Positions 1 to 64,000 of a stretch of DNA of 64,000 bases are shown piece by piece. This DNA is from a virus. The position numbers and the translations under genes are program-made. The notes beneath the pieces are model-generated. The model had not been told where the DNA came from, made no database searches, and was given only the letters and a program-made list of their open reading frames with translations. Each line of letters starts with the position of its first letter. Within the stretch, counting starts at the first letter, position 1. The DNA is taken from IMG/VR virus record IMGVR_UViG_3300032053_005343, positions 1-64,000 of that record; one strand, written 5' to 3'.

Positions 1-20
1 ATGATGCAATACTCAAATTC

Positions 21-221
21 ATGTATAATCTGGGCCTGTCTCTGTCTCAAATGTCGGAGATATTGGGCGTAGATTCAACAACAATATCGAAAAGATTCAC
101 CCTGATTGACTTCCCCACGAGAATTCTTTGTCAAGCCAAGGGTGTTAGGTACACAAAAGAAGAGTTTAAAAGATTTTTTATGAACGACAGATTTAAAGAA
201 CTTATAAGGGAAAGAGAATAG
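21..221 (+). CDS. HTH DNA-binding protein; probably the 3' part of a gene starting before the window
   Basis: HTH-like LSLSQMSEILGVDSTTISKR; the frame is open back to the window start. Confidence 0.55.
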   Translation: MYNLGLSLSQMSEILGVDSTTISKRFTLIDFPTRILCQAKGVRYTKEEFKRFFMNDRFKELIRERE

Positions 222-223
222 AT

Positions 224-1201
224 ATGGCTACATATTACGTAAGTAACGCAACTGGCCTCGACACAGACTCTGGATTGACGGAGGCTCTTGCTTGGAAAAC
301 CGTGGACAAAGCCATGAATACGGTAGCGGCTGGCGACAAGGTTTGGGTCAAGGCCGACGGGAACTACGCCGAGCTTGTTACGATAGACACCGCAGGGACA
401 AATTTGAATCCCATTATATTTGAGGGTTATACTTCTGTTACCGGAGATCTTGGAATTGCCACAATAACGGGCTCAAGCAGTAGGGCAAATTGCATTACTA
501 CTGGTATCACTACCAATGCCTATTATATTTTTAAGAATTTTCGCTTTACTGCTTCAACAAGTTGTTGTGCCAACCTCGTTATTCCGCATTATGTATTTGA
601 TAATTGTCAGTTTGATAGTGCGACTGGAGATGGTGGTTGTAGTTGTGATTTTGCAATTTTTATAAATTGTAAATTTAATGATAATACCGGAGATGGATGC
701 AATACAGGAAATTTAAGTAGAACCGCATATTTTATAAAATGTCAATTTTATCGTAATAGTTTAAATGGTCTTAATAATGCGGCTGGCGGATGTGTCGCGT
801 TGTTTTGTAAATTCTTTTCCAATGGTAGCGACAATATATCTAGTGGCGGTTCTAATGATCAAGCGTTAGTTGTTGCTAATTGTACTATAGATGGAGATAG
901 CAAGGATTCTAATAATGGTATCCATTCAGTCGGTATAGGTTCAATTAGATCTATTATAGTTTTAGTAAATAGTATTATATATGATTGCGCAATTGGAGTA
1001 GGGATAGATCACGACAGGGGTAAATATCAAGTTTCTAAAAATAATTTAATAAATTCAAATACAACTGATTATTCAAGTTTTTTGGCTGGTGATAACGAAC
1101 TTACATCTGCTCCAGGGTTTACTAACGAGGTCGGAGGAGCAGATTATACCCCCGCTGCTGGAAGTCCATTAATTAATGCTGGATTTGATGGAGGTAGTTA
1201 G
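224..1201 (+). CDS. Right-handed parallel beta-helix (pectin-lyase-like) virion adhesin/depolymerase
   Basis: N-terminal TYYVS..G.D..SGL...AWKT...A.....AGD.V.VK motif; repeated (F)xNCxF rungs; C-terminal DYTPAAGSPLINAG. Confidence 0.75.
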   Translation: MATYYVSNATGLDTDSGLTEALAWKTVDKAMNTVAAGDKVWVKADGNYAELVTIDTAGTNLNPIIFEGYTSVTGDLGIATITGSSSRANCITTGITTNAYYIFKNFRFTASTSCCANLVIPHYVFDNCQFDSATGDGGCSCDFAIFINCKFNDNTGDGCNTGNLSRTAYFIKCQFYRNSLNGLNNAAGGCVALFCKFFSNGSDNISSGGSNDQALVVANCTIDGDSKDSNNGIHSVGIGSIRSIIVLVNSIIYDCAIGVGIDHDRGKYQVSKNNLINSNTTDYSSFLAGDNELTSAPGFTNEVGGADYTPAAGSPLINAGFDGGS

Positions 1202-1226
1202 AATTTTTTATTAAAAGGAGAATTAA

Positions 1227-1838
1227 ATGGCAGACCAAAAAATTAGTGCGTTGCCAGCGGTTGTAGCGGCATCCGGAACAGATGAAATTCATACTAATGA
1301 ATCTGGTGTGTCAAAAAAGGTTACGGTTGCACAAATAGCGGCTTTTATTGGAAGTAGTCCTATTACTATTAAAGCTTTAGCATCCAATCTATTGTTGGGT
1401 GGTTCAACCGTGGAAAAGGTTACGGGTTTAGATCAGGTTGTTGGGGTTGGGACATGGATTTTCAACTACTATATACGGTATAGATCGTCAACAGCTACTA
1501 CGGGAATGAAGTTTGCAGTAAATCATTCCGGCACTGTTACATCTTTCGTGGCTAATAGTCGGTGGGTAGGAGTTTCATCTTCAGATGCTACTGGCAATGC
1601 AACGCAGGATGGGGGAAATTTTGTAGTAACTTCAAGAGCCGCCCGTGCTATTAGTACTTCCGAGTGGGGTGGAACAAATAATGTAGACACAACAGACGCG
1701 GATATGCTAATGATCATCGAGGGATTAATGGTTGTTACTGTATCGGGCGATATTCAATTATATGCCGGAAATGAAATAAACAGTTCACACGTTACGGTTA
1801 TGGCAAATAGTTCTCTTATTCTAACGAAGATTGCATAA
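1227..1838 (+). CDS. Virion fibre/spike protein with MADQKISAL-type N-terminus
   Basis: AAAGGAG RBS; N-terminus typical of phage fibre proteins; beta-rich C-terminal domain. Confidence 0.55.
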   Translation: MADQKISALPAVVAASGTDEIHTNESGVSKKVTVAQIAAFIGSSPITIKALASNLLLGGSTVEKVTGLDQVVGVGTWIFNYYIRYRSSTATTGMKFAVNHSGTVTSFVANSRWVGVSSSDATGNATQDGGNFVVTSRAARAISTSEWGGTNNVDTTDADMLMIIEGLMVVTVSGDIQLYAGNEINSSHVTVMANSSLILTKIA

Positions 1839-1840
1839 TA

Positions 1841-2647
1841 ATGTCTAGTAGAATTCTTTTAGAAAATAGTAGTATTGATGGAGAACTTCTAGAAAACGGA
1901 AGTGGAGTTATACTTCTTGAATCGTTAAATTTATTTATCCGTGCAAATAATGCAGACATCGGTGCAATACAAGTTCCAGGGATGGATATAGGGGCTGTTC
2001 AATCGACGGCTGCTGTCGCAGTAGCTTTTAGTGGAAATTTAGATTTATTCATTCATGGGTTTTCCTCGCAAACCGATAATATTAATTTAATAATTACGGG
2101 ATATGAATCTTTTAGCCAATCATTGGATCTTTTTATAAACGGAAGTATTCAAACAACAGATAACTTGGATTTAACGATTACTGGGTATGACACAAATAAT
2201 GATAGTATAATCTTGTTTGTGAATGGGGCGGATTCGGAAAACAACAATCTTGATTTATTCGTAAACGGATTTGAAACTGATAATAATGCCATAGAATTGT
2301 TTATAAACGGTAAAGAATTACAAGACAATAATTTAGATTTATTTATCAGCGGACACATTACAGAAATAGATAATTTAAATCTTTTTATACATGGCAGAGA
2401 TTCTATTACAGATAGTATTGATTTAATAATAACGGGCGAGGAAGCAAACAATCAATCTCTTAATCTCTTTATCTTAGGTTTTGATACAAGTTCTAATAAT
2501 ATAGATTTGTTTATGGATGGGGATATTTTCCCGGAAGAAGGTGATGTTCGATATGGTGTAACATATAATTATGGTTCGCAAACTGGAGTTCTTGTGCTTC
2601 CGGAAGAGGGCGATGTGCGTTTTAATGTTGGTTATGGTGTGTTATAA
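1841..2647 (+). CDS. Repeat scaffold protein: N-terminal LLExG motifs and two DIGAxQ motifs, ~12 14-aa LDLFIxG repeats, C-terminal PxExDVRxGVxYG repeats
   Basis: Repeats read directly from the translation. Confidence 0.6.
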   Translation: MSSRILLENSSIDGELLENGSGVILLESLNLFIRANNADIGAIQVPGMDIGAVQSTAAVAVAFSGNLDLFIHGFSSQTDNINLIITGYESFSQSLDLFINGSIQTTDNLDLTITGYDTNNDSIILFVNGADSENNNLDLFVNGFETDNNAIELFINGKELQDNNLDLFISGHITEIDNLNLFIHGRDSITDSIDLIITGEEANNQSLNLFILGFDTSSNNIDLFMDGDIFPEEGDVRYGVTYNYGSQTGVLVLPEEGDVRFNVGYGVL

Positions 2648-2672
2648 TATTTTTTAAAAAGGAGAAGAGAGT

Positions 2673-3050
2673 ATGTCAGAATTTACAGGTACGTTTGTGG
2701 TTCCATCAGATGATGATGTGGAGTTTGGTGTTGGTTATGGAGAGAGTGGGACGGAGTTTACGGGAACCGTAACTCTTCCTGCATCGGGTAATGTTGCTGT
2801 CGGTGTTCAGTATGGTGCCGATGGAACTGAATTTACCGGAACAGAACCAACTGATTTTCCATCGAATTATGATGTTAGAGATGGTGTTACCTATCAAGGC
2901 GCATCGGAAACAGGTAATTTAACACTTCCATCTGTTGGAGATGTTGAGGCGGCTGTTGATTTCGGAGGTAGTGGAACACAGTATACAGGAACGTTCGTTG
3001 TACCTGCGGAGGGTGATGTTCGATCTGGTGTAGCGTTTGGTGCTCCGTAA
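2673..3050 (+). CDS. Small 25-aa-repeat protein (EFTG..P...DV..GV.YG)
   Basis: AAAGGAG RBS; ~5 repeats; starts MSEFTG and ends FGAP. Confidence 0.7.
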   Translation: MSEFTGTFVVPSDDDVEFGVGYGESGTEFTGTVTLPASGNVAVGVQYGADGTEFTGTEPTDFPSNYDVRDGVTYQGASETGNLTLPSVGDVEAAVDFGGSGTQYTGTFVVPAEGDVRSGVAFGAP

Positions 3051-3132
3051 TAGGAAGTTGTTTTATATATAAAAAAGGGGATCTAATTATAATAAAAGAT
3101 TTTAATATCCCTCCTTTGATTGGACAATTATA

Positions 3133-3348
3133 ATGCCATTAACATTTCCTAGTGAATACGATGTACGATCAGGAGTACAATTTGGTCCAACTACTGGTAC
3201 AGAATTTACCGGGAACTTTATACCACCATCAACTGGGGATGTGGAAAGTGGTGTTCAATTTGGCGGAAGTGGAAATGAATTCACGGGGGTGTTTATCGTT
3301 CCGTCTCCAGATGATGTTAGAGATGGCGTAGGATTTGGTGCTCCGTAG
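3133..3348 (+). CDS. Small 25-aa-repeat protein
   Basis: ~3 repeats; ends FGAP like the 2673 ORF. Confidence 0.65.
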   Translation: MPLTFPSEYDVRSGVQFGPTTGTEFTGNFIPPSTGDVESGVQFGGSGNEFTGVFIVPSPDDVRDGVGFGAP

Positions 3349-3357
3349 GAGTTTATA

Positions 3358-3540
3358 ATGTCAGAATTTAATGGTATAATTATACTACCGTCAGAGAACG
3401 ATGTTGAGGCGGGTATTATGTATGGAACTAGTGGCATTGAATTTACCGGAAATATGATTCCCCCAAGTTCATCTCAAGTAATAGATGGAGTTGAATTTGG
3501 TGGTAGTGGAACAGAATTTACTGGAACTTTTACTTGTTAA
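3358..3540 (+). CDS. Small 25-aa-repeat protein
   Basis: AGGAG RBS; starts MSEFNG and ends EFTGTFTC. Confidence 0.65.
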   Translation: MSEFNGIIILPSENDVEAGIMYGTSGIEFTGNMIPPSSSQVIDGVEFGGSGTEFTGTFTC

Positions 3541-3551
3541 AAAGATAAAAT

Positions 3552-4127
3552 ATGTCTGAATTTACAGGAAATATGGTTATCCCTTCTCCTTATGATGTCA
3601 GAGATGGGACACTAGTGGACGAAGGTTCTGGTAATTTTACTCTTCCTTTAATCGAACAAGTAGTTGATGGAGTTGGATTTGGTACAAGTGGGACCGAATT
3701 TTTAGGAACTTTTGTTTGTCCAGGATCGGGACAATTAACGGATAATATCAATTTATTTATTCGTGGAAATATATCTGGAACCCCATCGGTTGGAGATGAT
3801 AATTTTGGAATAGAATTAGATCAATTGTTCAAAAATGGTGATTTTAATCCACAAATTATTGGTAGATTTACAACTAATCCTTCGAGCGTGACAATAGAGG
3901 TGTGGGATGCGATAAATAATAATTCTATAGTTTCTTTATCAAGTGTTGACTGTTATGAAATAGGGAACACCGATCGGTGGGCTTTCTCTACCATTAATTT
4001 ACCACCGCTTACAAGAAGAGTGAATCAATATGTGTTTAAAATGACGGCGAATACAGCGGAAGTGTTCGAAGGAGAGTTTATATTAAAAACTAAAAAAGTG
4101 GGTAAAGAAAGAAAAAGGAGAAGGTAA
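3552..4127 (+). CDS. 25-aa repeats + one LDLFIxG-type repeat + C-terminal beta-sandwich-like anchor domain
   Basis: Starts MSEFTG; contains DNINLFIRG; C-terminal domain aligns by eye with 4129..4458. Confidence 0.6.
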   Translation: MSEFTGNMVIPSPYDVRDGTLVDEGSGNFTLPLIEQVVDGVGFGTSGTEFLGTFVCPGSGQLTDNINLFIRGNISGTPSVGDDNFGIELDQLFKNGDFNPQIIGRFTTNPSSVTIEVWDAINNNSIVSLSSVDCYEIGNTDRWAFSTINLPPLTRRVNQYVFKMTANTAEVFEGEFILKTKKVGKERKRRR

Positions 4128-4128
4128 T

Positions 4129-4458
4129 ATGGCTCTTGTGGAATATGAATATTCATTATTAGAACCGATTTCAATTATTGGAGATTTTACTACTGGCGAG
4201 ACAGTGAATATTGAATTGTGGCAAGACGGAATCTTACAAACTATCACCTCCAGTGGATGTACCGAGATTGATGAGACGGGAAAATTTGGCTGGTCAACTG
4301 GAAATATCGCCGTATTGACCGCGAGTAAGGTTCAATATCACTGGAAAATGCAAGATGGTTCTAGTAATTCTGTTGAGGGAGACTTTGTTTTACAATCGGT
4401 AGAAGGAGAAGATGGTGGATTCCCAAGAGATAAGGATAGTTATATTTTAAGGATTTAA
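4129..4458 (+). CDS. Stand-alone paralog of the C-terminal domain of 3552..4127; probable virion protein
   Basis: Shared IIG.FTT...V.IE.W, C.EI..T....ST.N, QY..KM and EG.F.L motifs. Confidence 0.6.
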   Translation: MALVEYEYSLLEPISIIGDFTTGETVNIELWQDGILQTITSSGCTEIDETGKFGWSTGNIAVLTASKVQYHWKMQDGSSNSVEGDFVLQSVEGEDGGFPRDKDSYILRI

Positions 4459-4462
4459 AACG

Positions 4463-4969
4463 ATGGAAACTTGGAGAAATGTACGTGGATATGAAAATAT
4501 CTACCAAATATCGAATAAAACTTTTGTCAAAAATATAAAAACTGGTAAAATTTTGAAGCAAAGACTTACCCATAATGGATATCTGTATGTTAGGTTGTCT
4601 AAGAATGGATTGGGAACGATTAAAAATATTCATGTTTTGATGCTAGAAGCATTTATTGGTCCGAGACCAATTAATTGTGTTTGTAGACATTTGGATGGCA
4701 ATAAATTAAATAATAATATCAATAATTTGCGATGGGGAACAAGATCTGAAAATGCACAAGATTCTATTAAACATGGAACTTTTCATATTCCAGACAACAG
4801 AGGATCTAAATGTGAAACCTCTAAATTGAACGACTTACAAGTAAGTATAATTAAAAAATTATTAAAAGATAACTATTTGACACATAAAGAAATAGCAATA
4901 ATATTTGGCGTTAGTGCTCGTAATATTAGGGATATCAAAAATGATAAAATATGGAGACATATAAAATGA
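4463..4969 (+). CDS. NUMOD4-HNH-HTH homing endonuclease
   Basis: ETWRNVRGYENIYQISN (NUMOD4); CRHLDGNKLNN..NNLRWGT.SEN (HNH); C-terminal HTH. Confidence 0.9.
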   Translation: METWRNVRGYENIYQISNKTFVKNIKTGKILKQRLTHNGYLYVRLSKNGLGTIKNIHVLMLEAFIGPRPINCVCRHLDGNKLNNNINNLRWGTRSENAQDSIKHGTFHIPDNRGSKCETSKLNDLQVSIIKKLLKDNYLTHKEIAIIFGVSARNIRDIKNDKIWRHIK

Positions 4970-5502
4970 GTTGGGACGTAGACTTGGTAACTATATTGAG
5001 AGTATTGATCGGCGATTTAAATTTGCCACAAAAGAACACTGACATCTATCTCAAGAAAATTTTAATTACGGCAGGAGTTCTTGTTTCTAATGAAATAGAT
5101 TTAAGTAATAATTATGTGTTTGATATTACTGGCGTTACCATTGTCCCAGATCCGATAATATTGGGGGATATTCAAGTTCAGGCATTGTTGCCACTAAAAG
5201 CAAGTTGTCTTTTAAATCAATCTGATTTTAGAATAGCTTTGTCTCAAGGAGTAAGTATACGCGACGGAGATACCCAAATTACAACGTCTGTGAGTTTCGC
5301 AGGCTACGCCGACATCCTCAAATTAGGCCCATGTAAATCCTACGAATTATTAATTAATAAATTAACCGCCGCCTCAAGTTCATTGGTCGGTGGCGCTGTT
5401 TTGGGCGCATATCGTGGTCCTAGTGATAGTGCTATTTCTACTGTCGCGTGGTTCTACGATCAACTTGCATTACCAATTGAGAGAGTAAATAGAAGATATT
5501 AA
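4966..5502 (+). CDS. Putative head-tail adaptor (likely start MSWDVD at 4966)
   Basis: LRVLIGD N-terminal motif; first gene of the neck block; ATGA overlap with the HNH stop. Confidence 0.5.
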   Translation: MSWDVDLVTILRVLIGDLNLPQKNTDIYLKKILITAGVLVSNEIDLSNNYVFDITGVTIVPDPIILGDIQVQALLPLKASCLLNQSDFRIALSQGVSIRDGDTQITTSVSFAGYADILKLGPCKSYELLINKLTAASSSLVGGAVLGAYRGPSDSAISTVAWFYDQLALPIERVNRRY

Positions 5503-5511
5503 ACGTGTTTA

Positions 5512-6102
5512 ATGGCAATACTAACAAATAATTTAAATTTAAACATACGTGGATCACAACCAGCCCCAGAAATTTCTTGTCCCGCTCTTGATCCCAATGC
5601 CTCGATACAAATAAGCGATGACCTTATACAAATTTATCAGTCTCGCATAGATGCTTTAATTAATCAACTAGGAAAGAATGTCTATTTGATATTTGATCCT
5701 ATTATAGAACCATGTACAAATTGTACTTTTGACGTTGTAGGAAATAGATCAACAGGAATTTATAAGATTGGTGGACCTGTTTCCTTCTCTCGCGGACAAA
5801 AGTGTCCATATTGTAAATCTGTTGGCTTCCTTGAAAGAGAAAATGCTAAATGTATTAAAGCGTTAATTAAATGGGCTCCTGTAGAAATGAAAAATTTTGG
5901 AATTTCTGTTCAAAAAACCGAGGGAGTAGTTCGTTTGAAAACTTTCCTAACAGACGTGCCAGATCTTGTGCGATGTAAATACGCCATAGTTAACCACGAC
6001 ATAGAGGAAATTTTGAAACTTCGAGTGAGATTGATTCAGGGACCGATTCCTGTGGGGCTTCGGGAAGATCGTTACTCGATAAGTTTTTGGGAGACGCTCT
6101 AG
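5512..6102 (+). CDS. Putative head-closure/neck protein with Zn finger (short paralog)
   Basis: CxxC...CPYC; follows the adaptor; highly similar to the last ~185 aa of 9078..13646. Confidence 0.55.
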   Translation: MAILTNNLNLNIRGSQPAPEISCPALDPNASIQISDDLIQIYQSRIDALINQLGKNVYLIFDPIIEPCTNCTFDVVGNRSTGIYKIGGPVSFSRGQKCPYCKSVGFLERENAKCIKALIKWAPVEMKNFGISVQKTEGVVRLKTFLTDVPDLVRCKYAIVNHDIEEILKLRVRLIQGPIPVGLREDRYSISFWETL

Positions 6103-6969
6103 ATGGAGAATTTAGTTGGACAAAAATTTAATAGATTAACACCAATTGAATATGTTGGCAGAACAAAAAGGGGGGTTCCTAAATGGCTTTGTTTGTGTGA
6201 TTGTGGCAATAAAACAATAGTAACAAGTGGTCATTTAAAGAATGGTCATTCCAAAAGTTGCGGATGTTTTAAAAATGAAAAAACAATACAAAGAAATAAA
6301 GCAAATGCGGGATTAAATAAAAATTGCTGGACAAAAGACGAAATGGAATTTTTAAAAATTAATTATCCGTTTCATGGCACAAGATTTTGTATGAAGAATC
6401 TTAATAGGACGAAAAGGGCTATAAGTTCAACGGCATCGAAACTGGGTTTAAAAACCGCAATAGCTTCTCAAGGAGTGCCTCAAAAAAATATAATTAAAAA
6501 AATATCGAACAGCAAGGTTTTAAGTTTGTGCCAAATTCATGGAGAAACAATACATTATTGTAGAAAAAATAAAATAATTTATTGTTTGAAGTGTCGTCAC
6601 AAAAATCCTGTTAATAATTTTGCTTCAAGAATAAGAAGTTTAATTAGACATGCTTTTAAGAAAATCTCGATTAATCATAGTTATATTCCAAGAGGGGGAT
6701 TTCGTAACTTGGATTATAGTCCAATAGAATTATATAACTATCTCGAAAATACTAGAGAACTACAAAATAATAAGTGTCCACATTGTTATACCTCTTACGA
6801 TAAATGTGAAATGAATATAGAACACGTTATTCCTCTCGCAACAGCCAAGACCGAGCAACAAGTTATAGATTTATTTTGTTTACAAAATTTGAATTTAATG
6901 TGCAAATCATGCAACTCATCAAAAAGTGACACAGATTATAAAATTTGGATGGAGAATAAATGTGTATAA
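6103..6969 (+). CDS. HNH endonuclease (CxCDCG N-terminus, C-terminal HNH); paralog of 14338..15246
   Basis: WLCLCDCG..KSCGC; CPHC...EHVIPL...NLNLMCKSCNSSK. Confidence 0.85.
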   Translation: MENLVGQKFNRLTPIEYVGRTKRGVPKWLCLCDCGNKTIVTSGHLKNGHSKSCGCFKNEKTIQRNKANAGLNKNCWTKDEMEFLKINYPFHGTRFCMKNLNRTKRAISSTASKLGLKTAIASQGVPQKNIIKKISNSKVLSLCQIHGETIHYCRKNKIIYCLKCRHKNPVNNFASRIRSLIRHAFKKISINHSYIPRGGFRNLDYSPIELYNYLENTRELQNNKCPHCYTSYDKCEMNIEHVIPLATAKTEQQVIDLFCLQNLNLMCKSCNSSKSDTDYKIWMENKCV

Positions 6970-6980
6970 GTATATGGAGA
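6961..6980 (+). promoter_or_regulatory. Candidate late-promoter motif TGTGTATAA
   Basis: Similar motif at 19496, 21952, 24298, 42206, 43898 and 45501, mostly upstream of structural genes. Confidence 0.5.
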
Positions 6981-6984
6981 TTAT

Positions 6985-7410
6985 ATGATAGAAGAAATAA
7001 AATTAAAAGCTAATGTACATATTATACTTCGTGGTCCTGATGGTAATATCAAACATGAAAGTGTTCATAATACCGTTACAACTGCCGGAAAAAATGGAAT
7101 AGCGGATCAAATTTTAGCATCTCCAACTTTAGGCAAACCAACACATATGGCAGTTGGAACAGGGTCTCCTTCGGCAACTGCTTTGGGGACAGAACTAGAT
7201 AGAAATGCCAATACTTCGAAAACAAGAAGTGATGCTGTTGTTACTATTATTGGAGATTGGGCTGCGGGAGATGGGACTGGAACATTAACTGAAGCTGGTA
7301 TATTTGACGCTTCGTCTAACGGTAATATGTGGATGTCTGCATCTTTTTCTGCTCTTGTTAAAGGTGCTGCGGATACTCTTCAAATTACCTGGACTCTTAC
7401 TGTGAGTTAA
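6985..7410 (+). CDS. Fibre-attachment/baseplate-type beta domain protein
   Basis: N.VTTAG...IA..I, AVGTG, T.L..ELDR and TEAGIF motifs, typical of phage fibre N-terminal/collar domains. Confidence 0.55.
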   Translation: MIEEIKLKANVHIILRGPDGNIKHESVHNTVTTAGKNGIADQILASPTLGKPTHMAVGTGSPSATALGTELDRNANTSKTRSDAVVTIIGDWAAGDGTGTLTEAGIFDASSNGNMWMSASFSALVKGAADTLQITWTLTVS

Positions 7411-7413
7411 TAA

Positions 7414-7935
7414 ATGGCCACTCGTTTATATTTAAGTGCCGCCGCTGAAACGGTTCCTATTTCTCCTGCCCCAGATTCGGGGTGGGAAGACATATCTATT
7501 TTAGCAAGATGTTTGTGTGGAACTTCAAAACGTGGATTAGCAATGACTACAGTTTCTTTCTCGGATGCAAACTATGCCAATAAAGATATACTATTTAGGC
7601 AATATATATCCCCCCCGCTTGTCCCTGGTGTATTACTTACTTTTCCTGGCGGCGATGAAGCCGTACCCATATATGCTTCTTGTAGAGTACTTGAATCAGG
7701 ATCAAGTAATAATATGTTTTTTACACTTGGGATTAGAATAATCGCAAGCAATGGAACGACCGTTAGAAGAACACTTTTAAATGTAAAAAGAGATTATCTT
7801 GAAGCGAGCGATACTCTTTTTCAGAGTAGAGCTATTAATGATGCCGATGGTGTTTTTTGTAGTACTGGTTCTTATACAACCCAAGCTGGTGATCGTTTGG
7901 TTATTGAGATAGGTATGGGGGGTGATCCTGTCTAA
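7414..7935 (+). CDS. Virion protein, N-terminal part (possibly split from 7935..8174)
   Basis: Ends abruptly GDRLVIEIGMGGDPV*; TAATG overlap with the next ORF. Confidence 0.5.
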   Translation: MATRLYLSAAAETVPISPAPDSGWEDISILARCLCGTSKRGLAMTTVSFSDANYANKDILFRQYISPPLVPGVLLTFPGGDEAVPIYASCRVLESGSSNNMFFTLGIRIIASNGTTVRRTLLNVKRDYLEASDTLFQSRAINDADGVFCSTGSYTTQAGDRLVIEIGMGGDPV

Positions 7936-8174
7936 TGGCTGGTTCTCATTCATCAGATATGCGACTGGGTGATGCTAGTGCAACTGATCTAGCCTTTAAT
8001 GATGTTACAACTACGGATAATAGTCCGTGGGTAGAAATAGGCATTGATATAGGATTAGTTCTTACACTGTCTTTATCTGATACTGTTACTATTACCGATA
8101 ATTCTAGTCGAGTTCTTGGGGGTCAAAGCCAAGCCCCTCGTTCGATGCATCAATTTCGTCAAAGGAGAATTTAA
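7935..8174 (+). CDS. Virion protein, C-terminal part, with basic C-terminal tail
   Basis: LGDASATDL..DNSPWVEI; LSLSDTVTITD; ends PRSMHQFRQRRI. Confidence 0.45.
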   Translation: MAGSHSSDMRLGDASATDLAFNDVTTTDNSPWVEIGIDIGLVLTLSLSDTVTITDNSSRVLGGQSQAPRSMHQFRQRRI

Positions 8175-8951
8175 ATGGGTATGTGGTTAAAACAATCAAC
8201 ATCAGTAGATGTAGGGATTGGTCCATTTGTCGATAATACTGATGGATTTACGGCGGAAACAGCCCTTACTCTTACCCAGCCAGATATTCGTTTGAAGAAA
8301 AATAATGGAAATTGGGCACAAAAGAATGCTGCGCAGACACTCTCTCATGAAGAAAATGGTTGGTATGAACTTACACTTGATGCAACAGACACAAACACAC
8401 TTGGAATTCTTCTTGTGTCGGTTCAAGAGTCAGGTGCTCTTCCTGTTTGGCATGAATTTCAAATAGTTTCGGCCAATATTTATGATTCATTTATTGGAGG
8501 AGGAGATGTACTTGATGTAAATGCTGTTCAATGGCTGGGTACAAATTTATATGCTCCTATTTATGCTGGACTTCCTGATGTTAATCTTCTATTATATGTT
8601 GGTGGAGTGCCTAGTACTTTAATTGGTGGACGAGTGCCTGCGCATGTTGGAGCAATGGCAAATAATGTAATTACATCTGGTATTATTGCTGCCGATGCAA
8701 TTGGAGCAAGTGAACTTGCTGCGGATGCTGTAACCGAGATTGCTGATGCTATACTTAAAAGGGATATGGGTGCCGTAAGCGGAGAATCTGCTCGATCACT
8801 TTTAAATGCTATTAGAAAACTCATGAATAAATGGTCTATTTCTGGAACAGTTTTAACAGTTACTAAAGAAGATGATTCAACCACAGCATATACTCAAAAT
8901 ATAACTTCTACATCTAATGCGGATGCTATTACTGGATTGGATACAAATTAA
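8175..8951 (+). CDS. Virion fibre/adaptor protein (WLKQST N-terminus)
   Basis: AAGGAG RBS; IAADAIGASELAADAV.EIADA shaft; C-terminal LTVTKEDDSTT domain. Confidence 0.55.
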   Translation: MGMWLKQSTSVDVGIGPFVDNTDGFTAETALTLTQPDIRLKKNNGNWAQKNAAQTLSHEENGWYELTLDATDTNTLGILLVSVQESGALPVWHEFQIVSANIYDSFIGGGDVLDVNAVQWLGTNLYAPIYAGLPDVNLLLYVGGVPSTLIGGRVPAHVGAMANNVITSGIIAADAIGASELAADAVTEIADAILKRDMGAVSGESARSLLNAIRKLMNKWSISGTVLTVTKEDDSTTAYTQNITSTSNADAITGLDTN

Positions 8952-8952
8952 C

Positions 8953-9075
8953 ATGGATTTTATAGGATATAAAACTGGAACAATTTCTATTGGATTGTTA
9001 GGTTTATTAGATTTCATTGGATATCCTATTGTAAAAATTTCTCCTGATATAATTATAGCCACTGACGGAGAATAA
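8953..9075 (+). CDS. 40-aa micro-protein with two DFIGY motifs (absent from the ORF track)
   Basis: MDFIGYKTGTISIGLLGLLDFIGYPIVKISPDIIIATDGE* fills the gap exactly; the motif matches the N-terminus of the next gene (GILDFIGYP). Confidence 0.6.
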   Translation: MDFIGYKTGTISIGLLGLLDFIGYPIVKISPDIIIATDGE

Positions 9076-9077
9076 AA

Positions 9078-12000
9078 GTGGCTATAGGATTCAAAGGTAT
9101 CCTAGATTTTATAGGATATCCTGTCGGTACACCAAGTCTTTCAATAAATAATAATTTAAATTTATCTATATGTGGACACGATTCCATAATATATAATGAA
9201 TCAAAGTTGTACTTTGCGGACGATGCTTCTGATAGGATGTGGAGATCAAACCTTGATGGAACAAATATATTATTGATCGCTTCTGGTTCTCCCGTAATAG
9301 ATGATCCTTCGAGATCTATTAATGCCAATATATTTACAGATAAAATTTATTGGATTAATACGGACGATATACTACAAATTAGAAGAGCTAATATTGATGG
9401 TAGTAATTATGAGATTTTAGTATCTGGTTCCGATACATCTAATGGCGATGGATTAAAAATTATTCCATCCAAAAATTTAATGTATTGGACGGATACTTCG
9501 GATAATAAAGTTTCTAAATCAGATTTATTAGGAAATAATATAGCAGTAATATACGATTCTTCTGGAATTTATCAACCAGATGCAATAGATTATGATCCAA
9601 TAGAAGAAAAAATATATTGGACAAATACATTTTCATTTGGATCACTGTCTTATAATATAACAAGATTTAATTTAGACGGTAGTGATGTAGAAATTATATT
9701 ATCAAATCCAGAGTTTATTCCAGGTCTTTTTGATAGCGCTCCAGTAAGCATAGCGATAGATTATATTATAAGAAAAGTATATTGGGGACAAGAACCACTT
9801 GACACTTCTCTTCCGTGTATTTTTAGGGCAAATTTAGATGGAACAAATATTGAAACTATTATTCCAAGTGGTTTTCATTCTATTGAGTCGTTGTCAATAG
9901 ACTTTTTAAATAGAAAATTGTATTGGTCAGACAGAACAGTTGTGGGAAAAATTTTAAGATCTAATATGGATGGTTCTAATATAGAAACTTTATCAATTTC
10001 TCCCCCTCTTGGTAATGAAATAGTTCCATTAACTATATATCAAAGACCATACATGAATCTTTCTATAAACGGAAAAGATACGATAAATAATTCTTGTGAC
10101 TTATTTATTAAATTTGTAGAATCTATTGATAGTAACATTAATTTATTTATAAAAGGGAAAGATTCACAAAATCAAAACCTAGACTTATTCATAAATGGAT
10201 TTGATACAGAAACCCAAAATCTAGATTTGATTATTGTCGGAAATGAAATATCTACAAATGATATAGATCTTTTCGTTGACGGAAAAGTCTCGGATAATGA
10301 AAACCTAGATTTGTTTATTGGTGGGAAAGAAGCAGAATCCAATGATTTAGATTTATTTGTTCATGGGAAAGACAGCAAGACAAACAATTTAGATCTTATT
10401 GTTTCTGGCAGGAATACGCAAGATGAGAACATTGATTTAATAATAACTGGAAATGAATCTAAAAATAATAATATTGATTTATTTATACATGGGCAAAATA
10501 CAGTAAATGAAAATATTAATCTTTTTGTAGAAGGAAAAGAAACATCAACTAATTCATTAAATTTATTTATTTATGGGCGAGATACAAATACTGATAACCT
10601 TGATCTAATAATTACAGGATATGAATCCTCAAATAAATCTCTGGATCTATTTATACGCGGATTTGAGACAGAAACTCAAAACTTAGATTTGTTTATTATT
10701 GGTCATAACAATTTTAACAATAATATAAATTTATTTATTGATGGAAAAGATTCAGAAACCCGTGGCCTAGATCTCTTTATTCGCGGTAAAGATAATCAGA
10801 CTGAACAAATTGATCTATTCATCAAGGGATTGGAGACAAATAATCAAACCATAGATCTCTTCTTGTCTGGTAAAGATACAGAATCTCAAAATCTAGATTT
10901 ATTCATTAATGGCTTAGGCGTCAATAGCAATAATATTGATTTGTTTGTTCAGGGAAAAGAAACTCAATTTGATTCTTTAGATCTATTTATACAAGGGAAA
11001 GACAGCGAGACAAACAGTCTAGATCTTATTATTTCTGGCAAAAATACACAAAACGAGAGCATTGATTTAATAATAACTGGCAGCGAATCTAAAAATAATA
11101 ATTTGGATTTAATCATAATTGGTGAACAGGCAAATACAAGTGTATTAGATCTTTTCATCCACGGTTTTGATTTCGCCAATAATAACATTGATTTATTTAT
11201 AAATGGGAAAAATACCCAGTCTAATAATTTAAATCTTTTTATATCTGGGAAAGAAACACAAACCAATTCATTAGATTTATTTATATCGGGTAAAGATTCT
11301 TCAACAAATAATATTGATCTTTTCATTAACGGAAAAGCCTCGAATAACGAAAATCTAGAGTTATTTATACATGCCCATGATTTTGTTGATACTAACATAG
11401 ACTTGTTCATTGGTGGGAAAGAAGCAGAATCAAACGATTTGAATTTCTTCATTCGTGGCAAAAATACTCAAACTCAATCAATCAATTTATTTATACCGGG
11501 AGAGGATTCACAAAGCCAAAGTCTAGACCTATTTATAAAAGGTTTCGAAGCAAACAATAAAAATATAGATTTAATAATATTTGGTAAAAATATAGAGTCG
11601 CAGGAATTAAATTTATTCGTTCATGGAAATGAAACAAAGATAGCTAATACAGATCTCTTCTTGTCTGGCAAAGATTTTGTTGCGAATATTTTCGATCTTT
11701 TTATCAAAGGATTCGAGACAAACTCTGATAGTGTAGATTTATTTATATCCGGCAAAGATTCTGAAAATCCATTTTTAAATCTATTTATATCCGGTAAAGA
11801 TTCTAAAAATAATGACATAAATTTATTCATAAGTGGCAAAAATAATCAAAACAATAGTTGTAATTTATATATTTCGGGTAAAGACACAGAAAATAAAAAT
11901 TTAGATCTTGTTGTTTTTGGTTTTGAAATAAATTCTGAAAATATAGATCTTTCTATTCGTGGTAAAGATATACGAACCGAATCACTTGATTTATTTATTT

Positions 12001-13646
12001 ATGGAAAGGGTTCGTCAACAAACAATGTTGATCTTTTTATTATAGGCAATGGGACAAAAATTAACACCGTTGATTTATTCATTTCTGGAATATCAGAACA
12101 AATAATATTTAATTCGATAGATCTTGTTCTTGTTGGAAAAGATGCCGAGAATAATAGCATAGATTTATATATTGAAGGGCTTGACACAAAAAATCAGAGT
12201 TTAGATCTTTTCATAAATGGAAGTATTCAAACAGCTAATAACATAGATCTGTTTATAACGGGGAACAATAATAAACAGCAGAAATTGGATTTATTTATAC
12301 GCGGGAGTGAAACAAATACACAAGCATTAAATCTCTTTATCGAAGGCAAGGATACAAGAACTAATAATATCGAATTATTTATTAAAGGAAAAGATGCCGA
12401 ATTTAAACAAATAGATTTAACAATAACAGGGAAAGATAGCGAGACAGAATCAATAGATCTTTTCCTGTCCGGTAAAAATACAGAAAATCAAAATCTAGAC
12501 TTATTTATAGGTGGATTTAATACAAATACAAACAATTTAGATCTTTTTGTTCATGGCAAAAATGTTGTAAATAATAATTTAACATTATTTATTATAAACA
12601 TAAATTCATCATCTAATTCTATTGATCTGTTTATCTCTGGACCAATCTCTACAAATAATAATCTTAACCTATTTATACAAGGCAAAGATCAAAATAACAA
12701 TAATATTGAACTATTTATAAATGGTTCGAATGCTTCTAATGAAAACATTGATTTGTTTATAGACGGGTTCGATTCCCAGACAAACAATTTAGATTTAATA
12801 ATAATTGGTAAAGATACAAAGTCTCAGGAATTAAGTTTATTTGTTCGCGGGAGTGAAACAAATACCGAAACCATAGATCTTTTTCTGTCTGGCAAAGAAT
12901 CTATCACAGACATTGCCGACTTTTTTATAAAAGGATTCGATACAAATTCTAATGCTTTAAATTTATTTATCCACGGCTCCAATTTTGTTGATAATGATTT
13001 AACTCTATTCATTTCTGGTCCAATTTTAATAAATGGAAATATTGATTTATTCTTAAAGGTTTTAGAAGCAAGGCCATTAGATTTATTTATAGAAGGACGA
13101 GTACAACCACCAATTGTTTCGTGTCCAATATTAGACCCAGAAGCATCTATTCAAATAAGTGATGAATTAATAGGAATTTATCAGTCGAGAATTGATGCTC
13201 TTATTAATCAATTAGGAAAGAATGTTTTATTAGAATTTGATCCGATAATAGAACCTTGCACAAATTGTTTCCAAAATATAATAGAACATAGATCGAACGG
13301 CATTTACAAGCCTGGAGGACCGATTCCCTTCGACAGAGGCCAAAAGTGCCCATATTGTAAATCTATTGGTTTTCTTGAAAGATCGGTAAATAGGTGTATT
13401 AAATCGTTAGTGCAATGGAATGGGCGTGACAATGAAAGTTACAAGATTAGCGTTCAACATGGAGGCGGGATTGTCAGATTAAAGTCGTTTTTATCGGATG
13501 GACCTTATTTGATCAAAGCTAAAAGCTGTGTCACCAATTACGATACATCTAATATTTTTAAATTGAGGGTAAAAATAATAAAGGGACCAATTATTTTAGG
13601 GTTGCGAAATGAGAGATATTTGACAACTTACTGGAAAATGATTTAA
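9078..13646 (+). CDS. 1522-aa neck-anchored fibre/scaffold: YWTD-type beta-propeller + ~70 14-aa repeats + head-closure-like Zn-finger domain
   Basis: Blades LYFAD/IYWIN/MYWTD/IYWTN/VYWGQ/LYWSD with RANLDG-like motifs; LDLFIxG repeats; C-terminus paralogous to 5512..6102. Confidence 0.7.
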   Translation: MAIGFKGILDFIGYPVGTPSLSINNNLNLSICGHDSIIYNESKLYFADDASDRMWRSNLDGTNILLIASGSPVIDDPSRSINANIFTDKIYWINTDDILQIRRANIDGSNYEILVSGSDTSNGDGLKIIPSKNLMYWTDTSDNKVSKSDLLGNNIAVIYDSSGIYQPDAIDYDPIEEKIYWTNTFSFGSLSYNITRFNLDGSDVEIILSNPEFIPGLFDSAPVSIAIDYIIRKVYWGQEPLDTSLPCIFRANLDGTNIETIIPSGFHSIESLSIDFLNRKLYWSDRTVVGKILRSNMDGSNIETLSISPPLGNEIVPLTIYQRPYMNLSINGKDTINNSCDLFIKFVESIDSNINLFIKGKDSQNQNLDLFINGFDTETQNLDLIIVGNEISTNDIDLFVDGKVSDNENLDLFIGGKEAESNDLDLFVHGKDSKTNNLDLIVSGRNTQDENIDLIITGNESKNNNIDLFIHGQNTVNENINLFVEGKETSTNSLNLFIYGRDTNTDNLDLIITGYESSNKSLDLFIRGFETETQNLDLFIIGHNNFNNNINLFIDGKDSETRGLDLFIRGKDNQTEQIDLFIKGLETNNQTIDLFLSGKDTESQNLDLFINGLGVNSNNIDLFVQGKETQFDSLDLFIQGKDSETNSLDLIISGKNTQNESIDLIITGSESKNNNLDLIIIGEQANTSVLDLFIHGFDFANNNIDLFINGKNTQSNNLNLFISGKETQTNSLDLFISGKDSSTNNIDLFINGKASNNENLELFIHAHDFVDTNIDLFIGGKEAESNDLNFFIRGKNTQTQSINLFIPGEDSQSQSLDLFIKGFEANNKNIDLIIFGKNIESQELNLFVHGNETKIANTDLFLSGKDFVANIFDLFIKGFETNSDSVDLFISGKDSENPFLNLFISGKDSKNNDINLFISGKNNQNNSCNLYISGKDTENKNLDLVVFGFEINSENIDLSIRGKDIRTESLDLFIYGKGSSTNNVDLFIIGNGTKINTVDLFISGISEQIIFNSIDLVLVGKDAENNSIDLYIEGLDTKNQSLDLFINGSIQTANNIDLFITGNNNKQQKLDLFIRGSETNTQALNLFIEGKDTRTNNIELFIKGKDAEFKQIDLTITGKDSETESIDLFLSGKNTENQNLDLFIGGFNTNTNNLDLFVHGKNVVNNNLTLFIININSSSNSIDLFISGPISTNNNLNLFIQGKDQNNNNIELFINGSNASNENIDLFIDGFDSQTNNLDLIIIGKDTKSQELSLFVRGSETNTETIDLFLSGKESITDIADFFIKGFDTNSNALNLFIHGSNFVDNDLTLFISGPILINGNIDLFLKVLEARPLDLFIEGRVQPPIVSCPILDPEASIQISDELIGIYQSRIDALINQLGKNVLLEFDPIIEPCTNCFQNIIEHRSNGIYKPGGPIPFDRGQKCPYCKSIGFLERSVNRCIKSLVQWNGRDNESYKISVQHGGGIVRLKSFLSDGPYLIKAKSCVTNYDTSNIFKLRVKIIKGPIILGLRNERYLTTYWKMI
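10053..13100 (+). repeat. Coding tandem repeat, 42-nt/14-aa period, ~70 degenerate copies
   Basis: xx(L/I)(D/N)LF(I/V)xGxxxxx throughout; DNA core GATYTNTTYAT recurring about every 42 nt. Confidence 0.9.
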
Positions 13647-13649
13647 AAT

Positions 13650-14336
13650 ATGGCAATAATTAAAATAATTCCAGGAGCCGCATTTGACCAACAGTTGCGA
13701 ACTGGATGTCTCAAGTTCGGGAGCATCGCCTTGAACGATAGAGTTGCCTTGAATTTTAAATCAATTGCTAATAAGATAGGAGATTATTTGGTTGGCGTTT
13801 TTAACACAATAGAAGTTGTAAAATCTTTGAGAGGGCAGGGGGGGGTTGATTTGCCCGCCCACCTAGGATTAAGCGATTCTTCTGCGGAAGCATTGGTGTC
13901 AAGTATGTCTGAAATTATAAAAAATTCTGTAACAATAGGATCTCTTATCCAGGGAGATAAAAGAACGGTTACGATAAGAGCTATAGAAAGCGATTTTCAA
14001 AAATTTCTAGAACTGCCAGGAGCAAGCTACGTATCACAGCCTTCCAATATTACAATTCCGATTATGACGTGGTTAATGCTCGATCCATCCGTCGATATTG
14101 GCGCTGCGGCCTACCAAATCGTGTTTTCTGGGGACACCAACTTTCGTTCAAAAAATTCTAGGAGTGGAAGAGCGATTATGGTCAGTTTGAGTAAACTTGG
14201 AGGGTCCGCCGGGGGTGGATATATTTTGCCAGACATAATTTCTAAGACAGGAGGCCAAAATTTTATAGAAGGAACAATTGGGCAACATGGTGTAGCTCAG
14301 AAATGTGCTCAGATTGTTATTGATGAGATAAAATAA
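13650..14336 (+). CDS. Putative neck/tail-completion protein
   Basis: Lies between the head-closure-like gene and the putative terminator; SRSGRAIM motif; call rests mainly on synteny. Confidence 0.4.
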   Translation: MAIIKIIPGAAFDQQLRTGCLKFGSIALNDRVALNFKSIANKIGDYLVGVFNTIEVVKSLRGQGGVDLPAHLGLSDSSAEALVSSMSEIIKNSVTIGSLIQGDKRTVTIRAIESDFQKFLELPGASYVSQPSNITIPIMTWLMLDPSVDIGAAAYQIVFSGDTNFRSKNSRSGRAIMVSLSKLGGSAGGGYILPDIISKTGGQNFIEGTIGQHGVAQKCAQIVIDEIK

Positions 14337-14337
14337 A

Positions 14338-15246
14338 ATGAATAGGTTTATAGATTTAAGGGGGCAAAGATTTGGAAGGCTTTTGGTGCTGTTGTATGTT
14401 GGAAACACCATGCTGAGATCAGCCAAATGGCTTTGTAAATGCGACTGCGGTAATGAGAAAATAATTAATGGATACTCACTTAGAAATGGAGATACAAAAA
14501 GTTGCGGATGTTTGCAGAAAGAAAAACTTGTGCAAAGAACTAAGATTAATGCCAAATTTAGAAAAGGATGTTGGCAGAAAAAAGAAGATGATATTTTAAA
14601 ACAGTTTTATCCAGATAATGGTCCTGAATATTGTTTCAAATTATTAGACAGAACAAAAAAGGCGGTAATGGGCAGAGTAAGAAAACTTGATTTAAAAGTT
14701 AAATATGCTTTTAATACTGGTTTACCAAAAAAAATCATAATTAAAAAATTGTCGAACAATAGAGTTATTTCTAGATGTGAAACGCACGGAGAAACTGAGC
14801 ACTACTATTATAACAACAAAAAGATAGCGTCTTGTATGCAATGTAAACGTCTTAATAGTAACAAATGGAGAAAACTTCCAATTAATAATTTTGCAGAAAA
14901 TTTAAGATCTTTAATTAAACATGCTTTTAAAAAAATTCACAATAAAAATGGTAAACTTATACAGGGTCGTTGCTTTAAAAATCTTGATTATACTCCAATA
15001 CAACTATACAATTATCTTAACAATATTCAAAATTTACAAAATAATAAATGTCCATATTGTGATGTCTCTTATGATAAATGTAAAATAAGCATAGATCATG
15101 TAATCCCACTTTCAACAGCTAAAACAACACAAGAAGTTATAGATTTGTTTGATTTAAAAAATCTCAATCTTATGTGCAAAAATTGTAATTCACAAAAATG
15201 GAAACATGATTATAGTCTCTGGAGTAAAACTCATGTCATTAAATAA
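14338..15246 (+). CDS. HNH endonuclease; paralog of 6103..6969
   Basis: DLRGQRFGRL..WLCKCDCG..KSCGC; CPYC..DHVIPL..NLNLMCKNCNSQK. Confidence 0.85.
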   Translation: MNRFIDLRGQRFGRLLVLLYVGNTMLRSAKWLCKCDCGNEKIINGYSLRNGDTKSCGCLQKEKLVQRTKINAKFRKGCWQKKEDDILKQFYPDNGPEYCFKLLDRTKKAVMGRVRKLDLKVKYAFNTGLPKKIIIKKLSNNRVISRCETHGETEHYYYNNKKIASCMQCKRLNSNKWRKLPINNFAENLRSLIKHAFKKIHNKNGKLIQGRCFKNLDYTPIQLYNYLNNIQNLQNNKCPYCDVSYDKCKISIDHVIPLSTAKTTQEVIDLFDLKNLNLMCKNCNSQKWKHDYSLWSKTHVIK

Positions 15247-16165
15247 TTTCAAAAGTGTGGGGGTCGGAGGCTATGCAGGTTATGAACTAACCGATCAACT
15301 GCTTTATAATATTAAAGGGTTTTTAGACTGGGGACTACTTCAAAAGGGTGGTTATAATTTCTATCTATTAAACCAAGATAGTTTCTTTGCCGAAAATGAA
15401 TCTAAGCTTCGAGTTACCCAAGACGGAAGATACCCGCCAAATTGCATGTGGGAGGGAGTTGGAGAATGGGTTTGGGAATCTGGTGTAGTTCCAATGAGTG
15501 GGGGAGTTGCACCATTTCGTCCATCGGGAGTTTACATAAACGGGAATTTTATTCCATCCTCAAGCACTGGACCAAGTAGACATCATTTTGATTTTCCCAA
15601 CGGTCGAGTGATCTTCGAGGAGAGCCAAAATGCTGACGACGATATAAGGGCGGAATATACGAGCCGTAATGTTCGTGTTAGATTTTCTGATAGTGCCGAG
15701 TTTCAAAACCTAATGCTGGAATCAATTGAGGAATTCCTCTCTAACACAGTTCCATTAGCTACGCCCTCTAAATCAAATCAAGCTTGGCTTCCCTCTGTTT
15801 TTGTGGAGGTCCAGTCAGGTTCGGGGAAGGGTCTTATGTTAGGAGGAGGACAGACAAAATTTAGGACAATAGTTCTTCACATCTTCGCAGATTCTCCAGG
15901 AGAGAGAAATCTTTTAATGGATCTTCTAGATTATAATAATAGAACCGCATTCACTATGTTCGATCTCAATAAAATTCCATTTCCATTAGATGAATTTGGA
16001 TCACCGATTCCAGGGGCAACAAATTGGATTGACCTCATGGCCCAATATCCCTGGAGAAAGTTAAGAATTCAGGACGGAAGTTGTAAAACAATAAATTCTT
16101 TAAACACAAAACTATTTAGAGGCACAGTAACTTGGAGGTGCGAGATCGACATTGGTTCAATTTAA
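15233..16165 (+). CDS. Putative tail terminator (likely start MSLNNF at 15233)
   Basis: GGAG upstream; LPSVFVE...LGGG....IVLHIFA...ERNLL.D.L pattern of terminator-like proteins; upstream of the tail tube. Confidence 0.5.
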   Translation: MSLNNFKSVGVGGYAGYELTDQLLYNIKGFLDWGLLQKGGYNFYLLNQDSFFAENESKLRVTQDGRYPPNCMWEGVGEWVWESGVVPMSGGVAPFRPSGVYINGNFIPSSSTGPSRHHFDFPNGRVIFEESQNADDDIRAEYTSRNVRVRFSDSAEFQNLMLESIEEFLSNTVPLATPSKSNQAWLPSVFVEVQSGSGKGLMLGGGQTKFRTIVLHIFADSPGERNLLMDLLDYNNRTAFTMFDLNKIPFPLDEFGSPIPGATNWIDLMAQYPWRKLRIQDGSCKTINSLNTKLFRGTVTWRCEIDIGSI

Positions 16166-18315
16166 ATAAGTGATATAGAATATTTCTTCTTAGGTAAAAG
16201 ATTTATTTTTATTAATCCTCTTTCTTTAGCCAATTCTAATTCTGTTTTATCTATTCCCTTAATTCTTCTACAATATGATTTGTGCCTAAGTTGATTTGTG
16301 TTTGGGTCAAAATAACAATAACTGGATTTGGTTTTACCCTCTTTCTTCCAACCAGACATTCGATAAACTGCGCCATCATGTCCAACATTTGGATCGGCAT
16401 ATGATATTAATTGTTTAATATTTTTACAATTTTCTTTAATATAATCTACGCACATATTTAAAAATTTAATAGTAAACGGCCTGACAACATAGTATGGTAC
16501 GCATAGGCGAGTTAATTCCCAATAATCTTTTGGCATGTTTTTATTTGCTCCTCGTCCGAAAATAGCAATTCCCGCTATTATCCCATTAATTTGAGCGGTT
16601 AAAATTATTGTATGAGGAGGAATTGTTCCTAGATAATGTTCGTATCGAATAATCCTTTTAATTTCTTCTGTTATGTTTGATGTACATACTTTTGCGTCTT
16701 GCCCATTTAATTGTCCATCTTCATTAAAAGACAAATATTGTTCTTCTGTAAAATTAAAATTTTTCAGCGCGAAATCAGGAAAAGATTGCCATATTTTCCA
16801 ATAAGGATGACAATCCCTTGATGTTTTTTCTATAACTTTGTGTTCTTCTTCTGTTATAACCAAGCCATTATCAGTATCATAAAACCTAGAATCATTTGTT
16901 AGTGCTAGTGTGAATTTTTCATTTTCTAAACATTTATGTTTTGCCAAAGAGGAATTAAAAATATTTTTAAAAGGATAAACGTGATGACATTGAATATTTT
17001 CGTCGCACCCACTTATTTCACTAGCCCTATTAGAAAGAATAAAACATTTAATTTTCCATTCGAGATAGGGTGTAGAGGTTCTAATAACTTTATTAAACGG
17101 ACTTATTCCACCTTTCCATCCAGAACTATTTTCTCCATAAAATGGTCTTATTGTAATTCCATTATCTTTTAAAATATTTCCCGCGCCAACATCGGAACAA
17201 CCGACTATTCTTGCAGCTTCAGATATAAACAGTCCAGATTTATATAAATCAATTATTTTATTTTTATTATCTTCCGGGATAAAATCTCGTCTAATTATTA
17301 TATTGTTTTTATTAAGTATTTTTCTTATGGTTATATTAGAATAATTTAAAATTTTAGCTATTTCATTTATATGTTTGCCAGACTTATATAGTTCTATAAT
17401 TTGTTTAACATCAACCTTTTTAGAGGTACGAACACCAAGCCTATAAAGAATACTAGACACTTGTTTTATAGACATATTTAATTGATGAGAAATTTGTAAC
17501 GTATTTAAGGAATTATTTTTATATAGATTTAATATAATACTTCTTATTTCGCTGTCACGTTTTTTGTGATTGATAACTTCTATATTGTTTTTAATTAAGA
17601 ATGTTTTTATAGTGTCGCTTTTACAATTATAAATTTTACTTATATAATTTAAGGTTTTGCCTTCTTTGTAAAAAGATATAATACCCTCTTTATTTTTGTT
17701 CAAAAAATTTGGTATATCTAGATGTGTAGATATAAATTTTACGTGATATTTTCTTAAAATGTTTTTAATTTCTGTCCAAGAACATCCTATTTTTTTTGAT
17801 ATCTGAGAAATGTTCATTCCGTTGTTGTAAAGATCAACAATTTTACCATGTTTTTCGCTTCTTAAAGTTTTTCTTGATCTTAACCACCCATTTTTTCTAA
17901 GTTTTATATTATTTTCAATCAATAGTTTTCTAATTAAACCTCTTGATCTATTAACTATTTCTCCTATTTCTTTTGGAGATTTTCCTCCGTTGTATAACTT
18001 TAAAATTTGATTAAAATCTATATCTCTTTTTTCTTCAAATTTCTTTTGAATCTTTCTTTTATTTAAAATACAATACAGAGATCCTGGATCTTTTATTTGA
18101 TATTTAGTAAGTATATCTTTAATAATCATTCCATTTTTATAATCTTCTATAATTGAATTTTCTTTTTCTATTGTTTCTGGCTTAAATTTATTTCTTATAA
18201 TATTATTTTTATTTAATATTTTATAGATATACCATTTTTGTATCCCAAACTGCTTCTCCAGGGTGGAAATCGGTGTATTATTTTTATAGGACTCAATAAG
18301 CGCATTTTCATTCAT
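16162..18315 (-). CDS. Fusion of 8 tandem HTH repeats + degenerate HNH + Mom-like GNAT domain (likely start MNENAL at 18315)
   Basis: Repeats I..LY..G....I....(x)....I..IL..NNI; GENSSGWKGG; HHVYPF..DNG..H; HYLG...WELTRL...ISYADPNVGHDGAVY..SGW. Confidence 0.7.
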   Translation of the reverse strand: MNENALIESYKNNTPISTLEKQFGIQKWYIYKILNKNNIIRNKFKPETIEKENSIIEDYKNGMIIKDILTKYQIKDPGSLYCILNKRKIQKKFEEKRDIDFNQILKLYNGGKSPKEIGEIVNRSRGLIRKLLIENNIKLRKNGWLRSRKTLRSEKHGKIVDLYNNGMNISQISKKIGCSWTEIKNILRKYHVKFISTHLDIPNFLNKNKEGIISFYKEGKTLNYISKIYNCKSDTIKTFLIKNNIEVINHKKRDSEIRSIILNLYKNNSLNTLQISHQLNMSIKQVSSILYRLGVRTSKKVDVKQIIELYKSGKHINEIAKILNYSNITIRKILNKNNIIIRRDFIPEDNKNKIIDLYKSGLFISEAARIVGCSDVGAGNILKDNGITIRPFYGENSSGWKGGISPFNKVIRTSTPYLEWKIKCFILSNRASEISGCDENIQCHHVYPFKNIFNSSLAKHKCLENEKFTLALTNDSRFYDTDNGLVITEEEHKVIEKTSRDCHPYWKIWQSFPDFALKNFNFTEEQYLSFNEDGQLNGQDAKVCTSNITEEIKRIIRYEHYLGTIPPHTIILTAQINGIIAGIAIFGRGANKNMPKDYWELTRLCVPYYVVRPFTIKFLNMCVDYIKENCKNIKQLISYADPNVGHDGAVYRMSGWKKEGKTKSSYCYFDPNTNQLRHKSYCRRIKGIDKTELELAKERGLIKINLLPKKKYSISLI

Positions 18316-18333
18316 ACAATATATTATACGCAA

Positions 18334-19452
18334 TTAAAATGAAATTAAAGATCTATTTTGAATATATTGTGGTTTCCATTCGCAAATCCTTTTATAATTT
18401 TCGTATTTTCTATCAAGATAAATTTTTGAATTATCATATAAAAATTGAATAATTATCTTAGCTGGTGTACAGCCGTAGCTTATATGTGCAAAATTTTTAT
18501 TTAAATCTCTTTGTCTAATTTTTATTGTTTTTCCTATAAAACTCCTAAAATTTTCAACAATATCTAACGTTCCACAAAGACCAATAATAGGGTATCCCTT
18601 TTTATTAATACTAACCCATCCATCTCCGTCAACCATCCCTCTCCAAAAATGTAGATTTTTCTTTAATTGTTCTGGAACTTTTGCTGTTAAACTTTTACGT
18701 TCTGTTATTCCAAATTCTTCTAATTTATTTTGAATTTTTTTAGAATAGAACGCTATAAAAACATATTTATTATTTTTATATAATGGTTTTGTACAATTCA
18801 AGAATTTTTTTAATTTTTCTAGATGTTCCCAATCGGATTCTTGTAATCCAAAGTTGATAGAATTACTATTTCTATCCCCTTTATAAATATTTCCATCGGA
18901 TAAAGTGAACCCTATCCAATAAGCAGATTCTTCATTTATTTCATCGAATACATTTTCATTTAAATTGTATCCATATCTATCTCTTATCGCTTCAGAGTGA
19001 GTTTTAATTTCAATGTTATTTCTTTTAAGAAAATCTGTAATTGTTACATCGGCAACACCATATTTAAAACCCAGTTGTTTTGCAGATATACCATCCTTAT
19101 ATTCTAAAATAATATCATTGGCCGATTCACAATCTGGTTTCCAAATGTCGGATCTTGGCGTTCTATAATTTCTTAATTCAACATTATTTTCTAATAAAAA
19201 TTTTTCTATTCTTCCAGAACTTGATTTATATAATTTGGTAATATATTTAATACTTTTTCCCTCATTATATAAAGTGACAATCTTATTATCAAGGAAGGCT
19301 GGTGAGTTATTTTTCCTTGTTTCTATGTTTTTTGATTTTAATATTCTTGTTATAAGACCTTCCGAAACACTAAAATATCTTCCTATTGCCGAAGCCGATT
19401 CGCCATCAGCGTATCTTTGTAAGATTTCTGTATGATGTAATTTCGAAAACAT
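18334..19452 (-). CDS. LAGLIDADG homing endonuclease with 3 N-terminal HTH repeats
   Basis: AYWIGFTLSDG and HFWRGMVDGDG motifs; C-terminal YLDRK. Confidence 0.85.
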   Translation of the reverse strand: MFSKLHHTEILQRYADGESASAIGRYFSVSEGLITRILKSKNIETRKNNSPAFLDNKIVTLYNEGKSIKYITKLYKSSSGRIEKFLLENNVELRNYRTPRSDIWKPDCESANDIILEYKDGISAKQLGFKYGVADVTITDFLKRNNIEIKTHSEAIRDRYGYNLNENVFDEINEESAYWIGFTLSDGNIYKGDRNSNSINFGLQESDWEHLEKLKKFLNCTKPLYKNNKYVFIAFYSKKIQNKLEEFGITERKSLTAKVPEQLKKNLHFWRGMVDGDGWVSINKKGYPIIGLCGTLDIVENFRSFIGKTIKIRQRDLNKNFAHISYGCTPAKIIIQFLYDNSKIYLDRKYENYKRICEWKPQYIQNRSLISF

Positions 19453-19495
19453 ATATTATTATACTAATTTGACGAATAAAATTTTTTTAAAAAAA

Positions 19496-19520
19496 TGTGT
19501 ATAAAAGATAAGTAGGACAG
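19496..19520 (+). promoter_or_regulatory. Candidate late promoter upstream of the tail tube gene
   Basis: TGTGTATAAAAGATAAG, then GAGG RBS at ~19549. Confidence 0.5.
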
Positions 19521-19561
19521 AATTGGAAAAATAGTGTTTAATTAAAGCGAGGTTTTAAAAA

Positions 19562-20626
19562 ATGGCTCAATTTCGGCAATTTTATGCGACCCAGGCGCTT
19601 GGTTTTGCTCCGCACGATACTGTAAACCCAGACCCAAGTGGCGAATTTGAACCATCGGGATTTATTACAGCTAATGGTGTGCAAAGTGTGGGGCTTACCA
19701 CAACTTTTAATTTGGAGCAAGTGTTCGAACTCGGTCAATTAGATTTATATGAAAATATCGAAGGAATCCCGGACATCGAACTTACTGCTCAGAAGGTATT
19801 AGACGGTTATCCTCTACTTTATCATCTAGCAACGCCAGCCGCAACCTCTCCTACATTAGTCGGTCGATCTAACGAACGATGCTATGCTGCTTTGAATCTT
19901 TATCCAGACACAAACGATAATGCTTCTGGTACTCCACTACAGTCAATCGGTATGTCGGGAATGTTTGTTTCTGCGTTAACATATACGCTTAATGTAGAGG
20001 GAAATTCTACTGAAGATATTACATTAGTTGGAAACAACAAGGAATGGTTTGCATCTGGTTTGTTTGGTGGCTCGCCAATGTTTACATCAGTTGGATTTGA
20101 TGGTTTTGATAGTCCTCCTGGTAGTGGTGGGGTTCAAAGACGAGAAGATGTCCTAATGGGCTCTGGTGTAAGCGGTAGTCTATGGCCCACGGTAATTCCT
20201 GGAATTCATGCGAGCGGATGGAACGTACAGGGAGGCGACGGCGTATTTGGCGCGCATCTTCAAACAGCTACGATTTCAGTAGATCTAGGGAGAACGGATT
20301 TGTTTGAACTGGGTCGCAGAGGACCATATCATAGGTTCGTGTCCTTCCCAATAGAAGTTACATGCGCAATAGATGTTACCACAAGCGAAGGAGATCTTGT
20401 TGAGGCGCTGGCTGATCCTCCGGGCGGAACCAATCTCGTTGACCAAACAATTAAAGTATACATGAGAGAGGGGACGATTATAGACTTGGGTACAAAGAAC
20501 AAACTGGCATCAATAACGTATGGTGGAGGAGACAGTGGCGGGGGAAATGTGACAACAAGCTTCAATTTTTCGACCTTCAATCAACTTGTTGTCACGTCGC
20601 CCGCCGACCCTGCGGGATTAAGTTAG
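19562..20626 (+). CDS. Major tail (tube) protein
   Basis: Internal duplication (EQVFELGQLD / TDLFELGRRG); position after terminator; own promoter motif and strong terminator. Confidence 0.7.
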   Translation: MAQFRQFYATQALGFAPHDTVNPDPSGEFEPSGFITANGVQSVGLTTTFNLEQVFELGQLDLYENIEGIPDIELTAQKVLDGYPLLYHLATPAATSPTLVGRSNERCYAALNLYPDTNDNASGTPLQSIGMSGMFVSALTYTLNVEGNSTEDITLVGNNKEWFASGLFGGSPMFTSVGFDGFDSPPGSGGVQRREDVLMGSGVSGSLWPTVIPGIHASGWNVQGGDGVFGAHLQTATISVDLGRTDLFELGRRGPYHRFVSFPIEVTCAIDVTTSEGDLVEALADPPGGTNLVDQTIKVYMREGTIIDLGTKNKLASITYGGGDSGGGNVTTSFNFSTFNQLVVTSPADPAGLS

Positions 20627-20651
20627 ACTTTAAAATTTAAGATATAAATTA

Positions 20652-20689
20652 AGGTGAGCCAGGAATTTAGTCCTGGTTTACTTTTTTTT
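20652..20689 (+). terminator. Rho-independent terminator
   Basis: GTGAGCCAGGA-loop-TCCTGGTTTAC followed by T8. Confidence 0.8.
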
Positions 20690-20722
20690 AAAAAAATATG
20701 GTGTTAATTAGTATAATATATT

Positions 20723-21430
20723 ATGGCTGCGAATAAAGAGGAATATAGTTTTAGAATTGCGCATAATCTTTGCACTCGGTGCGGAGTGACAATATCGCCC
20801 AATAAGAAAATGTGCCAAATTCATTTAGACGAAGCCTCCTTAAGGGAAAAATTAAAAAGAGAAATCAGGAAAAATAAAAGTTTATGTACTAGATGCGGTA
20901 AAAGATCCCCAAGATATAATAAAAATGATTGTCAAGAATGTTTTGAAAAGGACAGGTCTCTTTATCCATCTAAAATAAAATTATATTATAACAAAAAAAA
21001 TAATTTTAAATGCGTTAGATGTAAAATAAAAATTAAAGAAGGTGCATATTGTAATAATTGTAAAGTGCGAATGTGTGAAAAAAGCAAAGCTTTAAGAAAA
21101 AATCAAAAGCGATTAATAATAGATCGTTATGGTGGAAAGTGCTTTTGTTGCGGCGAAGAAAATATAAAATTTTTAACGATAGACCATATTAATAACGATG
21201 GAAGTATTCATAAGCGTCAATTAAAATCTCAAAAGATATCGTTATATAGATGGATAATCAAGAATAATTTTCCAAAAAATGTGTTCCAGATAGCTTGCTA
21301 TAATTGTAATTGCGCTAGAGCACTGAATAATTTTATTTGTCCTCATCAACAAAAATTAAACGAAGATCCTAGTATAATAAGTGATGGAGTACCAACACGG
21401 GAGAAAAAAGATGAAATATTGGCCAACTGA
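20723..21430 (+). CDS. Zn-finger-repeat HNH/EndoVII-like endonuclease
   Basis: Several CxxC pairs; YGGKCFCCGE..FLTIDHINNDG...CYNCN. Confidence 0.75.
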   Translation: MAANKEEYSFRIAHNLCTRCGVTISPNKKMCQIHLDEASLREKLKREIRKNKSLCTRCGKRSPRYNKNDCQECFEKDRSLYPSKIKLYYNKKNNFKCVRCKIKIKEGAYCNNCKVRMCEKSKALRKNQKRLIIDRYGGKCFCCGEENIKFLTIDHINNDGSIHKRQLKSQKISLYRWIIKNNFPKNVFQIACYNCNCARALNNFICPHQQKLNEDPSIISDGVPTREKKDEILAN

Positions 21431-21590
21431 TGTTAGTGGTGAATACATTAGAGAGGACGGTCTTCTTCTTCCTATTAGTATAATATTAAAAAAAGATTTA
21501 AGTCCACAGATTATTTATGATGAAGATATACAAATGCCGAAAGCTGTTAACCGAACCCTAGAGAAAATTATGATAGGATCTCCTCGATAA
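21411..21590 (+). CDS. Hypothetical protein (likely start MKYWP)
   Basis: GGAG upstream of 21411; no recognisable motif. Confidence 0.35.
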   Translation: MKYWPTDVSGEYIREDGLLLPISIILKKDLSPQIIYDEDIQMPKAVNRTLEKIMIGSPR

Positions 21591-21669
21591 AAATAATTAT
21601 AAAAAATTTAATAACTTTTGGGTATAATCAATAGTTGGTTTAGCGTATTCTTTTTTAAAGGAGAAAATT

Positions 21670-21948
21670 GTGAAGAAAATTTTTGGTTATGTTCTATGTC
21701 TAGGTCTATTATTCGGCACGGGCTGTGCCTCAAAAACCGTGGTTGGCTTCGACAAGGTTCAACTTGGTGTACGAACCGCCGCACACGCATGGCAAAATCC
21801 ATCGGCGACACACGATGCCGCCACGGGTGAGTCACGGGTTAATCTTGGCCTTGTTGACCTTGGCGTTATTGGACAAGTTGTTGATCCTGTTCAGGCTGTA
21901 ACATTTACAAGCCAAACGGGTGATACGGCTACTGTAGACGGTAGTTGA
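21670..21948 (+). CDS. Lipoprotein
   Basis: AAAGGAG RBS; MKK-hydrophobic-FGTG|C lipobox. Confidence 0.7.
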   Translation: MKKIFGYVLCLGLLFGTGCASKTVVGFDKVQLGVRTAAHAWQNPSATHDAATGESRVNLGLVDLGVIGQVVDPVQAVTFTSQTGDTATVDGS

Positions 21949-21965
21949 AAAGGTGTATAAGTAAG

Positions 21966-22053
21966 TAAGCGGGCGTCGGTACGCCACTCATTCGCGTTGG
22001 ACGCATCTCGCTATTTTAGGCCGAAAGAGACCCTGCTTTGCAGGGTTTCTTTT
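21966..22053 (+). ncRNA. Candidate small structured RNA, family unknown
   Basis: GC-rich non-coding island between a GTGTATAA motif and a terminator; several possible stems. Confidence 0.35.
22024..22053 (+). terminator. Rho-independent terminator
   Basis: AAAGAGACCCTGC-TTT-GCAGGGTTTCTTTT. Confidence 0.75.
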
Positions 22054-22088
22054 ACTGGAATTTAAATAAGTTTTTGGTATAATATAAC

Positions 22089-22637
22089 ATGATAAGGCTG
22101 CAAGACGAAATAAAGGGCGGTAAACTACAATTATTATTAGATCATAATAGTATTCAAAATAGGATTAGGGGATTAGCAAAAGAAATAATTCATTTTTATG
22201 AGTGGGAGAGAAATTGTCAATTAGTTTTAATAGCTGTAATGGATGGGGCGGGAATGTTTTTATATGATTTAATCAAACTTTTGCCTTTTAAGATTAAGTT
22301 GTATTGCATAAAAATAAATACCTATAAAAATCAAAGTAAAATTAAGAATTCTATAGTTGAAATCAATGAACTTACCGATATAGAGAATAATAATATACTA
22401 ATTATAGACACTGTATTAGATTCTGGAGAAACTTTAAATTCCGTTATTAAATCTGTAGAGACGATGAAACCAAAGACTTTAAAAACCGCAATATTATTGT
22501 GTAAAAATAGAAAGAGAGAATTTGATATTAAACCAGATTTTTGTGGTTTCAATATTGCCGATAAATGGATAATTGGTTACGGGATGGATATAGATGGATT
22601 TTATAGAAATTTGAAGGATATTTATGAAGTAAAATAA
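22089..22637 (+). CDS. hpt: Hypoxanthine-guanine phosphoribosyltransferase-like protein
   Basis: ILIIDTVLDSGETL PRPP loop; KPDFCGF; WIIGYGMD...YRNL. Confidence 0.8.
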   Translation: MIRLQDEIKGGKLQLLLDHNSIQNRIRGLAKEIIHFYEWERNCQLVLIAVMDGAGMFLYDLIKLLPFKIKLYCIKINTYKNQSKIKNSIVEINELTDIENNNILIIDTVLDSGETLNSVIKSVETMKPKTLKTAILLCKNRKREFDIKPDFCGFNIADKWIIGYGMDIDGFYRNLKDIYEVK

Positions 22638-23284
22638 TGAAAGATTTAACGGGACAACGATTTGGAAAACTTGTTGTAGATAAATATATTGGCAAAAACA
22701 AATACGGACAATCTATATGGTTATGTAAATGTGACTGTGGAAACATTGAAAAAATTCTTGGCAATAGTCTCAAATCTAATAGAACCAAAAGTTGTGGATG
22801 CTTATATATGAAGCATGGCCATTCAACAAGAGGTAAAGTGTCGAGAACATATCGTATATGGCAAGATATGAAAAAGAGATGTACTAATATAAATCATCCT
22901 TCTTATAAAGATTATGGTGGACGTGGAATTACAATTTGCGAGAGATGGATAAATAAAAAGAATGGATATAAGAATTTCTTAAAAGATATTGGAGAAATAC
23001 CACAAGGATTAACTTTGGATAGAATAGACAACAATAAATTGGTAAATGGTTATTCTCCTGAAAATTGTAGGTTGGCAACACCAAAAGAACAGGGAAGAAA
23101 TAAAAGAAATAATAAACTATATTATTATGATGGTGAAGAACAATGTGTTTCTGCTCTGGTAGAAGAATACGAGATTGGTCGCTCTACACTAAATTATAGA
23201 TTAAGGGGTGGACAATCAATAGAAGAAGCTTTAACAACCCCAGTAAGATATAAAAAAAATAATAAACAAGGGGATGTAACTTGA
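22637..23284 (+). CDS. HNH-type homing endonuclease (CxCDCG family)
   Basis: DLTGQRFGKL..WLCKCDCG; W..MKKRC...YGGRGITIC.RW; TLDRIDN...YSPENCR. Confidence 0.85.
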   Translation: MKDLTGQRFGKLVVDKYIGKNKYGQSIWLCKCDCGNIEKILGNSLKSNRTKSCGCLYMKHGHSTRGKVSRTYRIWQDMKKRCTNINHPSYKDYGGRGITICERWINKKNGYKNFLKDIGEIPQGLTLDRIDNNKLVNGYSPENCRLATPKEQGRNKRNNKLYYYDGEEQCVSALVEEYEIGRSTLNYRLRGGQSIEEALTTPVRYKKNNKQGDVT

Positions 23285-23622
23285 GCAAGTTTTACTGCGC
23301 CAGTGGCTCTTTCAAAAATATCTGTGATGCTCCAAACGCATTAGCTGCCGCAAAAAAAACTATACAAAAAATTCTAGAGAGCGAAACTGATCTCGGTTTG
23401 TTGATTTTGATAAACGAGAGAGGGTTTGGTAGTAAAACAGAAAATTTAATAAGTCCCACAATTCCCCTTCTTAAACTTATGGATTATCCGGTGGGAAATG
23501 ATTTTGAATTAGAACAATTGATTTGTATCTCTCTTAAAATAAAGAGAGAAAATATCAGCGACAAGGAGATGCACTGGCTACTTTCGGGAGATTTAGAGGA
23601 TGGAGAAGAACAATGTCATTGA
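23281..23622 (+). CDS. Hypothetical protein
   Basis: TTG start overlapping the previous stop; tightly packed. Confidence 0.45.
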   Translation: MSKFYCASGSFKNICDAPNALAAAKKTIQKILESETDLGLLILINERGFGSKTENLISPTIPLLKLMDYPVGNDFELEQLICISLKIKRENISDKEMHWLLSGDLEDGEEQCH

Positions 23623-23891
23623 AGATTAATGATGGGAATAATTTTATTGAGATTTTATTTGATTATACAACAGATAAATATTTTGGTAAATTTACAATAA
23701 GTACAATAAGATTGAATAATAGACCGATAGCTCTAGGTTCCGCTGTATGTAGTTTGAAAGACAACTTCTGCAAAAGTATTGGAAGGAAAATCTCCTTAAC
23801 CAGAGCCATTGAAACCGCAAAAAAGAATAAAGAAATAGATAAAAATATGAGTAAAAGAATTTGGCAAGAATATTTGGCAAACTGTAAATAA
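23613..23891 (+). CDS. Small conserved phage-type protein
   Basis: GSAVCS.KDNF.KSIGRKISL.RA motif seen in small phage proteins. Confidence 0.5.
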   Translation: MSLKINDGNNFIEILFDYTTDKYFGKFTISTIRLNNRPIALGSAVCSLKDNFCKSIGRKISLTRAIETAKKNKEIDKNMSKRIWQEYLANCK

Positions 23892-23903
23892 GAGAAGAAT
23901 AAA

Positions 23904-24080
23904 ATGAATAAACAAAGAAAATTTAAAAAAGCCGAAGTAAATGAGGAAATTTTATCTTCGATTAGTTCTCCAAATCCATGGAAAAGGGAGGACGAGGATC
24001 TTTGGTTAAAACAACCATCATCGGAATTAAGAAGAAGATTCCCACCCATGTCGAAACCCAGACACATAAATTACACATAA
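23904..24080 (+). CDS. 58-aa hypothetical protein (absent from the ORF track)
   Basis: MNKQRKFKKAEV...HINYT* fills the gap between neighbours. Confidence 0.4.
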   Translation: MNKQRKFKKAEVNEEILSSISSPNPWKREDEDLWLKQPSSELRRRFPPMSKPRHINYT

Positions 24081-24098
24081 ACCCAAAAGGAGATTCTA

Positions 24099-24245
24099 AT
24101 GAAGTTAAAATTAATTACAGCAACTTTAATCGCCGTATTATTGTGTGGATGCACAATAGGGGGATACGACCTATCCGCGTGCAATGGGCATCTGGGCGTT
24201 TGCACCGAACTGTTTTGGGATAATAGGGATCAGATCGTCAAATAG
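24099..24245 (+). CDS. 48-aa lipoprotein (absent from the ORF track)
   Basis: AAAAGGAG RBS; MKLKLITATLIAVLLCG|CTIGGYDLSACNGHLGVCTELFWDNRDQIVK*. Confidence 0.65.
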   Translation: MKLKLITATLIAVLLCGCTIGGYDLSACNGHLGVCTELFWDNRDQIVK

Positions 24246-24271
24246 ATAAAAAATACCATTTCTTCTTTTAC

Positions 24272-24298
24272 AAAGCCGGGTTCTCCGGCTTTATTTTT
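24272..24298 (+). terminator. Rho-independent terminator
   Basis: AAAGCCGG-GTTCT-CCGGCTTT-ATTTTT. Confidence 0.7.
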
Positions 24299-24364
24299 GT
24301 GTATAATTAACTAGGAAAGTAAGTAGGATAAATCGGCACCTATTTTTGCGTGTTGGGAATTATA

Positions 24365-25456
24365 ATGGATTCATTCCAAATAGAAAAATTAATTGATTTT
24401 ATATCTTGTGATAAAATTATTACAGAACAAAGATTGAGCAATGGTGCATTAATTGAATTATTACTTTATAACCCCTCTGCAATAGATAAAAAACGATCTT
24501 TTCTTGTTTATGAAAAAGCATATGATATAGCTATAGAAATGGGTCTTTTAACAGAAGAAGAGTTAAAAATATTTTTTATTGAAAATGGACTTTGGGGTAT
24601 AGAAAAAGAAGTACGAATAGAAACCATTAGAAGCGATATTAATAAAATAACTAAGGGTTTACTTGGTTTAATATTTCAAAAAAATAAATTAAATATCGCA
24701 AAATTAATGCTTAGAAAAGCAGAAAAAGAATTAATGAATTTAATTGTAGAAAAAAATATATTATTAAAAAATAGTGCCGAAAATTATGGTTTATCACAAA
24801 AACAAAAATACATTATCTCAAGAATTGTTTATAATGAAAACGAAGAAAGATTTTGGAGATCAATTCGTGATTTTGAAAACGAACAAAATGTATCACTTAT
24901 TAATAAATTGTGTAGCTTATTTTTTGAGGAATCTAGATTAAATAATAAAACTATAAGAAAAATAGCAAGATCCTATCAATGGAAAACTATCTGGTGTATA
25001 TCTAAAAATTCTGGAAATTTATTTGTTGAGTTGCCGATTAATTGGACAGAAAATCAGGTAAGTTTAGCTTATTGGTCTTACGTTTATGATATGGTTGCGG
25101 AATCGTACGAAAGACCGTCTACAGATATTATAAGTGATGACGATTTATTAGATTCATGGTTAATCAATCAAAATGATAAAATTGAAGAGAAATGCAAAGG
25201 AAATAAAATAGATAATATAAAAAATAAAAAGAATGGTAAACAAGAAGTTTTTGTTCTTGCCGATAAGGATGGCGCAAAGGATGTTTATGGATTAAATGAT
25301 GGTTTAAATAGATTAAAAATTCAAGCTAAACAAAAAACGATAAATTCAAAAGGTAGTGTTAAAGAACAAAATTTGCCAGACAGTCAAATAGAGATGAGAG
25401 AGCAGTTGGCGAATCAAATGAAGAGTAAAATGAGCGACATTAGGAAAGGAAGGTAA
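24365..25456 (+). CDS. Putative tail assembly protein (likely start MDSFQ)
   Basis: Helical; ERP...IISDDDLLDSW motif; first of three genes before the tape measure; TGTGTATAA motif at 24298. Confidence 0.45.
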   Translation: MDSFQIEKLIDFISCDKIITEQRLSNGALIELLLYNPSAIDKKRSFLVYEKAYDIAIEMGLLTEEELKIFFIENGLWGIEKEVRIETIRSDINKITKGLLGLIFQKNKLNIAKLMLRKAEKELMNLIVEKNILLKNSAENYGLSQKQKYIISRIVYNENEERFWRSIRDFENEQNVSLINKLCSLFFEESRLNNKTIRKIARSYQWKTIWCISKNSGNLFVELPINWTENQVSLAYWSYVYDMVAESYERPSTDIISDDDLLDSWLINQNDKIEEKCKGNKIDNIKNKKNGKQEVFVLADKDGAKDVYGLNDGLNRLKIQAKQKTINSKGSVKEQNLPDSQIEMREQLANQMKSKMSDIRKGR

Positions 25457-25458
25457 TT

Positions 25459-25815
25459 ATGGATCAACTTGATCGTCTAGCTGATTTGAGAAAACAACAA
25501 CTTAATGAGTCTAAGATAAATAGAAATGAAAAAAATAAAGATAGATTTAAAAATATATGTAAAAAGAAATTTCAGACATCTTTTATTTTCCCTATTGCGG
25601 AATTTGAAGAAACATTTGGGAAAGAGTTGTGGGGATTGGGATTAGAAGAAGAGGAACTAACGAACGAACAAAAATTAAATAAAATAAAATGGAATCAACT
25701 TAGAAAAAATATTTTAGATAAGGGGAATGGGCAATTGAGAGCCTTTTTAAATGAAATAGAACTTTACTGTATAAGTTATACTGGCTATAAAACTAATTTT
25801 TTGGGAGTAAAATAA
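25459..25815 (+). CDS. Putative tail assembly chaperone (G-like)
   Basis: Synteny; ends with T-TTT-TTG slippery heptamer and TAATG overlap. Confidence 0.4.
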   Translation: MDQLDRLADLRKQQLNESKINRNEKNKDRFKNICKKKFQTSFIFPIAEFEETFGKELWGLGLEEEELTNEQKLNKIKWNQLRKNILDKGNGQLRAFLNEIELYCISYTGYKTNFLGVK

Positions 25816-26651
25816 TGGAAAATACCAAGGAATGTTTAACTATTAAAAACGAGGATGGGGTGGATGTTGAAATCTGTGTTGTTTCCCCAACACATAAAAT
25901 GATCCAGGATGCAAACTTAATTTATAATATGAAAGTAGCTTCCTGTATTAGAGATGGGCAAGTATCTGGCGAAAGATTGCTTCTTCGGGCAGAGGTTGAA
26001 GATTATTTAGTAAAGACTAATGTTTGGTCGAATGCGGATAAATTAAGGATGGAAGAACTTGGAATAAACATTCGAGCAAGGGAACTTATGCTTAGAAAAG
26101 GTGGTTTAAAAATATCTGAGGGTAGACAAATTGCCATAGAAATGAATGAATTAAGAAATCAGATGCTTCAACTTTATACAAAAAGACAACAATTAGATTC
26201 TGCTACTATAGAATCTGCGGCAGAAAATCATAGATTTAATTTCCTTGCCAGTAAATGTATTCTTAACAAACTAACAGAGAAACCTTGTTATAAAGATTTT
26301 AATGATTATTTAAATAAATCTCATGAGATTGTTGCAATAGAAGGCTCAAAAAAACTTGCAAAAATGCTATATGGCTTAGAGGAAAGTATTAAATCTAGTC
26401 TTTTTGAGATCAAATGGCTTAGAAATGCGGGATTTATAAACGAAGAAGGAAAATATACGGACAGAAGTGGAAAATTGACAGATAAAGATGGTCGTCATAT
26501 TGACGAAAACGGAAGATATATAAACGAAGAGGGAAATTTAATAGATAGAAGTGGAAATTTGGTTGATCCAAAAGGCGATTTTATGGTTGAATCAAAGCCT
26601 TTTGTTGATGATGAAACAGGCGTCCCGGTAGAGTTTAAAGTGGGTGATTAA
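25815..26651 (+). CDS. Putative tail assembly chaperone with C-terminal 7-aa (D/N)xxG repeats
   Basis: Immediately upstream of the tape measure gene. Confidence 0.5.
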   Translation: MENTKECLTIKNEDGVDVEICVVSPTHKMIQDANLIYNMKVASCIRDGQVSGERLLLRAEVEDYLVKTNVWSNADKLRMEELGINIRARELMLRKGGLKISEGRQIAIEMNELRNQMLQLYTKRQQLDSATIESAAENHRFNFLASKCILNKLTEKPCYKDFNDYLNKSHEIVAIEGSKKLAKMLYGLEESIKSSLFEIKWLRNAGFINEEGKYTDRSGKLTDKDGRHIDENGRYINEEGNLIDRSGNLVDPKGDFMVESKPFVDDETGVPVEFKVGD

Positions 26652-26653
26652 TA

Positions 26654-29600
26654 GTGGCACAATTTGTTCTTGATGTAAATTTACAAATCCAAAAAGTCCT
26701 TGGATTAGAAGAAGTAAAAGCCCAACTTGCTTCCGTTGCTGGTTCTACGGCGGGCATTACCGTTGGTTCTCCACAGGGATTAAATCAATTAACATCTTCT
26801 TTAACAACTATGCAAGCAGCATCGACTGCTGCTGGTGTAAATCTTAAGCAATTTACAGTATCTTCTAATCAGGCAACAGGAGCATTAAAAATTGCCGGGA
26901 GTACGGCGGCTGTTGCTGGCGGTCTTTTTGATAATTATGGAACTAGAGTAGCGTTAGCCGGAGCAAGATATTCTGCATTCCTTGCTGCAACCGCAATTCC
27001 ATTTGCTGGACTAGCCGCCCTTGGTGCCGCAACACAATCTATTATAGAATTCGATGCTGCTATGGTTAAACTATCTCAAATATTACAACAACCACAAGCA
27101 GATATAGATGCATTAAGAGAAAAAATACTTCAATTATCTACGGCAACAGGAACATCAATAAAAGAAATATCTGGTGCTGCTTCGATTCTTGCACAGGCCG
27201 GTTTATTAAAGGGAGCAGAAGATTTTACAAAATTTTTAGAACCCCTTTCCAAAATTCCGCTGCTTCCTACTTTTAAGAACATAGAAGAGGCAACAGAAGG
27301 TGTTATTGCTGCACTGGGTCAATTTGGTAAAGCCGGCCTTGAACCAATTGAGATACTTGATAAATTAACTAGGGTTGCAGATAAATTCGCCGTAGAATCT
27401 GCGGACTTAAACACGGCATTACAAATAGCAGGAGGAACATTTGCTCAACTTGGTGGAAATATAGATGAATTTTTAGCCATATTTACTACTATAAGACAAA
27501 CAACAAGAGAAAGTGCGTCGTCCATTGCTACAGCATTGAAAATGATTGCTACTAGGTTGGCTCAGCCAACGACCATTGGATTCCTAGAAGGTATAGGCGT
27601 CTCTGTTAGAGACCAAAAGGGCGAATTATTGGGTCTGCTTGATGTGTTTAAAAATGTACAAGAGGTATTTGAGGCTTCTGGAAAAGAGCAACAAGCAGTG
27701 ATAGGAACAGCCCTTGGCGGCGTCAGGCACGTTGGTCGCGTTTTTGCAGGTCTTAGAAATACCGAGTTAACACAAGAAGTTTTAACAGCTTCTCAGACGG
27801 CTACCGGAGCGGTTGCACAAAGTGCTGAAAAAGCAATGGAAAAGCTGAGTGTACAAATAGATATATTAAAGGCGAAATTTATCGAATTAGCACAATCACT
27901 AGCAGAACCAGTTTTTGCCCCAATCATAAAATCGGCACTAGCGGCTGGTGAAGCTTTTATTTTTGTAATTGATGCCCTTAAGCCAGTATTACCTTTGCTT
28001 GTACAATTAACAGCACTCGGTGTTGGATTAAAAGTATTCTCTTTCGCAGCCTCCTCTATTGGTAGTCTTGCTAAAGCTTTAGCTGCCGTTAATCTTGGTG
28101 GACTTGCTGGACTGGGAAAAAATGGTGCTGGTGGCGCTGGCGCACAAGGAGTACTTCCTTTTGCGCAACCAACCGCTGGTCAACAAGCTAAAAATTTAGC
28201 AGGTTCTCAGGTTGGTCAACTTGGTATATTACTTGGGATTAATTTAGCTGCATCGCACCTAGCTTCTGCTTTTGAGAAAACCGATGGAAGTGTTACTAAG
28301 CTTGGTCTCCAGGCGGCAGGAACCGCAACAGCACTTCTTGCACTCGCATCATTGGCGTCTGGCAGGTCTGTGTCCGGCTTATTTACAGCATTAGGACCGG
28401 CTGCCGGAGTAGGACTTGGCGTTGGTGTTGCTGCGGCGGCAGGGCTTACTGCGGTAGCGACACAAACTGAAATAGATATAAATGAACTAGTACAAAAAGC
28501 CGCAAAGAAAATTAATGAACTAAAAATAGAGATAACTCCTGGTAATGAACAACAATTTCAGGAAGCTACCAATAAATTATTCGAACCAATAGGAGAAGCA
28601 TTTGCTGGTTTGGCGGAAGAGTTTGATCCATCGACATTTTCAGGATTTATGAATAGAGTTGCCAAAAATTTTAGTAAAATAATTTCTCTGGATTTTAGTG
28701 GCATATTTGATTTATCTGCGTTAACGGGAAAAGAAGTTGAAAAATTAGTAAAAGAGATGTTTGGAACCAGTGGAATAAGTGGTTCTAAGCTTTTGACAGA
28801 AGCAATTAATGAATTCGGTCTTGATTTTTCCGAAGGATTAGAAAGTAAATTACAAAAAGCCCTTGCTCCATTTGCCGGTATGGGTTTTAATGTTCAAAAA
28901 TTAGTAGATACAGCAAGGAAACAAATTACGGAAGGGGCGGGTGGTATAAAGGGTATCATAAATCTCAAGGAACAGGCGGATAAAGAAGCTGCGAATAGAG
29001 CGGTTATAGCATCTACTCAAAAAATTGCTAATGATTTGAAAAGTATTGTAATTCCACAACAAATTGGTGGAGAATTAAAAAATTTAGCAGAAGCTATACA
29101 AAGAACTGTAAGTTCTATAGATAATTCTGTTAGTGTTTTTCAATCACTTACATCAGGACTTGGAAAAATAGAAACACCAAAAATACCAACCACATTTACC
29201 GGAGAAGCTGTAAGAAAATCACTTGCTGGTGCGACTCCAGAAACATTCGGCGGAGAATTTCCAAATCTTAGTAAGGCTACTCAACAGGTTCTCCAAGTAA
29301 ATCAGGCGATTAAAGATTTTACGACTTCTTTTGAAATAGAACTTGGTAAAGTTTCAGAAGAACTTGGTGGAGCAAAAGTAGATGCTAGTACATTATTTGA
29401 ACCATTTCTCAAAGAATTTTTGGCCAATACAAAAGATTTACCACCAGAAGCAAGGGGAGCTCTCGAAAAGGCTGGCGCGGAAATTGCTGCAAAAATGACA
29501 GAGGCTACTGCGAGCGGTGAATTTGGATTAAAATCCGAAGAAGCACTAGAAATAATAAAAAGAGGTTTTGGAAATTTATCTACAATTTCTGATACTATGG

Positions 29601-31312
29601 TTGAAGAAGCCAAGAAATTTTTTGAGGCTAGTGCAAGACTTATAAATACACAAAATGCGGCACTAGATATACGAAGAAACATTCTCCAGGAATCCTCTTT
29701 GCCACAAACTCAATTAGAAAATTTAGAGGCTAATTTAAGAGATTTGGGATATACTGTTTTGCCTATGAATAGTGCTGTTGGTGACGCCGCTGATGGGTTT
29801 GCGTCATTTGGCACAGATATACAATTGGCAGAAAATTTGTTAGAACAATATGGAGTAGCGCTAAAGGCAGAAGGAGAAGCCCTTGCAAAATTAAGCGATA
29901 TAAGTACAGAAGATGCTTCGGGAAGATTGAAAGCAATAGGAATATATCAGGTTGCGACGGCTAATGTTAGAGATCTTGAATCGGCAATTGCAGGAGTAGG
30001 AAAGGCTGCTGAAGCAGCCAAGGGTTTATCAATAGAGGGAGAAGACCCAGGAATCAAACAGGATAGACAGAATCTCGCCGATATTGTAAAAGATATAGTT
30101 ACTACATTTGCAAAATTAAAACAAATCAGTGTGGCTGAAGATACGTCCCGTATTTTTGTTAGTGCCCAAGAAAGATTTAGTACAAGCGTAGACTTATTGG
30201 GTACGCATCTTGTAACACTTACTACGACACAAACACAAACTCTTGCCGATATTCAAAGTATGGCGAATGTTATCAAAAGTGGTAAATTTCTTCCAGAACC
30301 AACTTTTGCAGAAGGGGCTAAGGAAACTGCGGTTGGTTCACGAATTGATAAGATGGCCGCAGAAGCTAATAGAATATTTCAAAAACAGTTTGAAGGTGTT
30401 ATGTGGGCACTACCAACTCCTAAACAAGCAAAAGCAAATACCTTCGATCAACTTCGACAGCAAAATATTACTAATCCAGAGAATCCCTTTGCTCCTTTTG
30501 GAACAACTGGAACTGAGCTTAATAAAAATATTAAACTTACTATTGATCCAGCAGATGAAAATAAATTGTTATTAAAATTATCCCCGGAGGCGCAACAGCT
30601 TATTGAAAAACTTATACAAATTCCAGCAGCACCTATATCATTGCCCCCCCCTCCCCTAGCCGGATTGCCCCCACTGTTTCCGGAACCTTCACCATTCCCA
30701 GGGGCGGATCTGGGAGTTCCCATAGTTGGTTTAGACGAAGCTTCAAAAACATTTCTTGAAGGATCTAATATATTTACGGGCGCAATTGATCAATTGATAA
30801 ATGCTACAATTCCATTACAAAATGTTGCTGATGCAACACAAAATAATGATCAGCAAGCCGTAACAGAAAATAATACCTTCCTACAAGACATTTCTAATAA
30901 AATTGCAGAACTAGTTGCGTCAATACAATCTAATTTAGAACTACAACAAGAAATTGCTACAACAACAGAAGAAAAAGATCCAACGAATGAATTATTAGCC
31001 TCGTCGGTCGAGGCCACTGCTCAAAATACAGAAGTATTGGCAGGTGTAACAACTGCTAGTGCGGATTTATCCGCACAATTATCTCAAACCGCCGATGCTA
31101 TTCAACAAGGAGTAGGTGTAAAAGTAGAGGCAATTCAAAACGTTAATATAGATATTCAGGGAGAAGCTGCGGCCATAGAGGGTGTTGGAGAAAGACTTGC
31201 TGATATAGCCAGAATTATTGCAAGAGATGTTGTTAATCAAGCATTAGATCAATTAGCGGCTAGTGCTGGTGATACGGAAACTTCGAATGCTTTTAATAGT
31301 GCTAAAGTTTAA
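26654..31312 (+). CDS. Tail tape measure protein
   Basis: 1552 aa, Ala/Gly/Leu-rich helical; TP901-like core (FDAAM..., DKL..VADKFAV...DL..AL, TRESA..IATALK.I..RL); hydrophobic segments. Confidence 0.9.
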   Translation: MAQFVLDVNLQIQKVLGLEEVKAQLASVAGSTAGITVGSPQGLNQLTSSLTTMQAASTAAGVNLKQFTVSSNQATGALKIAGSTAAVAGGLFDNYGTRVALAGARYSAFLAATAIPFAGLAALGAATQSIIEFDAAMVKLSQILQQPQADIDALREKILQLSTATGTSIKEISGAASILAQAGLLKGAEDFTKFLEPLSKIPLLPTFKNIEEATEGVIAALGQFGKAGLEPIEILDKLTRVADKFAVESADLNTALQIAGGTFAQLGGNIDEFLAIFTTIRQTTRESASSIATALKMIATRLAQPTTIGFLEGIGVSVRDQKGELLGLLDVFKNVQEVFEASGKEQQAVIGTALGGVRHVGRVFAGLRNTELTQEVLTASQTATGAVAQSAEKAMEKLSVQIDILKAKFIELAQSLAEPVFAPIIKSALAAGEAFIFVIDALKPVLPLLVQLTALGVGLKVFSFAASSIGSLAKALAAVNLGGLAGLGKNGAGGAGAQGVLPFAQPTAGQQAKNLAGSQVGQLGILLGINLAASHLASAFEKTDGSVTKLGLQAAGTATALLALASLASGRSVSGLFTALGPAAGVGLGVGVAAAAGLTAVATQTEIDINELVQKAAKKINELKIEITPGNEQQFQEATNKLFEPIGEAFAGLAEEFDPSTFSGFMNRVAKNFSKIISLDFSGIFDLSALTGKEVEKLVKEMFGTSGISGSKLLTEAINEFGLDFSEGLESKLQKALAPFAGMGFNVQKLVDTARKQITEGAGGIKGIINLKEQADKEAANRAVIASTQKIANDLKSIVIPQQIGGELKNLAEAIQRTVSSIDNSVSVFQSLTSGLGKIETPKIPTTFTGEAVRKSLAGATPETFGGEFPNLSKATQQVLQVNQAIKDFTTSFEIELGKVSEELGGAKVDASTLFEPFLKEFLANTKDLPPEARGALEKAGAEIAAKMTEATASGEFGLKSEEALEIIKRGFGNLSTISDTMVEEAKKFFEASARLINTQNAALDIRRNILQESSLPQTQLENLEANLRDLGYTVLPMNSAVGDAADGFASFGTDIQLAENLLEQYGVALKAEGEALAKLSDISTEDASGRLKAIGIYQVATANVRDLESAIAGVGKAAEAAKGLSIEGEDPGIKQDRQNLADIVKDIVTTFAKLKQISVAEDTSRIFVSAQERFSTSVDLLGTHLVTLTTTQTQTLADIQSMANVIKSGKFLPEPTFAEGAKETAVGSRIDKMAAEANRIFQKQFEGVMWALPTPKQAKANTFDQLRQQNITNPENPFAPFGTTGTELNKNIKLTIDPADENKLLLKLSPEAQQLIEKLIQIPAAPISLPPPPLAGLPPLFPEPSPFPGADLGVPIVGLDEASKTFLEGSNIFTGAIDQLINATIPLQNVADATQNNDQQAVTENNTFLQDISNKIAELVASIQSNLELQQEIATTTEEKDPTNELLASSVEATAQNTEVLAGVTTASADLSAQLSQTADAIQQGVGVKVEAIQNVNIDIQGEAAAIEGVGERLADIARIIARDVVNQALDQLAASAGDTETSNAFNSAKV

Positions 31313-31329
31313 TTAAAGGGGTACAGATA

Positions 31330-32145
31330 ATGGCAATTACAACATTAGATCAAATTATTGCGGGGATGCAACCCCCAGAAGATTTTATGAAAACTGTTGG
31401 GACAATTGGAGGGGCGGGAGTTCATTATTCGCCATTTTATATTGCTGGTCGTCCAAAAATAGCCACAGCGCCTACTGGATTAGATGGAACAGCCCTTACA
31501 TCTTATACTGGCCAAATTCCCTTTAGCAATCCGGTAAGTGGAAATTCTTATTTAGCCAGATTAGAAGTTTCAAGCAATATTGCGGGAACCCTACTTTTAT
31601 GCGATAGGTTATGGCATAATGGAAGTATAGTATCTACTACTACTACGGAGCAAGCTATTACCCATCCGGGTTTACCGGCAAGATGTCCTCCGGCAACAGG
31701 AAGTACTCCGGATGCCAGTGGGAATAGTATTTTGTGTGGAATAGAAGTTTCTGCTCCCGGAGGCGCTAGCGCAATAACAAACACAACACTTAATTATACG
31801 AACCAAGCAGGATCAGGAAGTAAAACTGGCACAATAGCATCTTTTCCACCTACTCCGGTGGTCGGTACATTTGTTCCATTTCAACTAGCTGCGGGAGATA
31901 CTGGTGTTCGATCTATTCAAGGAATTACACTGGGAACTTCTTATGCTGCGGCGGTTATTCATTTGGTACAGTATCGTATTCTTGCTCGCGTTGAAGTTTC
32001 AGACATAAAAAAGGGGGGTGTAATTGATGCTATAAGTGGAGGTTTCCCTCGTTTGTATGATAACACCGTCCCGTTTTTGCTTTGGTTGCCTGAGAGTACC
32101 ACTGGTCCAATTTTACATGGAAAAATGATTGTTTCACAAGGTTAA
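31330..32145 (+). CDS. Virion/tail accessory protein, paralog A
   Basis: Tandem duplicate of 32165..32986; LLCDRLWHN and LAAGDTGVRSIQ motifs. Confidence 0.6.
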   Translation: MAITTLDQIIAGMQPPEDFMKTVGTIGGAGVHYSPFYIAGRPKIATAPTGLDGTALTSYTGQIPFSNPVSGNSYLARLEVSSNIAGTLLLCDRLWHNGSIVSTTTTEQAITHPGLPARCPPATGSTPDASGNSILCGIEVSAPGGASAITNTTLNYTNQAGSGSKTGTIASFPPTPVVGTFVPFQLAAGDTGVRSIQGITLGTSYAAAVIHLVQYRILARVEVSDIKKGGVIDAISGGFPRLYDNTVPFLLWLPESTTGPILHGKMIVSQG

Positions 32146-32164
32146 TTTTTAGGAGTAAAGAATA

Positions 32165-32986
32165 ATGGCAATTACAACATTAGATCAAATTATTGCGGGG
32201 ATGCAACCCCCAGAAAGTTTTTTTAAAATTGGTGCTACAATGGAGGCAACAGGTGTTCACTATTCGCCTTTTTATGTAAGTGGTCGGCCAGGAGCCGCCG
32301 TAGCACCAACTCCGGGATTGAATGGGGCTGCTCTTACTAGTTATGCTGGTCAAATTCCTTTTAGGAATCCAGCTAGTGATAATTCTTACTTGGCAAGATT
32401 TGCAGTCTCGTGTTCTCTTGCGGGAACCCTACTTTTATGTGATAGGTTATGGCACAATAGTAGCATAGTGTCCTCAACCACTACAGAACAACCTATTACT
32501 CATCCGGGTTTACCGGCACGTTGTCCTCCGGCAACAGGAAATACTCCCGATGCTAGTGGAAATACTATTTTGTGTGGAATAGAAGTTTCTACCGCAACGA
32601 CCAATGGTAGTGTAATTACAAATACAACACTTAATTATACAAACCAAGCGGGATCGGGGAGTAAAACTGGTACAATATCTAGTTTTCCGTCAACGGCACT
32701 TGCCGGTACATTCGTTCCATTTCAACTAGCTGCGGGAGATACTGGTATTCAATCTATTCAAGGAATTACACTGGGAACTTCTTATGGTACAGGAGTAGTT
32801 CATTTGGTTCAATATCGTATTTTGGCTCGTGTTGGAATCATAGATACAAGTATAGGAAATGCAATTGATGCTATAGATAGTGGTTTCCCCCGTTTATATG
32901 ATAATACTGTCCCGTTTTTACTTTGGTTGCCTTCGGCAACAACAGCAGTGACCATACACGGACAAATGATCGTTTCTCAGGGATAA
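32165..32986 (+). CDS. Virion/tail accessory protein, paralog B
   Basis: First 51 nt identical to paralog A; AGGAG RBS. Confidence 0.6.
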   Translation: MAITTLDQIIAGMQPPESFFKIGATMEATGVHYSPFYVSGRPGAAVAPTPGLNGAALTSYAGQIPFRNPASDNSYLARFAVSCSLAGTLLLCDRLWHNSSIVSSTTTEQPITHPGLPARCPPATGNTPDASGNTILCGIEVSTATTNGSVITNTTLNYTNQAGSGSKTGTISSFPSTALAGTFVPFQLAAGDTGIQSIQGITLGTSYGTGVVHLVQYRILARVGIIDTSIGNAIDAIDSGFPRLYDNTVPFLLWLPSATTAVTIHGQMIVSQG

Positions 32987-32989
32987 TAC

Positions 32990-35581
32990 ATGGCTACGAC
33001 TGGACGTGGTGATTTTCCGTTTTCTTCTACGTGGCCTACGATAAAAGGTCTTGTTAAGGAGCAAAGATGGGGGAACACCGACCAAGCACTTAAACAAGCT
33101 TTAAATAATTGGTTTTTTAATACACCTGCCATTAACAATAATATCAATTTATTTATTAATGGTAAAAATTCTGAAAACGATAATTTAAATCTTTTCGCTA
33201 ATGGTAAAGATAATCAAAACCAAGAATTAGATTTATTTATTCACGGATTTGTTGCGCAAGCCGGCAATCTTAATTTATTTATTGCTGGACCAATACAAAT
33301 AACTGATAATCTTGATTTATTTATTCGTGGGTTTGCTACAGAAACTGATAGTATAAATTTAACAATTACTGGGCACGAATCTTTTAATCAATCACTAGAT
33401 CTTTTTATTAACGGGTTTGCTACGCAAACTGATAATATTACCCTGTTTATAAGTAGTATTAATCTTATTTCTTCTGGTTTAGATCTTTTCGTACATGGAA
33501 AAATTTCTTTAACAAACAACTTAGATTTATTGATTAAAGGAAATGAATCTTTTAATCAATCCCTGGACCTTTTTATTAAAGGCAAAGATACTGTAAACCA
33601 AGACATAGATCTGTTTATCAATGGCCCAGAACCAATTAATAATCAGATAGATTTATTTATTATTGCTCCCACACCAATATCAGAATCTATTAATTTATTT
33701 ATTTCTGGTCCTATCCCAAACATAGTTAAAGCTGATATTACTCAGGTAGTTATATCTTCTGGCTTACAAAATATTATAATTCCAGATTTTGGTGTTGTAA
33801 AGGCTGTTATTTTTATAGCCGGTAATCCTACTGCAACAGGGATTCAAGAGAGTGGAATACAATATTCTGTAGGATTTACAGATGGAATAAAATCTAGGTC
33901 AATAGGATTTTCTTCTGAAGATAATGTACCAGATTCCAAGACATGGTGCGTTGGTAGCGAAAATCATCTATTCATGTTAATAGATAAATCTAGTGGTAAT
34001 ATTTTTTCATCCGCAATATTTGATGACTGGATACAAGACGGTATAAGAATAAATTCTGATGTTGCTCCTTCTGGAAATTATTTATTAACTGCTATATTCT
34101 TTGGTGGAAACAAATTAGATGTATTAGTAGATACTTTTGTTACGCCATCCACCACAGGCAATTTTATAGATGTTGATACGGTTTTTGAACCAGATCAGCT
34201 TATTGGTATATCAAACGGTTTTACACTTGACGAAATGGTTCAAGGTCTTGGAAGACTATGTATAGGATTCGCCGACAATGGAGATAGTTTAAGTCAGGGA
34301 TCTATAACATATTTTAGTTCAGACGGTGCCACAATAGGCAGTCCCGCAAGTATAATTAGTAGTGGCATTTTCCAACGCCGAATTACTTTGTCTAGCATAG
34401 TTAATTCTGTTCAAATATCAGGATTTACTTCTTCTGGATTTATTGCCGAAACCGTTACAAGCAATGGTTCTACAAGTGTAGGATTTTTAGCACTTAAATA
34501 TAATGACAACAGGGATCATTTTGTTGGATTTGTTGATTCACCAACAACAAGTGGTTTAAAGGAATTTACAAACCCCAACTTTCATCCATTAATAGCTTTT
34601 CAACTATTGACACAATTAGAATCTTTAGATGCCCTGGTTTCATTTAATAAAGCTGGTGCTCACGGACTATCTGTTTTTACAGAAGATAAGGAATTCTGTC
34701 ATAGTTTCTCCGAAAGATCATCCTCTATAATGATCAATGATACATTATTTGATGATCAAGCTATTAATTTTCCAAACCATAGTGGTTTAACATCCTTTAT
34801 GGCCCCATTTGATTCGATGACCACAAGTGGATGGAAATTAAATTTCACATCAATTGATGGAACTACTAAAAAATGGTTGGCCCTAGCAATAGAAGATCCA
34901 ATAATAATCACTTCGTCTGGTCAGATAGGATTATTTATATCCGGACAAGGAGAAACAAATTATTGGAATCTATTTTTAAGAACTCCAGATAATGATATAG
35001 CCACAAGTAGATCTTTGCATATTTATGGATCTCCAAGTGGCGTAGATTTAAATTTTGCTGGACAAGAAATTGATCTGTTTGTAAAAAGTAGTTTAGGGGA
35101 CAGCATTTATCCTCCTGTGGCTAGTGGGTACAGTTCTCTTTTTATGGGAGTAGAATCTGGTAATGAATCTAGTAGTGGTTACTGGTCGTTATTTTTAAAA
35201 TCGGATGCATCTATTAGTAATAGTATAGATCTTTATATAAGTACTCATGAAAAAATTGCAAGTGGATTTATTGATTTATTTATTGCGAGAATTCCTGATT
35301 TTCCTGGGGAGGAAGGGTTCACGCCAATCAATGCATATCAAACACTGTTTCTTAAAACGATTATCGGTGAAACAGATACTTTAGATTTATTTATTTCTGG
35401 ATTTGTTGTTACGGTTAATAGTAATATTGATTGTTTTATAGAGGGAGTTTTTACAATCAATGACAATTTAAATCTTGTGCTTTTTGGCATCTCCGGAATT
35501 ATTGACAATAATTTGGATTTATTTATTTACGGGATTGATAACCCAAATAGTAATGTAGAATTTTTCATAAGAGGGTATTAA
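32990..35581 (+). CDS. Tail-associated scaffold/fibre: ~14 LDLFIxG repeats, central globular domain, degenerate repeats at the C-terminus
   Basis: Repeats read directly; ends VEFFIRGY. Confidence 0.6.
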   Translation: MATTGRGDFPFSSTWPTIKGLVKEQRWGNTDQALKQALNNWFFNTPAINNNINLFINGKNSENDNLNLFANGKDNQNQELDLFIHGFVAQAGNLNLFIAGPIQITDNLDLFIRGFATETDSINLTITGHESFNQSLDLFINGFATQTDNITLFISSINLISSGLDLFVHGKISLTNNLDLLIKGNESFNQSLDLFIKGKDTVNQDIDLFINGPEPINNQIDLFIIAPTPISESINLFISGPIPNIVKADITQVVISSGLQNIIIPDFGVVKAVIFIAGNPTATGIQESGIQYSVGFTDGIKSRSIGFSSEDNVPDSKTWCVGSENHLFMLIDKSSGNIFSSAIFDDWIQDGIRINSDVAPSGNYLLTAIFFGGNKLDVLVDTFVTPSTTGNFIDVDTVFEPDQLIGISNGFTLDEMVQGLGRLCIGFADNGDSLSQGSITYFSSDGATIGSPASIISSGIFQRRITLSSIVNSVQISGFTSSGFIAETVTSNGSTSVGFLALKYNDNRDHFVGFVDSPTTSGLKEFTNPNFHPLIAFQLLTQLESLDALVSFNKAGAHGLSVFTEDKEFCHSFSERSSSIMINDTLFDDQAINFPNHSGLTSFMAPFDSMTTSGWKLNFTSIDGTTKKWLALAIEDPIIITSSGQIGLFISGQGETNYWNLFLRTPDNDIATSRSLHIYGSPSGVDLNFAGQEIDLFVKSSLGDSIYPPVASGYSSLFMGVESGNESSSGYWSLFLKSDASISNSIDLYISTHEKIASGFIDLFIARIPDFPGEEGFTPINAYQTLFLKTIIGETDTLDLFISGFVVTVNSNIDCFIEGVFTINDNLNLVLFGISGIIDNNLDLFIYGIDNPNSNVEFFIRGY

Positions 35582-35621
35582 TTATGTTTCATTATAAAAC
35601 ATATAGAATGGGGTGTTCGAT

Positions 35622-37340
35622 ATGGCCAGAGTAATATATTTTGGTCAGGCGATAATTCCCGCTCCACTTATCGGTATTACAAAAAATTATATCAAAGCGG
35701 GAGACGGCACAAAATTAGGTATAAACTATGGTATTACCATTACGGGCACTCTTCTGCCATTTATGGGATCACCTAGTGGTACGTTTACTTCACCAGCAGA
35801 CGCCTTTTGGACATTATCTGGAGATCCTCCGGACGAATCTTTTGCAAATAATGATGCCGCATTTTCAAGTCTTGTCAAAAAGCAAGAAGCTATTAGATAT
35901 TTATTTAGCCAAGAAGGAAAATTATTAGAAATATATTCGGGTGCTTCTCCTGCTATTATAAGATGTAATCCAAGAATTATTTCAATAGATTTTCAACAGG
36001 GTCAATGGGTTGATCGTTTAGAATACACAATAACGTTAGAAGCTGACTGGGTGTTTATTGCTGGTTTATCAACAGATACAGAAGATAGTTTTGAGGTCGA
36101 ACTAATTGATACTGGACAAGAGAATTGGTCGTTTACAGAAACCGCTGGCCAAGGCGGTAGTGGCTATACTGTTTCGCATACTATTTCTGCCCATGGCGTT
36201 GCGGGATATGATGAAACTGGTATACCATTTTCTGGGGCCGGAGAAGTAGCGGGTGGAGAGGCGTGGAAACACGCAAAAACATGGTGCGACAATAGGGCGG
36301 TCGGAGTAGTTGATCCGGATATAATGTTTGCTATTATTGGAATATCTGGATTGATTGGTGGATCATATGCAAAGAATACCAATTTGACGCATTTCAGTGG
36401 CGACTATTCGATTACAGAAACGTGGATTTTATCCCAAGATAATTTCTTTATACAAAAATCATTTACTTCAAACAAGAACACAGAAGGAAAAATAGATGCT
36501 TCTTATACTGGAAAAATTACCGGAATATCAGAAGGAGAAAAAACTGGTGGTACATTAGCTATAGCTAACGCCAAAGCTGCTATTCCAACAAATTCCCAAG
36601 CAAAAATAGATACAGAGAATGCACTTGGGGATCTACTAGAGACCTTCGTGTTGGGAGCCGCTCCTTCAACAAAAAATGTGTCAATTAATAATGCGGACGC
36701 CACAGTTAATTTTTCCTTTACTTGGTCAACTGATGAAGAGGAAACATTTACTAGAAGTTGTGAAGCCTCGATTGATTTCGACGAAGGCAACGGAACATAC
36801 AATCTTTCATTGTCGTGCGACATACAAGGAAAGGGTGATACCGTTGCTATAAAACTTGTTAACGCCAAGGCTGCTATTCTTAACGAGGTGGACGCAAGAT
36901 CAAAAGCTATTGAATTGGTTGGAGATCAGCTTCCCGACGGGGTTGAAATAGCAACAGATTTTTCGTCCAAGTCTGTATCAATAAACGAGACCAGGGGGAG
37001 CGTTAGATTTACTTATACATGGAAAAATACGACGACAGGATTTGATAATTTTGAGATTTCTATTGATATTCAATTGCCAAATAAAGTGATAGCAATAATA
37101 CCAGTACCGGGAAGGGTTGGCGGACCAATCATACAGGATATGGAAACGACGACCCAACAGATAGTTACTGTCTCGCTTAGTAGTCCGGGAAATGACATAA
37201 AGCCAGATAATTTGACTGTTATTGGAATTATTGAGGATGCTGCTGGTTTTATTAATACATGGATACTAGAAAGTGATAAAGAGACTTATTCACCAACGAA
37301 TAAAAAGTATACAAGAACAAGATCTTATATTGTTGACTAG
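35622..37340 (+). CDS. Putative distal tail/hub protein
   Basis: After the tape measure; IPAPL and ITITGTL motifs; internally repeated beta modules; IPVPGR.GGPIIQD. Confidence 0.45.
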   Translation: MARVIYFGQAIIPAPLIGITKNYIKAGDGTKLGINYGITITGTLLPFMGSPSGTFTSPADAFWTLSGDPPDESFANNDAAFSSLVKKQEAIRYLFSQEGKLLEIYSGASPAIIRCNPRIISIDFQQGQWVDRLEYTITLEADWVFIAGLSTDTEDSFEVELIDTGQENWSFTETAGQGGSGYTVSHTISAHGVAGYDETGIPFSGAGEVAGGEAWKHAKTWCDNRAVGVVDPDIMFAIIGISGLIGGSYAKNTNLTHFSGDYSITETWILSQDNFFIQKSFTSNKNTEGKIDASYTGKITGISEGEKTGGTLAIANAKAAIPTNSQAKIDTENALGDLLETFVLGAAPSTKNVSINNADATVNFSFTWSTDEEETFTRSCEASIDFDEGNGTYNLSLSCDIQGKGDTVAIKLVNAKAAILNEVDARSKAIELVGDQLPDGVEIATDFSSKSVSINETRGSVRFTYTWKNTTTGFDNFEISIDIQLPNKVIAIIPVPGRVGGPIIQDMETTTQQIVTVSLSSPGNDIKPDNLTVIGIIEDAAGFINTWILESDKETYSPTNKKYTRTRSYIVD

Positions 37341-37348
37341 GAGAAAAA

Positions 37349-40300
37349 ATGTCTGACAAACTTAGTGAAATGATATCGGCAGACCAAAGACAGATTTTTG
37401 GTTTAACTATTCAAAGAATTAATATAGATATTGGGCCTTTCGGAGGAGAAAATACATATACGTTTACACTAATCAAAGAACCGGGTCAGACCTTCCATCT
37501 TCAAGATGTTACTTTTAGAGATGGGGTGGCCCCTTTTATTAATTTAACATTTGCTGAACTTGATGTTTTTGCTTCTGTCATTTCGTGGAAAGAGACTATT
37601 GCTGATATAGGGGGTAACTCTATTTATACGGTAGTATTAGCACAATATAATAGAGTTTTTTTACAGCATTTTCAATTCCAGGAGATTAATCATTTAATTA
37701 TATTTGACCCAATAACACACAAAAATGTATTAAATGAAGATTTGGTTGCGCAGGGTGCAATAGTTGATGAAGAAGGTATTTTGCAAGAAGTGTTTCTGTG
37801 GGATGATATTGTTTATATTCCCGAAAAGATGATTCTACCACCATCCGTGTTTATGCAGAACCGATCAGCCGCTATTTTTGGTCCACCTATTACGAAAATT
37901 TTTGACGCATTTAAAGATAAAATTTTTAATATAGGGGGTGTAAGTCTGTTATTTAATTTTGATGGACTATTAATAGACAATGGTGTTGAACAGCCAATCC
38001 GCATACGACTATTTCGCGGATATAATCGAACAACTTTATTTACTGTTATTGAAGATTATGCTGTGGACAATAATTTTGAATATTCATCAAGAGTTAAAAG
38101 AATTAATGAAGGTGAAAATACTGGTATTTATGAAGTTTCTTTTTATAAACATATCGTTCCAGATGGAATAAATGGCTTCGCAACAGAGAATGACAGTGTT
38201 TTAAATGTTTTAGCGGCAATGCATAATGGTGAAATCATTAATCATGAAAGAGGTTATGCAGTTGCCAAAGATTTTACTACAAGGACAAGTTTTAGTGTCA
38301 AAGAGAGAGACTTTATTCCCCCTGGTTACGTGGTTGTTCCGGTTGATCCTGAAAATTTGGTAGATAAAGTATTTGTTACAAAAGGAATTACTGAATTTAT
38401 AGATTTTACTTCTAAAAAGATTGTCCACATAGTTCGTGGTGGACTTCAATCGAATTTTCTTAATTTTACTGCTGGCGATATTCACCAATTTTGGGGTTTT
38501 AAATCCCCAGGTGTTCTTAAAGATCCACCATCAACTAGTGATTTGTCAAAGATGAATAAAATATTAGATAACGAAGATATAATAGGCGATGATGAGCATC
38601 TTCGGGAATTTATGAATCTTTGGGGAAGACAATTTGTTGTTAATAGTACTCACTTAACAGAATTTTTACCTCTTACGCCAGAACAAGAGGCGGCTATAGC
38701 AGAAGAAGAACAGGCAATAATAGACCTTATTGAAGCTTTGTTAGCACATTTTAATTCTTTGCCAAGAAGAAAACTGGGGGATCATTATAGAAATGGCGAG
38801 GAAATATTTAGAGGTTTTCTTCTTCAATATAAAAACGATCATCCTGAAATATTTGATAATAAGCCAACAAATATATATGGGGGATTATCCGATTTTAGGA
38901 ATGGCTTTGATTTTGAGCCCGGAATTATGATGGTATTATTTGATACCGCATTAAATTCTTTGTCTCCCCATTATCCTTCTGTTGATGAAATATTGGGATC
39001 TGTGGGAGAAGCAGAATTTTATCAATCTCAAGGATATGTAGGCTTATCATTAATTTCTACCCAAATTTCTTTAGAACAAGAAAGAATACTTCGACAAATT
39101 CCAGCAAGCATAAGAGCCAAAGGCATGTGTTTTCCTTCTGTAGATCATCCACTTTCCAGAATATCAAAAGCAATCGCTAATTTTAGATCTTCCATCGGGC
39201 AGTGGCCTTCTTATATTAAATTACCGAAAGTACCGCCAAAGAAGGGGAATACTGAACATGTGTGGGGGTCAAAAATAATATCGACGATTAATCATGTAGG
39301 AACCACTAAAATAGATCCAAAAACAAAATTTAAAATTAAATCGGACTATGTTAGAGTTGATGTAAAACAGTATAATAATTTTTATATTATTACATTACCG
39401 GGACAAATGTTGCAAATTCAAACAACTACATCGAAATCCACCGATAATCCAGATGGCTGTCTAGAAAGGGACTTAAAAATAATAGAGCGTTTAAATGATG
39501 CATTTATTGCAACCGAAGACGCCCAGAAGCGATATGGGCCATTCGTTGTTTCAGAAGGACGAACATTAGATGAGAACAACAAAGAATATAGTGATATTAT
39601 AAATAATCCTTCAGAATATGTAATTAAAAATATTGTTAATGATAGATTGGTCCCAGAAAATTTTAACCCAGATGGCAAATTAAGTTATTTAGAATCTATT
39701 GAAGAAATGAAAAAATTTATTACGCAGAATTTAAGTGCGATTGATGTGCCAAAGGTTCAGTCAAATCAATTTGGTTCAATAACGGTAGCGGGACTGCCGG
39801 TGGAACAAGCTTTTTTGCCCATACTTTATGCGGGTTTTAGTCGTATAGCAAGAATCAATATTAATTTTGATATAAATGGTATAAAAACCACTTATTATAC
39901 AGAAATACCACAAAGAGAAGATATTCAAAATGATGTTGAGATTTCGGATAGACTCGAACCACTTGAAGAAAAACTTGATAAAATAATAGCCAAAAAACCC
40001 AAGAATAAAGTGGTAGACATTAATGAACCAAAACTAGAATCTGACCCAAAACAAAATACACTTAGTGACGAAGAATTAAAATACATATATAAAAAACCAG
40101 AAGGAGGACAGGGTATAATAGTGGATGTTGAAACAGGAGGTCCATTTTATACTGTTAGAAGAGTAAACTATGCGGATATTGACCCCCAAACCTTTGCGGG
40201 AGGATTGAATATTACAGAAAGTTATTTTGCAGCAGAATGGAAACATGTAAGAAATTTGTCTGAGCCAGATGATAGTCCTGGATATTTATTGCCAGAAACA

Positions 40301-40399
40301 AAAGTAAATGTTAGTATTTTTTCTGACAGTGAGTTTGGTCCTTTTGTGCCATATATAGAACAAAGTCCACAGGTATTTATGCCTCCGTTAGAGGCTTAA
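37349..40399 (+). CDS. Putative tail tip/central hub protein
   Basis: 1016 aa, follows the Dit-like gene; ININFDINGIKTTY near the C-terminus. Confidence 0.4.
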   Translation: MSDKLSEMISADQRQIFGLTIQRINIDIGPFGGENTYTFTLIKEPGQTFHLQDVTFRDGVAPFINLTFAELDVFASVISWKETIADIGGNSIYTVVLAQYNRVFLQHFQFQEINHLIIFDPITHKNVLNEDLVAQGAIVDEEGILQEVFLWDDIVYIPEKMILPPSVFMQNRSAAIFGPPITKIFDAFKDKIFNIGGVSLLFNFDGLLIDNGVEQPIRIRLFRGYNRTTLFTVIEDYAVDNNFEYSSRVKRINEGENTGIYEVSFYKHIVPDGINGFATENDSVLNVLAAMHNGEIINHERGYAVAKDFTTRTSFSVKERDFIPPGYVVVPVDPENLVDKVFVTKGITEFIDFTSKKIVHIVRGGLQSNFLNFTAGDIHQFWGFKSPGVLKDPPSTSDLSKMNKILDNEDIIGDDEHLREFMNLWGRQFVVNSTHLTEFLPLTPEQEAAIAEEEQAIIDLIEALLAHFNSLPRRKLGDHYRNGEEIFRGFLLQYKNDHPEIFDNKPTNIYGGLSDFRNGFDFEPGIMMVLFDTALNSLSPHYPSVDEILGSVGEAEFYQSQGYVGLSLISTQISLEQERILRQIPASIRAKGMCFPSVDHPLSRISKAIANFRSSIGQWPSYIKLPKVPPKKGNTEHVWGSKIISTINHVGTTKIDPKTKFKIKSDYVRVDVKQYNNFYIITLPGQMLQIQTTTSKSTDNPDGCLERDLKIIERLNDAFIATEDAQKRYGPFVVSEGRTLDENNKEYSDIINNPSEYVIKNIVNDRLVPENFNPDGKLSYLESIEEMKKFITQNLSAIDVPKVQSNQFGSITVAGLPVEQAFLPILYAGFSRIARININFDINGIKTTYYTEIPQREDIQNDVEISDRLEPLEEKLDKIIAKKPKNKVVDINEPKLESDPKQNTLSDEELKYIYKKPEGGQGIIVDVETGGPFYTVRRVNYADIDPQTFAGGLNITESYFAAEWKHVRNLSEPDDSPGYLLPETKVNVSIFSDSEFGPFVPYIEQSPQVFMPPLEA

Positions 40400-40416
40400 G
40401 AATAGGAAAGAATAAA

Positions 40417-42207
40417 ATGATTGCTTTTTTAGAGTCTCCCGCAATTATTTCTTTAGTTAATGGTTATATACCATTTATGCCAGACGCCGGTATTTATTGT
40501 GGGGGATATCAAGGTCCACTATACCCGAATCCACTTGTTTTTAAAGATGGTCTTAATATCAATTTATATCTAGAGGCCAGATATCCGATTGCGCTTGATT
40601 ATATAATGAAAAATGATGGGGATATATATAATTCAGGATTTCCCAAAGGATGTCCTGGAATAGAATACACTAACCCCGGACATTTATTGGGATTAATAGA
40701 TACTTATACAAGAATGTTATATGGATTAGGGATTATTAAACTTGCTAGAGAAGGACATTTAGGCTTTAACATATCTCCAATTATAAATGTCGAGAATATT
40801 CCGGCGAAGAGACTTGGGGGGAATACTTATACGGACATTAAAATATCGGATATTTATCCAGAATCATCAGAGATACCGTCTGATTATTTAAAGGAATTTA
40901 TAGATATTGATGGAAATTTAATTTTAGATCCTAAGACTAATTTGCCGTTCATTTTTACGGATAAATATAAACCATCAACAGGAAAAATTAATTGGAAAAA
41001 TTTATTTTTAAATGTCGATTTGAATTCCTATTTTGGTATACCAGAATTTTTTGAAAATATTATTAATGCTGTCCATGAATCTATATCTGATTTTAATGAA
41101 AAAAAAATAATTGATTTAGATCCAGAACAAGCTCCCTGGTCTACAAATGGGTTGGTAGATTCTTTGCCAAATCCAATCATTGACCCAGCCATATTTCCTC
41201 ATGGCCTTGAAAATTTAGACGAAAATTTACCTTCTGGGGGATTTTATGGTCTTTCTAATTATGGACAATTACAGTATTTAACTAAATCTCACGTATTAAA
41301 TTCTCAACAATCACTAAAATTAATGACAGGATCAGAAAATTTCCATAGAATAAATATACCTAAAGATCCGACAACAAGATATGAATATAGATCGTTGAAT
41401 GAATTAAATTCCTTTATTAATGCTGTGCCAATACAAACGCATGGCATGAAATATAATGTTAATATAGAAACTGTTGGTGGTGGATCGCCGGTTTTTATCG
41501 GCAAAACGAATTACTACAACACTTCCCATGCGCAATATCTGGCACTATTAGCATCGAGTCCAAATTGCGCAGTGAGCGCGCCTGATGGGTTTTGGGAGCC
41601 CATGTGTGAACTAGTCGGGAAAAAGGAAGGAGTAAGATGTAGTTTTGCCTTATTGTGTTTTGATCAGTTAGAGCATGGTGTTTATACGACATTTCCATAC
41701 GTAGGAGGTGTCTTGTATACTTCCTTTTTTATTACTGATATTTGTTTTACTACACTTATTAACAATCCAGTAACCATTAATGTTACAGGGAAATTTATAG
41801 CAAACGAGGATATTAATGGTACATTTTTTCCAAGACAAAATTTATTAAGACAAATGATAGTTAAATCTTCTCAAACAAACAGGTTTATATGGGATAGAAA
41901 ATGGTACGATTTAGAAAATGAAGAAGATATAAGTGTCAAAACCATAGATGAATTTCTGGTATCTCCCGGAATTCTTAACGCCGTACCAGAACTTGAATCA
42001 GTATTAATGACGCAAGAATCTGAATTTTTAGAATCAATAATTTTGCCTGCCCACGATTATTCTAGGACAATAAGAACCAGGATTATAATAAAATCTAGGG
42101 TTTTAACCGACTTGTCACAACCATTCTTCCAGGGGTACGAGAACATAAGTCTACAATTAAATATAGAAACGGGGGGGTCGAATATTTTATATAATTATGA
42201 ACAATAG
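40417..42207 (+). CDS. Hypothetical tail-region protein
   Basis: Long ORF in the structural operon; no motif recognised. Confidence 0.4.
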   Translation: MIAFLESPAIISLVNGYIPFMPDAGIYCGGYQGPLYPNPLVFKDGLNINLYLEARYPIALDYIMKNDGDIYNSGFPKGCPGIEYTNPGHLLGLIDTYTRMLYGLGIIKLAREGHLGFNISPIINVENIPAKRLGGNTYTDIKISDIYPESSEIPSDYLKEFIDIDGNLILDPKTNLPFIFTDKYKPSTGKINWKNLFLNVDLNSYFGIPEFFENIINAVHESISDFNEKKIIDLDPEQAPWSTNGLVDSLPNPIIDPAIFPHGLENLDENLPSGGFYGLSNYGQLQYLTKSHVLNSQQSLKLMTGSENFHRINIPKDPTTRYEYRSLNELNSFINAVPIQTHGMKYNVNIETVGGGSPVFIGKTNYYNTSHAQYLALLASSPNCAVSAPDGFWEPMCELVGKKEGVRCSFALLCFDQLEHGVYTTFPYVGGVLYTSFFITDICFTTLINNPVTINVTGKFIANEDINGTFFPRQNLLRQMIVKSSQTNRFIWDRKWYDLENEEDISVKTIDEFLVSPGILNAVPELESVLMTQESEFLESIILPAHDYSRTIRTRIIIKSRVLTDLSQPFFQGYENISLQLNIETGGSNILYNYEQ

Positions 42208-42235
42208 TGTATTAATTAAATAGGAGATTGTTTTA

Positions 42236-42859
42236 ATGTCTATTTCAGTTTATGTCGGCGAAGATCAGTTATTACCGAGTAGTTCCGGTCTTGGTTTCTA
42301 TGGTAATGATGGATTTGGTGCCCCAATACTTATTGGAGCATATAATGGTAGAACCTTCGTCACAGATCAAAATGGTATTATAGAAGGTTTTGAATGTAAT
42401 AATAATAAAAAAATATCTACAACTGGTGTAATTAATGGGCAAACCGGGTTAGGTATTCAATTAATTAGTCTTCCCAATAATTTGGCTACCATTAACATAA
42501 GATTTGAATATCTATCAGAGGTTAGAACACTTACTAGTAAATTTTATATTTTTGATGGAACAACAACTAGTGGTACACCAAATATAAATAATGATCCGAG
42601 CGGACTAACGTGTTATTGTGCAGAAACAAGGCATCAAAGTGTTATCCAAGATCCCGATGGATTGGGTGATACGGATTGGTTTAATACACACGGATCGACA
42701 TTTTTAGAATTAATTAGTTCGCCCGGAGAAAGCGGACTAAGACCATTGGGTTCGTTAACTTCAGATGTAAGGCACGATTGGTACGTTGCAATTAGTTCTA
42801 CTCCCGTTACTTTTGGAAATAAAATGTTCGGACTATATTTTGAGACAGAATTTCTATAA
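42236..42859 (+). CDS. Virion structural protein; paralog of 43957..44583
   Basis: Shared SG.GF.G..FG....G....TFVT..NG, NNNK, L.SSPG..GL.P.G..T.D.RHD.Y.A.S..P and E.L* motifs. Confidence 0.6.
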   Translation: MSISVYVGEDQLLPSSSGLGFYGNDGFGAPILIGAYNGRTFVTDQNGIIEGFECNNNKKISTTGVINGQTGLGIQLISLPNNLATINIRFEYLSEVRTLTSKFYIFDGTTTSGTPNINNDPSGLTCYCAETRHQSVIQDPDGLGDTDWFNTHGSTFLELISSPGESGLRPLGSLTSDVRHDWYVAISSTPVTFGNKMFGLYFETEFL

Positions 42860-43181
42860 GAGAATTAATAAGTTCTTGTTCATTAAATGGTAAATATTGT
42901 TTTTTAGATATTTGCAATTTTATTTTACCTTTAATTTTTAAATCCTTATTTTTATAATCAATTTTAATATCTTTTTTAATTGTTCCTTTCCTCTTAGATA
43001 AAAGTTCTTGTTTTTGTTCTTCTGATAATATTATATCTTTTGTGTAATTTCTTGCTGATGAAGTTGATATGTTCAATTTTTTACCAATATCTATTAATGA
43101 CCAACCTAGCACTCTTAATCTTCTAGCCTCTTCTTTTGGACAACATTTGATTACTAAAGATAATTTGGAATTTTTATTCAT
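42807..43181 (-). CDS. HTH DNA-binding protein
   Basis: KEEARRLRVLGWSLIDIGKKLNISTSSA; overlaps the convergent gene by 53 nt. Confidence 0.55.
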   Translation of the reverse strand: MNKNSKLSLVIKCCPKEEARRLRVLGWSLIDIGKKLNISTSSARNYTKDIILSEEQKQELLSKRKGTIKKDIKIDYKNKDLKIKGKIKLQISKKQYLPFNEQELINSLIEILSQNIVRTFYFQK

Positions 43182-43860
43182 CGAAATATGTCCATCTTTT
43201 CTTGTTTTTAATCATAGAAACTGATGGTTGGCTAATATTAAACATTTTTCCAATTTCTTTTTGTGTGAATTTGCCTTCTTCGGCCAATCTCTTAATATCT
43301 ACAACCTGTTTATCGTTAACTTTCGAAGATCCATGTCTTGATCCACGATTATCTGTACCATGCACAATTCTATCTGCTTGATTTTCTTTGGGCGTGCCCC
43401 AACATAAATTATCCAACCTATTATTTTGTGGGTTTCCATCAAGATGACGACACTCCATTCCCGGAGGACAGGGGCCAACGAATGTTTCTAATATTAATCT
43501 GTGTACTTTATGCTTTTTACGAACGCCATTTTTGCATAAAGTAATCTCTAGGTGCCCATAAATACCATATTTGCCCGTTTTTAATATTTTTTCTCTATTT
43601 AAATATTTTTGTGGATTTTTTCTTATATTCGCTATGTGGGTTTCACTTATCCCTGTTTGTTTAGCTATTTTTATTACTGACAAATTTTTATTAATTAATA
43701 ATATTATTGTCGTTATTTGATTTCTGTTAACACCTGTATTAAAACTTCTCGTTCTCCCGAAAGTAGAACTTTGATAAAACCCCTCGTACCCAGGTATATC
43801 TTTCCAAATTTCCTCTGTGTTTTTACAATATTCTTCGCACATATCTGTAATATTATACAC
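43174..43860 (-). CDS. NUMOD4-(HTH insert)-HNH-HTH homing endonuclease (start may be ATG at 43842)
   Basis: EIWKDIPGYEGFYQ; HRLILETFVGPCP.GMECRHLDGNP.NNRLDNL.WGT. Confidence 0.9.
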   Translation of the reverse strand: MYNITDMCEEYCKNTEEIWKDIPGYEGFYQSSTFGRTRSFNTGVNRNQITTIILLINKNLSVIKIAKQTGISETHIANIRKNPQKYLNREKILKTGKYGIYGHLEITLCKNGVRKKHKVHRLILETFVGPCPPGMECRHLDGNPQNNRLDNLCWGTPKENQADRIVHGTDNRGSRHGSSKVNDKQVVDIKRLAEEGKFTQKEIGKMFNISQPSVSMIKNKKRWTYFDE

Positions 43861-43956
43861 TTTTGTCTATTATAATTTTTGAGAAAATAAATAATAATGT
43901 GTATTTATATGTGGATGATTAAATTAATTTTAAAGTTTAAAGAAAGGAATTAAAGT

Positions 43957-44583
43957 ATGGCTGCTGATATTTCGTTTTTCCATGGTAACGGAACAACTGC
44001 ATTAGGTGCATCGGGAATCGGATTCTTTGGGAGTACGTTCGGGAGTTCTGTTCAAGTGGGTTCGTTTCAGGACAGCACCTTCGTTACAAATTCAAACGGC
44101 ACGGTCAACGGAGGAGCCCTTAACAACAATAAATATGTAGGAACATCGTCTGGTGTTCAGGTGAACGGTGATTCTACCGTAAATCTTAACACTGTTGCCC
44201 TTGCGTCTGGTTCATTGAATGTGCGATTTACATTCGATTCGGTTGTAATGACACAAAACGGTCAATTTAGAATTATGGATAGGGTCGATGCTGATGCTCC
44301 AGCGAGCGGTGTAACTTCCGAGGTAGCTCAATTGTGTAACGGTGGTTCTGGCGTAAATCAATCTACTGGCGCTGCACAAGCTGGTCATAACGGCTGGTTA
44401 CAATTGGCCGGAAGCGGCACTACGATGACGCTCCTATCAAGTCCTGGTAGCGGAGGATTGAGTCCTAATGGGACGGGGACAACCGATACAAGACATGATT
44501 TTTATCTTGCTCTAAGTGCATCCCCCTCCAGCATTGGCAGTAAAACATCGTTCGGTGGGTACCTGCAACTCGAATATTTATAA
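43957..44583 (+). CDS. Probably abundant virion structural protein (Gly/Ser/Thr-rich beta protein)
   Basis: Own TGTGTAT motif (43898), AAAGGA RBS and terminator; GC-richer codons like the tail tube gene. Confidence 0.6.
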   Translation: MAADISFFHGNGTTALGASGIGFFGSTFGSSVQVGSFQDSTFVTNSNGTVNGGALNNNKYVGTSSGVQVNGDSTVNLNTVALASGSLNVRFTFDSVVMTQNGQFRIMDRVDADAPASGVTSEVAQLCNGGSGVNQSTGAAQAGHNGWLQLAGSGTTMTLLSSPGSGGLSPNGTGTTDTRHDFYLALSASPSSIGSKTSFGGYLQLEYL

Positions 44584-44620
44584 GAGCTTTAATTAGTAAA
44601 GTAAAAATTTAAACAAGGAA

Positions 44621-44648
44621 GAAAAGTCGGAGAAATCCGGCTTTTTTC
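44621..44648 (+). terminator. Rho-independent terminator with GAAA tetraloop
   Basis: AAAAGTCGGA-GAAA-TCCGGCTTTTTT. Confidence 0.75.
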
Positions 44649-44689
44649 ATTTTTAAAAATAAATTAGGATTAAATTAGTATAATAAAAT

Positions 44690-45571
44690 ATGGCAACTTC
44701 TTCTCACAAAGGTATTTATTATAAAAATGATCTAAAGCGACGAAAACGATGGAACGCCAGCGTTGTAATAAAAAACAAGTATTATTTTATTGGAAATTTT
44801 TTAACAGAGCAAGAAGCAATTGAAGAATATAAAAAATTTATAGAGAAAAATAAGGACAGCCTATCAAATAATGCTAAAAAACTAATTAAAAGACAATCAA
44901 ATTTTCCAAGAAATAAAGATGGATTAATAGAAAGAATTTGTTCGGACTGCGGAAAGACTAGTTATTTTAAAAAAATTCCCACTTTTGATCATTGTCAATC
45001 TTGTGGGATGAAAGAGTCTTTTAAACATAGACCCGGAATTGGTACAAAAGAAATAAACATCACATCCGCATACAAAGATTATAAATCTGGTATGTCATTA
45101 GAAAATGTGAGTAAAAACTATGGACTTTCAAACGAGGGGCTTAGATATAAATTTAATAAAAATGGATATAAAAGAAGAAGTCGCAAAGAAGTTTCCATAT
45201 TAATAAGTGCAAAAAGACAGGGAATAAATGTTAATAAGTGGCAAAAATTTATAACCAAAGATAATGTTTTGATATATTTATCCCCAGAATATAAAAAATG
45301 GCGTCAATATATCTTGAAAAGAGATAATTGTATTTGTCAATTATGTAATCAAAAAGGAAAACACGCCCATCATATTAAGACCAAGGCCAAAAGACAGGAT
45401 TTGGTTTTTGATACAAACAATGGAATAACTCTTTGTAAAACATGTCACGGGAAAATTCATTATAAAGAAGAACAATACGAACAATTCTTCCTAGACCTAT
45501 TGTGTATAAAACATAGGAGATCATTATATGAACCAACGAACCTACTGCATGGACGGCGTTACATTGTGTGA
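44690..45571 (+). CDS. AP2-like + Zn ribbon + HTH + HNH endonuclease
   Basis: KGIY...RW.A...YFIGNF.TE.EA (AP2); WR..ILKRD..CQLC...HHIK...NGITLCKTCH. Confidence 0.8.
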   Translation: MATSSHKGIYYKNDLKRRKRWNASVVIKNKYYFIGNFLTEQEAIEEYKKFIEKNKDSLSNNAKKLIKRQSNFPRNKDGLIERICSDCGKTSYFKKIPTFDHCQSCGMKESFKHRPGIGTKEINITSAYKDYKSGMSLENVSKNYGLSNEGLRYKFNKNGYKRRSRKEVSILISAKRQGINVNKWQKFITKDNVLIYLSPEYKKWRQYILKRDNCICQLCNQKGKHAHHIKTKAKRQDLVFDTNNGITLCKTCHGKIHYKEEQYEQFFLDLLCIKHRRSLYEPTNLLHGRRYIV

Positions 45572-45866
45572 CTCAATCCAAGAATCAAAAATAGCGGACT
45601 GGCTTTACCTAAATAGTATTAAGTTCGAAGCCCACAAAAAATTACCCAAACCCTCTACCCAAAAGTGTGATTTCTTTTTACCCGAATACAATCTTTGGTT
45701 AGAATGGGATGGCGTTCGTGAAGTTAGAGCTTTAAGTTCAGATCACGCAGACACGAGACAACAAAAAAAATATAATTTTTATGAAAAACACAATATGAAA
45801 TATCTTGTTTTAAAAAGAGATAATAATTGGGAAGATAAATTGTACGAAGCTATCTTTTCTTCATAA
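45528..45866 (+). CDS. PD-(D/E)XK-type small nuclease
   Basis: S.QE..IADWL....I.F..H...CDFFLP...LWLEWDG. Confidence 0.65.
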   Translation: MNQRTYCMDGVTLCDSIQESKIADWLYLNSIKFEAHKKLPKPSTQKCDFFLPEYNLWLEWDGVREVRALSSDHADTRQQKKYNFYEKHNMKYLVLKRDNNWEDKLYEAIFSS

Positions 45867-45876
45867 GAAGGGTGAT

Positions 45877-46170
45877 ATGTCAGGTAAAATATTTTTCAAT
45901 TCTCACAAAGTATTAACAGTATTATTAGGAAGCTTACTCGGACTGGTTGGCGGCGTAGCTGCTGCGTCTTATAGTGTTGGGGTTGAAAAAACTAAAATTA
46001 CATTAAAATTAGAAAGTTATGATGAAAAATTAATAGAAATTGCTAACTTGGTCCATGAAAACAGTACTTCAACAAATGAAGCCGTTATAAAAATCAATGA
46101 AGCAATTCAAAAAATACAAATTAGTATAGCTATATTAGAATCTAATTCCAGTCATATACAATCTCGATAG
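45877..46170 (+). CDS. Single-TM membrane protein with coiled coil (holin-like or accessory lysis)
   Basis: Hydrophobic VLTVLLGSLLGLVGGVAAA then heptads; last gene of the + strand block. Confidence 0.4.
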   Translation: MSGKIFFNSHKVLTVLLGSLLGLVGGVAAASYSVGVEKTKITLKLESYDEKLIEIANLVHENSTSTNEAVIKINEAIQKIQISIAILESNSSHIQSR

Positions 46171-46606
46171 CCCGACGCAAAAGTATTTGTAAAATCATTC
46201 CTTCGCCATCGGTTATGCTGTGCTTTATCGCTACTGGTTCTGATCCCTCTTTTTTGACACTGATCCCAAAATAATATCCTGACTTATCTGCTTTTTGGAA
46301 TTTCAATACCGCGTTGTTGTTCCCGGACGAGTGGAACAATCCTTTATCCGCATACCCAACGCTACTTTTGATACCGTCTAGAACACACAGGATTTCTGCA
46401 ATATCTGGTGGTCCTAATTTGAATATGATCTTGTTGTTTTTCCAGTCGAATAAAGAATTTCCCTCCCCATCTCTGTCTGGCATTTGAGGAGCGGATTCGA
46501 TGAAAATACACCGCTTCTCATGCGACCAGCAAAATTGTGATGCGGCCCCATTATTGGTTTTATTCGGCTTGTATATCTTACAATTATCCGTAAATTTCTT
46601 TTCCAC
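46142..46606 (-). CDS. Whirly/PC4-like ssDNA-binding protein (putative)
   Basis: IYKP...A.QF; FDWK...IFKL...DIAEIL.VL; GLFH; next to the annealing protein. Confidence 0.45.
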   Translation of the reverse strand: MEKKFTDNCKIYKPNKTNNGAASQFCWSHEKRCIFIESAPQMPDRDGEGNSLFDWKNNKIIFKLGPPDIAEILCVLDGIKSSVGYADKGLFHSSGNNNAVLKFQKADKSGYYFGISVKKEGSEPVAIKHSITDGEGMILQILLRRAIEIVYDWN

Positions 46607-46611
46607 TATTT

Positions 46612-47487
46612 TTACCTCTTTAATTTCTCAGGAACATGATCTTCTTGCCTCATATTATTTAAACGATTCAACGCAATAAGTGCTTCACTATATTTTAAAG
46701 ATTTTAAATCTACTACGCCGTCCTTTATTATACAGGCAATTTCTAAATCATCAAGTAGTTTTTTAATAGATATACTCGATCTTTCGGCAAGAAGTCTAAT
46801 AGCTGTTATTTGCCCTGTATTAATTAACTTATTTGGGTTTTCCGTTTCTTCATTATTAACACCCACCTCCTCTGCCGCCACAATTCTTTTAAGATTTAAT
46901 GCGGAACGATAGGCGCGACCCCTGGCGCGAGTTTCTGCCATTGCTGTCAAATATGGAGAAAATTCTTTTTGACAATTGTTGCAATTAGCATCTGCTAATG
47001 ATTCAAAGCGTTTGCCATTTTCGAAAATAATTATAGATTTTACCCCCACTGTCATTTCGTTTTCAACACTGGGAGCAAAAATTAGTTCACATCTTTCCTC
47101 TAGGACTTCTCCCAACAACAATCCAGCAATACGTCGCAACCCCTCTACTCTTGGAAATTCTCCATCCATCTCGTCGTCTTGAAGTAGCGAAAGCGCATAT
47201 TGTGTGAAACCGACATCTGTAGGAACCGGGGGATTAGACAAAGCTAGTGGTCTATCATCATCAATCTTTGTTACCACAACATCTTTTTTAGGCACAGGAA
47301 CAGCAATAATAGTTTCTTCGATTTCTTTCACTTGGTCCAATAAAATCAAGGAATCTTCTCCAGAATTCTCTTCGTCTAGCATAGTTTTTAATTGTGAAAC
47401 TTTCAAACCAGCGAGTTCTTCTTCTTTACATCCTTTTAATATTAATTGTTCAACTATTTCGGCTTTTTTCAACTTTAAGATCTCCAA
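46612..47487 (-). CDS. Rad52/Sak-like ssDNA annealing protein (putative)
   Basis: P.VEGLRR; AMAETRARGRA.R.ALNL...AAEE motif. Confidence 0.55.
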   Translation of the reverse strand: MEILKLKKAEIVEQLILKGCKEEELAGLKVSQLKTMLDEENSGEDSLILLDQVKEIEETIIAVPVPKKDVVVTKIDDDRPLALSNPPVPTDVGFTQYALSLLQDDEMDGEFPRVEGLRRIAGLLLGEVLEERCELIFAPSVENEMTVGVKSIIIFENGKRFESLADANCNNCQKEFSPYLTAMAETRARGRAYRSALNLKRIVAAEEVGVNNEETENPNKLINTGQITAIRLLAERSSISIKKLLDDLEIACIIKDGVVDLKSLKYSEALIALNRLNNMRQEDHVPEKLKR

Positions 47488-47938
47488 CCATCAATTTTAT
47501 TATTTCAATTAAATCTAGTTTATCAAAATACCTAACTCTTGAATCATCTATTTTTTCTATTTCATTATACGTAAAACAGTATATAACTTTTGAGCGAGAC
47601 GAGAGTGCTGTTTGAAGTGTAGATTTATTTACTGCTATTAATGGGTAGGTCCAACTATGGATATACTTTAAATCCAAAAGTGGTGCTAACAAAAAAATAA
47701 AACACTCCCCAAGATTATGAGCAAAGACATTAATATCGACCCCGACAAAATTGTTAAAGACAGTGTTAATTCCATTTAATAAATTAACATTTATATCCGA
47801 TTTTAAAAGATTTTCAAAAATAATCCCAATAGAAATCAGGTCCGAATTTAAAGAAAGGCCAAGTTTGTTGAGATTGGCCTCTGCCTCTCTTTTACGATTC
47901 TCTGCTTGTTTTTTCTTGTCTTCCATACTACACCACAA
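47450..47938 (-). CDS. Hypothetical protein
   Basis: Overlaps both neighbours in the operon. Confidence 0.4.
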   Translation of the reverse strand: MWCSMEDKKKQAENRKREAEANLNKLGLSLNSDLISIGIIFENLLKSDINVNLLNGINTVFNNFVGVDINVFAHNLGECFIFLLAPLLDLKYIHSWTYPLIAVNKSTLQTALSSRSKVIYCFTYNEIEKIDDSRVRYFDKLDLIEIIKLMVGDLKVEKSRNS

Positions 47939-48692
47939 TATCTAACGGGTAAGAAAGAGAAATTCCTGTGCCAATCTCTTCTTCTTTTAAAATTTCATAA
48001 AAAGTCTTTGGGGCTTCTCTTGGTTCCGTCAGTTTCTTATAACTACTAGTAATATATAGTCCGAAAACGGTCTGTAATGGTAAAATACTTGTCGATGCTA
48101 ATTTATTCATAAAAGGCCAATAAATGAACCTTGTGTCTCTGTTTATTTCATTGATCATTATTTCATTATCTCTACCTGATAGAATTACACTACTTGGTAT
48201 TACTATAAAATATTTTTCTTTTACCAATTTAGAAGTACGATAAATAGTTTTTGCGGGTTTTTCTTCCTCTCCGCTTACAAGAACGTCCAACTTAACCACA
48301 TCTTTATGTTGTTGAAATAATTTAATAACTTGAGACCTATCTTTTTTATTAGTTGTATCAGCAACTATAATTTGTTTCAAAGGATTGTAAAATTTGTTGG
48401 TTGAAGATAAAGCGGGGCAAGAGTTGTATAAGAGATTATTTTCTAGTGTTTTAAAGTGGTCGTTGTTGTTATGTATAATAATAAGGTCATATGATAATTC
48501 TGATTCCTTTTTCGCCAATTGAATTAGAGATATATCTTGAGACGGTTTTTGATTTTCTCCCCAGGGCATAGAACGATAAAACCGACAGAATCCGGGCGCA
48601 TATGAACCTTTTTTAGTAGAAATATAAAATTGATTGGCCAAACATTTGCCGTTCTCTATATGGCAACAATGGTCACAAACGGATGCGATCAT
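47928..48692 (-). CDS. Hypothetical protein with N-terminal Cys cluster, possibly a degenerate GT-A fold
   Basis: CDHC...C...CRFYR; YDLIII..QIIVAD. Confidence 0.35.
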   Translation of the reverse strand: MIASVCDHCCHIENGKCLANQFYISTKKGSYAPGFCRFYRSMPWGENQKPSQDISLIQLAKKESELSYDLIIIHNNNDHFKTLENNLLYNSCPALSSTNKFYNPLKQIIVADTTNKKDRSQVIKLFQQHKDVVKLDVLVSGEEEKPAKTIYRTSKLVKEKYFIVIPSSVILSGRDNEIMINEINRDTRFIYWPFMNKLASTSILPLQTVFGLYITSSYKKLTEPREAPKTFYEILKEEEIGTGISLSYPLDIVV

Positions 48693-48702
48693 TTTATTTT
48701 CC

Positions 48703-49716
48703 TTAACTTGTTAATAGACTGCATGGTTTATCAATCGTTTCATAGAACAAAGAATTATACTTATTTATAAATATATTTTTATTGAATTTTTCTACCATTG
48801 TTTTACGTCCTGCTTCTCCAATCCTTTTAGCAAGATCCTTGTCGTTTATAAGCATTTTACAATATTTAATGATTTCCTCTGGGTCGTTACTTAAAAATCC
48901 GTTGATCCCATGTTCAATGTAATCCGCTATATCACACGACTTACTGCTCACAATTGGACACCCAACAGCCATTGCCTCCAGTAATTCTATGGGGCAACTT
49001 AACCAACAGGAGGTATTTAAAAAAACAGAAGCGTTTCTATATTTACAAACAAGGTCATCAAGATCTTTTGCGGGACTGGAGATGCCGGGATTAATTCCAA
49101 TAAGATCTATTGGTAATTGTTTATTTATTTGTTCTAATAATTTAAATCCAGTAATGTTTGCTTTATTCTGATAATAATCTACATTAATTAGAACTTTATT
49201 GTCACCCCCTACCCACCCATCGAATATTTCTGTGTCAACACATTTTGGAATTATTACCACATCTTCTTCTGATAATCCCCATGAATTTGCAACAAATTTC
49301 GATGAAAATACTTGCGCGTTATGGATTTGGTCAGCTAAAGATTGCACATAAAAATTATTCATTTCTGGAAAAGGTAAAAAATTATTTATTCCGAGCAGGG
49401 GGCATGACAAATGTGTTGCTAGTTTTGACAAAATGATATAGTCTCGGCTTCTATTTTGACAGACTATAAGGTCCAGGGCTACGTCATTTACTTGCTCAGA
49501 AAGATCTCCTGCTTTTAATAGAACGCAATTGTCCGGCTTCTCACGGATTTGAATATTCCACGGTGGGGAATTCGGGTTGTTAATGAAATAAAAGTTGTGT
49601 CCTGTTTTTGCGAGCAACCATTGTAACTTCTCGTCATTGTTGATTGTGAGGATGTTTAATTTATCGTTTTCTTGTCTGTTCACTCCTTTTAAAATACTCG
49701 AAAATGTTGTAGTCAT
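48703..49716 (-). CDS. GT4 (GT-B) glycosyltransferase
   Basis: VFLNTS...P..LLEAMAVGCPIVS...IEHGINGF. Confidence 0.85.
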   Translation of the reverse strand: MTTTFSSILKGVNRQENDKLNILTINNDEKLQWLLAKTGHNFYFINNPNSPPWNIQIREKPDNCVLLKAGDLSEQVNDVALDLIVCQNRSRDYIILSKLATHLSCPLLGINNFLPFPEMNNFYVQSLADQIHNAQVFSSKFVANSWGLSEEDVVIIPKCVDTEIFDGWVGGDNKVLINVDYYQNKANITGFKLLEQINKQLPIDLIGINPGISSPAKDLDDLVCKYRNASVFLNTSCWLSCPIELLEAMAVGCPIVSSKSCDIADYIEHGINGFLSNDPEEIIKYCKMLINDKDLAKRIGEAGRKTMVEKFNKNIFINKYNSLFYETIDKPCSLLTS

Positions 49717-50897
49717 TAGTTTATATCCCCAATTAAGTCTTTAACAATCTTTTCAACACCTTCGTAGGAAAACGCCTTAATTCTTTCTTTCGCTGCCAAA
49801 CCCCTTTTGCTCAATGATCCATCTTTCCATTCACAATATGTCTTTTGCAATATTTTTATACAATGTGGTAAACAAATATCAAACCAGAGTTCTTTCCCGG
49901 TGTACATTTCTCCAGTACCGTTTAACTGACCAAAACAATTCGATAATTGGCCATCAATCAACCAACCACAATCCACTTCTCCAGGATGCCGGAACATTTC
50001 TTTGTCTGGTTCCCAATATTTTTCGGCTTGGCAATACATTAATTCAGGATGAAACCCCCAGTTACTTAGAATAACAGGATTCCCAAAACCCATTGCATCC
50101 ATTGCTCCTAGATTTCCTCCTTCGCCATGTGAGCATGACACAAAAATATTGGAGGAGATGTGTAATTGTGCCAATTGTTCTTCTGTCATGTAATCCGTTA
50201 AAATAACTATTGGAGGATAGTCTTTTTCGTTCGGGTGAATATGTACCGCCTTTTTAATATCAGAAATAAATTTTTGCATCATTTGCATCGTTTGCGCCGA
50301 AGAATGCCCAGGAGAACTTGTTTTAATAACTAAGATTACATTTTCTTTTCCTGTGAAAGCCGCATAATACGCTCTTATTAGTCCAGCTATATTCTTGCGC
50401 CGTGAATTCTCCCCTATAAAATAAAAAACACATTTATCTTTTAAAATTGGAATATCTAATGATTTTGGTTTGTTGTTGAATTTTTTAATGTCTATAGAAC
50501 AGGGTAGGATTTTAACAGGAACAGTTATTCCTGAATTGATACATGCAAACTTTTGTTGGATACACGACACCCAAATTTCTGATAAAGTGTTGCACGAATT
50601 AACCCATGTTGTACAAACAGTATTTGTTTCCCAAAAAAAACGTCCTACCGTTTTAACATTATTCTTTTTTTCAAAAGTATGCGGTAGATTCGTTTCTATA
50701 ATTAGATCTATATTTTTAAGATCTTTTTTCTCTAGGTGTTCAACAGGACATTTTTGTTTTATCTTAGGGTTAGACATACGAACACTTCTACATACCACAT
50801 CATATCCAGCCTTTTCAATTGCAAGAATATCATTAAGGGCGGCTTCTGCGTATCCGGTTTGATCACGGAAAGGGGCAATGTATAATATCTTTTTCAT
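49716..50897 (-). CDS. GT4 glycosyltransferase
   Basis: TGYAEAA; RKNI.GLI.AY; SHGEG.NL..MDAMGFG.PVI. Confidence 0.85.
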   Translation of the reverse strand: MKKILYIAPFRDQTGYAEAALNDILAIEKAGYDVVCRSVRMSNPKIKQKCPVEHLEKKDLKNIDLIIETNLPHTFEKKNNVKTVGRFFWETNTVCTTWVNSCNTLSEIWVSCIQQKFACINSGITVPVKILPCSIDIKKFNNKPKSLDIPILKDKCVFYFIGENSRRKNIAGLIRAYYAAFTGKENVILVIKTSSPGHSSAQTMQMMQKFISDIKKAVHIHPNEKDYPPIVILTDYMTEEQLAQLHISSNIFVSCSHGEGGNLGAMDAMGFGNPVILSNWGFHPELMYCQAEKYWEPDKEMFRHPGEVDCGWLIDGQLSNCFGQLNGTGEMYTGKELWFDICLPHCIKILQKTYCEWKDGSLSKRGLAAKERIKAFSYEGVEKIVKDLIGDIN

Positions 50898-50898
50898 A

Positions 50899-53799
50899 TT
50901 ACATTACCTCAAAATTAAGACCATTATTCTTATTTGGATTCAACAATTTTACCCTATGCTCTTCCGCCATATTCTGTTGATTTACCAGACCAAGAAAATG
51001 ATTGCCAATATATTGTCTATCTACGGTAATTTTGTTAGAACCAACGATACGAAAACCTTGGTTAAGATATCTAACCCATTCAAGTGCAAAAAAGCTATTT
51101 ACCATTTCCGGTTTACGCCAAATCTCTTTTATAATATAGTTGACGCATTCTACACTATCTAAATTTTGCGGGGGTTCTGATAAATTAGGTTTTATTAATT
51201 GTGGAGTTGGATTAAGCCATGTTAAATTAGGATCTTTGATTTCTGTCTCTCGTAAAACGTTGGCCCAAATCGCCGCTGTTCTGGACCAACTAAACCTAGG
51301 AAGCTTCTCCGTTTGCCCGTAGACCTCTGCGGGTTCAATCGCATACGCTCTAATCTTTTTAGATATTTCTTTTCTTTTTTCTTCACTCATTTTAACGAAA
51401 TTGTCTAATTTTTGTACAAAGTCATCGTTATTTGGTAGAGCGCGTTTTTGTTCAGTTTCAATAACGGATTCATAAAAGAAACGGCCTACTTCTATGGGAA
51501 TATTTCCTGGAACCGCAATGTGGTCTTCCATCGCCGAATAACGAACCGCTGCAACTGGAGTTCCACAGGCGTTTGCGTCACGACACCCCATCGAAAATCC
51601 CTCGCACACGCTATAATTTATATATAAATCAAATAATTTCATTATCTCTGCAAGAACTTCTCTTGACGGAGAGCTATTGGCATTCGGGGGATGTGCTGTT
51701 TTATTCTTACATCTTCGACAAACAGCCCATTCTCCCTGGAAGAAACTAGGATAAACGGTGCCGCATGACTGACACATATATGTTAATAAAACTTTTGTTC
51801 CAACTTTAAATTCTTGAATTGCTCTACCAATATCATAACCAACATCCGGATAACTTGTGTGTAAATATAAAAATGTTTTCTTGACTAGATCAATGTGGCC
51901 CTTTGTTTTTGCTTTATAAATCCATTTGGAAAAGGCCTCTACTAGATCGTAAAACAGCTTCCTTTTTTGGTTCCTGTTTATAGTGCCAATAATTATCGTA
52001 TTAGGATCAATCCCAAGTTTTGTTTTATGTGCTCTTTTATCTTCTGCGGGTTTGAACATGTCCAAATCAGAACCAGGGGATGCGATTGGGCCTAATGGAA
52101 TTTTATCTCCACCCTCTTTCCTTAATATTCTTTGTCCAAAATCACTATAAGTCAATATTTTATCTCTTCTTGACATACTATCTAACCATACGGCGCGTTG
52201 GGGCGAACCGTCACAACATGCCATATGAATAAATTTAAAGAAATTTCTGAAAGGAGTATTGTCTATCCACGACACCATCCATTCGTCTCTTATATCACAA
52301 TTATGTACTATGAATCCTGTGACATAAGTATTGTTATCTTCTACTTCCAAATTATAGACTTGACCTTTGTAATGACATTCTTTGTGAATAGTTTTAACTC
52401 TTGCGACAAAATAATTGCCTTCAAACCATCCAAGTCCATCCGAATCAAATTCAAGATGTTCTTCCGGCAATATGGTTTCTTTTTGTACAATAGAATGTAA
52501 TTGTTGTGCATAATTATTTATAATAGAGATCATAAATATTTCAGAATTATTTTTAGTTTGTCCATCGCTTTTTCTTATATATGTTCTTGAAGGATTTTTA
52601 TAAATACAATTTTTTATACTAAGTCTAAAAAATAAATTTCGCAATTGCATTGCCAATTGTTCAGACACACTACTGTATGTTATGTCAGATCCATTATAAC
52701 ACCCATCTCCTCTTACCAACCCCTTAATAAAACTTTTAATTATATTTTCGCTATTGTTGTCAAATATAAAAAGAGGGATGTATTTATTGAACGCTCCATT
52801 CCCGGCAAGTTTTTCAAAAAAGGCACCTAAAATTATACAATCTACTCTTATTCGTGATCTACTTCCGTCTTGGCTTATGGTACATTTAATATTAAAAATA
52901 TTTTTTAATAAATTTTCTACATCATTGACAAATTGTTTTTCTCTATCGCTACAACCAAAAGTAAAATGAACACCGTGCCTATCTGTATGACCCTCCGCAC
53001 AATAATATCCGAACAATCTGGCTAAATCATTGTCTATATTTATATAATTATTTATATATTTAGCATTTGGTCTACCACTAGCCATAATCAAGCTATTGTC
53101 ATCGGATAGTATAAATTGATGTAAAAAATCAGATATTTTAATATTACTATATTGATTGTTTGACATATTTTTGGGAATTAAAACATAATCTCCAGTACCA
53201 ACATTTTTAGCGGATATAAATATTGCGTCTTTTATAAAATGTCTTTCTGAAACTTTCCTGCCTTTGGAATGTCGTCGAACATTTTTAATAACAAGCACGG
53301 GGTGATCTTCTGTTAAAGTATATTCTCTACTATCAGTACCTATTTTAATTTTTACGACATTTCCTTTATACTGTTTCTTGAAAGTTTGTAATACTTTTTT
53401 AGGTTCTCCGGTATGAGATATAACTTCATCTCCTACTTTTATATCTTGTATATTTACAATCCCGCATGGGGTTTGCACTTTAGTCCATGGGGGGACACAA
53501 ACTATATCAGGTTTACAATCCAAACAAACGGAATCGAAACGCATTTTTCCAAATTGGTTAATAGGATCATTTCTATATATTCTTTGTCCCTCTTCGTCGT
53601 TTTTATTCGGAGCCGCCGCGTAGAATTTCCACGGTATGGAGTTTATTCTTTGGTCTCCGTCTTCTACGTATGCGCCCAACTCGAAAAGTTCGAATTCATT
53701 AGTTGCATAAAGTCTTTTTAAAACTTCGTTTCCATACGTGGCGAATCCGGTCGCCAGATAACTTCCCTCATTAACAAAAAGAATACGTTTTTTTCTCAT
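50899..53799 (-). CDS. GT4 glycosyltransferase with Zn-ribbon insert, interrupted by an intein
   Basis: LATGFATYG; RNQKRK; CEGFSM..RDANACGTP; CQSC...CRRC. Confidence 0.85.
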   Translation of the reverse strand: MRKKRILFVNEGSYLATGFATYGNEVLKRLYATNEFELFELGAYVEDGDQRINSIPWKFYAAAPNKNDEEGQRIYRNDPINQFGKMRFDSVCLDCKPDIVCVPPWTKVQTPCGIVNIQDIKVGDEVISHTGEPKKVLQTFKKQYKGNVVKIKIGTDSREYTLTEDHPVLVIKNVRRHSKGRKVSERHFIKDAIFISAKNVGTGDYVLIPKNMSNNQYSNIKISDFLHQFILSDDNSLIMASGRPNAKYINNYINIDNDLARLFGYYCAEGHTDRHGVHFTFGCSDREKQFVNDVENLLKNIFNIKCTISQDGSRSRIRVDCIILGAFFEKLAGNGAFNKYIPLFIFDNNSENIIKSFIKGLVRGDGCYNGSDITYSSVSEQLAMQLRNLFFRLSIKNCIYKNPSRTYIRKSDGQTKNNSEIFMISIINNYAQQLHSIVQKETILPEEHLEFDSDGLGWFEGNYFVARVKTIHKECHYKGQVYNLEVEDNNTYVTGFIVHNCDIRDEWMVSWIDNTPFRNFFKFIHMACCDGSPQRAVWLDSMSRRDKILTYSDFGQRILRKEGGDKIPLGPIASPGSDLDMFKPAEDKRAHKTKLGIDPNTIIIGTINRNQKRKLFYDLVEAFSKWIYKAKTKGHIDLVKKTFLYLHTSYPDVGYDIGRAIQEFKVGTKVLLTYMCQSCGTVYPSFFQGEWAVCRRCKNKTAHPPNANSSPSREVLAEIMKLFDLYINYSVCEGFSMGCRDANACGTPVAAVRYSAMEDHIAVPGNIPIEVGRFFYESVIETEQKRALPNNDDFVQKLDNFVKMSEEKRKEISKKIRAYAIEPAEVYGQTEKLPRFSWSRTAAIWANVLRETEIKDPNLTWLNPTPQLIKPNLSEPPQNLDSVECVNYIIKEIWRKPEMVNSFFALEWVRYLNQGFRIVGSNKITVDRQYIGNHFLGLVNQQNMAEEHRVKLLNPNKNNGLNFEVM
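52300..53499 (-). mobile_element. Intein (400 aa) with LAGLIDADG endonuclease
   Basis: PDIV|CVPPWT...LTEDHP...LFGYYCAEG...FIKGLVRGDG...VYNLEVEDNNTY..FIVHN|CDIRD. Confidence 0.9.
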
Positions 53800-54348
53800 T
53801 TAATATGCCGCTAATTTATCTTTTATTCTTTTGAGCATCCTGCATTTTGTGATTCTATTACCTACCACTTCGTTTGTTAAAAATAAACTCATTTCTTCTT
53901 CCGATAATCTGTCGTCAATTTCTAATAAATCTATTGGATATTTTTCATCTTTAATATCTGTATATATTTCGCACATAGACATTGAAATTCGTTTTAGTTC
54001 TTGTAATCTTCCATGAGATATATTTAAAAGTTTACAAACATCGTTTTCTGTTTTACCATTATTTAAATAGTTTCTAATTTTTATTGACAAATTTTTATCC
54101 AAAAAAGGAGCATAAAATGCTCCTGTGCTTTTGATAGCCTCATTTATTATAGCATAAAATATGGCCGTTCTAACGTATGGTCCAAAGTCACCCTTTTCTT
54201 TTTTCCATTTATTTTCAGATTTCCAGAAAGCAATTAAACCTATTTGAACATAATCATCATAATTTAAATAACTATTATAATAAATTCGAGAGATTTTATG
54301 CGACAAATATTTAATAAACTTGATATATCCATTATCCTTGAATATCAT
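53800..54348 (-). CDS. Phage RNA polymerase sigma-70-family factor
   Basis: YDDYVQIG.IAFW......KGDF..Y....I region-2-like motif; HTH-like region downstream. Confidence 0.65.
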   Translation of the reverse strand: MIFKDNGYIKFIKYLSHKISRIYYNSYLNYDDYVQIGLIAFWKSENKWKKEKGDFGPYVRTAIFYAIINEAIKSTGAFYAPFLDKNLSIKIRNYLNNGKTENDVCKLLNISHGRLQELKRISMSMCEIYTDIKDEKYPIDLLEIDDRLSEEEMSLFLTNEVVGNRITKCRMLKRIKDKLAAY

Positions 54349-54350
54349 TT

Positions 54351-54815
54351 TTAGAACGGTATTTCATCATTATCTTCAACTTCACTTACCGCTACCGACA
54401 CTGGTTGTGGTTCTTTCTTCGCTTGTTTATTTTTTGGCGGCGAAACAACTGTCTTCCCTGGATTTGTAGACTCTATCTTGTTTTCTCCGTTCAGTTTTTG
54501 AACAATTTCAAAGTTCGTTAGATTTAAAACCAAAGAAGTTCTTTTTTCTCCTTCTTTTGTTTGCCATGAATCCATTTTTATATATCCATCACAATATATT
54601 GGAACCCCTTTCTTTGCAAATTGTACAAATTTCTCCGCTTTTGGTCCAAAGATTTGGGCCTTAACATATGATGTTTCCTTCTGCCATGCCCCCTCTCTAT
54701 CTTTAAAACTGCGATTAAAAGCTAAATTGACTGAACCGACTCCGCCACCATTTTCAAAAGATTTAAATTCTGCGTCTGCCACTACAACGCCAACTCCGTA
54801 GGTTCTAAGCTCCAT
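54351..54815 (-). CDS. ssb: Single-stranded DNA-binding protein
   Basis: OB-fold motifs (LAFNR..W..ET, KKG.....G.....W..KEG.KR); acidic tail DNDEIPF. Confidence 0.9.
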   Translation of the reverse strand: MELRTYGVGVVVADAEFKSFENGGGVGSVNLAFNRSFKDREGAWQKETSYVKAQIFGPKAEKFVQFAKKGVPIYCDGYIKMDSWQTKEGEKRTSLVLNLTNFEIVQKLNGENKIESTNPGKTVVSPPKNKQAKKEPQPVSVAVSEVEDNDEIPF

Positions 54816-54830
54816 TTAATTCTCCTTTTC

Positions 54831-55379
54831 TTATTTTACGTGTTTCCATGTTTGATAATTAACAATTCTCCACACAGAGAGTTTTTTTATTCCATAAATG
54901 TTTGCAATTTCCTCTTGGGTTAAATTACCTTCTTGCCATAATCTTCTAATTTCCATTACTTTATTATCATTGACTTTGGCTAGATGTTGTTTGGAACCTC
55001 TGGCTTTGTTAAACTTTGTCCCATGTTTTATCTGATCATTCATATTTCTTTTGCGTGTATCCCATCTTAAATTCCCAACAAAATTATTTGATGGATTTCC
55101 GTCGTTATGACATCCCTCTTTACCGAAATGGCAAGGTCCAATAAATGTTTCTAGAACAAGTTTGTGTATCAAAAATCTTTTGGGCTTATTATTTTTATAT
55201 AAAGCTACCTGTAGATATCCGTATTTATTAATTTGATGAAGTTTTAAAATTTGTTCTTTTCTAGTCCTATTAAAATTAAGACTTTTTACCCTGCCCCAGT
55301 TAGAAATCATATATAAACCAACATACCCGGCTATATCTTTCCAAATTTCTTCTATGTTTTTATAATATTTTTCGTCCAT
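54831..55379 (-). CDS. NUMOD4-HNH-HTH homing endonuclease
   Basis: EIWKDIAGYVGLYMISNWGRVKS; CHNDGNPSNN..NLRW. Confidence 0.9.
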   Translation of the reverse strand: MDEKYYKNIEEIWKDIAGYVGLYMISNWGRVKSLNFNRTRKEQILKLHQINKYGYLQVALYKNNKPKRFLIHKLVLETFIGPCHFGKEGCHNDGNPSNNFVGNLRWDTRKRNMNDQIKHGTKFNKARGSKQHLAKVNDNKVMEIRRLWQEGNLTQEEIANIYGIKKLSVWRIVNYQTWKHVK

Positions 55380-55409
55380 ACAACTATTATACCATAATTT
55401 TAATTATTT

Positions 55410-58121
55410 TTAAATTAATTTTTGTAAATTTTGAACAATAATACTTCCATTTTTCTTATATCCGGTCACAAGGCAAATTAATCCATCTTTACATAACCCG
55501 TGCATTTTTTCATAAACATCCGGGAATACTACGGAATGGTCGATTGAATAACTAGAATCTGACATTGTAAGAAAACACATTGGAGCGCCGGGATTTTTCC
55601 CTTTTTTAGTCTTTGTATGTTTTACAGAATCTATTACGACAACAGATGAAAACGACTCGCCATTTAAACATTTCATTAAATCAAGACAGTTGTGAGTTGC
55701 CGAACTATCGTCAACATCATCTGCTGGCGAACAACTCAGGGCAATACCAAGAAAATATTTTTCAGCTACAGATTTAGCCAAGTTGGTGTCTATCTCATTT
55801 ATTTTTAATTGCTCCAATTTATTTTTGATAATTTGTAATCTTTTACCAACAATACATGATTTCATTGATTCTTCATTATATCCATTTTCTTTTAATCTAT
55901 TTGTTATATCTATTTTTGTCATACCGGAGAAATCAAATTGTTCTCCAAGAATTTTTTTAGACCAATTAACAATATCTTCTTTTTTGAGGGATGATAAAGA
56001 TTTCCCAGGACTATTTTCAGCCTGTTGAACCATTTCAAATAAAACATCCTTTATTGATCTATTATCAATTAATTTATTAAAAAACCACGCTCGTTCTTTT
56101 TCTGTCAAGCCCCGTATTTCCTCATTTTTTCCTTCTTTATTTTTAATAGTTGTCCCAAATACAATCTCTAATTCTTTTGCCATTTGAGATCTTTCCATAT
56201 TGTAACAATCACAGGCTCCAGATTTTATTAAAGCAATTCCAGTACCACGATGGAGAATAGACAGAGATTTCAAAAATTCATTAAATGTAGATAAAGATTT
56301 ACTTTGTTCTATAATTTTAGTTATAGAGGATTGACCAATGCCTCTTATGTTAGAAAGACCAAATTTTATTTCATCTTCTATCATTTTAAAATGTATATTA
56401 CATGTTTTAATATCTGGGGGAAGAATATTTATTCCAAACAATCTTGCATCTTGGACTAATTCATATACCTCTTGTTTTGGATCTCCCTTATAGTTGGAAA
56501 ATGTTAAATAACTTGTAAAGAACTCGTGTGGGAAATGGGTCTTTAAATAACTCGTGGTATAACTTAACATCCCATAACTTACGGCGTGGCTGTAATTAAA
56601 TTGGTAACGCTGACTTTTTTCTATCCAACCAAAGATTTGTTCAGAAATTTCTTTAGATAATCCACTATTTTTTTGACATCCTTCTATAAATCTATTCTTA
56701 AGAGATGCCATCAAATCGACTTTCTTTTTTCCAATTGCAACTCTTAGTTGATCTGCATCCTCTAAAGAAAATCCTGCTATTTCTTGAGCTATTTTTAGGC
56801 TCTGCTCTTGGTAAATTAAAGTTCCATATGTATCCTTTAAAATGTTTTCTAATTTAGAATGTAAATATGATTGTTGCTTTTTGCCAAATTTTATATCAAC
56901 ATACTCTTCCGCTTGACCAGAATTATGAACTATGAAATCTCCTGCTATATAATTATGGTTTGGACCTTCTACTTGTATATCATAAGTCTCTTCTTCTCCA
57001 CAGTCTTCTATGTCAATAATTTGAACATATTTGAAATCTTTAGAAAAATGCAATCTATATTTTTCTCTTTGTTTTTTGATTTCGTCAGCAGATATTTGGT
57101 TTTCTGTACACATCCTATGGTGATTTGGGCATAGCCAAACCAAATTATCTTTGTTGTTGTCTATATATCTCGTATTATATATATGGTGTACATCTAAAGA
57201 TGTTTGGTTCCAGTCACAAAATATACAACTATACTCATAATGATAAAATGCTATATTCTTAAAATTTTTCCATCCGTCGCTATGTTTATTTTTACTGCGA
57301 TATTTGCCAGACCATTTGTTTATTGTTGCTACGTAGTCCCCAGGTTTAATGTCTTTGAGTTTTTTCCATCCATTTTTTGTAAGAAATAAGTGTTCTCCTG
57401 TCGCATTTATATTAAAATTTCTTTCTTTGTGTTTTAATATTTTATAGCTATTCCTTATTTTTAATTTATATGTTTTTTGTGTTCCGTTTTTAATCACACT
57501 TATAATTTTATTATTAAATAATTCTTTGGTTTCCTCGTTTAAAGAAATGATCCCAAGCTTTCTTGTTACTTCTTTATTTTTTGTTTTCCTAAAAGATTTA
57601 TGTAGTTTAATTCTACTAATTGATGGTTGTTTAACACCATATATTCTTCCTATTTCTTTTTGTGTCAATTCGCCAAGAACTAATAATTTTCTAATTTCTT
57701 CCCTTGTTTCCTCTTTGTACAATGGTTGTTTAGAGTGCAATAATCCTTCTCGCATTTTTATATAGTGTTTTTGTAAAGCCAAATATTCATTATATAATTC
57801 TTTTATGGTACAGTATTCGTAATGATATCTCTTTCTTCCATTTTGATAATATCTTCTCCTGAGTATTTTGGTGTCCCCACCTAAACATTCAAGTGCTGAC
57901 GGCCTAATGATTGCCGTTAGCGCCGCAAGTTCTTTTATGTTCGAAGGTTTGACCTTCCTAGCCCACTCACTCCCAAGCCGAGTTTCTAATTGAAAAACCC
58001 CCTTAGTAAAACCAGATGATATAAGGTTCCAGGTAGCAGGGCAATCCAAGGGAATATTATTAACATCAAACTTGCCTTTTTCTACTTCGCAATTACAATT
58101 AGAAAATTTAATCATATCCAT
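55410..58121 (-). CDS. dnaE: DNA polymerase III alpha, C-terminal part (no PHP domain or catalytic-Asp region), with intein
   Basis: TKGVFQLE; IIRP; TYGTLIYQEQ; ADQLR.AIGKKK; YQFNYSHAVSY; FGLSNIRGIG; EKYFLG; C-terminal OB fold. Confidence 0.85.
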   Translation of the reverse strand: MDMIKFSNCNCEVEKGKFDVNNIPLDCPATWNLISSGFTKGVFQLETRLGSEWARKVKPSNIKELAALTAIIRPSALECLGGDTKILRRRYYQNGRKRYHYEYCTIKELYNEYLALQKHYIKMREGLLHSKQPLYKEETREEIRKLLVLGELTQKEIGRIYGVKQPSISRIKLHKSFRKTKNKEVTRKLGIISLNEETKELFNNKIISVIKNGTQKTYKLKIRNSYKILKHKERNFNINATGEHLFLTKNGWKKLKDIKPGDYVATINKWSGKYRSKNKHSDGWKNFKNIAFYHYEYSCIFCDWNQTSLDVHHIYNTRYIDNNKDNLVWLCPNHHRMCTENQISADEIKKQREKYRLHFSKDFKYVQIIDIEDCGEEETYDIQVEGPNHNYIAGDFIVHNSGQAEEYVDIKFGKKQQSYLHSKLENILKDTYGTLIYQEQSLKIAQEIAGFSLEDADQLRVAIGKKKVDLMASLKNRFIEGCQKNSGLSKEISEQIFGWIEKSQRYQFNYSHAVSYGMLSYTTSYLKTHFPHEFFTSYLTFSNYKGDPKQEVYELVQDARLFGINILPPDIKTCNIHFKMIEDEIKFGLSNIRGIGQSSITKIIEQSKSLSTFNEFLKSLSILHRGTGIALIKSGACDCYNMERSQMAKELEIVFGTTIKNKEGKNEEIRGLTEKERAWFFNKLIDNRSIKDVLFEMVQQAENSPGKSLSSLKKEDIVNWSKKILGEQFDFSGMTKIDITNRLKENGYNEESMKSCIVGKRLQIIKNKLEQLKINEIDTNLAKSVAEKYFLGIALSCSPADDVDDSSATHNCLDLMKCLNGESFSSVVVIDSVKHTKTKKGKNPGAPMCFLTMSDSSYSIDHSVVFPDVYEKMHGLCKDGLICLVTGYKKNGSIIVQNLQKLI
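56922..57887 (-). mobile_element. Intein (322 aa) with HNH endonuclease and HTH insert
   Basis: PSALE|CLGGDT...ATGEHLFLT..GW...CIFC...DVHHI...NLVWLCPNHH...TYDIQV...HNYIA..FIVHN|SGQ. Confidence 0.9.
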
Positions 58122-58151
58122 ATAATATTATACCACAAAGAAGTATTAAAA

Positions 58152-58358
58152 TTATCCGTCATAAACACCAAGCATTCTAAACCCGCCCCGTCTATCTCTA
58201 ACATAATCTTTGCCAGGGCATCCTAGTGGATAGAACTCTTTTGTGACACCACAATTTTTTGAACATTTTATAATAAGTCTATCTCCATTAGATTTATCGT
58301 GGTCTATTACAAAAATACTACCACACGGACATCTATATTTATATATCTGTTTTCTCAT
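58152..58358 (-). CDS. Small Zn-ribbon protein
   Basis: YKYRCPCG..F...CSKNCG. Confidence 0.5.
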   Translation of the reverse strand: MRKQIYKYRCPCGSIFVIDHDKSNGDRLIIKCSKNCGVTKEFYPLGCPGKDYVRDRRGGFRMLGVYDG

Positions 58359-59290
58359 TTTATTGTCTCCATTAATTTATTTTCGTCAAATACTCCGTCT
58401 TTATTGATTTCTATTATGTCTTTTATGTCTTTTGAAAAATTATTCCAATGAAAAATCCAAGGGGTTGTTAACTTAATAGCATCTGTCAAATAATTTGCCA
58501 TTAATGAAAATGATCCTTGTCCATTAACAAATATGTCTGCTTTGGTGAGATGATAAAATGTTGAAAAAAGATCCTCGTCTATATGGAATTCCATATTTAA
58601 ATCTTTTATATTTTTGAAAGCAATTATTTTTTTTAATTCTTCTTTTGATATTTTTGATGTGTATATATGATACATAAATGGTCTGGCGAAATTGATTTCT
58701 ATTTTTTCTAAATTCTCAATTATTGATAAGTAATAATCCAGACTTTTCCATCTATCGTATTGCGCATTTTCTGTAACGTCTTCTCTTCTTAAATGTATTG
58801 CACAATTAAGATAATTTTTAGAAAAATAATTTTTGAAATTTTTGACTAGCAAAGAATTATTATATTTGATCTTTAAATCATTGTTCCCATAGAATTTCCA
58901 GTCAATTTCTATAAATTGTCCGTTGTCATTTTCGCTTATTTCATATAGGATGTTTAGTTTGTCATTTTGTGCAAAATCTGAATTTAATAACGCTGCAAAT
59001 TGTGGGTGAAACCATTTAGCCTCTTTCCTTTGCACCCACGGGATATTTATCTTTATACAGTGAGATAAATTTTCTATAGTTAATTCATTTTCTCCAAAAT
59101 TTAAAAAATCATTCCATTTTTTAATCGGAGCCATTTGATAAATATGTGACTCGTCTTTATTAACAATCGGCTGATAAACATATTTTAAATTATATCTATT
59201 TGCCAAGATGAGTGGAACGATAAAATTGGAGAAGCGATGTCCGATACCCGCATTTAATTCGTGAACTTTTACGGTAATATATTTATTCAT
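58355..59290 (-). CDS. Fucosyltransferase-like (GT11/GT23-type) protein
   Basis: AGIGH; AIHLRRED; ADIFV...GSFS. Confidence 0.65.
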   Translation of the reverse strand: MNKYITVKVHELNAGIGHRFSNFIVPLILANRYNLKYVYQPIVNKDESHIYQMAPIKKWNDFLNFGENELTIENLSHCIKINIPWVQRKEAKWFHPQFAALLNSDFAQNDKLNILYEISENDNGQFIEIDWKFYGNNDLKIKYNNSLLVKNFKNYFSKNYLNCAIHLRREDVTENAQYDRWKSLDYYLSIIENLEKIEINFARPFMYHIYTSKISKEELKKIIAFKNIKDLNMEFHIDEDLFSTFYHLTKADIFVNGQGSFSLMANYLTDAIKLTTPWIFHWNNFSKDIKDIIEINKDGVFDENKLMETIK

Positions 59291-60281
59291 TTTTATATAT
59301 CACCACTCCTCTTAATTTGTTTTCGTCAAAACTAGAGTCTGGATTCACCTCTACAATATCATTTATATCTTTTGGAAAAGCGTCCCAATAAACAATAGTT
59401 TTACCATTTATAAATTCTTTCCATGGGGTTGTTAATTTAACTGCGTCTGTTAGATAATTTGCTAAAAGAGAAAGCGATCCTTGGCCACAAACAAATATAT
59501 CGGCCCTGGTAAAATGATAAAAAGTGGAAAAAACGTCTTCATCATTATGCACCTCTATATTTATATTATTTTTATCTTTAAATTCGGTTATTTGTTTAAG
59601 TTCTTCTTCTGGCATATCAAACATATACATATGATATATTAGTGGTTTGTTAAATTTGATTCTATCAACATTTTCTATTATTTTTAGATAATATTGTAAA
59701 TCCATCCATCTTCTATATCCGTTTTCTTTTGTAACGTCCCCTCTTCGGATATGAATTGCAATATTTATCTTGTCTTTATTGAAATAGCATTTGAAATTTT
59801 TAATCTGTTTGGAGTTGTTATATTTTTGTTTTAGATCATTGTTTTTATAAAAATCCCAATCCATATCAATAAATTGTCCGTCTCCACAATCGTTTACTTT
59901 AAACAAAATATCAAGATTATCGAATTCAGGATTTATTTTCATGGCGTCTGTAAATTGTGGACGGTCCCACGTAACTCGTCCTTGTGTTAACATTGGAAGT
60001 TGTATCTCGCTAAATCTTTCTGGCAAATCTTTTAGAGTTAACTCCCCTTCTCCAAAATTCAAAAAATCATTCCATAATTTTACCGGCACCGTTATTTGAT
60101 AAAAATTTGTTCCTTTTCTTTCAAGCGTTCCATCGGTTTCTCCTACGAACGGCTGATAAACAAATTTTAAATTATATTTTTTACTTAAAATATATGGCAC
60201 TAAAAAATTGGTGAACTGGTGGCCCACTCCCGCACAACCCCCGCAAGGTTTTACCGTAATATATTTCACGCATGTCTCCAT
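59283..60281 (-). CDS. Fucosyltransferase-like protein; tandem paralog
   Basis: AGVGHQ; IAIHIRRGD GDP-fucose-binding motif; ADIFV. Confidence 0.7.
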   Translation of the reverse strand: METCVKYITVKPCGGCAGVGHQFTNFLVPYILSKKYNLKFVYQPFVGETDGTLERKGTNFYQITVPVKLWNDFLNFGEGELTLKDLPERFSEIQLPMLTQGRVTWDRPQFTDAMKINPEFDNLDILFKVNDCGDGQFIDMDWDFYKNNDLKQKYNNSKQIKNFKCYFNKDKINIAIHIRRGDVTKENGYRRWMDLQYYLKIIENVDRIKFNKPLIYHMYMFDMPEEELKQITEFKDKNNINIEVHNDEDVFSTFYHFTRADIFVCGQGSLSLLANYLTDAVKLTTPWKEFINGKTIVYWDAFPKDINDIVEVNPDSSFDENKLRGVVIYKNE

Positions 60282-60787
60282 GTAATATTTAATCTAATCC
60301 TGCTTATTGTGCTTTTACTAACATTAAAAATTTTACCTATTTTAATATCTGACAGACCATCTTTTATTAATTGTCTAATTTTTGGTATGTCTTCTTCTTT
60401 TAATTTAGATGCTGGATTTTTAGATCCTGTCATTATTGGAGGAACCCCATTGTTTCTGCCATGTTTTCTTCTATCATCAATATTTTCTACGTGAGATCCC
60501 CAGACAAGATTATCTATTCTGTTATTGTGTCGATTCCCGTCTAAGTGTCTGCACTCCATACCCTTGGGGCACGGACCAACAAAAGCAAACAAAATCAATC
60601 TATGTAATCTACACATTTTGCTGTTATTATTTTTACACAAATGAACGTTGAAATACCCATTATTATGATCTATTAATTTTAATATTCTGTATTTATTATT
60701 TTTTAATAATCTTCTTATGTTTCCAAAATTAGAAGCTTGATACAACCCTTCATAGTCGGGAATATCTTTGTATATTTCAATCGACAT
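60266..60787 (-). CDS. NUMOD4-HNH-HTH homing endonuclease (likely start MSIEI at 60787)
   Basis: EIYKDIPDYEGLYQASNFG; CRHLDGNRHNNRIDNL.WG. Confidence 0.9.
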   Translation of the reverse strand: MSIEIYKDIPDYEGLYQASNFGNIRRLLKNNKYRILKLIDHNNGYFNVHLCKNNNSKMCRLHRLILFAFVGPCPKGMECRHLDGNRHNNRIDNLVWGSHVENIDDRRKHGRNNGVPPIMTGSKNPASKLKEEDIPKIRQLIKDGLSDIKIGKIFNVSKSTISRIRLNITWRHA

Positions 60788-60794
60788 ATCAATG

Positions 60795-61478
60795 TTATAC
60801 ATTTTTATTTTCAAATAAAACATTACATGAATTAACACATATTTTTTTGAAGTTTGGCAATAGTTCTTCTAATGTTTGTTCGTAAACACCATTTTCCCAC
60901 AGATTTCCAGTACACTCCGTATATAAATATTTCGTTCTTTTTAGAGTTTCTTTTGCCCCCTCAAGAAATTTGCGTTCTGCGCCATTAACATCTGCCCATA
61001 TTAAATCTATATCTTTTATTCCTCTTTGTTCTGTGAAAGTGTCTAGTCTTCTACCAAAAATATTGATTCCTTTTCCAAAAGGAAGATCTGGATGCGCCTT
61101 CAGATGTTCTTTTGGTTTGTTTAAAGATCCAGAACCGCTCCAGTCTGTTATTTTGGTTTCCGTAAGCCAAGTTGGAATTCCGTGACTTTCATAAAAAATA
61201 GTTGGTCCATCAACATTGGATATTGCTTCTTCTATTAACTTATATCTATTACCGCAACCCCATAACGTGGACTGGTTTTCTGGCAATTCCTTAATCATTT
61301 TTATATTTCTTGGGTCTGGTTCAAAACTGAACACCTTGGATTTCGGAAAAACATTAAGAAAATTTCTTGTGTCTTTTCCGTCATAAGCCCCTATTTCTAT
61401 AATCAACGGATCATCTTTGCCAATTAACCCACTTATATATTTAATTATATCTAGATTCATATTATGATTTTCGTTCAT
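60795..61478 (-). CDS. FkbM-family methyltransferase
   Basis: IEIGAYDG; FSFEPDP; RLD.F....IDLIWADV.GAE; YLYTE. Confidence 0.85.
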   Translation of the reverse strand: MNENHNMNLDIIKYISGLIGKDDPLIIEIGAYDGKDTRNFLNVFPKSKVFSFEPDPRNIKMIKELPENQSTLWGCGNRYKLIEEAISNVDGPTIFYESHGIPTWLTETKITDWSGSGSLNKPKEHLKAHPDLPFGKGINIFGRRLDTFTEQRGIKDIDLIWADVNGAERKFLEGAKETLKRTKYLYTECTGNLWENGVYEQTLEELLPNFKKICVNSCNVLFENKNV

Positions 61479-62029
61479 TATTTTTCACACTCTATGTTTA
61501 AACTGAGACATGTTCCATTTTTAAAATCCATGTGGGATAAAAAAGCAAAACTACAATCATCTATATCGGCATGTTCTGTTTTAAATTGATCATACCTTTT
61601 TATATTTTTAAATCCTAGATTTTCCAATAAGCTTTTTAAATTTGTATAGTCGTAAATGGTTTTATGGTAAATTGTTTTTCCCCCCGATTTCATCTTTCCG
61701 TAAACAGGACCGAGAAAACTCTCAAGACCATATTTTCCGCTATAATATAATTCTGCTATAATTTTAAAGTCCGGGACAGCAAGACGAAGAGTAGCACCCG
61801 GTTTTAATACCCTTTTCCATTCCAATAATAAATTTTTGACTTCTTCTCTGTCGAAATAAGAAATTACATGGGATGCGTAGATTATATCAACAGAATTATC
61901 AGGATAAGGAAGATTAATAATATTACGTCCTGTTAAATGGGGATAGTCACTCGCGTCAAAACTTTTCCAGTCGGGACCAAGATCTACTTTCCCGCACCCT
62001 AAAGACAACCTTATTATTTTATTATTCAT
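61478..62029 (-). CDS. Class I SAM-dependent methyltransferase
   Basis: LSLGCG; LPYPDNSVDIIYASHV; EWKRVLKPGA.LR.AVPD. Confidence 0.85.
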   Translation of the reverse strand: MNNKIIRLSLGCGKVDLGPDWKSFDASDYPHLTGRNIINLPYPDNSVDIIYASHVISYFDREEVKNLLLEWKRVLKPGATLRLAVPDFKIIAELYYSGKYGLESFLGPVYGKMKSGGKTIYHKTIYDYTNLKSLLENLGFKNIKRYDQFKTEHADIDDCSFAFLSHMDFKNGTCLSLNIECEK

Positions 62030-62030
62030 T

Positions 62031-62255
62031 TTATATGCGCCATTCTAAATTATCCGCGCAATTATTTTCCTTGTTTCTATCTTTGTGCCATGGTTTATGT
62101 TGGGGTGATGGTTGTGGACCAATGAAAGTTTCAAGAACGAGTTGCGCTATCATATGTTTATGAAATTTTCCTTTTTTATCTTTTAAATATACAAAAAGAT
62201 GACCGTCCGACCCCATATGGTTTTTAAGATATTCTTCTTTTCCTTTTTTCATCAA
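62031..62255 (-). CDS. Truncated/minimal HNH endonuclease remnant
   Basis: LVLETFIGP...HKDRNKENN.ADNLEW only; no NUMOD4 or HTH. Confidence 0.6.
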   Translation of the reverse strand: MMKKGKEEYLKNHMGSDGHLFVYLKDKKGKFHKHMIAQLVLETFIGPQPSPQHKPWHKDRNKENNCADNLEWRI

Positions 62256-62665
62256 ACGAACTCCTTATCCAACTCCTGCCCACGATAAGGGCCGATTTTT
62301 ATCTCGTACACCAACGTATCCTCACTCAATGCCACGTAGTTGTGCCCTCCCTCTATTGTCGCAGAAAAATCACCTGGGAATAATTCAATTTCCTCTAAAA
62401 TAGTGTTATCAATGTCATAAAGAATCGCCCTTACTTTTCCTCTTACAACTATCCAACTTTCGTTCGCAATTTTTAATCCATTATAATAATTCCAAATGTG
62501 TCGGTGACTACGAAAGGTTTGATTATTTTTCAATGGTATCGTAGCAATTTGTAGGAAATTGTCCGGAGGAATAATGTCCTCCCTTTTATCTTTTACCTCT
62601 AATAGTCTATGAATAATATGTAATAATCTAGTTGGTTGGATTTTACTGTAAATGTAACGAGCCAT
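62252..62665 (-). CDS. WbuC-like cupin (sugar-nucleotide cluster)
   Basis: H.H...E.W.V..G....GD.....GGH....EIK.GPY.G...DK. Confidence 0.7.
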   Translation of the reverse strand: MARYIYSKIQPTRLLHIIHRLLEVKDKREDIIPPDNFLQIATIPLKNNQTFRSHRHIWNYYNGLKIANESWIVVRGKVRAILYDIDNTILEEIELFPGDFSATIEGGHNYVALSEDTLVYEIKIGPYRGQELDKEFV

Positions 62666-62670
62666 TTAAT

Positions 62671-63339
62671 TTACTCCAAATGTGTCCAAGTTTTATAATT
62701 CACTATAGAACAAATTGTTGTTATATTGACATTAAATCTGATAGATAATTCCTTTTGAGACACACCTTCGGCATATGATTTTCTTATTTCTCTAATTTTA
62801 TTGTCATTTAATTTCGATAATCCGTTTTTAATTCCATTATTTATGGGCTGATATCTTGTTCCATGCCTTATCGAGTCTTTAGCATTTTCTGATCTTGTAC
62901 CCCATATAATATTATAAGGTAAACTATTTGCCGGATTCCCGTCTAGGTGTCTGCACACCGCTTCGGGGAAGGGTTTTGGTCCCACAAAATGTATTAACAT
63001 TAGTTCATGTATAAAAAATCTTTTATATTTATGATCTTTGTATAAGTCAACATAAGAATATCCTCCTGGGTGAATTCTTGGTTTTAATAGTGTCCATCTA
63101 TCTTTATATGATTTTAAATTTCTTTTAATTTTTGATATTGTGGTTTGGGAAATATCAAATTCCTTAGCTATTTTATACCCCCTTATTTTATTCTCTATCC
63201 TTTTTATAATTTCGGTTATTTTTCTTGGATCTATTTTCATTCTATAATTAAATGATTTTATTTCCATCAAATTAGATATCTCATATAATCCTTCATAATC
63301 AGTTATAGGTTTCCAAGTTTCTATTATTGTATTTAGCAT
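62671..63339 (-). CDS. NUMOD4-(HTH insert)-HNH-HTH homing endonuclease
   Basis: ETWKPITDYEGLYEISN; CRHLDGNPAN; WGTRSEN. Confidence 0.85.
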   Translation of the reverse strand: MLNTIIETWKPITDYEGLYEISNLMEIKSFNYRMKIDPRKITEIIKRIENKIRGYKIAKEFDISQTTISKIKRNLKSYKDRWTLLKPRIHPGGYSYVDLYKDHKYKRFFIHELMLIHFVGPKPFPEAVCRHLDGNPANSLPYNIIWGTRSENAKDSIRHGTRYQPINNGIKNGLSKLNDNKIREIRKSYAEGVSQKELSIRFNVNITTICSIVNYKTWTHLE

Positions 63340-64000
63340 GTTAAAATTCCCTTAGATAATTTGTTTTGCATAGACTCTATCATAGAATCAATTAATTGTT
63401 CGAAATTGAATTCTGGTTTCCACCCCAATGTTTTTCTAATTTTTGTACTATCTCCTTTGAGCATTTTTAGTTCTTCTGATCTATAAAATTTTGGATCAAT
63501 TTCTACATAATCTTTATAGTTCATTCCAAGTTTTTTAAATACGATACTACAAAATTCTTCTATCGAATGCGTTTCTCCACTTGCTACAACGAAATCATCC
63601 GCTTCTTTATGGTTAATAATCATATTCATAGCTCTGACCATATCTCTTGCGTCGGACCAGTCACGACTAGCATTTAAATTTCCTAAGACTAATTTTTTAC
63701 TTAATCCTAAACTTATCTCAACGGCACCCTTTACTATTTTTTGGGTTACAAAATTAGCTCCCCTACGCGAGCCCTCGTGGTTAAAGCACACGGAATTACA
63801 GGCGTGTAAATTATATGCTCGTCTATAATATCTTGTCATGCTATATCCGAATAATTTTGTACAACCGTAAACGCTTACGGGGTGCATCGGAGTAGTTTCT
63901 CTTTGAAATCCGTCATCGTCATAACAATTTCCAAACATTTCCGAGCTTGACGCCTGTATAAATCTGGCGTTTGGTGCAAATTTTCGATAAGTTTCCAGGA
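63333..64000 (-). CDS. gmd: GDP-mannose 4,6-dehydratase (5' end outside the window)
   Basis: The frame continues upstream as ARFIQASSSEMFG; P.SVYGCTK; FNHE..RRG.NFVT.KI; LGNL.ASRDW. Confidence 0.9.
   Translation of the reverse strand, partial: LETYRKFAPNARFIQASSSEMFGNCYDDDGFQRETTPMHPVSVYGCTKLFGYSMTRYYRRAYNLHACNSVCFNHEGSRRGANFVTQKIVKGAVEISLGLSKKLVLGNLNASRDWSDARDMVRAMNMIINHKEADDFVVASGETHSIEEFCSIVFKKLGMNYKDYVEIDPKFYRSEELKMLKGDSTKIRKTLGWKPEFNFEQLIDSMIESMQNKLSKGILTC

Follow-up and report, generated by a model that had tools for sequence, protein, structure and literature searches.

In a 137-kb phage contig, 14 distinct units of a repeat of about 25 aa, P...DV..GV.[YF]G..GTEFTG, are spread over five consecutive plus-strand ORFs whose boundaries fall inside the repeat at a fixed phase. 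As judged from sequence, all five ORFs are genuine genes, each translated on its own and the product of neither decay nor assembly error; they code for parts of a single virion fibre shaft, probably that of a neck or collar fibre. Our preferred reading is that these segments would dock end to end, a terminal hairpin left incomplete in one segment being completed in trans by the next. We assign a probability of about 40% to this docking, and the same to the whole chain of real fibre-segment genes, origin by recombination, and end-to-end docking. The features discussed below, all within the 64-kb stretch of the contig that was analysed (the window), are as follows.

224-1201, plus strand: ORF224, 325 aa, beta-helix-like fibre head gene; N-terminus similar to P0139 (E 2e-6).
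1841-2647, plus strand: ORF1841, 268 aa; DIGA.Q motifs and some 12 LDLFI.G repeats precede 2 units of the 25-aa repeat (2519-2644); ends GYGVL-stop.
2648-2672, plus strand: spacer, 25 nt; AGGAG 8 nt upstream of the ORF2673 ATG.
2673-3050, plus strand: ORF2673, 125 aa, repeat-only, 5 units; starts MSEFTG, ends AFGAP-stop, followed by a second stop (TAA TAG).
3051-3132, plus strand: spacer, 82 nt; opens with TAGGAAGTT, similar to TAGGAGTTT after ORF3133.
3133-3348, plus strand: ORF3133, 71 aa, 3 units; starts MPLTFPSEYDV (family-typical phase), ends GFGAP-stop.
3349-3357, plus strand: spacer, 9 nt; AGGAG overlaps the TAG stop, 6 nt upstream of the ORF3358 ATG.
3358-3540, plus strand: ORF3358, 60 aa, 2 units; starts MSEFNG, ends GTEFTGTFTC-stop (family-typical phase).
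3552-4127, plus strand: ORF3552, 191 aa, separated from ORF3358 by an 11-nt spacer; starts MSEFTG and contains 2 units and a single NINLFIRG motif, with a C-terminal domain of some 90 aa.
4129-4458, plus strand: ORF4129, 109 aa, paralogue of the ORF3552 C-terminal domain (E 2e-12).
5512-6102, plus strand: ORF5512, 196 aa, Cys-rich 'anchor' domain protein (BLASTP E 1e-14 against L017 ORF2726).

A regular expression for the repeat core gave 16 overlapping matches at 2531-3700, which correspond to the 14 units, and only 1 chance match in the rest of the window's six frames. Tandem Repeats Finder, applied to positions 1700-4300, detected nothing but an 8-nt array, showing that the 25-aa repeat is a protein-level feature. 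Three ORFs (1841, 2673, and 3133) stop two residues past [YF]G, and three starts lie mid-repeat: MSEFTG in ORF2673 and ORF3552 and MSEFNG in ORF3358. With three stops and three starts in phase, the same-phase breakage of the repeat that an earlier note had seen in these ORFs is upheld. The remaining two termini, the start of ORF3133 and the end of ORF3358, are at another phase, at which the arrays of almost all other family proteins begin and end. AGGAG precedes both ORF2673 and ORF3358, in agreement with the clear ribosome-binding sites claimed for at least two of the ORFs, and ORF3133 and ORF3552 are without a clear Shine-Dalgarno sequence. The spacers, described in the same note as unrelated, are mostly so, except that the flanks after the ORF2673 and ORF3133 stops share CCGTA(A)TAGGA[AG]. 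Promoter and terminator scans of the 82-nt spacer returned promoter-like and terminator-like sites at the level of the shuffled background.

The repeat belongs to a large family. A phmmer search with ORF2673 found 765 representatives of clusters at 50% identity with E ≤ 1e-3 (150 of them listed) and 51 with E ≤ 1e-30, and the five window ORFs all match one another. Neither Pfam nor PHROGs gave a match for the repeat as it occurs in the window ORFs and in 10 representatives. Against PDB sequences the best single-sequence E value was 0.27, with 0 profile matches at E ≤ 10, and an Atlas search returned 'hypothetical protein' clusters only. A repeat this common, yet with no Pfam model or solved structure, is a good target for curation and structure determination independently of the docking reading.

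At least two units are present in 160 of the 163 proteins examined. Typically for the family, a single polypeptide contains the whole array, which opens with [YF]P...DV and closes after GTEFTGT, in many cases ahead of GGGG. The protein itself ends 5-40 aa past the last core in 52 cases, 45 of which have the second-strand motif, and 4 aa or less past the core in only five, including P0084 and P0091 (...FGAP) and P0139 (...VVYG), which may be truncated. Searches of viral contigs recovered neither P0091 nor P0139, and for P0117 only a 45% relative. The window arrays depart from the family-typical layout, and half-hairpin termini occur otherwise only in L017, P0084, and P0091. Since proteins of this family normally finish with a complete hairpin, the two unusual types of terminus in the window are exactly complementary. 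Unsplit arrays at 40-60% identity are found in fibre or neck contexts in P0014, L004, L005, P0080, and others, among them arrays fused to a head-tail adaptor (P0080) and to a head closure protein (P0020).

A census of 67 sources yielded 70 array-bearing segments, in which the only genuine stops just past the core are the three in the window and one in L017. The census covered 66 loci, several pairs of which come from one contig, giving about 60 independent contigs; regular-expression noise (L008, 15 of 20 'junctions', P0044, and P0137) was set aside by eye. Across some 60 other contigs and 160 proteins the repeat is almost always unsplit, one distant syntenic lineage (L017) being the only one to split it. 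A search of IMG/VR with the pattern MSEFTG.h..P found only the close relative.

L017 is the sole other split relative found, and its split has the same phase as those in the window, as the earlier note would have it for homologues. Its synteny with the window is evident from the anchor domain (E 1e-11), ORF15206 (E 2e-23), and ORF19562 (E 2e-47). The L017 junction reads ...GVTFGAP-TAA-ca-ATG-VIGTLDLP and is as long as one of that protein's internal units, 5 nt having been inserted ahead of an existing Met codon. This preservation of length is weak evidence, since loop length naturally ranges from 2 to 4 residues and a mutation of minimal size keeps the length anyway.

ORF224 matches a PHROG annotated 'virion structural protein' (E 4e-7). 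The beta-helix-like head domain, a separate gene in the window, is fused with the repeat array in one chain in relatives; P0139 combines a weak Pfam Beta_helix match (E 0.003) with DIGAAQH and arrays, and the last two units of ORF1841 match the end of P0139 with 59% identity over 37 aa. Similarly, the anchor-type domain is encoded separately in the window (ORF5512) and lies fused directly behind the repeat array in L017. In a tblastn search the anchor domain also matched 13221-13643, the C-terminus of a 1522-aa ORF. Positions 1-8000 had no blastn match among deposited phages. Many HNH endonuclease genes are present in the genome.

All five ORFs are kept, with the same stops and starts, in L003, a 93-99% relative from another metagenome. 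A third relative, P0163, has a 71-aa counterpart of ORF3133 that is 87% identical and has the same length and ends. The last residue after FGA varies, being GAP in the window and GAQ in L003. The differences listed for Logan contigs from four other samples include TAA to TAG at 2647 in 4 of 4 runs and no change at another stop or start, the listing being 21 differences short of complete; by the 31-letter rule none of the contigs from runs X2-X5 bridges the ORF2673 stop. The window derives from a metagenome assembly, and the stops might in principle have been introduced into a single long gene by faulty sequencing or assembly. We regard the probability of this as negligible: the stops recur in L003, in P0163, and, among the differences listed, in the contigs of the four further samples, and each is followed by an ATG, with a strong ribosome-binding site at two. 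The stops are thus genuine.

Relative to L003, dN/dS was 0.08 for ORF2673, 0.26 for ORF3133, and 0.18 for ORF3358. Together these three ORFs carry 18 synonymous and 12 non-synonymous differences, giving a pooled pN/pS of 0.22 (binomial p = 3.7e-5), an estimate from 30 substitutions in one genome pair. The purifying selection expected of the small ORFs is therefore seen in this pooled ratio. A pseudogene or decaying gene, against which the earlier note had already argued, was rejected on the basis of the shared phase of the stops, the ATG after each, the pooled pN/pS, and the retention of the ORFs in L003 and P0163.

The same data bear on whether the three middle ORFs (2673, 3133, and 3358) have a role at all. 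They could be by-products of unequal recombination that are tolerated though nearly or wholly functionless, ORF1841 and ORF3552 alone being of consequence. Unit number does change readily, as illustrated by P0136, whose start is identical to that of L017 ORF2726 and which has three units more; mosaic breakpoints are present at 2505 and about 3742-3766 in the four other samples; and the ribosome-binding sites at ORF3133 and ORF3552 are weak. Nevertheless, we consider this explanation improbable in view of the pooled pN/pS and of the identical ORF boundaries in L003 and P0163. Moreover, the paralogues within the window retain DNA identity of only 61-70% and yet all their reading frames are still open, and the spacers change faster than the ORFs. 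Indeed, compared with L003 the spacers have indels and more substitutions than the coding sequence: 5 substitutions and a 1-nt deletion between ORF1841 and ORF2673 (the same deletion being found in runs X2 and X3), and an 8-nt indel with several substitutions in the 82-nt spacer. The 9-nt spacer 3349-3357 is identical in L003.

ORF3133 and ORF3358 share a frame, separated by TAG (3346-3348) plus 9 nt. Together with the conservation of this junction in L003, where the homologues of ORF1841 and ORF2673 likewise share a frame and are separated by a TAG stop, this arrangement would suit translational joining into one long fibre protein, by read-through of the TAG at 3346-3348 and frameshifting or hopping at the other junctions. 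Such joining is very unlikely. The frame relation between ORF1841 and ORF2673 is not conserved, because they lie 25 nt apart in the window but 24 nt apart in L003, X2, and X3. ORF2673 ends in a double stop, after which come 82 nt of non-repeat sequence, and the two ORFs of L017 lie in different frames, 2 nt apart. A recoded gene was accordingly rejected, only ORF3133 and ORF3358 being in frame in the window, and so was stop-codon reassignment, of which there is no sign in ORFs of 900-1550 aa that are intact under table 11. Inversion or shufflon cassettes were likewise rejected, all ORFs being on one strand (inverted repeats were sought only by reading the sequence), as was insertion of a homing endonuclease, since no endonuclease gene lies between the pieces.

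The breaks in the window look like copies of one ancestral junction rather than independent events, with ORF2673 resembling a 3358-like head joined to a 3133-like tail. Residues 1-57 of ORF2673 match ORF3358 and residues 53-125 match ORF3133, the latter being identical to the ORF2673 tail (units 3-5) at 40 of 70 positions. ORF3358 is a paralogue both of ORF2673 units 1-2 and of the ORF3552 N-terminus, and the last two units of ORF1841 match ORF2673 units 3-4. The ancient gene junction would have lain inside the repeat, with ...GV.FGAP-stop followed by a short coupled spacer and then M..(EF)TG.... Unequal recombination between the repeat units flanking it would have multiplied the junction in this lineage, generating repeat-only 'middle' genes (2673, and the pair 3133 and 3358) with a start like that of the downstream partner and an end like that of the upstream partner. 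Copying of the four in-phase junctions from one would explain why all the breaks are at one phase. We consider such an origin probable, though the identities behind it, between short repeats, are only 50-57%.

The preferred reading, end-to-end docking, proposes that each segment would oligomerise in parallel and in register via its repeat, and that the segments would then dock in series. Each segment's N-terminal EFTG strand would complete, as second strand, the terminal hairpin of the segment before it, a hairpin that breaks off right after its first strand. The hairpin in this picture comes from a low-confidence AF2 model of ORF2673, obtained with a 27-row alignment (pLDDT 61.7, pTM 0.27) and too poor for a fold search; without an alignment the pLDDT was 48.5. 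The models show an extended chain without a globular fold. The alignments comprised 25/36, 31/36, and 32/36 chosen stretches, near-duplicates and stretches with long non-repeat inserts having been omitted by eye. Counting against docking, the ends of ORF2673 would be self-complementary, so that limitless polymerisation could occur.

A complex of three ORF3133 and three ORF3358 chains was modelled with ESMFold2 as the sole design run. It scored an ipSAE of 0.75 against 0.00 for the best control, with at least 82% of contacts common to the runs and a partner pLDDT of at least 79. Among 80 solved complexes 58 attain the pass mark, as do 2 among 110 mismatched pairs, a calibration that is only rough here given our own alignments and the 3+3 design. 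The chains lie parallel, side by side, and in register, with Val-11 and Val-37 of ORF3133 against Val-16 and Val-41 of ORF3358, respectively. The last unit of ORF3133 (residues 57-71), where the junction was expected, is outside the confident interface. The model supports association via the conserved P, DV, and aromatic positions, although its pass may reflect only the tendency of any array to bundle, both chains being homologous repeats. The earlier note had proposed that complementary half-repeats join the polypeptides head to tail; the terminus kinds are indeed complementary by phase, but the modelled partners bind laterally rather than head to tail.

Such a lateral bundle is what would be expected if there were no end-to-end joining, and the products formed either separate short homo-oligomeric fibres or lateral collagen-like hetero-oligomers, with the shared termini a legacy of duplication. 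The unit counts would fit, ORF2673 having five units and ORF3133 and ORF3358 together also five, and many phages have stand-alone proteins of 80-132 aa that contain 2-3 units. However, these stand-alone proteins have the family-typical phase and complete hairpins, and the ...FGAP end is kept in the distant L017 lineage with a mid-repeat start right after it. In addition, a six-chain bundle is the usual model output for homologous repeats, whatever the truth. We therefore regard the absence of end-to-end joining as a serious, though still unlikely, alternative.

If docking via a hairpin completed in trans is true, it would constitute a simple natural rule for the modular non-covalent extension of a beta-structured fibre, with a bearing on the evolution of host-range organelles and on phage fibre engineering. 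A stronger form, which we think distinctly doubtful, is that the half-hairpin ends (...GV.FGAP-COOH and NH2-MSEFTG...) are a universal self-complementary connector by which any head-bearer docks on any tail-bearer. Recombination could then add, remove, or swap shaft segments with assembly intact, ORF2673 could polymerise, and a donor-strand-like 'building-brick' principle would tune the length and composition of phage fibres.

Multi-protein phage fibres are well known. We found no description of conserved-phase gene boundaries within a repeat that are multiplied into repeat-only mini-genes: within the accessible literature, no account of this repeat or of fibre splits inside a repeat unit came up, and a full-text motif search was empty. 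The long tail fibre of phage T4 consists of gp34, gp35, gp36, and gp37 joined end to end. Like that fibre, the predicted shaft is a non-covalent series of several separately encoded polypeptides with adjacent, co-oriented genes. Unlike in T4, one repeat makes up all the segments, genes meet at a fixed phase within a unit, and the junction appears to have been multiplied, yielding segments of 60-125 aa that consist of the repeat alone. The Pfam, PHROGs, and PDB sequence searches revealed no homology to T4 fibre proteins.

In chaperone-usher pili, a subunit lacking a beta-strand receives the N-terminal strand of the next subunit, and a non-covalent linear polymer results. The proposed docking resembles this donor-strand complementation in that a missing strand would be supplied in trans, here as deduced from the phase of the repeat and not reproduced by the model. 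It differs in having no Ig-like pilin fold, chaperone, usher, or homology to these systems.

Some split genes of T4-like phages, whose halves reassemble, are interrupted by free-standing homing endonuclease genes. There is a likeness in that one ancestral protein is encoded by adjacent ORFs whose products must associate, here in an HNH-rich genome (compare PMC2988022 for T4-like phages). In unsplit relatives of the window arrays (P0014, L004, L005, P0080, and others), by contrast, the array stays within one polypeptide. The window also departs from the T4-like split genes, its spacers being 9-82 nt without an endonuclease gene, and for the L017 split 5 nt inserted ahead of an ATG already present would suffice.

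The parent IMG/VR phage record is 137 kb long, and the window is its first 64 kb. A regular expression for the core of a 25-aa repeat found 14 units at 2531-3700 and a single chance match in the remainder of the window. The units lie in five genes:

1841-4127, + strand: five repeat ORFs (ORF1841, ORF2673, ORF3133, ORF3358, and ORF3552, named by start) of 268, 125, 71, 60, and 191 aa

The unit of approximately 25 aa reads (EF)TG.h.hP...DV..GV.[YF]G..GT. Three of the ORFs terminate two residues past [YF]G (GYGVL*, AFGAP*, and GFGAP*), and three start with MSEF[TN]G; ORF3133 begins MPLTFPSEYDV, and ORF3358 ends GTEFTGTFTC*. A strong AGGAG precedes two of the starts. The repeat units, the termini, and these AGGAG motifs confirm the observation in the earlier note of ORFs that break the repeat at one phase, at least two of them with clear ribosome-binding sites. 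A second repeat, NLDLFI.G.....D (14-15 aa), is present in about 12 copies in ORF1841 (1841-2520 of the window) and has no Pfam match above threshold; one copy reappears in ORF3552 as NINLFIRG.

Sequence comparison indicates that the five ORFs are genuine genes under selection. All five, stops and starts alike, are present in L003, a closely related contig from another metagenome (protein identity 93-99%), and the spacers are more divergent than the coding parts. Against L003, the 25-nt spacer differs by five substitutions and a 1-nt deletion, and the 82-nt spacer by an 8-nt indel. As these indels do not keep the frame relation of neighboring ORFs, joining of the ORFs by read-through or frameshifting is very unlikely. 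The dN/dS values against L003 (Nei-Gojobori) were 0.08 for ORF2673, 0.26 for ORF3133, and 0.18 for ORF3358. Pooling the three gave 18 synonymous and 12 non-synonymous changes, a pN/pS of 0.22 (binomial p = 3.7e-5) estimated from one genome pair and 30 changes. P0163, from a third relative, is 87% identical to ORF3133 with identical length and ends. In line with the earlier note, this conservation argues against pseudogene decay, and selection on the small ORFs makes it improbable that they are tolerated by-products. Four more sediment samples yielded Logan contigs in which the stop at 2647 is kept as TAG instead of TAA (all four runs). No other stop or start is altered among the differences listed (21 others were not displayed), and the contigs do not bridge the stop of ORF2673.

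A split scan covered 66 loci and the window, equivalent to about 60 independent contigs, with 70 array-bearing segments and 236 units. Regular expression noise aside, the only interrupted arrays were at the four junctions of the window and at one in the contig L017. There, P0084 ends ...DVRQGVTFGAP, followed by TAA, two bases, and ATG-VIGTLDLPSIEYV..., the start of an ORF with three further units and then a Cys-rich domain. The junction equals in length a unit from inside the same protein (YS-EGD-MIGT-LNLP), with five bases inserted ahead of an existing Met codon. L017 is a distant member of the phage group of the window; its Cys-rich domain matches the window gene ORF5512 (E 1e-14), and two other genes have counterparts in ORF15206 (E 2e-23) and ORF19562 (E 2e-47). 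The random variation of split points among relatives that the earlier note had named as a refutation was not seen: the phase in L017 is that of the window. A lone split at the same phase in so distant a phage indicates that splitting of the array is uncommon and ancient and that its phase is fixed. Over their last 252 aa, P0136 and the L017 downstream protein (2726-3502) are 92% identical; P0136 has the same mid-repeat start but three units more, so unit number changes quickly while start phase is kept.

ORF3133, FGAP end included, resembles the final three units of ORF2673 (40/70 identical), and ORF3358, MSEF start included, the initial two (29/54 identical). A search of the genome against itself placed ORF3133 on residues 53-125 of ORF2673, ORF3358 on 1-57, and the ORF1841 tail on 61-98. 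TAGGA[AG] is common to the flanks downstream of the ORF2673 and ORF3133 stops. With DNA identities of only 61-70% between paralogues, the copies are old. Since ORF2673 has a downstream-type start and an upstream-type end, the in-phase breaks are best explained as duplicates of one junction rather than as independent events. Unequal crossing-over between repeats flanking a single junction would give a gene with the head of the downstream partner and the tail of the upstream one.

The earlier note had proposed that the separate chains join head-to-tail through complementary half-repeats; in the reading favored here, pieces would dock end-to-end with the terminal hairpin completed in trans. AlphaFold2 predicted an extended chain with local YG-EF bridges at low confidence (pLDDT 61.7), as expected of a fiber that folds solely as an oligomer. 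A complex of three ORF3133 and three ORF3358 chains, modeled with alignments, gave ipSAE values of 0.76, 0.75, and 0.74 (best control 0.00), with at least 82% of contacts common to runs and partner pLDDT of at least 79. Among solved complexes, 58 of 80 attained this mark, as against 2 of 110 mismatched pairs; the counts apply to this design only approximately. The model supports association through conserved core positions, although it may reflect generic bundling of two homologous repeat chains. Association was thus predicted (ipSAE 0.75) but not its head-to-tail form: packing was lateral and in register (V11 with V16, V37 with V41, and P with an aromatic), and the last unit of ORF3133 lay outside the confident interface. 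Lateral or independent assembly of the small proteins draws on this sole complex model, yet we consider it somewhat less likely than end-to-end docking given the family norm. Nearly all family arrays begin at [YF]P...DV and finish past GTEFTGT; among 160 array proteins, 52 finish 5-40 aa past the last core, 45 of these with the second-strand motif. Apart from two ...FGAP proteins, P0084 and P0091, a half-unit C terminus occurs among them only in P0139 (...VVYG), which may be truncated. Because a complete terminal hairpin is the norm and the unusual ends of the window ORFs complement each other exactly, we still favor end-to-end docking over lateral or independent assembly, by-products, and recoding, at a probability of about 0.4, the evidence on geometry being weak and the one model pointing the other way.

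The boundary between ORF1841 and the β-helix gene of the window (224-1201), which ends ...SPLINAGFDGGS, appears to be another split in this fiber protein. A DIGA.Q motif lies at the ORF1841 start (1841-2000); in fused relatives this motif comes directly behind the β-helix ending, P0139 having ...VPDIGAAQH ahead of its arrays. In L003 (4596-6120), an ORF starting MGMEIGAVQ lies only 4 nt past the β-helix gene, where the window has an additional 203-aa gene (1227-1838).

L003 and the contigs of four other sediment samples diverge abruptly upstream of 2505, where LDLFI.G meets the 25-aa repeats, and anew at approximately 3742-3766, at the NINLFIRG motif and indel of ORF3552; both positions suggest mosaic recombination with its breakpoints where repeats border on one another. 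The C-terminal ~90 aa of ORF3552 (3552-4127) are paralogous to the entire ORF4129 (4129-4458; 35% identity, E 2e-12) and resemble, by eye, the N-terminal domain of fiber genes adjoining repeat proteins in L005, L006, L007, and L017. A Cys-rich domain (CxxC ... CPYC) forms a short stand-alone protein at 5512-6102 and recurs at the C terminus of a 1522-aa ORF (13221-13643); in L017 (2726-4024) it is fused behind the array, with a second stand-alone copy. Three HNH endonuclease genes lie amid the structural block (4463-4969, 6103-6969, and 14338-15246), none of them between repeat ORFs of the window.

A phmmer search with ORF2673 found 765 proteins at E <= 1e-3 among 1.84 billion representatives, many of 500-2000 aa with up to ~20 units; stand-alone array proteins are 80-132 aa. 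Pfam and PHROGs have no model for the repeat, the PDB no detectable relative, and a full-text search of the searchable literature found no occurrence of GTEFTG. P0100 (817 aa) carries both the repeat and a Pfam Lcl_C domain (E 7e-16), so the repeat may extend to cellular surface proteins, unless P0100 comes from a prophage fusion. Fusions of arrays to β-helix heads (P0139, P0091, L012, and L013), to a head-tail adaptor (P0080), and to a head closure protein (P0020) point to the arrays being part of neck or collar fibers. The split is a conserved trait of a small lineage; the repeat family around it is large, undescribed, and unsplit.
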